Shown piece by piece: positions 1-20,000 of a stretch of DNA of 20,000 nucleotides. This stretch comes from an uncultured virus (IMG/VR IMGVR_UViG_3300028392_001454) (Duplodnaviria > Heunggongvirae > Uroviricota > Caudoviricetes > Crassvirales), in IMG/VR virus record IMGVR_UViG_3300028392_001454; one strand, given 5' to 3'. The translations under genes were made by a program, and so were the position numbers. The notes beneath the pieces were generated by a model. That model did not search any database. It was not told where the DNA came from and worked only from the letters and a program-made list of their open reading frames with translations. Within the stretch, counting starts at the first letter, position 1, and the number at the start of each line of letters is the position of its first letter.

Positions 1-1
1 C

Positions 2-136
2 TACGCTGTAAGCGAACCTAACACGATAGGATTCTCTGTAAAGATGCCCGACATCATAGTTCTAGAGGCTATAGGAATACTACTAAGAAACAAACAACAA
101 CGTATTAAACAACTGATAAATGATAACAATATTTAA
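2..136 (+). CDS. 3' end of an upstream hypothetical gene (5'-truncated)
   Basis: Frame 2 is open from the window edge (YAVSEPNTIGFSVKMPDIIVLEAIGILLRNKQQRIKQLINDNNI*) and overlaps the primase start. The other two + frames stop early. Confidence 0.5.
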   Translation, partial: YAVSEPNTIGFSVKMPDIIVLEAIGILLRNKQQRIKQLINDNNI

Positions 137-2519
137 GAATATCAGAGACACGTCAACACCATTCTATAGAAACATAGATGTGGTGCTTAACAGAATACAG
201 ACTGGCTCCAGCAAGGACATCGTTGAACGCATCCAGCAAGAGCAAGACAAGACCACACGAAACGAGATCAAGAAGGAGCTACCAGCGATATGTTTCTCTG
301 GAACCTTCACCAAGAGAGCCGACAACGCTATCGTTAGTCATAGTGGGATCATATGCCTTGACTTTGATGGTTACCCAAGCAAGAAGGCTATGCTGGATCA
401 GAAGAAGAAACTATCTGAGGACGCATACGTTTACTCTGTGTTTGTGTCCCCATCTGGAGATGGTCTTAAGGTACTTGTTAGGGTACCATCGGACATAGAG
501 AACCACCTTAACTACTTTAACTCACTACAGAACCACTTCAACTCTGAGTACTTCGACAAGACATCCAAGAACATATCAAGGGTGTGCTACGAGTCCTATG
601 ATAAGAACATATACGTTAACAAGGATTCGAAGATATGGGACACAATTGATAAGGCAGAGTACATAGAGATGGACAGAGCCACATCAGTACCTACCATACC
701 AATCACAAACGAGAACAAGATAGTTGACATCCTAATGTCTTGGTGGACAAAGCGTTATGGATTAGTTGATGGTGAGCGTAACCACAACGTGTACATACTT
801 GCAGCTGCATTTAATGACTACGGAATCAACAAGTCACTAGCTGAGTACATCATGGGGCAGTTCGAGTCAAGTGACTTCCCACTATCAGAGATTAAGACAA
901 CGATCAATTCGGCATACAACCACACCCATAAGTTCGGAACGAAGTACTATGAGGACAATGGTCGTATGTCACAGCTCAGGCAGAAGGTAAAGTCGGGATC
1001 GACAGCCAAACAGCTTAAGAACGAGATGTCAGACATAGACGAGTCGATCATTGACTCGGTCCTAGAGCAGGTCGATAGCGATGTGAAACGGTTCTGGACC
1101 AAGAGTGATAAGGGAGCGATCAATATAGTTCACTACCTGTTTAAGGAGTTCCTTGAGGATAACGGATTCTATAAGTTCTACCCAGAGAACACCAAGACGT
1201 TTGTGTTTGTTAAGGTTACAAACAACCTTATTGACAACACATCGGAGGAAGAGATAAAAGATTTTGTGCTTAAGTACCTTGAAAACACTGAGGATCTGTC
1301 AGTTTATAATTATTTTGCAGATAAAACACGTTTTTTCAAAGAAGATTTCCTATCTTTGCTTTCGTCAGTTGATATTTACTTCGTTGAGGACGATGCGAAT
1401 ACGGCTTACCTTTACTATAATAACTGTGCTGTGATGGTTACAAAAGATAGCGTTAACATTATTGACTATATCGATCTAGGTGGTTACATCTGGAAGGATC
1501 AGGTCGTGGATAGAGACTTCGCTATATGTGAGGTTATGGACTGCGACTTCTCCACCTTCATATCTAACATATCTGGAGACGATCCTCAGAGGGTTAAGTC
1601 GATGCAGAGCACCATAGGTTTCCTTATGCATGGGTACAAGAACCCATCCTACTGCCCAGCTATCATTCTTAATGATGAGGTTATATCAGATAACCCAGAG
1701 GGTGGGACTGGAAAGGGGTTGTTCGTTAACTCTCTGTCAAAGATCAAGAGGGCTGTTACAATAGATGGTAAGGCATTTAGTTTTGATAAGTCATTTAACT
1801 ACTCCACGGTGAACGTTGGTACACAGGTACTTTGCTTTGATGACGTAAAGAAACACTTTGACTTTGAGAGGTTGTTCAGTGTGGTCACCGAGGGTTTGAC
1901 GGTTGAGAAGAAGAACAAGGATGCTATAAAGCTTCCGTTCAACAGATCACCAAAGATCATGATCACCACTAATTATGCGATCAAGGGTAAAGGTAACTCA
2001 TTCGAGAGACGTAAGTGGGAGCTGGAGTTTAAGCAGTTCTATAGCAAGGAGTTCACACCATACATTGAGTTTGGACGCATGCTGTTCAATGACTGGGATG
2101 AGGAGGAGTGGTGCAAGTTTGACAACTACATGATCAACAACCTTAAGGCTTACCTAAGCACTGGTCTTGTTAAGAGTGAGTTTGTTAACCTTAAGATCCG
2201 TAAGCTGTCTGCTGAGACATGCCACGAGTTTATTGAGTGGTGTGGTATGATAGATGGTGTACCTCACAACGACAAGCTAAGGACTGGCGAGTTAATATAC
2301 AAGCAAGACCTTTATATTGACTTCATTCAAGACAATCCTGACTTTGCCCCGAAGGCTAAGATGACTATTAGTAGGACCATATTCTACAAGTGGCTTATAG
2401 CGTTTGGGCTTTATAAGACTGGTGTAACACCTCTTGAGGGTAGAGACAACAACGGCAGATGGATCAAGTTCATCGAGAAGGACGGAGAGACACATAACAA
2501 TAACGAGATGCTATTCTAA
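120..2519 (+). CDS. Primase-helicase: VirE_N/BT4734-like AEP primase domain, PriCT-1 domain, and SF3/AAA+ helicase
   Basis: N-terminal motifs KKELPAICFSGTF, HSGIICLDFD, FVSPSGDGLKVLV and DKTSKNISRVCYESYD. PriCT-like GERNHNVYILAAAF...PLSEIKTTINSAY. Walker A GGTGKG, Walker B LCFDDV, sensor ITTN. Confidence 0.88.
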   Translation: MITIFKNIRDTSTPFYRNIDVVLNRIQTGSSKDIVERIQQEQDKTTRNEIKKELPAICFSGTFTKRADNAIVSHSGIICLDFDGYPSKKAMLDQKKKLSEDAYVYSVFVSPSGDGLKVLVRVPSDIENHLNYFNSLQNHFNSEYFDKTSKNISRVCYESYDKNIYVNKDSKIWDTIDKAEYIEMDRATSVPTIPITNENKIVDILMSWWTKRYGLVDGERNHNVYILAAAFNDYGINKSLAEYIMGQFESSDFPLSEIKTTINSAYNHTHKFGTKYYEDNGRMSQLRQKVKSGSTAKQLKNEMSDIDESIIDSVLEQVDSDVKRFWTKSDKGAINIVHYLFKEFLEDNGFYKFYPENTKTFVFVKVTNNLIDNTSEEEIKDFVLKYLENTEDLSVYNYFADKTRFFKEDFLSLLSSVDIYFVEDDANTAYLYYNNCAVMVTKDSVNIIDYIDLGGYIWKDQVVDRDFAICEVMDCDFSTFISNISGDDPQRVKSMQSTIGFLMHGYKNPSYCPAIILNDEVISDNPEGGTGKGLFVNSLSKIKRAVTIDGKAFSFDKSFNYSTVNVGTQVLCFDDVKKHFDFERLFSVVTEGLTVEKKNKDAIKLPFNRSPKIMITTNYAIKGKGNSFERRKWELEFKQFYSKEFTPYIEFGRMLFNDWDEEEWCKFDNYMINNLKAYLSTGLVKSEFVNLKIRKLSAETCHEFIEWCGMIDGVPHNDKLRTGELIYKQDLYIDFIQDNPDFAPKAKMTISRTIFYKWLIAFGLYKTGVTPLEGRDNNGRWIKFIEKDGETHNNNEMLF

Positions 2520-2710
2520 TGATACGAGAGAAACTAATGGAGATAAACCAAGAGACTTGGAACTCCGACAAGATTGATCTGCAAGAACAGTTTGTGAGAG
2601 AGTTTGCAATAGGATTTGGAGAATATTTAGATACCTTGACAACTGAAGATATGGGAACTTTATCAATTAAAGAACTATTAAAAATCTACGAGAATGGAGA
2701 TAGGGAATAA
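2519..2710 (+). CDS. Hypothetical phage protein (63 aa)
   Basis: TAATG coupling to the primase stop. AT-richer than its flanks. FAIGFGEY resembles AIDFAKW in 3822..4121. Confidence 0.7.
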   Translation: MIREKLMEINQETWNSDKIDLQEQFVREFAIGFGEYLDTLTTEDMGTLSIKELLKIYENGDRE

Positions 2711-2987
2711 GGTTATATGTATCGATGCTGGTAAGCAACCACACACCGCTGAGGAGCTTAACAACGACATGCCAAACTGGGTTGTCAAGGGTAGGACTTA
2801 CACCATAAGAGACGTAGTTGACTCCGACTTTGTTGTCGGGGTTAGGCTTGAGGAGTTGCACAACCCCTCTAGATACTTCAGACTTGTTGACAGGAGTATG
2901 GAGGGGTGCTTTGCCACTTGGAGGTTTAGGAAACAAGAACAGGTAACTAAAGAGGTAGAGAGCTATGAGTACAGTGGACAATTTTAG
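2694..2987 (+). CDS. Hypothetical phage protein (97 aa)
   Basis: ORF overlaps both neighbours and has core-like codon usage. Confidence 0.8.
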   Translation: MEIGNKVICIDAGKQPHTAEELNNDMPNWVVKGRTYTIRDVVDSDFVVGVRLEELHNPSRYFRLVDRSMEGCFATWRFRKQEQVTKEVESYEYSGQF

Positions 2988-3216
2988 GTGGTGTATTGAG
3001 AACGACTGGCAGGTCTACCTCAAACCATATGGTAGTGGAGCGTATATTGCCATCCGTAAGGGGGGTATATCTGCATGTGGTAAGGAGTATCACTATGATA
3101 GGGTGACTGGACTGGAGTACTACTCAAAGGAGAATGTAGGAACAGTATATTACAAAAACATACAGAAGGCAATGGACATGTTGCCAAAGGTTTATAAATA
3201 TTTAAAAGATAAATAA
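2965..3216 (+). CDS. Hypothetical phage protein (83 aa)
   Basis: Co-directional ORF overlapping the upstream gene. Confidence 0.75.
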   Translation: MSTVDNFRWCIENDWQVYLKPYGSGAYIAIRKGGISACGKEYHYDRVTGLEYYSKENVGTVYYKNIQKAMDMLPKVYKYLKDK

Positions 3217-3217
3217 T

Positions 3218-3481
3218 ATGATGATAATAGTAGACGGAAAACACGAGTACGATTATGAAGTACATGATAACGTACACAAACTAAGATATTCAGATAATGA
3301 TTCTTGGACATATCCTAAAGATGTAGCTATGCGAATAGTTGATGATGGGAACGGATTGGTGGTTAAACTTGATGAGAAGGGTAGAATAAACTACGGTGAG
3401 GCAGAAAGATTGATTATACTTCTAAAGATCATTAATAAAAATACCAAGTATGAGGTAGTAACTAATAAAGAGATGTTATGA
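3218..3481 (+). CDS. Hypothetical phage protein (87 aa)
   Basis: A-rich leader (tttaaaagataaataatATG) and ATGA overlap with the next gene. Confidence 0.8.
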   Translation: MMIIVDGKHEYDYEVHDNVHKLRYSDNDSWTYPKDVAMRIVDDGNGLVVKLDEKGRINYGEAERLIILLKIINKNTKYEVVTNKEML

Positions 3482-3825
3482 AACACGAAGTAAAATCTAT
3501 TCCTATAGAAGAAATTCTTGCTAATAGATGTAATGCTTATGAGTTTATTGATTTTGATAAACAAGAAACACAACAAGTAATTGATGAAGATTTTGATGGA
3601 GGTTTAACTATGGGGCAGATTATTCCAAAGGAAGAAACTATTTGCATTCAAACAGGATTACCTTGTGGTATTACTTGTTTCAGCGAAGAAGTTTGTAATA
3701 TAAATTTTTACACTGAAGAAGATGTAAAAAATGCATTCCTTGATGGTTGGTAATTAAGAGATGGAGATTTACCATTTCCTAAAGCAAAGAAAAAATGGTT
3801 TAATGAATTTAAAAAGAAATTATGA
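3478..3825 (+). pseudogene. Small array gene with an internal in-frame TAA at 3751-3753; the full frame ends at TGA 3823-3825
   Basis: After DGW* the same frame continues LRDGDLPFPKAKKKWFNEFKKKL*. This carries the family C-terminal motif and ends in an ATGA overlap with the next gene. Confidence 0.65.
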
Positions 3826-4121
3826 AAACAGCAGTAGAATGGTTACAAGATTGTTTAACAGAGCAATATCCAAATGGTTCATTTGTTTGGAATACAAAAG
3901 CAGATTTAGAAGCTTTATTTAAACAAGCCAAAGAAATGGAAAGAGAACAACAAGGATATACTCAAGAAAAAGTGTTTGAAATAGAAAGATATAGAGCAAT
4001 AGATTTTGCAAAATGGTTTTCAGATTTTAATGGTTTAACTTGGGAAGAAAAAAGAGTAACTAAGGAACGTCTTGATACTCTTTATGAAAAATACTTAGGT
4101 ACACTTGGAGGTGGAATTTAA
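3822..4121 (+). CDS. Modular small phage protein (MKTAVEWL...QAKEME...YTQE)
   Basis: 99-aa ORF sharing exact 20- and 21-nt blocks with 5736..5996. Confidence 0.85.
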   Translation: MKTAVEWLQDCLTEQYPNGSFVWNTKADLEALFKQAKEMEREQQGYTQEKVFEIERYRAIDFAKWFSDFNGLTWEEKRVTKERLDTLYEKYLGTLGGGI

Positions 4122-4145
4122 AAACAATTTAAAAACAAATAAGAT

Positions 4146-4502
4146 ATGCTGTATAAGAGAGTAACTATGCCTATATATAATCAGGTATTGCATATTGCAA
4201 TATGCGATGATGCAGAAAAGGAGATAGAAGAGGTAAATAAGAAGTTCTATACTAACTTGGATAAGTTTGAGTTTTCAGGATATGCTCATAGAGAGGGTAA
4301 GCACTATCTAATACTTCTAAATAAAAAGGAGTTAATAGATGAACCATTTACTATTAGTACAATAGCTCACGAGGCTTTCCATATTACAAGCTTTGTAATG
4401 AAGCGTGTAGGAATACATCCTGATGTTAACAATGATGAAGCTCAGGCATATTTACTCTCTTGGATAGTAGAACAAGTTTATAAATTTTATAAAAAAAAAT
4501 AA
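4146..4502 (+). CDS. Small zincin-like metallopeptidase-fold protein (HExxH)
   Basis: IAHEAFHIT motif followed by a downstream Glu in NNDEAQAYL, a typical minimal zincin arrangement. Confidence 0.7.
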   Translation: MLYKRVTMPIYNQVLHIAICDDAEKEIEEVNKKFYTNLDKFEFSGYAHREGKHYLILLNKKELIDEPFTISTIAHEAFHITSFVMKRVGIHPDVNNDEAQAYLLSWIVEQVYKFYKKK

Positions 4503-4505
4503 TAT

Positions 4506-4595
4506 ATGAAACCACAAAACAAACTTTCAGTAATGATATTAACAATACTTGGAATAATCGAATTAATTGTGTTGATATTACAAGTAATAAGATAA
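4506..4595 (+). CDS. Putative 29-aa single-pass membrane microprotein
   Basis: MKPQNKLSVMILTILGIIELIVLILQVIR*. It fills the space between an A-rich leader and the 4596 repeat exactly. Not in the supplied ORF track. Confidence 0.6.
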   Translation: MKPQNKLSVMILTILGIIELIVLILQVIR

Positions 4596-4646
4596 TTAAA
4601 AACAAATAAGATTAACAGGGAAGCTGAAAACTGAATAGAGTAGGCA

Positions 4647-4666
4647 AAATAAATAAATAAATAAAT
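4647..4666 (+). repeat. (AAAT)5 microsatellite immediately upstream of ATG 4669
   Basis: Direct reading: aaat x5. Confidence 0.85.
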
Positions 4667-4668
4667 AT

Positions 4669-4947
4669 ATGTACACATTAAGAACAATTGAAAAAGATGG
4701 TAGAGAAGTAAACATCTACTTAGGAACAAATTACACGCTTTACAGAAAAGAAAGCATAAGCAAAGAAGACTTTGACTTTAAACTTAATCAGTATTTTGGA
4801 GAAGATACTAATAATGAAGACTTAGAGAAAAGGGATTTAGTAAAAGCATTTATTGATGCAACACATTTACCAAATGCATTAACTATCAATTATGGGGTTA
4901 CGTATTACATTGTAAATGACTCAGGTAAAACATTTCAAAAACTTTAA
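4669..4947 (+). CDS. Hypothetical phage protein (92 aa)
   Basis: The ORF's TAA stop lies within the 4944 junction repeat. Confidence 0.85.
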   Translation: MYTLRTIEKDGREVNIYLGTNYTLYRKESISKEDFDFKLNQYFGEDTNNEDLEKRDLVKAFIDATHLPNALTINYGVTYYIVNDSGKTFQKL

Positions 4948-4958
4948 AAACAAATAAA

Positions 4959-5201
4959 ATGAAACAAAAAACACTTGAAGAAACTTATCTAAATGAACTT
5001 ATTGACGAAGCAAATAAAGAGTTTACTTTAGACAAAAAATTAGCTAAAGAAGTAGCTATAAAGTTTTATAAATGGCAAGAGCAAAGAATGTATACTGAAC
5101 AAGAAGTATTAGTGTTATTACATAAAAGGGATAAGCATAATTGGGATAGAAGTTTATGGCAAACACCTAAAGAATGGTTAGAAAAATTTAAAAATAAATA
5201 A
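4959..5201 (+). CDS. Modular small phage protein (MKQKTLEE...KWQ...MYTEQEV...EWLEKFKNK)
   Basis: 80-aa ORF bounded by repeats at both ends; the 3' repeat encodes FKNK*. Confidence 0.85.
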   Translation: MKQKTLEETYLNELIDEANKEFTLDKKLAKEVAIKFYKWQEQRMYTEQEVLVLLHKRDKHNWDRSLWQTPKEWLEKFKNK

Positions 5202-5204
5202 GAT

Positions 5205-5378
5205 ATGGAAGTAGTGTATAGACATAGCTATGGTAATGATAGTTTTGGAGAAGTAAGAAAAACTAAAGATAATTTATATTACTGTTTTACCACACCACTA
5301 TTTGGTGGTGAATGGATAGAACAAGAAGTTTTTGACGACAAAGAAGAAGCAATAGAGTTTATAAACTCATTAACTTAA
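5205..5378 (+). CDS. Hypothetical protein (57 aa)
   Basis: MEVVYRHSYGNDSFGEVRK...EEAIEFINSLT*. Starts right after repeat 5188 and stops inside repeat 5375. Not in the supplied track. Confidence 0.8.
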   Translation: MEVVYRHSYGNDSFGEVRKTKDNLYYCFTTPLFGGEWIEQEVFDDKEEAIEFINSLT

Positions 5379-5389
5379 AAACAAATAAG

Positions 5390-5605
5390 ATGAAAACACT
5401 TTTAGGAATATTTTTAGTAGCAACTTTATTTTTAGTAACATTTTCTTATTTAGAAACAAAAAAAGACCCTTATGAGGTTGGTAATCATTTAGATTATAAT
5501 GTGAAGTCTATTAATGGATTTATATACATTTCTGCTGATAGAGGTTATATTCAAGTTTTAAACTCTGATGGTACACCTTTAAAAAAAGGACATAAAATTT
5601 ATTGA
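5390..5605 (+). CDS. Small protein with an N-terminal transmembrane/signal segment (71 aa)
   Basis: Hydrophobic stretch MKTLLGIFLVATLFLVTFSYL; bounded by repeats. Confidence 0.8.
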   Translation: MKTLLGIFLVATLFLVTFSYLETKKDPYEVGNHLDYNVKSINGFIYISADRGYIQVLNSDGTPLKKGHKIY

Positions 5606-5628
5606 ACAATTTAAAAACAAATAAAATT

Positions 5629-5724
5629 ATGGTGCAAGGCTATTGGAAAAAAGAAGATAGAGATGCAAGAATGTATTTTTATTATGATGTAATATTAGGT
5701 TTAGTTTATTATTCAGGAATTTAA
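5629..5724 (+). CDS. Putative 31-aa microprotein
   Basis: MVQGYWKKEDRDARMYFYYDVILGLVYYSGI*. Spans from repeat 5611 to repeat 5721, with its stop inside the second repeat. Confidence 0.65.
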   Translation: MVQGYWKKEDRDARMYFYYDVILGLVYYSGI

Positions 5725-5735
5725 AAAGAAATAAG

Positions 5736-5996
5736 ATGAAACAAACAGCAGTAGAATGGTTAGTAAATGAAATCAAGGTAGCAAGAAAACTATGTGATGA
5801 CTCAAGTATGGAAATGGATATTTGGCATACATTAGATGTGCTAATTGCTAAAGAAGAACAAGCCAAAGAAATGGAAAATCAACAGAGAAATTATAGTGAG
5901 GAAGATATGTTAAAATCTTACCATTGTGGCAGATTATATCTAGGTAGAGAAGGTGATACAAATTTTCAAGAATTTTTAAAAGAATTAAACAAGTAA
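5736..5996 (+). CDS. Modular small phage protein (MKQTAVEWL...QAKEME...YSEED)
   Basis: 86-aa ORF with modules shared with 3822..4121. Confidence 0.85.
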   Translation: MKQTAVEWLVNEIKVARKLCDDSSMEMDIWHTLDVLIAKEEQAKEMENQQRNYSEEDMLKSYHCGRLYLGREGDTNFQEFLKELNK

Positions 5997-6000
5997 GATT

Positions 6001-6306
6001 ATGGAACAAACATTAAAAAAGTTTATGGAAAGCTATAAACATTTAGGTAAATTCTACAAAACTAAAAAAGAGTTTAAACAACATATACTATCAGGAGAAG
6101 TTAAAATAACAATACCTGATATGATTAAGTTTGTAGAAGACCACGAAAAAAAATATAATGAAATAGAAGTAATTGAACTATTACAAAAAGCTCTTACACA
6201 TAAAGATGATGGAGAAACAGGTAGTTTAGTTACAGCACAAGGAGAAATAAGAACAGCTAACTTTTATAGTTGGTTTGAAAAATTTAAAAAAGAAAAAGGA
6301 TTATGA
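6001..6306 (+). CDS. Modular small phage protein (...YNEIEV...WFEKFKKEKGL)
   Basis: 101-aa ORF with the C-terminal family motif and an ATGA overlap with the next gene. Confidence 0.85.
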   Translation: MEQTLKKFMESYKHLGKFYKTKKEFKQHILSGEVKITIPDMIKFVEDHEKKYNEIEVIELLQKALTHKDDGETGSLVTAQGEIRTANFYSWFEKFKKEKGL

Positions 6307-6710
6307 AATACAAATTAATAAAAACCTATCCAGGCTCTCCTGAGTTGGGAACAGAGGTAGATAAAAAAGATAGCGATACTTATGTATCTAGTACTTATCT
6401 TACTTTTAGACATGATAACGTAGAGGAGTATCCTGAGTATTGGGAGAAGGTTAATGATCATTTGTGGTGGTGTGTTTGGAAAGAAGATTATATTCAAGAT
6501 GATAAAGTTTGTTTTAATGCTTGGACACCTAATCTAATAGAATGTATATACGCACCTTGGGAAACTGTAAGATGTTTCTTCAAAACCAAAGAAGAGGCTG
6601 AGGATTATATATTATACAACAAACCTTGTTTGAGTATAGATGATATAGGTAATAATGTTCTATTATGTAATTTATCTAGATTAAAACAAATCGTAAAATC
6701 AACACTATGA
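6303..6710 (+). CDS. Hypothetical phage protein (135 aa)
   Basis: ATGA overlaps at both ends. Confidence 0.85.
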   Translation: MKYKLIKTYPGSPELGTEVDKKDSDTYVSSTYLTFRHDNVEEYPEYWEKVNDHLWWCVWKEDYIQDDKVCFNAWTPNLIECIYAPWETVRCFFKTKEEAEDYILYNKPCLSIDDIGNNVLLCNLSRLKQIVKSTL

Positions 6711-6799
6711 AGTACATACTAACAATAATAGGCTACGAGCTTTTAAGAGATAAGATTGTGTGGTTATGGTATTATTTAATTAACAAAGGATCGAAATGA
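6707..6799 (+). CDS. Putative 30-aa hydrophobic microprotein
   Basis: MKYILTIIGYELLRDKIVWLWYYLINKGSK*, with ATGA overlaps to both neighbours. Confidence 0.7.
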   Translation: MKYILTIIGYELLRDKIVWLWYYLINKGSK

Positions 6800-7017
6800 C
6801 AGACAAAGCAAAGGAGTTAATAGATAAGTATTTAAGAACATATCCAATATATGATAATCCAACTGTAGTAATATCTTATACTTATAATGAAGCTAAACAA
6901 TGTGCATTAATAGCAGTTGATGAAGTTATCAAGGCACTACAAGAACACCAATGGCAGAACAGACATATTATTAATGAGTACGAACAACTTAAAAAAGAAT
7001 TATATGAGGGAATATAA
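6796..7017 (+). CDS. Hypothetical phage protein (73 aa; KAKELIDKY...AKQCALIAVDE)
   Basis: ORF coupled to the upstream gene by an ATGA overlap. Confidence 0.8.
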   Translation: MTDKAKELIDKYLRTYPIYDNPTVVISYTYNEAKQCALIAVDEVIKALQEHQWQNRHIINEYEQLKKELYEGI

Positions 7018-7477
7018 AAACAGATACGGTGATGTGTTTACGTTCACTAAAGACGAGAACCACGACATACTATGGGAGGGTAACTTTGAGTATTGTAGAG
7101 TAGGTATGCCTAATGATTATACAAGAGCATATAATGCTTATTGTGAAGACATGGGTAATTTACTAACATCAGAAGAGTTTAAAATAGCTGTCCATAAGTA
7201 TGATAATATCAAGAATGAATACGTTTTAAGTAATAAATATACTATGATGGTAGATTGTTTAAGAGATGAAATAGATATGGTGGATCCATCGGGAGGTCCC
7301 TATCTATCTAGAGGTATGTCTTTAGATTCTCTTGGATTTAAGGGGTATAAAGTTAAAGACTTTAAAAGAATTGAGACTGGATACAAAATCATGACTGATA
7401 AATGTCCTATGTGTCATTTAGCTGGAGGTATTCATAAGATGGGTTGTGAAACAAGAAAAGTAACTATATTATTATGA
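7004..7477 (+). CDS. Hypothetical phage protein (157 aa) with a possible C-terminal CxxC-H-C zinc site
   Basis: The likely start is ATG 7004 (MREYKNRYG, leader cttaaaaaagaattat) rather than 6917, which would overlap the previous gene by about 100 nt. C-terminal CPMCHLAGGIHKMGC. Confidence 0.8.
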   Translation: MREYKNRYGDVFTFTKDENHDILWEGNFEYCRVGMPNDYTRAYNAYCEDMGNLLTSEEFKIAVHKYDNIKNEYVLSNKYTMMVDCLRDEIDMVDPSGGPYLSRGMSLDSLGFKGYKVKDFKRIETGYKIMTDKCPMCHLAGGIHKMGCETRKVTILL

Positions 7478-7860
7478 AAATAGAAATTATAGAGCATTGC
7501 TTCGGGCAATATGTCAACGTAGATGGAATAGACGTCTGCGATAGAGATGATGTGTACTTAAAGCAGGATGTACAAGACAAGAGACTTCTATTAATAGAAG
7601 AACTTAAGGCTAATATGGATGATGTTCATACGGGTGTATGGATTCATATAGCCGAAAATTTAATAGACTTTTTTGATAAGAACGTAGATGAGAGTAGTAG
7701 TGATGTTTGCGAGCAATGTGGTAACTGGAATAGTAATCAAGTCTACGAAAGAAAACAAGCTTTGATAGATATAATGGAAGCAGATGAAAAACTTGGGTTG
7801 TATAACGACATTGTAGATGAAAAAGGAAATATTGTAGGTTTTCTTAAAAAAGATAAATAA
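7474..7860 (+). CDS. Hypothetical phage protein (128 aa) with a CEQCG motif
   Basis: ATGA overlap with the upstream gene. Confidence 0.8.
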   Translation: MKIEIIEHCFGQYVNVDGIDVCDRDDVYLKQDVQDKRLLLIEELKANMDDVHTGVWIHIAENLIDFFDKNVDESSSDVCEQCGNWNSNQVYERKQALIDIMEADEKLGLYNDIVDEKGNIVGFLKKDK

Positions 7861-7864
7861 TATT

Positions 7865-8197
7865 ATGGGAAAAGAAATAAGAATGCCTTATGATGAGTAT
7901 CAAGATATGGTAGAGCAAGTTAAACTTTCAAAAGATATTGTAGATGGTGCATTTGTTTATGAAAATGCTTTTAATGGAAGGTGGTTAGTTTATAATAAAG
8001 AGGAAGCTCTTGAAAAAATGAAGCACCTTGAAAAATCATTAATGAGTATAGTAAAAGAAAGAGATAGTGAAATATATAATCTTAAAGAAGATTTAAGGTT
8101 TACAGATAAACTATTAAAGAAAAACATAGAACAAAAAAGATTACTATATGCTTTCCTAATAGCCTCATTATTGTTTTCAATATTTTCACTTCTTTAA
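7865..8197 (+). CDS. Coiled-coil protein with a C-terminal membrane anchor (110 aa)
   Basis: K/E-rich helical segment followed by LLYAFLIASLLFSIFSLL. Confidence 0.75.
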   Translation: MGKEIRMPYDEYQDMVEQVKLSKDIVDGAFVYENAFNGRWLVYNKEEALEKMKHLEKSLMSIVKERDSEIYNLKEDLRFTDKLLKKNIEQKRLLYAFLIASLLFSIFSLL

Positions 8198-8209
8198 ATA
8201 AATAAAATT

Positions 8210-9439
8210 ATGCAACTACGTGACTACCAAATAGATATAGCAAACAAATCCCTATCCATAATTAAGGAGAAGGGGTTGGTGTACCTATGTGTCGCTGTTC
8301 GCTGCGGAAAGACAATCATGGCTCTAGAAACTGCGAGGATGTATGGAGCGAAGAGGGTTTTGTTTATAACAAAGATCAAAGCCTTCTCATCCATACAGGG
8401 TGACTATGATAAGATGGGCTACACCTACGAGCTTAAGATAATCAACAAGGAGTCTGTTCATAAGCTTGAGGACACCAGCTATGACTTCATCGTACTTGAT
8501 GAGGCTCACCAGTACGGTGCAATGCCAAAGCCAGGTAAGTATCAGAAGATAGTCCGTAAGTTGTTTAGAAAGATGCCGATGATGTTTCTATCTGGGACCA
8601 TGTCCCCAGAGTCTTACTCTCAAGTCTACCACCAGTTCCAGATCTCAGACCGATCACCATTCTCTAAGTACACCACGTTCTACAAGTGGGCTGTTGACTA
8701 TGTTGACGTGTTCATGAAGAACATAGGATACTCTGTGGTTAAGGACTACACCAACGCTAAGTATGACAAGATTGTTCAAGCTATCGAGCCGTACATGATC
8801 ACATTCACACAAGCCGAGGCTAACTTCACCACATCAGTTGAGGAGGAGATCATTGAGATCGACATGAAGCCAGTTACCTATGAGATAATCAGAAGACTTA
8901 AAAAGGACTCGATAGTTAAGGGTAGCAGTGGAAACGTTATAATAGCTGATACAGCCGTTAAAATGCAGCAGAAGATACATCAGCTCGGATCTGGAACGAT
9001 CAAGCACGAGGACGGCTCATATCAAGTCATAGACACATCCAAGGCTGACTACATTAAGTGGAGATTCAAGGATAATAAGATTGGTATATTCTATAAGTAC
9101 AAGGCTGAGCTTGAGATGTTGCGTCAAGTAATTGGTGCAGAAAACTTGACACAAGATGTTGACGAGTTCAACAACACAAGTAAGTGGATAGCTCTTCAGT
9201 ATATTAGTGGAAGAGAGGGAATTAACCTTAGCAAGGCAGACTATCTGGTGATGTTTAGCATCGACTTCTCAGCTACGACCTACTTCCAAGCAATAGATCG
9301 TATGAGTGTAAAGGATCGTACACACAACAAGGTATACTGGCTGTTTGCTAAGAACACACTAGACAAAAGTATTTATAAAACTGTAACAAATAAAAAATCA
9401 TTCACCTTAAATTATTTTAAAAAATGGAAGAGTACATAA
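8210..9439 (+). CDS. Superfamily 2 (DExH; SNF2/ResIII-like) phage helicase
   Basis: Q motif LRDYQ, Walker A AVRCGKT, Walker B IVLDEAH, motif III LSGT, motif V SGREGINL, motif VI QAIDRM. Confidence 0.9.
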   Translation: MQLRDYQIDIANKSLSIIKEKGLVYLCVAVRCGKTIMALETARMYGAKRVLFITKIKAFSSIQGDYDKMGYTYELKIINKESVHKLEDTSYDFIVLDEAHQYGAMPKPGKYQKIVRKLFRKMPMMFLSGTMSPESYSQVYHQFQISDRSPFSKYTTFYKWAVDYVDVFMKNIGYSVVKDYTNAKYDKIVQAIEPYMITFTQAEANFTTSVEEEIIEIDMKPVTYEIIRRLKKDSIVKGSSGNVIIADTAVKMQQKIHQLGSGTIKHEDGSYQVIDTSKADYIKWRFKDNKIGIFYKYKAELEMLRQVIGAENLTQDVDEFNNTSKWIALQYISGREGINLSKADYLVMFSIDFSATTYFQAIDRMSVKDRTHNKVYWLFAKNTLDKSIYKTVTNKKSFTLNYFKKWKST

Positions 9440-9642
9440 AAATGAGAAACAGCGGAAGATATAATATTAACTGGTTCTACAACCACTATCTTGAGAATAC
9501 TACCAAGCATATTGATATTGATAACTTCAGTATGATATTTAATTCGGTTGACCTTAACAATATACTAGAGCATATTGATCGTAAGTTTAAACTTAATATA
9601 ATAACTGATTCCAAGGGTAACTTTATAAAGGTAGCAGAATGA
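9424..9642 (+). CDS. Hypothetical phage protein (72 aa)
   Basis: ORF overlapping both neighbours. Confidence 0.75.
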   Translation: MEEYIKMRNSGRYNINWFYNHYLENTTKHIDIDNFSMIFNSVDLNNILEHIDRKFKLNIITDSKGNFIKVAE

Positions 9643-9902
9643 GTAGCAAGTTTCAAACAAAGATTATCAACCAGTACAAGTCAACTGGGCATATCGTTAT
9701 GAACGTTATTAAGCTTAGTGAGAATGGATATCCAGACCTTATAGCACTTAAGGATGGTGTGGCTACATTTATAGAGTGTAAGGAGTACAACGACACATTA
9801 AAGCCTTTGCAAGAGCATAGGATAGACGAACTAATAAGGCAGGGCTTCAAAGCCTTCTGCATTCAAGATAAGAAAGGTATAATATATGGAGACAACAGTT
9901 AG
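9639..9902 (+). CDS. VRR-NUC domain (PD-(D/E)xK) nuclease, possible Holliday junction resolvase
   Basis: NGYPDLIAL...FIECK...LKPLQEHRIDEL...GF pattern, located next to an SF2 helicase as is typical in phages. Confidence 0.85.
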   Translation: MSSKFQTKIINQYKSTGHIVMNVIKLSENGYPDLIALKDGVATFIECKEYNDTLKPLQEHRIDELIRQGFKAFCIQDKKGIIYGDNS

Positions 9903-10224
9903 TTTAGCAAAAGAGCTAGGAATGACCAAGGAAAGTATAGTTGCTAGAGCTAGGTCGTTAGGCATTCAGAAGACTGGATACAGGTGGATCTTTACAGATA
10001 TCGAGGCTGGTCTGATCTGTGACTACCAATCAAAGCCTTCGTTTAAGGATAAGTACCACAAGAGAAAGATCAATATAATAGACTTCTTTATGTCAAACTC
10101 CAACAACACAAGGCTTGATATATCAAGAAAGATGGACCTACCTATGTCAAGAATTGACGCAACTATTAATGAATGGTGTGATAATGACCACTTTATTATT
10201 GTAGAAAGTAAAATAAATGAATAA
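9886..10224 (+). CDS. Putative DNA-binding protein with one or two HTH motifs
   Basis: TTVSLAKELGMTKESIVARARSLGI and TRLDISRKMDLPMSRIDATI are HTH-like segments. Confidence 0.65.
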   Translation: METTVSLAKELGMTKESIVARARSLGIQKTGYRWIFTDIEAGLICDYQSKPSFKDKYHKRKINIIDFFMSNSNNTRLDISRKMDLPMSRIDATINEWCDNDHFIIVESKINE

Positions 10225-10225
10225 T

Positions 10226-10259
10226 TTATGCGATATATAGAGATTAATCTCTACATTTG
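10226..10259 (+). promoter_or_regulatory. Bacteroidota-type sigma70 promoter (-7 TAnnTTTG) overlapped by a 16-bp palindrome
   Basis: TACATTTG at 10252-10259 in a rare intergenic gap, an imperfect -33 (TATG, 10227-10230), and the palindrome TAGAGATTAATCTCTA at 10238-10253. Confidence 0.6.
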
Positions 10260-10274
10260 TAAAAAAATAACAAA

Positions 10275-10430
10275 ATGGAAAAATACGTAAACCACATTAT
10301 GGATACCATAAACCTATACTCTGACAACATTTACGAGAGTCTTATGGATAATGATACAGATGAATTAAATAAGAACATATCACTTTTAATCAATTTGTTG
10401 AAAGATATTCAACACAAAGAAGAAATCTAA
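10275..10430 (+). CDS. Hypothetical protein (51 aa)
   Basis: MEKYVNHIMDTINLYSDNIYESLMDNDTDELNKNISLLINLLKDIQHKEEI*, with an A-rich leader and TAATG coupling to the next gene. Confidence 0.75.
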   Translation: MEKYVNHIMDTINLYSDNIYESLMDNDTDELNKNISLLINLLKDIQHKEEI

Positions 10431-12010
10431 TGAAAAAATATCCAATCGAAGATATTATTAAACTTGTGCAAGAGGGTAATAATATAACTAAAAGCACTCA
10501 GATTGCATGTGAGTCTAATGGAATACCCTACTCAGACACAGCTAGAAGGAGTGTATCTAAGCAGCTGGAGACTAGAGGTCTTACAGACAACACAACAGAT
10601 GCAGAGCTAGAGCAGACAGACGTTTTTAAGGATGCCAAGAACAAAGTTCTTGATCACTCTAAGACTAGGTTTATAGTGTCATGGGCTCAGAGTGAGACTG
10701 AGATACATGAGCAGTTCCTTGAAAATATGGAGGCTTACGCAAATCATATTGATGCTGAGATATCCATAATTGCTGGTCGTTATAAGAACCCCACAACAGT
10801 TAACTCTAATAAGCACACAAAGGATAAGGAGAAGGACCTGTCTAACACATGGCATGAAAGGGTTATACCATACCTTGATGCGGCTAGACACAAGATACAT
10901 CCAAACCTTTGTATCCTATCCGATGTTAAGGTTCAGCCAACGGCATCCACTCCGCTGTCTGGTCTTAACGGACTAACTGGTCTTGAGTCATGCATTATAG
11001 GTCACCCAAGGGTTCACCTTAAGTCACTCCCAATACTTGATGGTTATCCTCACAAGCTTTTAGTTACAACTGGATCAGTTACGGTGGATAACTATACAGA
11101 CACCAAGTCTGGTAAGAAGGGTGAGTTCCACCACACGCTTGGATTTGTTGTGGTTGAGCTGGATGGTGACGTGTTCCACATAAGACAGGTTACAGCTGAC
11201 GATGATGGATCGTTCTACGATCTTATGTATCATGTTGATAATGGTTTGGTTGATGATCACACAGACATGGGACCGCTTGCTATTGTGTTTGGAGACCTTC
11301 ACCTTGGAGAGACTAATAACGATATATTAAAGGTTTCGTTTGATATGGCTGACGCACTTGGATGCACTAAGATAGTCCTTCATGATGTGTTCAACGGACA
11401 CAGTATATCACACCATGAGCGAAATATGCCGTTTACTCTAATGAACAGAGAGAAGGACGGATCAGATGATCTACTTGCAGAGCTTCATGACATGGTTGAG
11501 TTCTTTGACAGGTACTCCGACTACTACTTTATATTGGTTAGAAGCAATCATGATGAGTTCCTAGACCGCTGGCTTAATGATGTTGACTGGAGAAAGATGA
11601 ACAACAAGTACGCATACCTTAAGCTAGCCAACAGCTTATCTGACGATACGTTAGGTAAGGGGATCATACCATTGTTCTTAGACGAACAGCACGTTGATAA
11701 CGTTTACTGTCTTGGTATAGACGAGAGCTATAGGATAGGAGATATAGAGTGTGGTATGCACGGTCATAAGGGAGCTAACGGATCAAGAGGTGGTGTTATG
11801 CAGTTCAAGAACATGAACACCAAGAACATCACTGGTCACACTCACACCCCTTGCAGAGAGGACGGTCACAGCTCTGTAGGTACACTTACTCATCTAAGAG
11901 TAGGGTACAATGTAGGAATGAGTAGCTGGATGAACTCTAATATAGTTATCTATCCTAATGGGAAACATCAACATGTACATATTATTAACAACAAATACAC
12001 AACATTATGA
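10430..12010 (+). CDS. Calcineurin-like metallophosphoesterase with a long N-terminal extension
   Basis: The C-terminal half has all five motifs: GDLH, HDVFNG, RSNHD, MHGH and GHTH. Confidence 0.85.
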   Translation: MKKYPIEDIIKLVQEGNNITKSTQIACESNGIPYSDTARRSVSKQLETRGLTDNTTDAELEQTDVFKDAKNKVLDHSKTRFIVSWAQSETEIHEQFLENMEAYANHIDAEISIIAGRYKNPTTVNSNKHTKDKEKDLSNTWHERVIPYLDAARHKIHPNLCILSDVKVQPTASTPLSGLNGLTGLESCIIGHPRVHLKSLPILDGYPHKLLVTTGSVTVDNYTDTKSGKKGEFHHTLGFVVVELDGDVFHIRQVTADDDGSFYDLMYHVDNGLVDDHTDMGPLAIVFGDLHLGETNNDILKVSFDMADALGCTKIVLHDVFNGHSISHHERNMPFTLMNREKDGSDDLLAELHDMVEFFDRYSDYYFILVRSNHDEFLDRWLNDVDWRKMNNKYAYLKLANSLSDDTLGKGIIPLFLDEQHVDNVYCLGIDESYRIGDIECGMHGHKGANGSRGGVMQFKNMNTKNITGHTHTPCREDGHSSVGTLTHLRVGYNVGMSSWMNSNIVIYPNGKHQHVHIINNKYTTL

Positions 12011-12294
12011 TTAGTTCAGAAGAAATTTTAACATCTCTAGTAAATAAAATCAATAGAGATCCAATGAATCCAAAGAAATTTTACTTTACTTTTAAAGAAA
12101 CGATAGATATAGATAAATATATAACACTTGACATAATGTTCGGAGTTAGTGAAAATCAATCTTACACATTCAGAAAATTTGTAACAAATGGAACAAGCAA
12201 GGATGAATGTAGAAAAGAATTATATGATATGGCTGTATCTAAAATTTTTGAAATTATTTACGATGTTATAGACAATAAATACACAACACTATGA
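11987..12294 (+). repeat. 24-bp imperfect direct repeat flanking gene 12007..12294
   Basis: aacaacaaatacacaacattatga (11987-12010) versus gacaataaatacacaacactatga (12271-12294), 21/24 identical. Both encode NKYTTL* plus an ATGA overlap. Confidence 0.85.
12007..12294 (+). CDS. Hypothetical AT-rich protein (95 aa)
   Basis: ATGA overlaps at both ends. Confidence 0.8.
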   Translation: MISSEEILTSLVNKINRDPMNPKKFYFTFKETIDIDKYITLDIMFGVSENQSYTFRKFVTNGTSKDECRKELYDMAVSKIFEIIYDVIDNKYTTL

Positions 12295-12812
12295 AAGAAT
12301 ATTTTTGCATAAAAGATTATTTAATGGAAGACGGAAGGCTAGCTTACAGGGCTGGAGAGACATACAAAGTCACAGAGAAGTTAAAGGATGAGGGTGAGGA
12401 CGGATGGTTCGTGCTTCCTAGCTTATTTGACCAAACACATAAAATGAAAACAGATGAAGACTTCTTTGACTACTTCATTGATATTAAGAAGGAACAGAAG
12501 AAGGTTATTAAACGACTTAAAAATCATAACAAACATCTACCTTGGGCTCCTTATAGTAGCACAAAAGGAGGTATGTTCTTAGACGAATTCGTAAACGGAA
12601 TAACTGTCAATGAACCACAAGTAATAACTCCTAAAGACTCAATAGTCGAGAGCGTTATAGAGCGATTTAGAGACCGTTCTGAGGTAGGAATTAAGAAATA
12701 TAATACTACGTTAGATAGAAACGATTTAAGTGTCTTAGAATGGCTGCAACATCTTCAAGAGGAAATTATGGATGCTTGTTTATATATTGAAAAATTAAAG
12801 AAAGAACTATGA
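12291..12812 (+). CDS. Phage protein with a C-terminal all-alpha domain, possibly MazG-like NTP pyrophosphohydrolase
   Basis: RSEVGIKKYNTTLDR...WLQHLQEEIMDACLYIEK contains an EExxD helix motif. Confidence 0.55.
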   Translation: MKEYFCIKDYLMEDGRLAYRAGETYKVTEKLKDEGEDGWFVLPSLFDQTHKMKTDEDFFDYFIDIKKEQKKVIKRLKNHNKHLPWAPYSSTKGGMFLDEFVNGITVNEPQVITPKDSIVESVIERFRDRSEVGIKKYNTTLDRNDLSVLEWLQHLQEEIMDACLYIEKLKKEL

Positions 12813-12940
12813 AAGAACATAAAATAAACCCAATGCAAAGAATAAAGATAGTGATGAAGTATCTAATGGACCGTGGTGCAAATAAAGAATCTGTCAATAA
12901 TGTTTACAGAAACATACTAAAGAACAAGGGAGCTAATTAG
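12809..12940 (+). CDS. Small basic hypothetical protein (43 aa)
   Basis: MKEHKINPMQRIKIVMKYLMDRGANKESVNNVYRNILKNKGAN*, with an ATGA overlap upstream and its stop inside the terminator palindrome. Confidence 0.7.
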   Translation: MKEHKINPMQRIKIVMKYLMDRGANKESVNNVYRNILKNKGAN

Positions 12941-12960
12941 CTCCCCTTCTTTTTATTTCT
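12919..12960. terminator. Bidirectional intrinsic terminator at the convergence of the two transcription units
   Basis: Perfect palindrome GGGAGCTAATTAGCTCCC (12928-12945), followed by cttctttttatttct on + and ttgttcttt on -. Confidence 0.8.
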
Positions 12961-15900
12961 TCTTTTTGTTTCTTAGCCTCAGCTCTAAGCTCTTCTTTAG
13001 TCATAAATTCTGGGGTTTTAGGAGTCATTTTTCTTAAACCTATATTCTGTAAGAATCTATTTTTAAGTGTACTCTTATCTCTTCCTATTAACTCTCCTTC
13101 TTCATTTGTGTCGTAGAACTTAGATATATCAGCAGCAGCTCTTCCGTAAGGAACAGATGGACTGTATAATGGACTCATTCCTTCATTAAATACTGGAATA
13201 GTTCTTAACATAGAAGACATATTAGATGTAACAGATTTCTGAATCTTATCCATATCCTCTCCTTCTTTAGCCATTATTCTATTATTATTAGCTATTATCA
13301 AAGCTGGATAAGTAAAAGCCAAGTGTGATAGTGGTTTGGATCCTTCATGACCTAAGTTATGTCCGAACAATTCTAACTCTCCTTGAGCAAGCTCTCCTTC
13401 TTTTCTTTTTCTATCTTTGTCAGCTGTAAATCCTCCAAAACGAAGATATCCCATAGCAGCTAATCCAGCCATAACAAGACCTAAACCTCCCTTTCTATAA
13501 CATCTAAATATAAGATCTACCTTATCAGAAGGCATTTTTTTAATCTCTTTAGTTATAGATTCTTTTATTGGTTCAGAGTTTTTAACACCATCAAATATAC
13601 CTTTTACAACTGCCTTACCATGTATAGCAGATCCAAACATACTTCCCAATAAATACTCTTGTATGGCTTCCCTTCCAATATTAACCCCTGTTCTAATAAT
13701 AGGGTATTTTGCTTTAAATAACGCAGAAGCTACTTTACCATATTTCTCCCATTTAGGATTCTTAGGATTCTCAAGAGCTTGACCTATAGATTTCATAGCA
13801 CTAGTAGCATAGTTGTCCTGTTGGTATTTACCCATCATAAAGTTAACTAAACTCTCATCTATAGTTTCAATTATTACATTAGGATCAGATATGTCTACTC
13901 CTAATTTTGATTTTTGATCAAGTCTAGAAACAAATGAAGCAGCAAACTCAGCTCTTGCAGAGAAGTTTTTAAAGTAACCATGAGAAGCTCCCATAGCACC
14001 CATTAACATTTCTGTTTTTTCTAATCCTGTCATTTTATTCCATCCTACCTTCTCTCCTTTTCCAGTCATCTCTTCTAGTGTAGAAGCTGCTTTTAAAAAT
14101 ACATCAGAAGAGTCTTTCCATGCATCACTTCCTATCCAGTCGTATATAAAGTTAGACTGATTAGCAACTAATGCGTTTCTTAACTTCTCTTTATTCTTAT
14201 CTGTTGGATTTGAATTATAATTATCTTCAGCTGTTTTAAGATTTTTTTCTGTCTTAGCCCATATTTTTTTCATCCCTTCTGGACCAAGTTTAGCATAATG
14301 AGCTCTGTATCTTTGTTTTTCTTTAAGTGATGATATCTTACCTTCAGAACCAGCTCGTTTGCTTAACTCTGGAAATAATGTATGTGCAGCCAATCCAAAA
14401 GTAGATTCAGTTAATGTGTTTAAAGGTTGTTTAGCTAAACCAGATGCAACCACATTTGCACTTGTACCTAAACCACCGATAAGTTCATTAACTAAGAATG
14501 ATTGACCAAGGCTTAGTCCTTTCTCCCACCACTTCATATTCTTTTGAGCAGCTATATCACGCATTCTTCTATACTTAGTGTCAATAGCTCTAGCTTTCAT
14601 CTCAAGCTTAATAGCCTCAGCATCAGTCTTTAATCTCTGAGTTCTAGGTTTTTCTTCAAACTCTCCATTATTTATTTTCTCTTCGCTAGATTTTATCTTT
14701 CTTTCTAGATTGGTTTTATGTCTAGATAATAAAACATCTTGTTCATTATTAGCTGAGTTAGATCTATTTTCAACATTAGTTTCAGCTATTTTATTTAAAA
14801 TATTATCATTTCCAGCTACATCAACTTTAACTTCATCTAGTTTTTTAATACCTCTTTCAACAGCATTATTTATTTTCTCTGAAGTATTTTCGTTTACTTT
14901 TGTAGATTCAATATCGCTTTTTACTTTATTAAGATGAGCTATATCTTCATTAGATACATTTCCAGATTCAATCTCTTTATCTATAGTTTCTAATATAGAA
15001 TCTACATTTTCATTAAAGCTTTTAGCTAATTGCTTTTTAACTTCTACTTCTTTAGAGCTAGCTCTTTCAATCTCAATCCCTTTACTTTTTAATATAGTAT
15101 CAAGTTTTTTTCTTAATGCATTTTCTTCTTCAGTAAGTTTTCTTCTCTTAACAGGATTCTTTTCTTTTACTTTATTTTCTTTTATATTATCTAACTGAGC
15201 CTCTAACTTAGCTATACCATTAAGTTCAGCTTTAGCTTCTGCTTTAGTAGCATCTATAATATTTTTACTTTCAAGCTTAAACTCTCCAGTCTTTAAGAAT
15301 GCATCTCTTACTTGTTGGTCTGTAATGTTTGGATAGATTTCTCTAAGATCAGTATTCATTTGATCAAAAAGCTCTCTACCTCTTAAACCTTCTTCGATAT
15401 ATGTATCTACTAGTTTGCTAATATCTCCTTTAGCTACAGATACTTTAGATAACGAATCTTTAGATTCTGATTTAATATTATCTAGAATATCTTTTTTATC
15501 CATACCACCTAGTATGGATTTTATTAAATCATTTTCATCAATGTCTTTATATTCAGGCATTTTTAAAATATCTTTAATAGCATCTCCTAGTTTTGCACCA
15601 TTCTCTACAAGCTTAGCTATAGCTTCAATAGCTGCGTCATATGCACCTAAAGATAGATCTGTTCTTAAACCTCCTTTAGATAATTTAGCTTGTCTTATTT
15701 TATCGGCTAATTCTTTACCAGACTCTGTTAATTTTTTATTTATTCTTTCAGATTTTGTCTTACTTACACTTTCTTTTATTCTTCTATTTAGCTCAGCATC
15801 AAAATCCTCTTGAGAATATTCAGGCATTTTATCATAATCATTAGCCAACTCCTTTTCTTCTGCTTGTATCTTAGCTAACTGAACTTCTTGCTCTTTTGTT

Positions 15901-18900
15901 AAAGGCTCACCACCTTGAGATCTTATTATATCCATTCTTCTAATAACCATACCACCTTCAGAATCCATTCTAGCTATCATTTGACGTATGTAGAATGATC
16001 TACCAGCTACTTTTCCGCTCTCAGATAGTACGTAGTCTGTATTAAGTATTTTCTGAGTTAACTCCGCAGCTTTCTTAAGTGCATTTTCTTGAGTCACCTT
16101 ATCTGTTGACATGGTATCCTTTTCTAAAGACTTTAACTGATCAAGAAGATTAGTTCTATGATAACTCATAGTCGCTAGGTCCTCCTCTGTAGGATTGAAT
16201 GTAGACTTACCAGTCTCAGATATTTCTTTTTCTATCCTAGAACCCCAATCATCTATTTTTCTCTCTGCTACGTCAGCTATTGACTCATTAGGTTTAGCCT
16301 CTGACTTCATAGTCTTCATAGCGTCATCAACGCTTTTCTCCCAAGAAACTGTGCCACCTTGTATTTTACCTAATGATTCAATTTCTTCTTTAGGAGTTAT
16401 ACCTTCCTTATGTATTGGTGTTTCTGGATGAAGTGTTTTCTCTAAATTATTAATAAGCTCTTTACCGATAGGTCCAATACCTTTTATTTCGTTTCCAGTT
16501 GCTGAGTTAACCCATGTCCCTTTCTCGTTTTTAAAGTAGGTCTTGCCTTTGTAGTCTATCTCTTGTTTCTTAATAGGTTTTTTACTACCCATTAAATCAT
16601 TTATTTTTTCAGGAGTTAAACCTAATTTATCAGCAACAAATTCTATTCCTGCTTTAATATCTGCATCAGACTCTCCAGCCTTTCTTTTAGATTCTATATA
16701 ATTTCTTATTTGAGAATCTTGTGATTCAACAGAGAATTTAGCACTTGTTTTTGTTATTTTTGATAATTCAGAACTTGTAATATCACTTACTTTTTTACCG
16801 CTTAATATTTCTTTTGCAGCAGCATCTACAAATTGGTTTAAGTTTAAATTTTGAAATTGTTCAGAAGTCATAGATTCAAATCCTACAACTTTTTTTATAG
16901 CATTATATAATTTATCTAACCAATCTTTAAAAGATCTTTTTTGTGCTTCATTAACAAAAAGTTCTCCTTTATCACCTATTGCTTTAGCTAAAGCTTCATC
17001 TGCAACCGCATCTTTAATAGCTTCTACATTTTTACTGTTTTCATTTATAACAAATTTCCCTGTATTTTTATCTTTAACAATAGCATCAGCACCAAATTCT
17101 GCTTTTATTATTTTTTGATATTGAGAATCATTCAATACAAAGTCGTGATATTTACTTCCAGTAACTAATTCAACACCTTTAGAATATACTTCTGGCTTAT
17201 AGTTTTTAGCAAAAGAATTCCAAACATGACCAAATTCATGAATAGGAGTATTATTATTTAAATACTCTGGATTCAAATATATTCTTCCGTCTTTTACAAA
17301 ACCATAAGATTTACCGTCTTTATTAAATATTTTTTGTGCTTTAAAATCAGATTCAAATTTATTATATTCACTTGAATTTATTTCAACTGATACTCCTGGG
17401 AAAGCTTTTTGTAAATATTTAACTAACTTTTCTTGGGCTGATAATTTTGGATTTTCAAATATTGATATAAATCCAGTTTTAGCTTTTTGTAATAAATTAT
17501 TAAAAGTAGTACCATTTATTTTTTGAGTATATCTTTCTTCTAATGTAGATTTACTTAACTTATAACCTTCTTTTTTTAATTTACTAAATAATTCTTCTTT
17601 TGATTCACCAGATAAATTAACTCCTTTTTTATCTTTAATTGAAAATTTATCAGTTCCTTTACCCTCTTGAGCATAAAATTTACCATCTGCATCTTGGTAT
17701 ATAGATACTCTTACTTTTTTATTATTTATTCTAGCATTTTCATCAACAGTTGTTGTAGCTGTTTTAACAAAATTATCCATCATTTCTGGTGAAATTCTGT
17801 GCATTTGTGTGGTTTCATTAAATAAACCTACAGGAAAACCTTCTACACCATATGGATAGTTATTATGTCTTTCTCTATTTTCATCTTTTATTACTTTAGA
17901 TTCTGGATCTATTGCCAACAATATCATTGGCTGACCTTTATCTATACCTTTCATTGTAGGTTCTTCTATTGCGTTTGATACGCTTTCTATAGAAATACCT
18001 TTGCTTTTTAAAAGTTCTCCTAATCTATTACCAGTTTCTTTAGATACTGTTTTTTCAGATGATAAAAATACTTTTTGAATTATACTTGCTTTTGAACCTA
18101 AAGATAATTTAGAATCTTTACCATGAAGAACGTTTTCTAATTCAACAAAATTATTTGCAGAATTTATAAGTTTTATATAATCTTCTTTACCTTCCCATTT
18201 TAATTTTAATAATCTTTCTTTAGCTAGTTTAAAGAATAATTCTTTTTCTGATTCATTTAAACTTGTTTCTATCTGTCTAAATGCTTCTTTTGTATGGGCT
18301 TCATTACTTAATATACCATCATTACCCATTTTATATATAGAAACTAAACCATAGTCTTTGTCATCTGGTATAGTTTCATTTAATCTTTGTTTTTGTTCAT
18401 CTGTAAGATTTAAATTATCAAAGTAATGTTGTTTTAATTCTTTACCAGTTATTTTATCGGCTTTTTTAGCTGCATTAATCATAGCAGTACCAGCACCTTC
18501 TCCTACAGAAGCCCAACCAAAAACTTTTTTACCTTGCTGTATTTTACCGTCAATTAAATCTATTAACGATTTAAATGGATATCCTATACCTCCCTCTTCT
18601 CTAATTGTTTTCTTTTCTATTTTACCAGTTTCTGGATTCATTACATCAACTGTTCTTTCTCCAGTAGTCAACGTATCTGACATTCCTAAACCTACAAATT
18701 TTCCGAATATAGAATTAAGAGGTATTCTTAATTTATTCATTAAACTTGCTTCTGGTCTTTTATCTGTTTTATCTATTGTTATTTTTTGAGTAGGAATTGA
18801 TGGATCAATTGTGTCGTCAATACTTACAGTTTCTGAAGTTGACTCATTAGGATTATCTAATGATTCATCAAATATCTTTTTAACATTTTCTGCTTGATCC

Positions 18901-20000
18901 CCACTTAAGTTTTCATTTAAATCTATTTTAAACTGCGGCTTAACATTATCTTGAAATTCAGTGCCTGTACTTTCTGTTTCTGGAGTTATTCCTAAATGAG
19001 TTAATAATCCTTCACCTATTTGCTGTGGTTTTGGCTTAACTTCTACTATCTCTGCTTCTTTTAAAGGCTTACCATCTTGTTTAAAAAACAACTCTGGATT
19101 AAACTCACCCCATCCTTCAGACGTTCCTCTTTTGGTATCGTATAATATACCTCTTCCATTTGACAGTTGGGCAATGGCTTGTTGTTTAGTATCCTCTAAA
19201 AATTTACCCATCTCTGAGCTAGTAAGAGGTCTTGATGTCTCTACAGAAATACTAGGCTCTGTGCCTTGTATCTCGGAATGAGATATAACTTTAATATCTT
19301 TAGGAAGTTTAGACAACACATCCTCAGCAGACATTAATTTATCAGTTCTTCCCTCAACTAGTCCTATATTTAAATGATGTCCGTTTGGAGCGTTTTCAAC
19401 CTTTACAGACTCACCAACAAACTTAGCTGGTGGTTCACTTCTTCTCTTCTCTTCTTTAAATTCAACAGCTTCCTTATACTTATCCTTAAGTTCTTGAGAT
19501 ATGTCAGACTCATCAATCATTTTAGTGATTTCTGCTTGATCCATCTTCTCGTTATCCTCTTTTAGATGGTATAGCTTGTCATATCTATTCTGAGAGTTTC
19601 TTTCATCATTTATAGCGTCATATACCTGCTTTAGTTTCTGATCCTTAGTTTCTGGTATAACAGACTCGTATCCTTTCTTGTCATTACTAACGTATTCTTC
19701 ATTGAATGGTTTCTTAATAACGTCTCCTTCTTTAACCTCCACATCATGAGGTTTAAACTCCTTAGTTGTCTGAGCTCTTGTCTTACCATCCCACTCAGCA
19801 ACCACCATGTCATACCCTCTCTCTCCAGCAACCTTAGTCATATATGCCAACTGATCGTTTGGTGAGAATGCTATCTCTGGATGGTCCTCTTTAAATCTTG
19901 TTCTAGCCTCCTCTATAAGATTCTCTGAGTCTGTGTTGAAGTCGTACACCTTGTCCTTAGGAACCTTAACTGCATACTTACTACTACCCTTAACCATGGA
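12933..20000 (-). CDS. Giant polyvalent-type virion/DNA-ejection protein (>2354 aa, 5'-truncated) with a zincin metallopeptidase domain
   Basis: The frame is open to the window edge. Zincin motif GFVKDGRIYLNPEYLNNNTPIHEFGHVW...DEALAKAIG (HEFGH at 17226-17240), a long K/E-rich helical region, and a C-terminal Gly/hydrophobic segment GGLGLVMAGLAAMGYL. Confidence 0.8.
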   Translation of the reverse strand, partial: SMVKGSSKYAVKVPKDKVYDFNTDSENLIEEARTRFKEDHPEIAFSPNDQLAYMTKVAGERGYDMVVAEWDGKTRAQTTKEFKPHDVEVKEGDVIKKPFNEEYVSNDKKGYESVIPETKDQKLKQVYDAINDERNSQNRYDKLYHLKEDNEKMDQAEITKMIDESDISQELKDKYKEAVEFKEEKRRSEPPAKFVGESVKVENAPNGHHLNIGLVEGRTDKLMSAEDVLSKLPKDIKVISHSEIQGTEPSISVETSRPLTSSEMGKFLEDTKQQAIAQLSNGRGILYDTKRGTSEGWGEFNPELFFKQDGKPLKEAEIVEVKPKPQQIGEGLLTHLGITPETESTGTEFQDNVKPQFKIDLNENLSGDQAENVKKIFDESLDNPNESTSETVSIDDTIDPSIPTQKITIDKTDKRPEASLMNKLRIPLNSIFGKFVGLGMSDTLTTGERTVDVMNPETGKIEKKTIREEGGIGYPFKSLIDLIDGKIQQGKKVFGWASVGEGAGTAMINAAKKADKITGKELKQHYFDNLNLTDEQKQRLNETIPDDKDYGLVSIYKMGNDGILSNEAHTKEAFRQIETSLNESEKELFFKLAKERLLKLKWEGKEDYIKLINSANNFVELENVLHGKDSKLSLGSKASIIQKVFLSSEKTVSKETGNRLGELLKSKGISIESVSNAIEEPTMKGIDKGQPMILLAIDPESKVIKDENRERHNNYPYGVEGFPVGLFNETTQMHRISPEMMDNFVKTATTTVDENARINNKKVRVSIYQDADGKFYAQEGKGTDKFSIKDKKGVNLSGESKEELFSKLKKEGYKLSKSTLEERYTQKINGTTFNNLLQKAKTGFISIFENPKLSAQEKLVKYLQKAFPGVSVEINSSEYNKFESDFKAQKIFNKDGKSYGFVKDGRIYLNPEYLNNNTPIHEFGHVWNSFAKNYKPEVYSKGVELVTGSKYHDFVLNDSQYQKIIKAEFGADAIVKDKNTGKFVINENSKNVEAIKDAVADEALAKAIGDKGELFVNEAQKRSFKDWLDKLYNAIKKVVGFESMTSEQFQNLNLNQFVDAAAKEILSGKKVSDITSSELSKITKTSAKFSVESQDSQIRNYIESKRKAGESDADIKAGIEFVADKLGLTPEKINDLMGSKKPIKKQEIDYKGKTYFKNEKGTWVNSATGNEIKGIGPIGKELINNLEKTLHPETPIHKEGITPKEEIESLGKIQGGTVSWEKSVDDAMKTMKSEAKPNESIADVAERKIDDWGSRIEKEISETGKSTFNPTEEDLATMSYHRTNLLDQLKSLEKDTMSTDKVTQENALKKAAELTQKILNTDYVLSESGKVAGRSFYIRQMIARMDSEGGMVIRRMDIIRSQGGEPLTKEQEVQLAKIQAEEKELANDYDKMPEYSQEDFDAELNRRIKESVSKTKSERINKKLTESGKELADKIRQAKLSKGGLRTDLSLGAYDAAIEAIAKLVENGAKLGDAIKDILKMPEYKDIDENDLIKSILGGMDKKDILDNIKSESKDSLSKVSVAKGDISKLVDTYIEEGLRGRELFDQMNTDLREIYPNITDQQVRDAFLKTGEFKLESKNIIDATKAEAKAELNGIAKLEAQLDNIKENKVKEKNPVKRRKLTEEENALRKKLDTILKSKGIEIERASSKEVEVKKQLAKSFNENVDSILETIDKEIESGNVSNEDIAHLNKVKSDIESTKVNENTSEKINNAVERGIKKLDEVKVDVAGNDNILNKIAETNVENRSNSANNEQDVLLSRHKTNLERKIKSSEEKINNGEFEEKPRTQRLKTDAEAIKLEMKARAIDTKYRRMRDIAAQKNMKWWEKGLSLGQSFLVNELIGGLGTSANVVASGLAKQPLNTLTESTFGLAAHTLFPELSKRAGSEGKISSLKEKQRYRAHYAKLGPEGMKKIWAKTEKNLKTAEDNYNSNPTDKNKEKLRNALVANQSNFIYDWIGSDAWKDSSDVFLKAASTLEEMTGKGEKVGWNKMTGLEKTEMLMGAMGASHGYFKNFSARAEFAASFVSRLDQKSKLGVDISDPNVIIETIDESLVNFMMGKYQQDNYATSAMKSIGQALENPKNPKWEKYGKVASALFKAKYPIIRTGVNIGREAIQEYLLGSMFGSAIHGKAVVKGIFDGVKNSEPIKESITKEIKKMPSDKVDLIFRCYRKGGLGLVMAGLAAMGYLRFGGFTADKDRKRKEGELAQGELELFGHNLGHEGSKPLSHLAFTYPALIIANNNRIMAKEGEDMDKIQKSVTSNMSSMLRTIPVFNEGMSPLYSPSVPYGRAAADISKFYDTNEEGELIGRDKSTLKNRFLQNIGLRKMTPKTPEFMTKEELRAEAKKQKEEIKRRGAN

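Follow-up and report, generated by a model that had tools for sequence, protein, structure and literature searches.

A very large family of small phage proteins with variable segments that reassort between anchors conserved as DNA

Results

Genes, repeats and modules of the window

The window, i.e., the whole 20-kb stretch of DNA analysed here, belongs to a freshwater Bacteroidota phage, and has a G+C content of 34%. Its small genes occupy about 5.7 kb, whereas the relative MW202828.1 has just one gene of 336 nt at this place. Genes A to E, a small upstream ORF and the associated repeats are listed in Table 1.

Table 1. Features of the window, with positions counted from its first nucleotide.
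Feature	Position	Strand	Description
Small ORF	2519..2710	+	63 aa; body resembles a C-terminal module joined to the N-terminal half of B in other phages
Gene A	3478..3824	+	unique N-terminal part; class-II C-terminal domain broken by in-frame TAA (3751-3753)
Junction motif, eight copies	3809..5739	all +	found by regex scan and repeat families D1-D5
Gene B	3822..4121	+	99 aa; anchor 1 residues 3-8, spacer 9-34, anchor 2 35-40, own C-terminal module 41-99
Anchor 1 copy in B	3826..3845	+	exact 20-mer
Anchor 2 copy in B	3922..3942	+	exact 21-mer with the locally rare Ala codon GCC
Junction element, copy behind B	4123..4148	+	stop of B, then in-frame K-Q-F-K-N-K-stop codons, then next ATG
Gene C	4959..5201	+	80 aa; different N-terminal part and class-II C-terminal domain
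Junction element, second exact 20-mer copy	5605..5630	+	non-coding, out of frame with the upstream gene
Gene D	5736..5996	+	86 aa; anchor 1 residues 4-9, spacer 10-41, anchor 2 42-47, class-II C-terminal domain 48-86
Anchor 1 copy in D	5743..5762	+	exact 20-mer
Anchor 2 copy in D	5857..5877	+	exact 21-mer
Gene E	6001..6306	+	101 aa; different N-terminal part and class-II C-terminal domain

As reported in the preliminary description, an exact 20-mer comprising the TAVEWL codons (anchor 1) and an exact 21-mer comprising the QAKEME codons (anchor 2) are each present once in B and once in D, which was borne out by direct search as well as by dinucleotide shuffling, where two matches were obtained in 0 of 200 shuffles for either repeat, even when permitting three mismatches. 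Together with a junction 20-mer (at 4123 and 5605), they are the top three exact direct repeats by length in the window; the longest repeat in Markov-1 simulated windows (n = 100) has a mean length of 14.7 nt and a maximum of 20 nt. B and D share 35% identity over 57 aa (BLASTP, E 7e-7). Their spacers of 26 and 32 aa, respectively, had been regarded as unrelated. The two genes are collinear paralogues, and their similarity resides mostly in the anchors. The anchor identity between them is due to the family-wide anchor sequence that both carry, and the window itself bears no sign that B and D have recently exchanged sequence with each other.

Peptides of the type Y-[STN]-E-x-x-V had been proposed as a further module, and the translations at 3709, 3957, 5091, 5892, and 6154 are correct. 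A profile of the corresponding class-II domain (Y-[ST]-E-E-x-V ... W-x-E-x-F-K-x-K) supports this module in D (E 6e-9), E (2.5e-8), C (2.4e-6), and A (1.7e-3) but not in the C-terminal part of B (E 1.2), which carries a different module. When gene A is read through with X at its in-frame stop codon, the profile is matched over 35 of 35 positions (E 5e-12), and the homologue P0135 has a sense codon where A has TAA. The W-x-x-x-F-K-K endings, described as a fourth module terminating three frames, do occur at 3796, 5175, and 6271. However, they are largely a DNA-level gene-junction element. The frame that ends at 3819 does not represent a gene of its own but continues gene 3478-3753 behind the in-frame TAA, and the tail (3754-3821) has W-F-N-E-F-K-K-K at its end. 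With these amendments, the initial observation of repeats and modules is confirmed. In addition, the small ORF resembles P0119, P0133, and P0148 at 36-42% identity (BLASTP, E 5e-7 to 5e-5).

Seven of the eight junction copies immediately precede a start codon (starts at 3809, 4129, 4944, 5188, 5375, 5611, and 5721), and the copy at 4596, with no ORF after it, sits just before a DUF805b match. In viral contigs, the junction 20-mer occurs at 126 distinct sites, 79 of them reading as the end of an ORF and 47 not, and the next ATG is found within 12 nt at 120 sites. A regulatory cassette of the PeSL type, combining a sigma-70-like promoter with a stem-loop terminator, was considered and rejected, as promoter-like sigma-70 sites are not in excess in the window (26 versus 31.3 expected, none at junction copies, in a scan that does not cover Bacteroidota-type promoters) and terminator hairpins are absent from the + strand, all three terminator-like sites being on the − strand.

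A family of at least 9071 clusters

A family profile built from 52 members matches 9071 representative clusters (at 50% identity) with E ≤1e-3 and 2179 with E ≤1e-10, all in all a very large, undescribed family of small phage proteins of about 55-110 aa. At least 126 IMG/VR contig stretches contain the 20-mer of anchor 1, and at least 121 contain the 21-mer of anchor 2. In the alignment of the 52 members (A1), the conserved motifs are collinear and in fixed order, with A5, V6, A27, and E31 being invariant and T4, E7, W8, L9, K28, M30, and Q34 at least 90% conserved. The common plan runs from anchor 1 (start codon and TAVEWL codons) through a variable spacer and anchor 2 (QAKEME codons plus a few further ones) to a second variable segment, the C-terminal one, and closes at the end of the gene with anchor 3. 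The latter is of the YYNETF-K type in most members and of the W-x-E-x-F-K-N-K type in the window, where it runs into the junction sequence before the next start codon.

Searches of Pfam, PHROGs, and PDB sequences gave no significant match to family proteins, tblastn searches of 50,697 GenBank phage records with B, D, and L021 were likewise without a significant match, and PADLOC, Foldseek, and VIA-align returned nothing specific on function. The Pfam family DUF5734 was discarded, reaching at best 18.3 bits versus a gathering cut-off of 27 for one of 14 proteins (L021) and having no match to the window proteins. Pfam matches among 123 neighbouring ORFs include YqaJ (2), ERF (1), NinB (1), NinG (2), DnaA_C (10), HNH (4), and SNF2 (3); these domains place the family genes in an early region devoted to replication and recombination.

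Silent sites are frozen in the anchors

Across hundreds of contigs that are otherwise unrelated, the anchors are kept at the DNA level, including their silent sites. In 89 genes from 72 of 80 loci, a sample chosen at the protein level, codon choice inside the anchors is fixed much more rigidly than codon bias would account for. At anchor 1, Thr is encoded by ACA in 83 of 87 cases (background 0.40), Ala by GCA in 86 of 89 (0.43), and Val by GTA in 73 of 85 (0.38). At anchor 2, Ala is GCC in 73 of 89 genes (82%; background 0.12), and at anchor 3 Tyr is TAC in 57 of 68 and Asn is AAC in 28 of 34. Outside the anchors of the same genes, the respective numbers are 9/130 for GCC (Fisher 9e-32, although Fisher p-values overstate significance here because family members are non-independent samples), 58/126 for ACA, and 56/165 for TAC. 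Exact 18-nt cores were observed in 30 of 67 and 15 of 54 genes, at expected probabilities, given the amino acids, of 0.016 and 0.021. Synonymous sites of the primase are saturated between this phage and its nearest GenBank relative (62% amino acid identity), with the same codon at 215 of 480 identical residues (0.448 versus 0.427 expected) and a longest exact match of 17 nt.

Ordinary paralogue drift, with residues kept for the protein and nucleotides by codon bias in an AT-rich genome, would suit the window's 34% G+C and the fact that most anchor codons are common A-ending ones. Its probability is nevertheless close to negligible, as it is contradicted by the codon data, i.e., the exact cores set against their expected probabilities and the use of GCC at 82% of anchor sites compared with 7-12% in the background, and also by the module graph and the cassette swaps between near-identical contigs described below. 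Alternatively, the anchors might be kept for a function at the nucleotide level, with anchor 1 as a translation-initiation region that extends into the first codons, anchor 3 plus junction serving initiation of the next gene and anchor 2 as a binding site or RNA element, recombination being a by-product. In line with this, anchor 1 abuts the start codon and has A-ending codons, the junction 20-mer is non-coding at more than a third of its sites (47/126) and has an ATG nearby at nearly all (120/126), and Bacteroidota, described as lacking Shine-Dalgarno sequences, rely on upstream positions, e.g., A at −3 (PMC6847099). In contrast, anchor 2 is located mid-gene and is fixed on the locally rare GCC followed by G-ending codons, while anchor 3 favours C-ending ones, and three different codon flavours in three anchors fit frozen DNA better than one expression rule. 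Moreover, the 5' regions fold no better than shuffles (z of −0.88 for B and −0.64 for D), the anchors match no Rfam family, and reassortment itself would be left unexplained. Conservation for a nucleotide-level function is hence an unlikely explanation.

Spacers and C-terminal parts reassort independently

The two variable segments of the family reassort independently, the exchange boundaries fall in the anchors, and near-identical phages differ by single cassettes. In a module graph of 233 family genes, all comparative data being from short-read metagenome assemblies, 23 of 26 multi-gene spacer clusters join at least two C-terminal clusters, so the same spacer is found with different neighbours, and in the reverse direction 22 of 26 C-terminal clusters join at least two spacer clusters. 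The graph is without a closed cycle and, therefore, any individual case might in principle reflect only one exchange event. Gene pairs with at least 85% nucleotide identity (251 genes) share this identity in the spacer only (32), in the C-terminal part only (17), or in both (5), and identity blocks stop within anchors or at gene ends. The sole difference between the near-identical contigs L036 and L108 is one cassette bounded exactly by anchors, and likewise one cassette with anchors as borders differs in the near-identical trio L115/L133/L240.

The window genes take part in this reassortment. B has 158 homologues, and of the 119 compared, 86 align only to its N-terminal 70 residues or fewer and 16 only to its C-terminal part. 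Among 37 of the 67 homologues of D, 28 combine its spacer with another C-terminal part, six its C-terminal module with another spacer, and none has both. The N-terminal half of B is joined to residues 27 to end of A in P0135, to residues 42-80 of C in P0123 (85% identity) and to the C-terminal module of E in P0100, P0112, P0099, P0116, and P0162 (74-88% identity). The preliminary description had suggested in-frame recombination at anchors as a source of chimeric proteins, with spacers expected next to different neighbours and synonymous sites expected to be conserved within anchors. Both expectations hold, and the support for this interpretation comes mainly from sequences that lie outside the window.

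Since every locus comes from a short-read assembly and many co-occurring phages share the anchors as repeats, assemblers might have joined reads of different members at shared anchors. However, identical full-length combinations are found in different metagenomes (L269/L270, L281/L282, L310/L315, and L023/L067), and protein clusters recur on as many as 19 contigs. Copies of a shared module are separated by point changes, the spacer of D existing in many variants, and chimeric joining cannot generate this divergence. In the trio L115/L133/L240, each contig would require two exact chimeric joins. The last k-mers employed in standard assemblies exceed the anchors in length, and codon freezing would be left unexplained, making such an artefact very unlikely.

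A dedicated enzyme driving exchange, i.e., a site-specific recombinase, a homing endonuclease cutting at anchors or a retroelement, could be sought in the HNH and GIY-YIG domains encoded by four and one, respectively, of the 123 neighbouring ORFs. This is extremely unlikely, as no neighbour is constant across loci, the small-gene region of the window has no reverse transcriptase, integrase, or endonuclease, and breakpoints are spread over whole anchor blocks instead of one point. A target of a diversity-generating retroelement was specifically dismissed, since no reverse-transcriptase domain was detected in the 28 window ORFs scanned and the segments differ in length, are unrelated and are not adenine-mutated.

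Predicted fold

AlphaFold2 predicts three helices for L021 (pLDDT 87.4, pTM 0.71) and four for D (pLDDT 83.5), in both cases with the anchors inside helices; the anchors thus map to the helices of the predicted three-helix fold. From these helix positions, as distinct from measured contacts, we infer that the anchors would form the hydrophobic core.

Discussion

Proposed mechanism and meaning

The most likely mechanism, to which we assign a probability of roughly 0.8 on the sequence evidence, is short-homology recombination at the anchors between members of a large family of helical proteins. Cassettes would be exchanged by homologous recombination or gene conversion on 15-35 nt of anchor identity between paralogues in one genome as well as between co-infecting phages, probably by phage single-strand-annealing recombinases tolerant of short homology. 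The anchors would be homogenised in turn by repeated exchange, which may explain the frozen rare codon. As they are proposed to encode the packing parts of a three-helix scaffold, in-frame chimeras would stay folded, and the cassettes would be putative surface-exposed determinants of specificity in early accessory proteins that take part in host or phage conflict. Between random member pairs, exact identity of at least 20 nt is found for 17.5% at anchor 1 and 26.5% at anchor 2, and of at least 23 nt for 6.9 and 14%, respectively. Minimal efficient pairing segments are given as 23-27 bp for Red-beta and 31-34 bp for RecA (PMC3945230), and the exact identity between B and D, only 20-21 nt, is just under the former. 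A domain scan of the window ORFs detected no recombinase gene within the 20 kb.

A more far-reaching reading, which we regard as doubtful, is a population-wide combinatorial library, in which the frozen in-frame anchors would be dedicated recombination linkers selected for evolvability, comparable to integron attC sites or pilin minicassette borders inside an 80-aa protein, and would rapidly reassort binding surfaces of early anti-host or anti-defence proteins in freshwater Bacteroidota phages. Under this reading, anchor conservation would be more than a side effect of exchange by general recombination.

Short-homology exchange at the anchors would provide sequence-level evidence that phage mosaicism, the contested mechanism of which is more often ascribed to illegitimate recombination and subsequent selection, can arise by homologous exchange at short conserved intragenic linkers. 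With at least 9071 clusters, and being absent from Pfam, PHROGs, and cultured-phage records, the family would be a main constituent of freshwater Bacteroidota phage genomes that has so far been overlooked. A small, predicted three-helix scaffold tolerant of free two-segment exchange might represent a natural design for protein libraries, and the frozen anchors could be employed as PCR handles for cassette diversity in environmental DNA. If cassettes determine host targets, a tractable system for arms-race diversification without a retroelement would be available.

Comparison with known systems

In Neisseria pilin, variable minicassettes lie between short conserved stretches guiding in-frame gene conversion, with silent donor copies within one genome, resulting in antigenic variation in a bacterium. 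In contrast, all copies of the present family appear to be expressed, and the phage population serves as the pool of donors. Botstein's modular theory reportedly holds that interchangeable phage modules are flanked by short conserved sequences, the homologous linkers, at which homologous recombination occurs. Here, however, the linkers are inside reading frames and encode conserved helices and, consequently, what is exchanged is a portion of a protein instead of an entire gene or a functional block.

A mechanism for mosaics on short or diverged homology is offered by the relaxed homologous recombination of Rad52-like phage recombinases (De Paepe et al., 2014; PMC3945230), although it has been described there for temperate coliphages and prophages (PMC3945230), whereas only three of 123 neighbouring ORFs in our loci encode ERF or YqaJ. 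PeSL regulatory cassettes in hyperplastic regions of T4-type phages (Arbiol et al., 2010; PMC2839356) likewise feature a short repeated DNA element bordering small non-essential genes, which are shuffled by recombination between copies (PMC2839356), but in the present case the junction element overlaps the last codons of the upstream gene and exchange is also sub-genic.

The closest likeness in working is to the gp38 adhesins of T-even phages, in which glycine-rich motifs (GRMs) separate hypervariable segments (HVSs; Trojet et al., 2011; PMC3157838). There, too, the conserved motifs are strictly ordered and thought to form a structural core, and the variable segments, drawn from a palette, are exchanged by recombination with the reading frame kept in chimeras (PMC3157838). 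Both collinear motifs and independent reassortment are found in the present family, which speaks for working alike, not for homology. No significant Pfam or PHROG match and no adhesin among the fold-search matches listed links the two, an absence compatible with a relation. The present proteins are helical, of 55-110 aa and encoded in the early region, whereas gp38 is a virion adhesin; the family is far larger, with 9071 clusters, and displays synonymous freezing across unrelated phages, a feature not mentioned in the cited sections of the gp38 study (PMC3157838). The family and its scale appear new, while the principle is already known from T-even gp38.

Exact repeats in the window and the family they define

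The preliminary description had placed an exact 20-mer encoding TAVEWL (anchor 1) and an exact 21-mer encoding QAKEME (anchor 2) at two sites each among five small genes, here called A to E, and both repeats were recovered at these positions; the peptide motifs described there likewise all translate as given. These two and a 20-mer found at gene junctions rank as the top three exact direct repeats of the window by length, while the longest repeat in 100 simulated windows had a mean length of 14.7 nt and a maximum of 20 nt. Genes B and D, which carry both anchors, are collinear paralogs (35% identity over 57 aa, E 7e-7).

Features of the window with their positions
Feature	Position	Strand	Remarks
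BT4734-type primase/helicase	120-2519		
Gene A	3478-3824	+	in-frame TAA at 3751-3753
Junction motif, eight copies	between 3809 and 5739	+	
Gene B	3822-4121	+	
Anchor 1	3826-3845, 5743-5762	+	exact 20-mer, TAVEWL codons
Anchor 2	3922-3942, 5857-5877	+	exact 21-mer, QAKEME codons
118-aa protein	4146-4502	+	phrog_1365, E 2e-18
Rfam DUF805b RNA motif	4614-4646	+	38.8 bits, gathering score 35.6, E 6e-8
Gene C	4959-5201	+	
Gene D	5736-5996	+	
Gene E	6001-6306	+	
SNF2 helicase	8210-9439		
ORF of at least 2354 aa	12933-20000	-	runs off the window

In IMG/VR contigs, the exact 20-mer of anchor 1 occurs in at least 126 stretches and the 21-mer of anchor 2 in at least 121. The surrounding ORFs share a common plan in which M-(K)-(Q)-TAVEWL is followed by a spacer of 15-33 aa, by QAKEME-K-E-Q and by a variable segment, mostly ending in E-Q-YYNETF-K (anchor 3). 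In a minority, including B and D, anchor 2 is followed by Q-G-Y-[ST]-E-E-x-V and the terminus is W-x-E-x-F-K-N-K. A 52-member profile searched against 1.84 billion representatives matched 9071 representative clusters at E <=1e-3, 2179 of them at E <=1e-10. Some proteins of 130-227 aa contain two family copies; in the relatives P0188, P0189, P0192, P0193, P0270, P0290, P0333 and P0335, two complete units are arranged in tandem in one polypeptide, looking as if adjoining family genes had fused. Among 185,579 species genomes, 13 loci and no more were confirmed, all in freshwater MAGs, mostly of Bacteroidota (Sediminibacterium, Flavobacterium, Chitinophaga). Searching 50,697 GenBank phage records by tblastn with B, D and a typical member gave no match, for B and D not even at E 1, and a literature search on the anchor motif strings and on mosaic or small proteins of Flavobacterium phages found no description of the family.

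Reassortment of spacers and C-terminal parts

Loci with exact anchors yielded 223 distinct ORFs, of which 173 were kept, the other 50 being without recognizable second anchor or running off the locus. Among the 173, spacer identity of >=70% was found in 33 pairs, with unrelated C-terminal parts in 29, and C-terminal identity of >=70% in 32 pairs, with unrelated spacers in 26. The same picture emerges at DNA level from 251 genes with 80-nt flanks compared at >=85% identity: 32 pairs share the spacer only, 17 the C-terminal part only, 18 the upstream flank only and 18 the downstream flank only, while spacer and C-terminal part are shared together by 5 pairs (counts were similar with 150-nt flanks). 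Clustering of 233 genes resulted in 193 spacer clusters, 175 C-terminal clusters and 227 combinations. In line with the earlier prediction that one spacer should appear with different neighbors, 23 of the 26 multi-gene spacer clusters are linked to at least two C-terminal clusters; conversely, 22 of 26 multi-gene C-terminal clusters are linked to at least two spacer clusters. The spacer/C-terminal graph of these 233 genes does not contain a closed cycle, indicating that sampling is far from saturation.

Where segments are shared, identity ends in the anchors or at the gene ends. From shared spacers it extends 15-41 nt leftward, across anchor 1 and as far as roughly the start codon, and 17-41 nt rightward, through anchor 2, while from shared C-terminal parts it extends 27-42 nt leftward, up to the start of anchor 2, and 1-15 nt beyond the stop. 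Loci L036 and L108 are near-identical over >250 nt on either side and differ solely by an unrelated spacer of other length placed exactly between anchors 1 and 2. Loci L133 and L240 have flanks and spacer in common, their sole difference lying between anchor 2 and the C-terminal anchor. The flanks of L115 are again the same, combined with another spacer and another C-terminal part. In the three-way alignment of these loci, divergence begins and ends at the three anchors.

All evidence comes from assembled contigs. Chimeric joins made during assembly are an unlikely source of the combinations, as identical ones recur in independent metagenomes and point changes have since accumulated in the shared modules.

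Judged by their homologs, the small genes of the window are themselves chimeras of reassorted modules. For D, 67 homologs were found and 37 fetched; by reading of the alignments, 28 of the 37 combine D's spacer with other C-terminal parts, 6 combine its C-terminal module with other spacers and none has both. For B, 119 of 158 homologs were compared by coverage classes, 86 aligning to the first <=70 residues only and 16 to the C-terminal part only. B's N-terminal half is joined to the body of gene A in the metagenomic protein P0135 (85% identity), to the C-terminal module of gene C in P0123 (85%), to that of gene E in five proteins (74-88%) and elsewhere to a module resembling ORF 2519-2710 (36-42%). 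For the class-II C-terminal domain (Y-[ST]-E-E-x-V ... W-x-E-x-F-K-x-K), a profile built from 31 outside sequences and run on the 334 stop-to-stop ORFs of the window matches genes A, C, D and E; the C-terminal part of B is left unmatched. In gene A, the domain is interrupted by the in-frame TAA; when this is read through as X, all 35 profile positions are matched (E 5e-12), the 23 codons after it completing the domain. P0135 has a sense codon at this site, and the TAA of gene A could be a nonsense mutation, a sequencing error or a site of read-through.

Frozen synonymous sites at the anchors

For avoiding selection by nucleotide identity, the sample for codon analysis was chosen at protein level by degenerate back-translation of the peptide pattern, giving at least 607 stretches, 477 of them confirmed; the best 80 loci were used, 72 of which contained, by motif scan, a total of 89 genes. 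At anchor 1, Thr is encoded by ACA in 83/87 cases (background 0.40), Ala by GCA in 86/89 (0.43) and Val by GTA in 73/85 (0.38); at anchor 2, Ala is encoded by GCC in 73/89 (0.12), Gln by CAA in 71/71 (0.68) and Lys by AAA in 88/89 (0.62), with the reservation that the family members are related and p-values from such counts overstate independence. Exact 18-nt cores are present in 30/67 and 15/54 of the genes having those residues, at expected probabilities of 0.016 and 0.021. In the C-terminal motif, the frozen codons are C-ending ones (TAC 27/34 and 30/34, AAC 28/34), and after anchor 2 a tendency to G-ending codons is seen. At sites of these genes outside the anchors, GCC encodes 9/130 Ala, ACA 58/126 Thr and TAC 56/165 Tyr residues, bearing out the expectation of stronger synonymous conservation inside the anchors than outside. 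As an outside control, the primase of the window and its nearest relative use the same codon at 215/480 identical residues, a share of 0.448 versus 0.427 expected, with a longest exact match of 17 nt; hence, silent sites are saturated between real relatives.

Three anchors with three codon flavors fit DNA identity by descent and homogenization better than a general codon preference. In a sub-group (L001, L026, L036, L044, L064, L068), the start M-A-Q-Q-T-A-V-E-W-L co-occurs with Q-A-K-A-M-E at anchor 2, which hints at lineage-specific homogenization of the anchors. No support was obtained for an RNA structure that connects anchor 1 with anchor 2, and an Rfam search gave no match at the anchors.

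A DNA element at the gene junctions

The coordinates of a supposed fourth protein module, W-x-x-x-F-K-K, translate as previously noted; the element is largely one of DNA. Seven of the eight copies of the approximately 20-nt junction motif directly precede a start codon, while the copy at 4596 is without following ORF. The frame relative to the upstream stop differs among copies, one frame reading (E)-Q-F-K-N-K-stop, and behind B's stop such a remnant continues in frame. The exact 20-mer occurs at at least 126 distinct viral-contig sites; among the 126 listed, 79 end an ORF open for >=30 aa and 47 do not, and the next ATG is <=12 nt away at 120. Scanning the window revealed neither a sigma-70 promoter nor a plus-strand terminator signal at the element. 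It fits a compact gene junction doubling as 3' anchor. Translation initiation without Shine-Dalgarno sequences is described for Bacteroidota (PMC6847099). The DUF805b match lies just after a copy of the motif, inside the sole sizeable ORF-free gap (4503-4668).

Genomic setting, predicted structure and function

The closest GenBank phage record to the window, whose phage genome has a G+C content of 34%, is the uncultured podovirus MW202828.1 (primase identity 62%), followed by Flavobacterium phages of the elemo group (43%). Between primase and SNF2 helicase (2519-8200), the window accommodates about 19 small plus-strand genes in about 5.7 kb, whereas a single 336-nt gene is found there in MW202828.1 (L341, 10431-10818), placing the finding in a hyperplastic early region. 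Further genes of the window encode a VRR-NUC nuclease and a DNA-transfer-like protein, besides the giant minus-strand ORF. For the latter, there is no Pfam or PHROG match, and the 'structural proteins' to which it shows only patchy similarity, over 6-13% of its length at 28-35% identity, come from Flavobacterium elemo phages, Tenacibaculum phage Gundel_1 and MW202828.1. The 118-aa protein shows a weak SprT-like match under the cut-off and an H-E-x-x-H motif, and may be a small metalloprotease-like protein.

Around family genes at other loci, 123 of 125 adjoining ORFs were scanned, two L270 duplicates being left out. The matched neighbors (DnaA_C 10, HNH 4, DNA methylases 4, SNF2 3, NinG 2, NinB 1, YqaJ 2, ERF 1, primase 2) belong to early replication, recombination and nucleotide metabolism. 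At L250, L308 and L320, an HNH endonuclease (203 aa), the family gene and a DnaA C-terminal HTH protein (about 135 aa) recur in this order.

AlphaFold2 predicts three helices for the typical member L021 (5-16, 21-41, 48-63; pLDDT 87.4, pTM 0.71) and four for D (5-21, 29-50, 55-69, 77-85; pLDDT 83.5). Anchor 1 opens helix 1 and anchor 2 lies within helix 2; in the typical form, anchor 3 closes the final helix. That the anchors pack together is inferred from these models. With both models, Foldseek did not find a PDB match at E <=1e-3, and a wide VIA-align search gave generic helical hairpins at a top Z of 6.5. Searches by homology returned no significant match for 14 family proteins in Pfam and PHROGs, none in Pfam for 37 longer or fused relatives, 0/19 with PADLOC save a weak match on an unrelated ORF, and nothing significant in a PDB sequence profile search with the family (best E 0.032). 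In the ESM Atlas, unnamed viral clusters alone were matched (score 0.88).

Proposed exchange by short homology and comparison with known systems

At anchor 1, 17.5% of random member pairs are exactly identical over >=20 nt and 6.9% over >=23 nt; at anchor 2, the shares are 26.5% and 14%. According to PMC3945230, efficient pairing requires 23-27 bp for Red-beta and 31-34 bp for RecA. As the anchor identities reach the Red-beta range, the family is read as putative cassettes exchanged by short-homology recombination, a process which would itself keep the anchors uniform. Among described cases, the GRM/HVS design of T-even gp38 (PMC3157838) and PeSL-mediated gene shuffling (PMC2839356) come closest.
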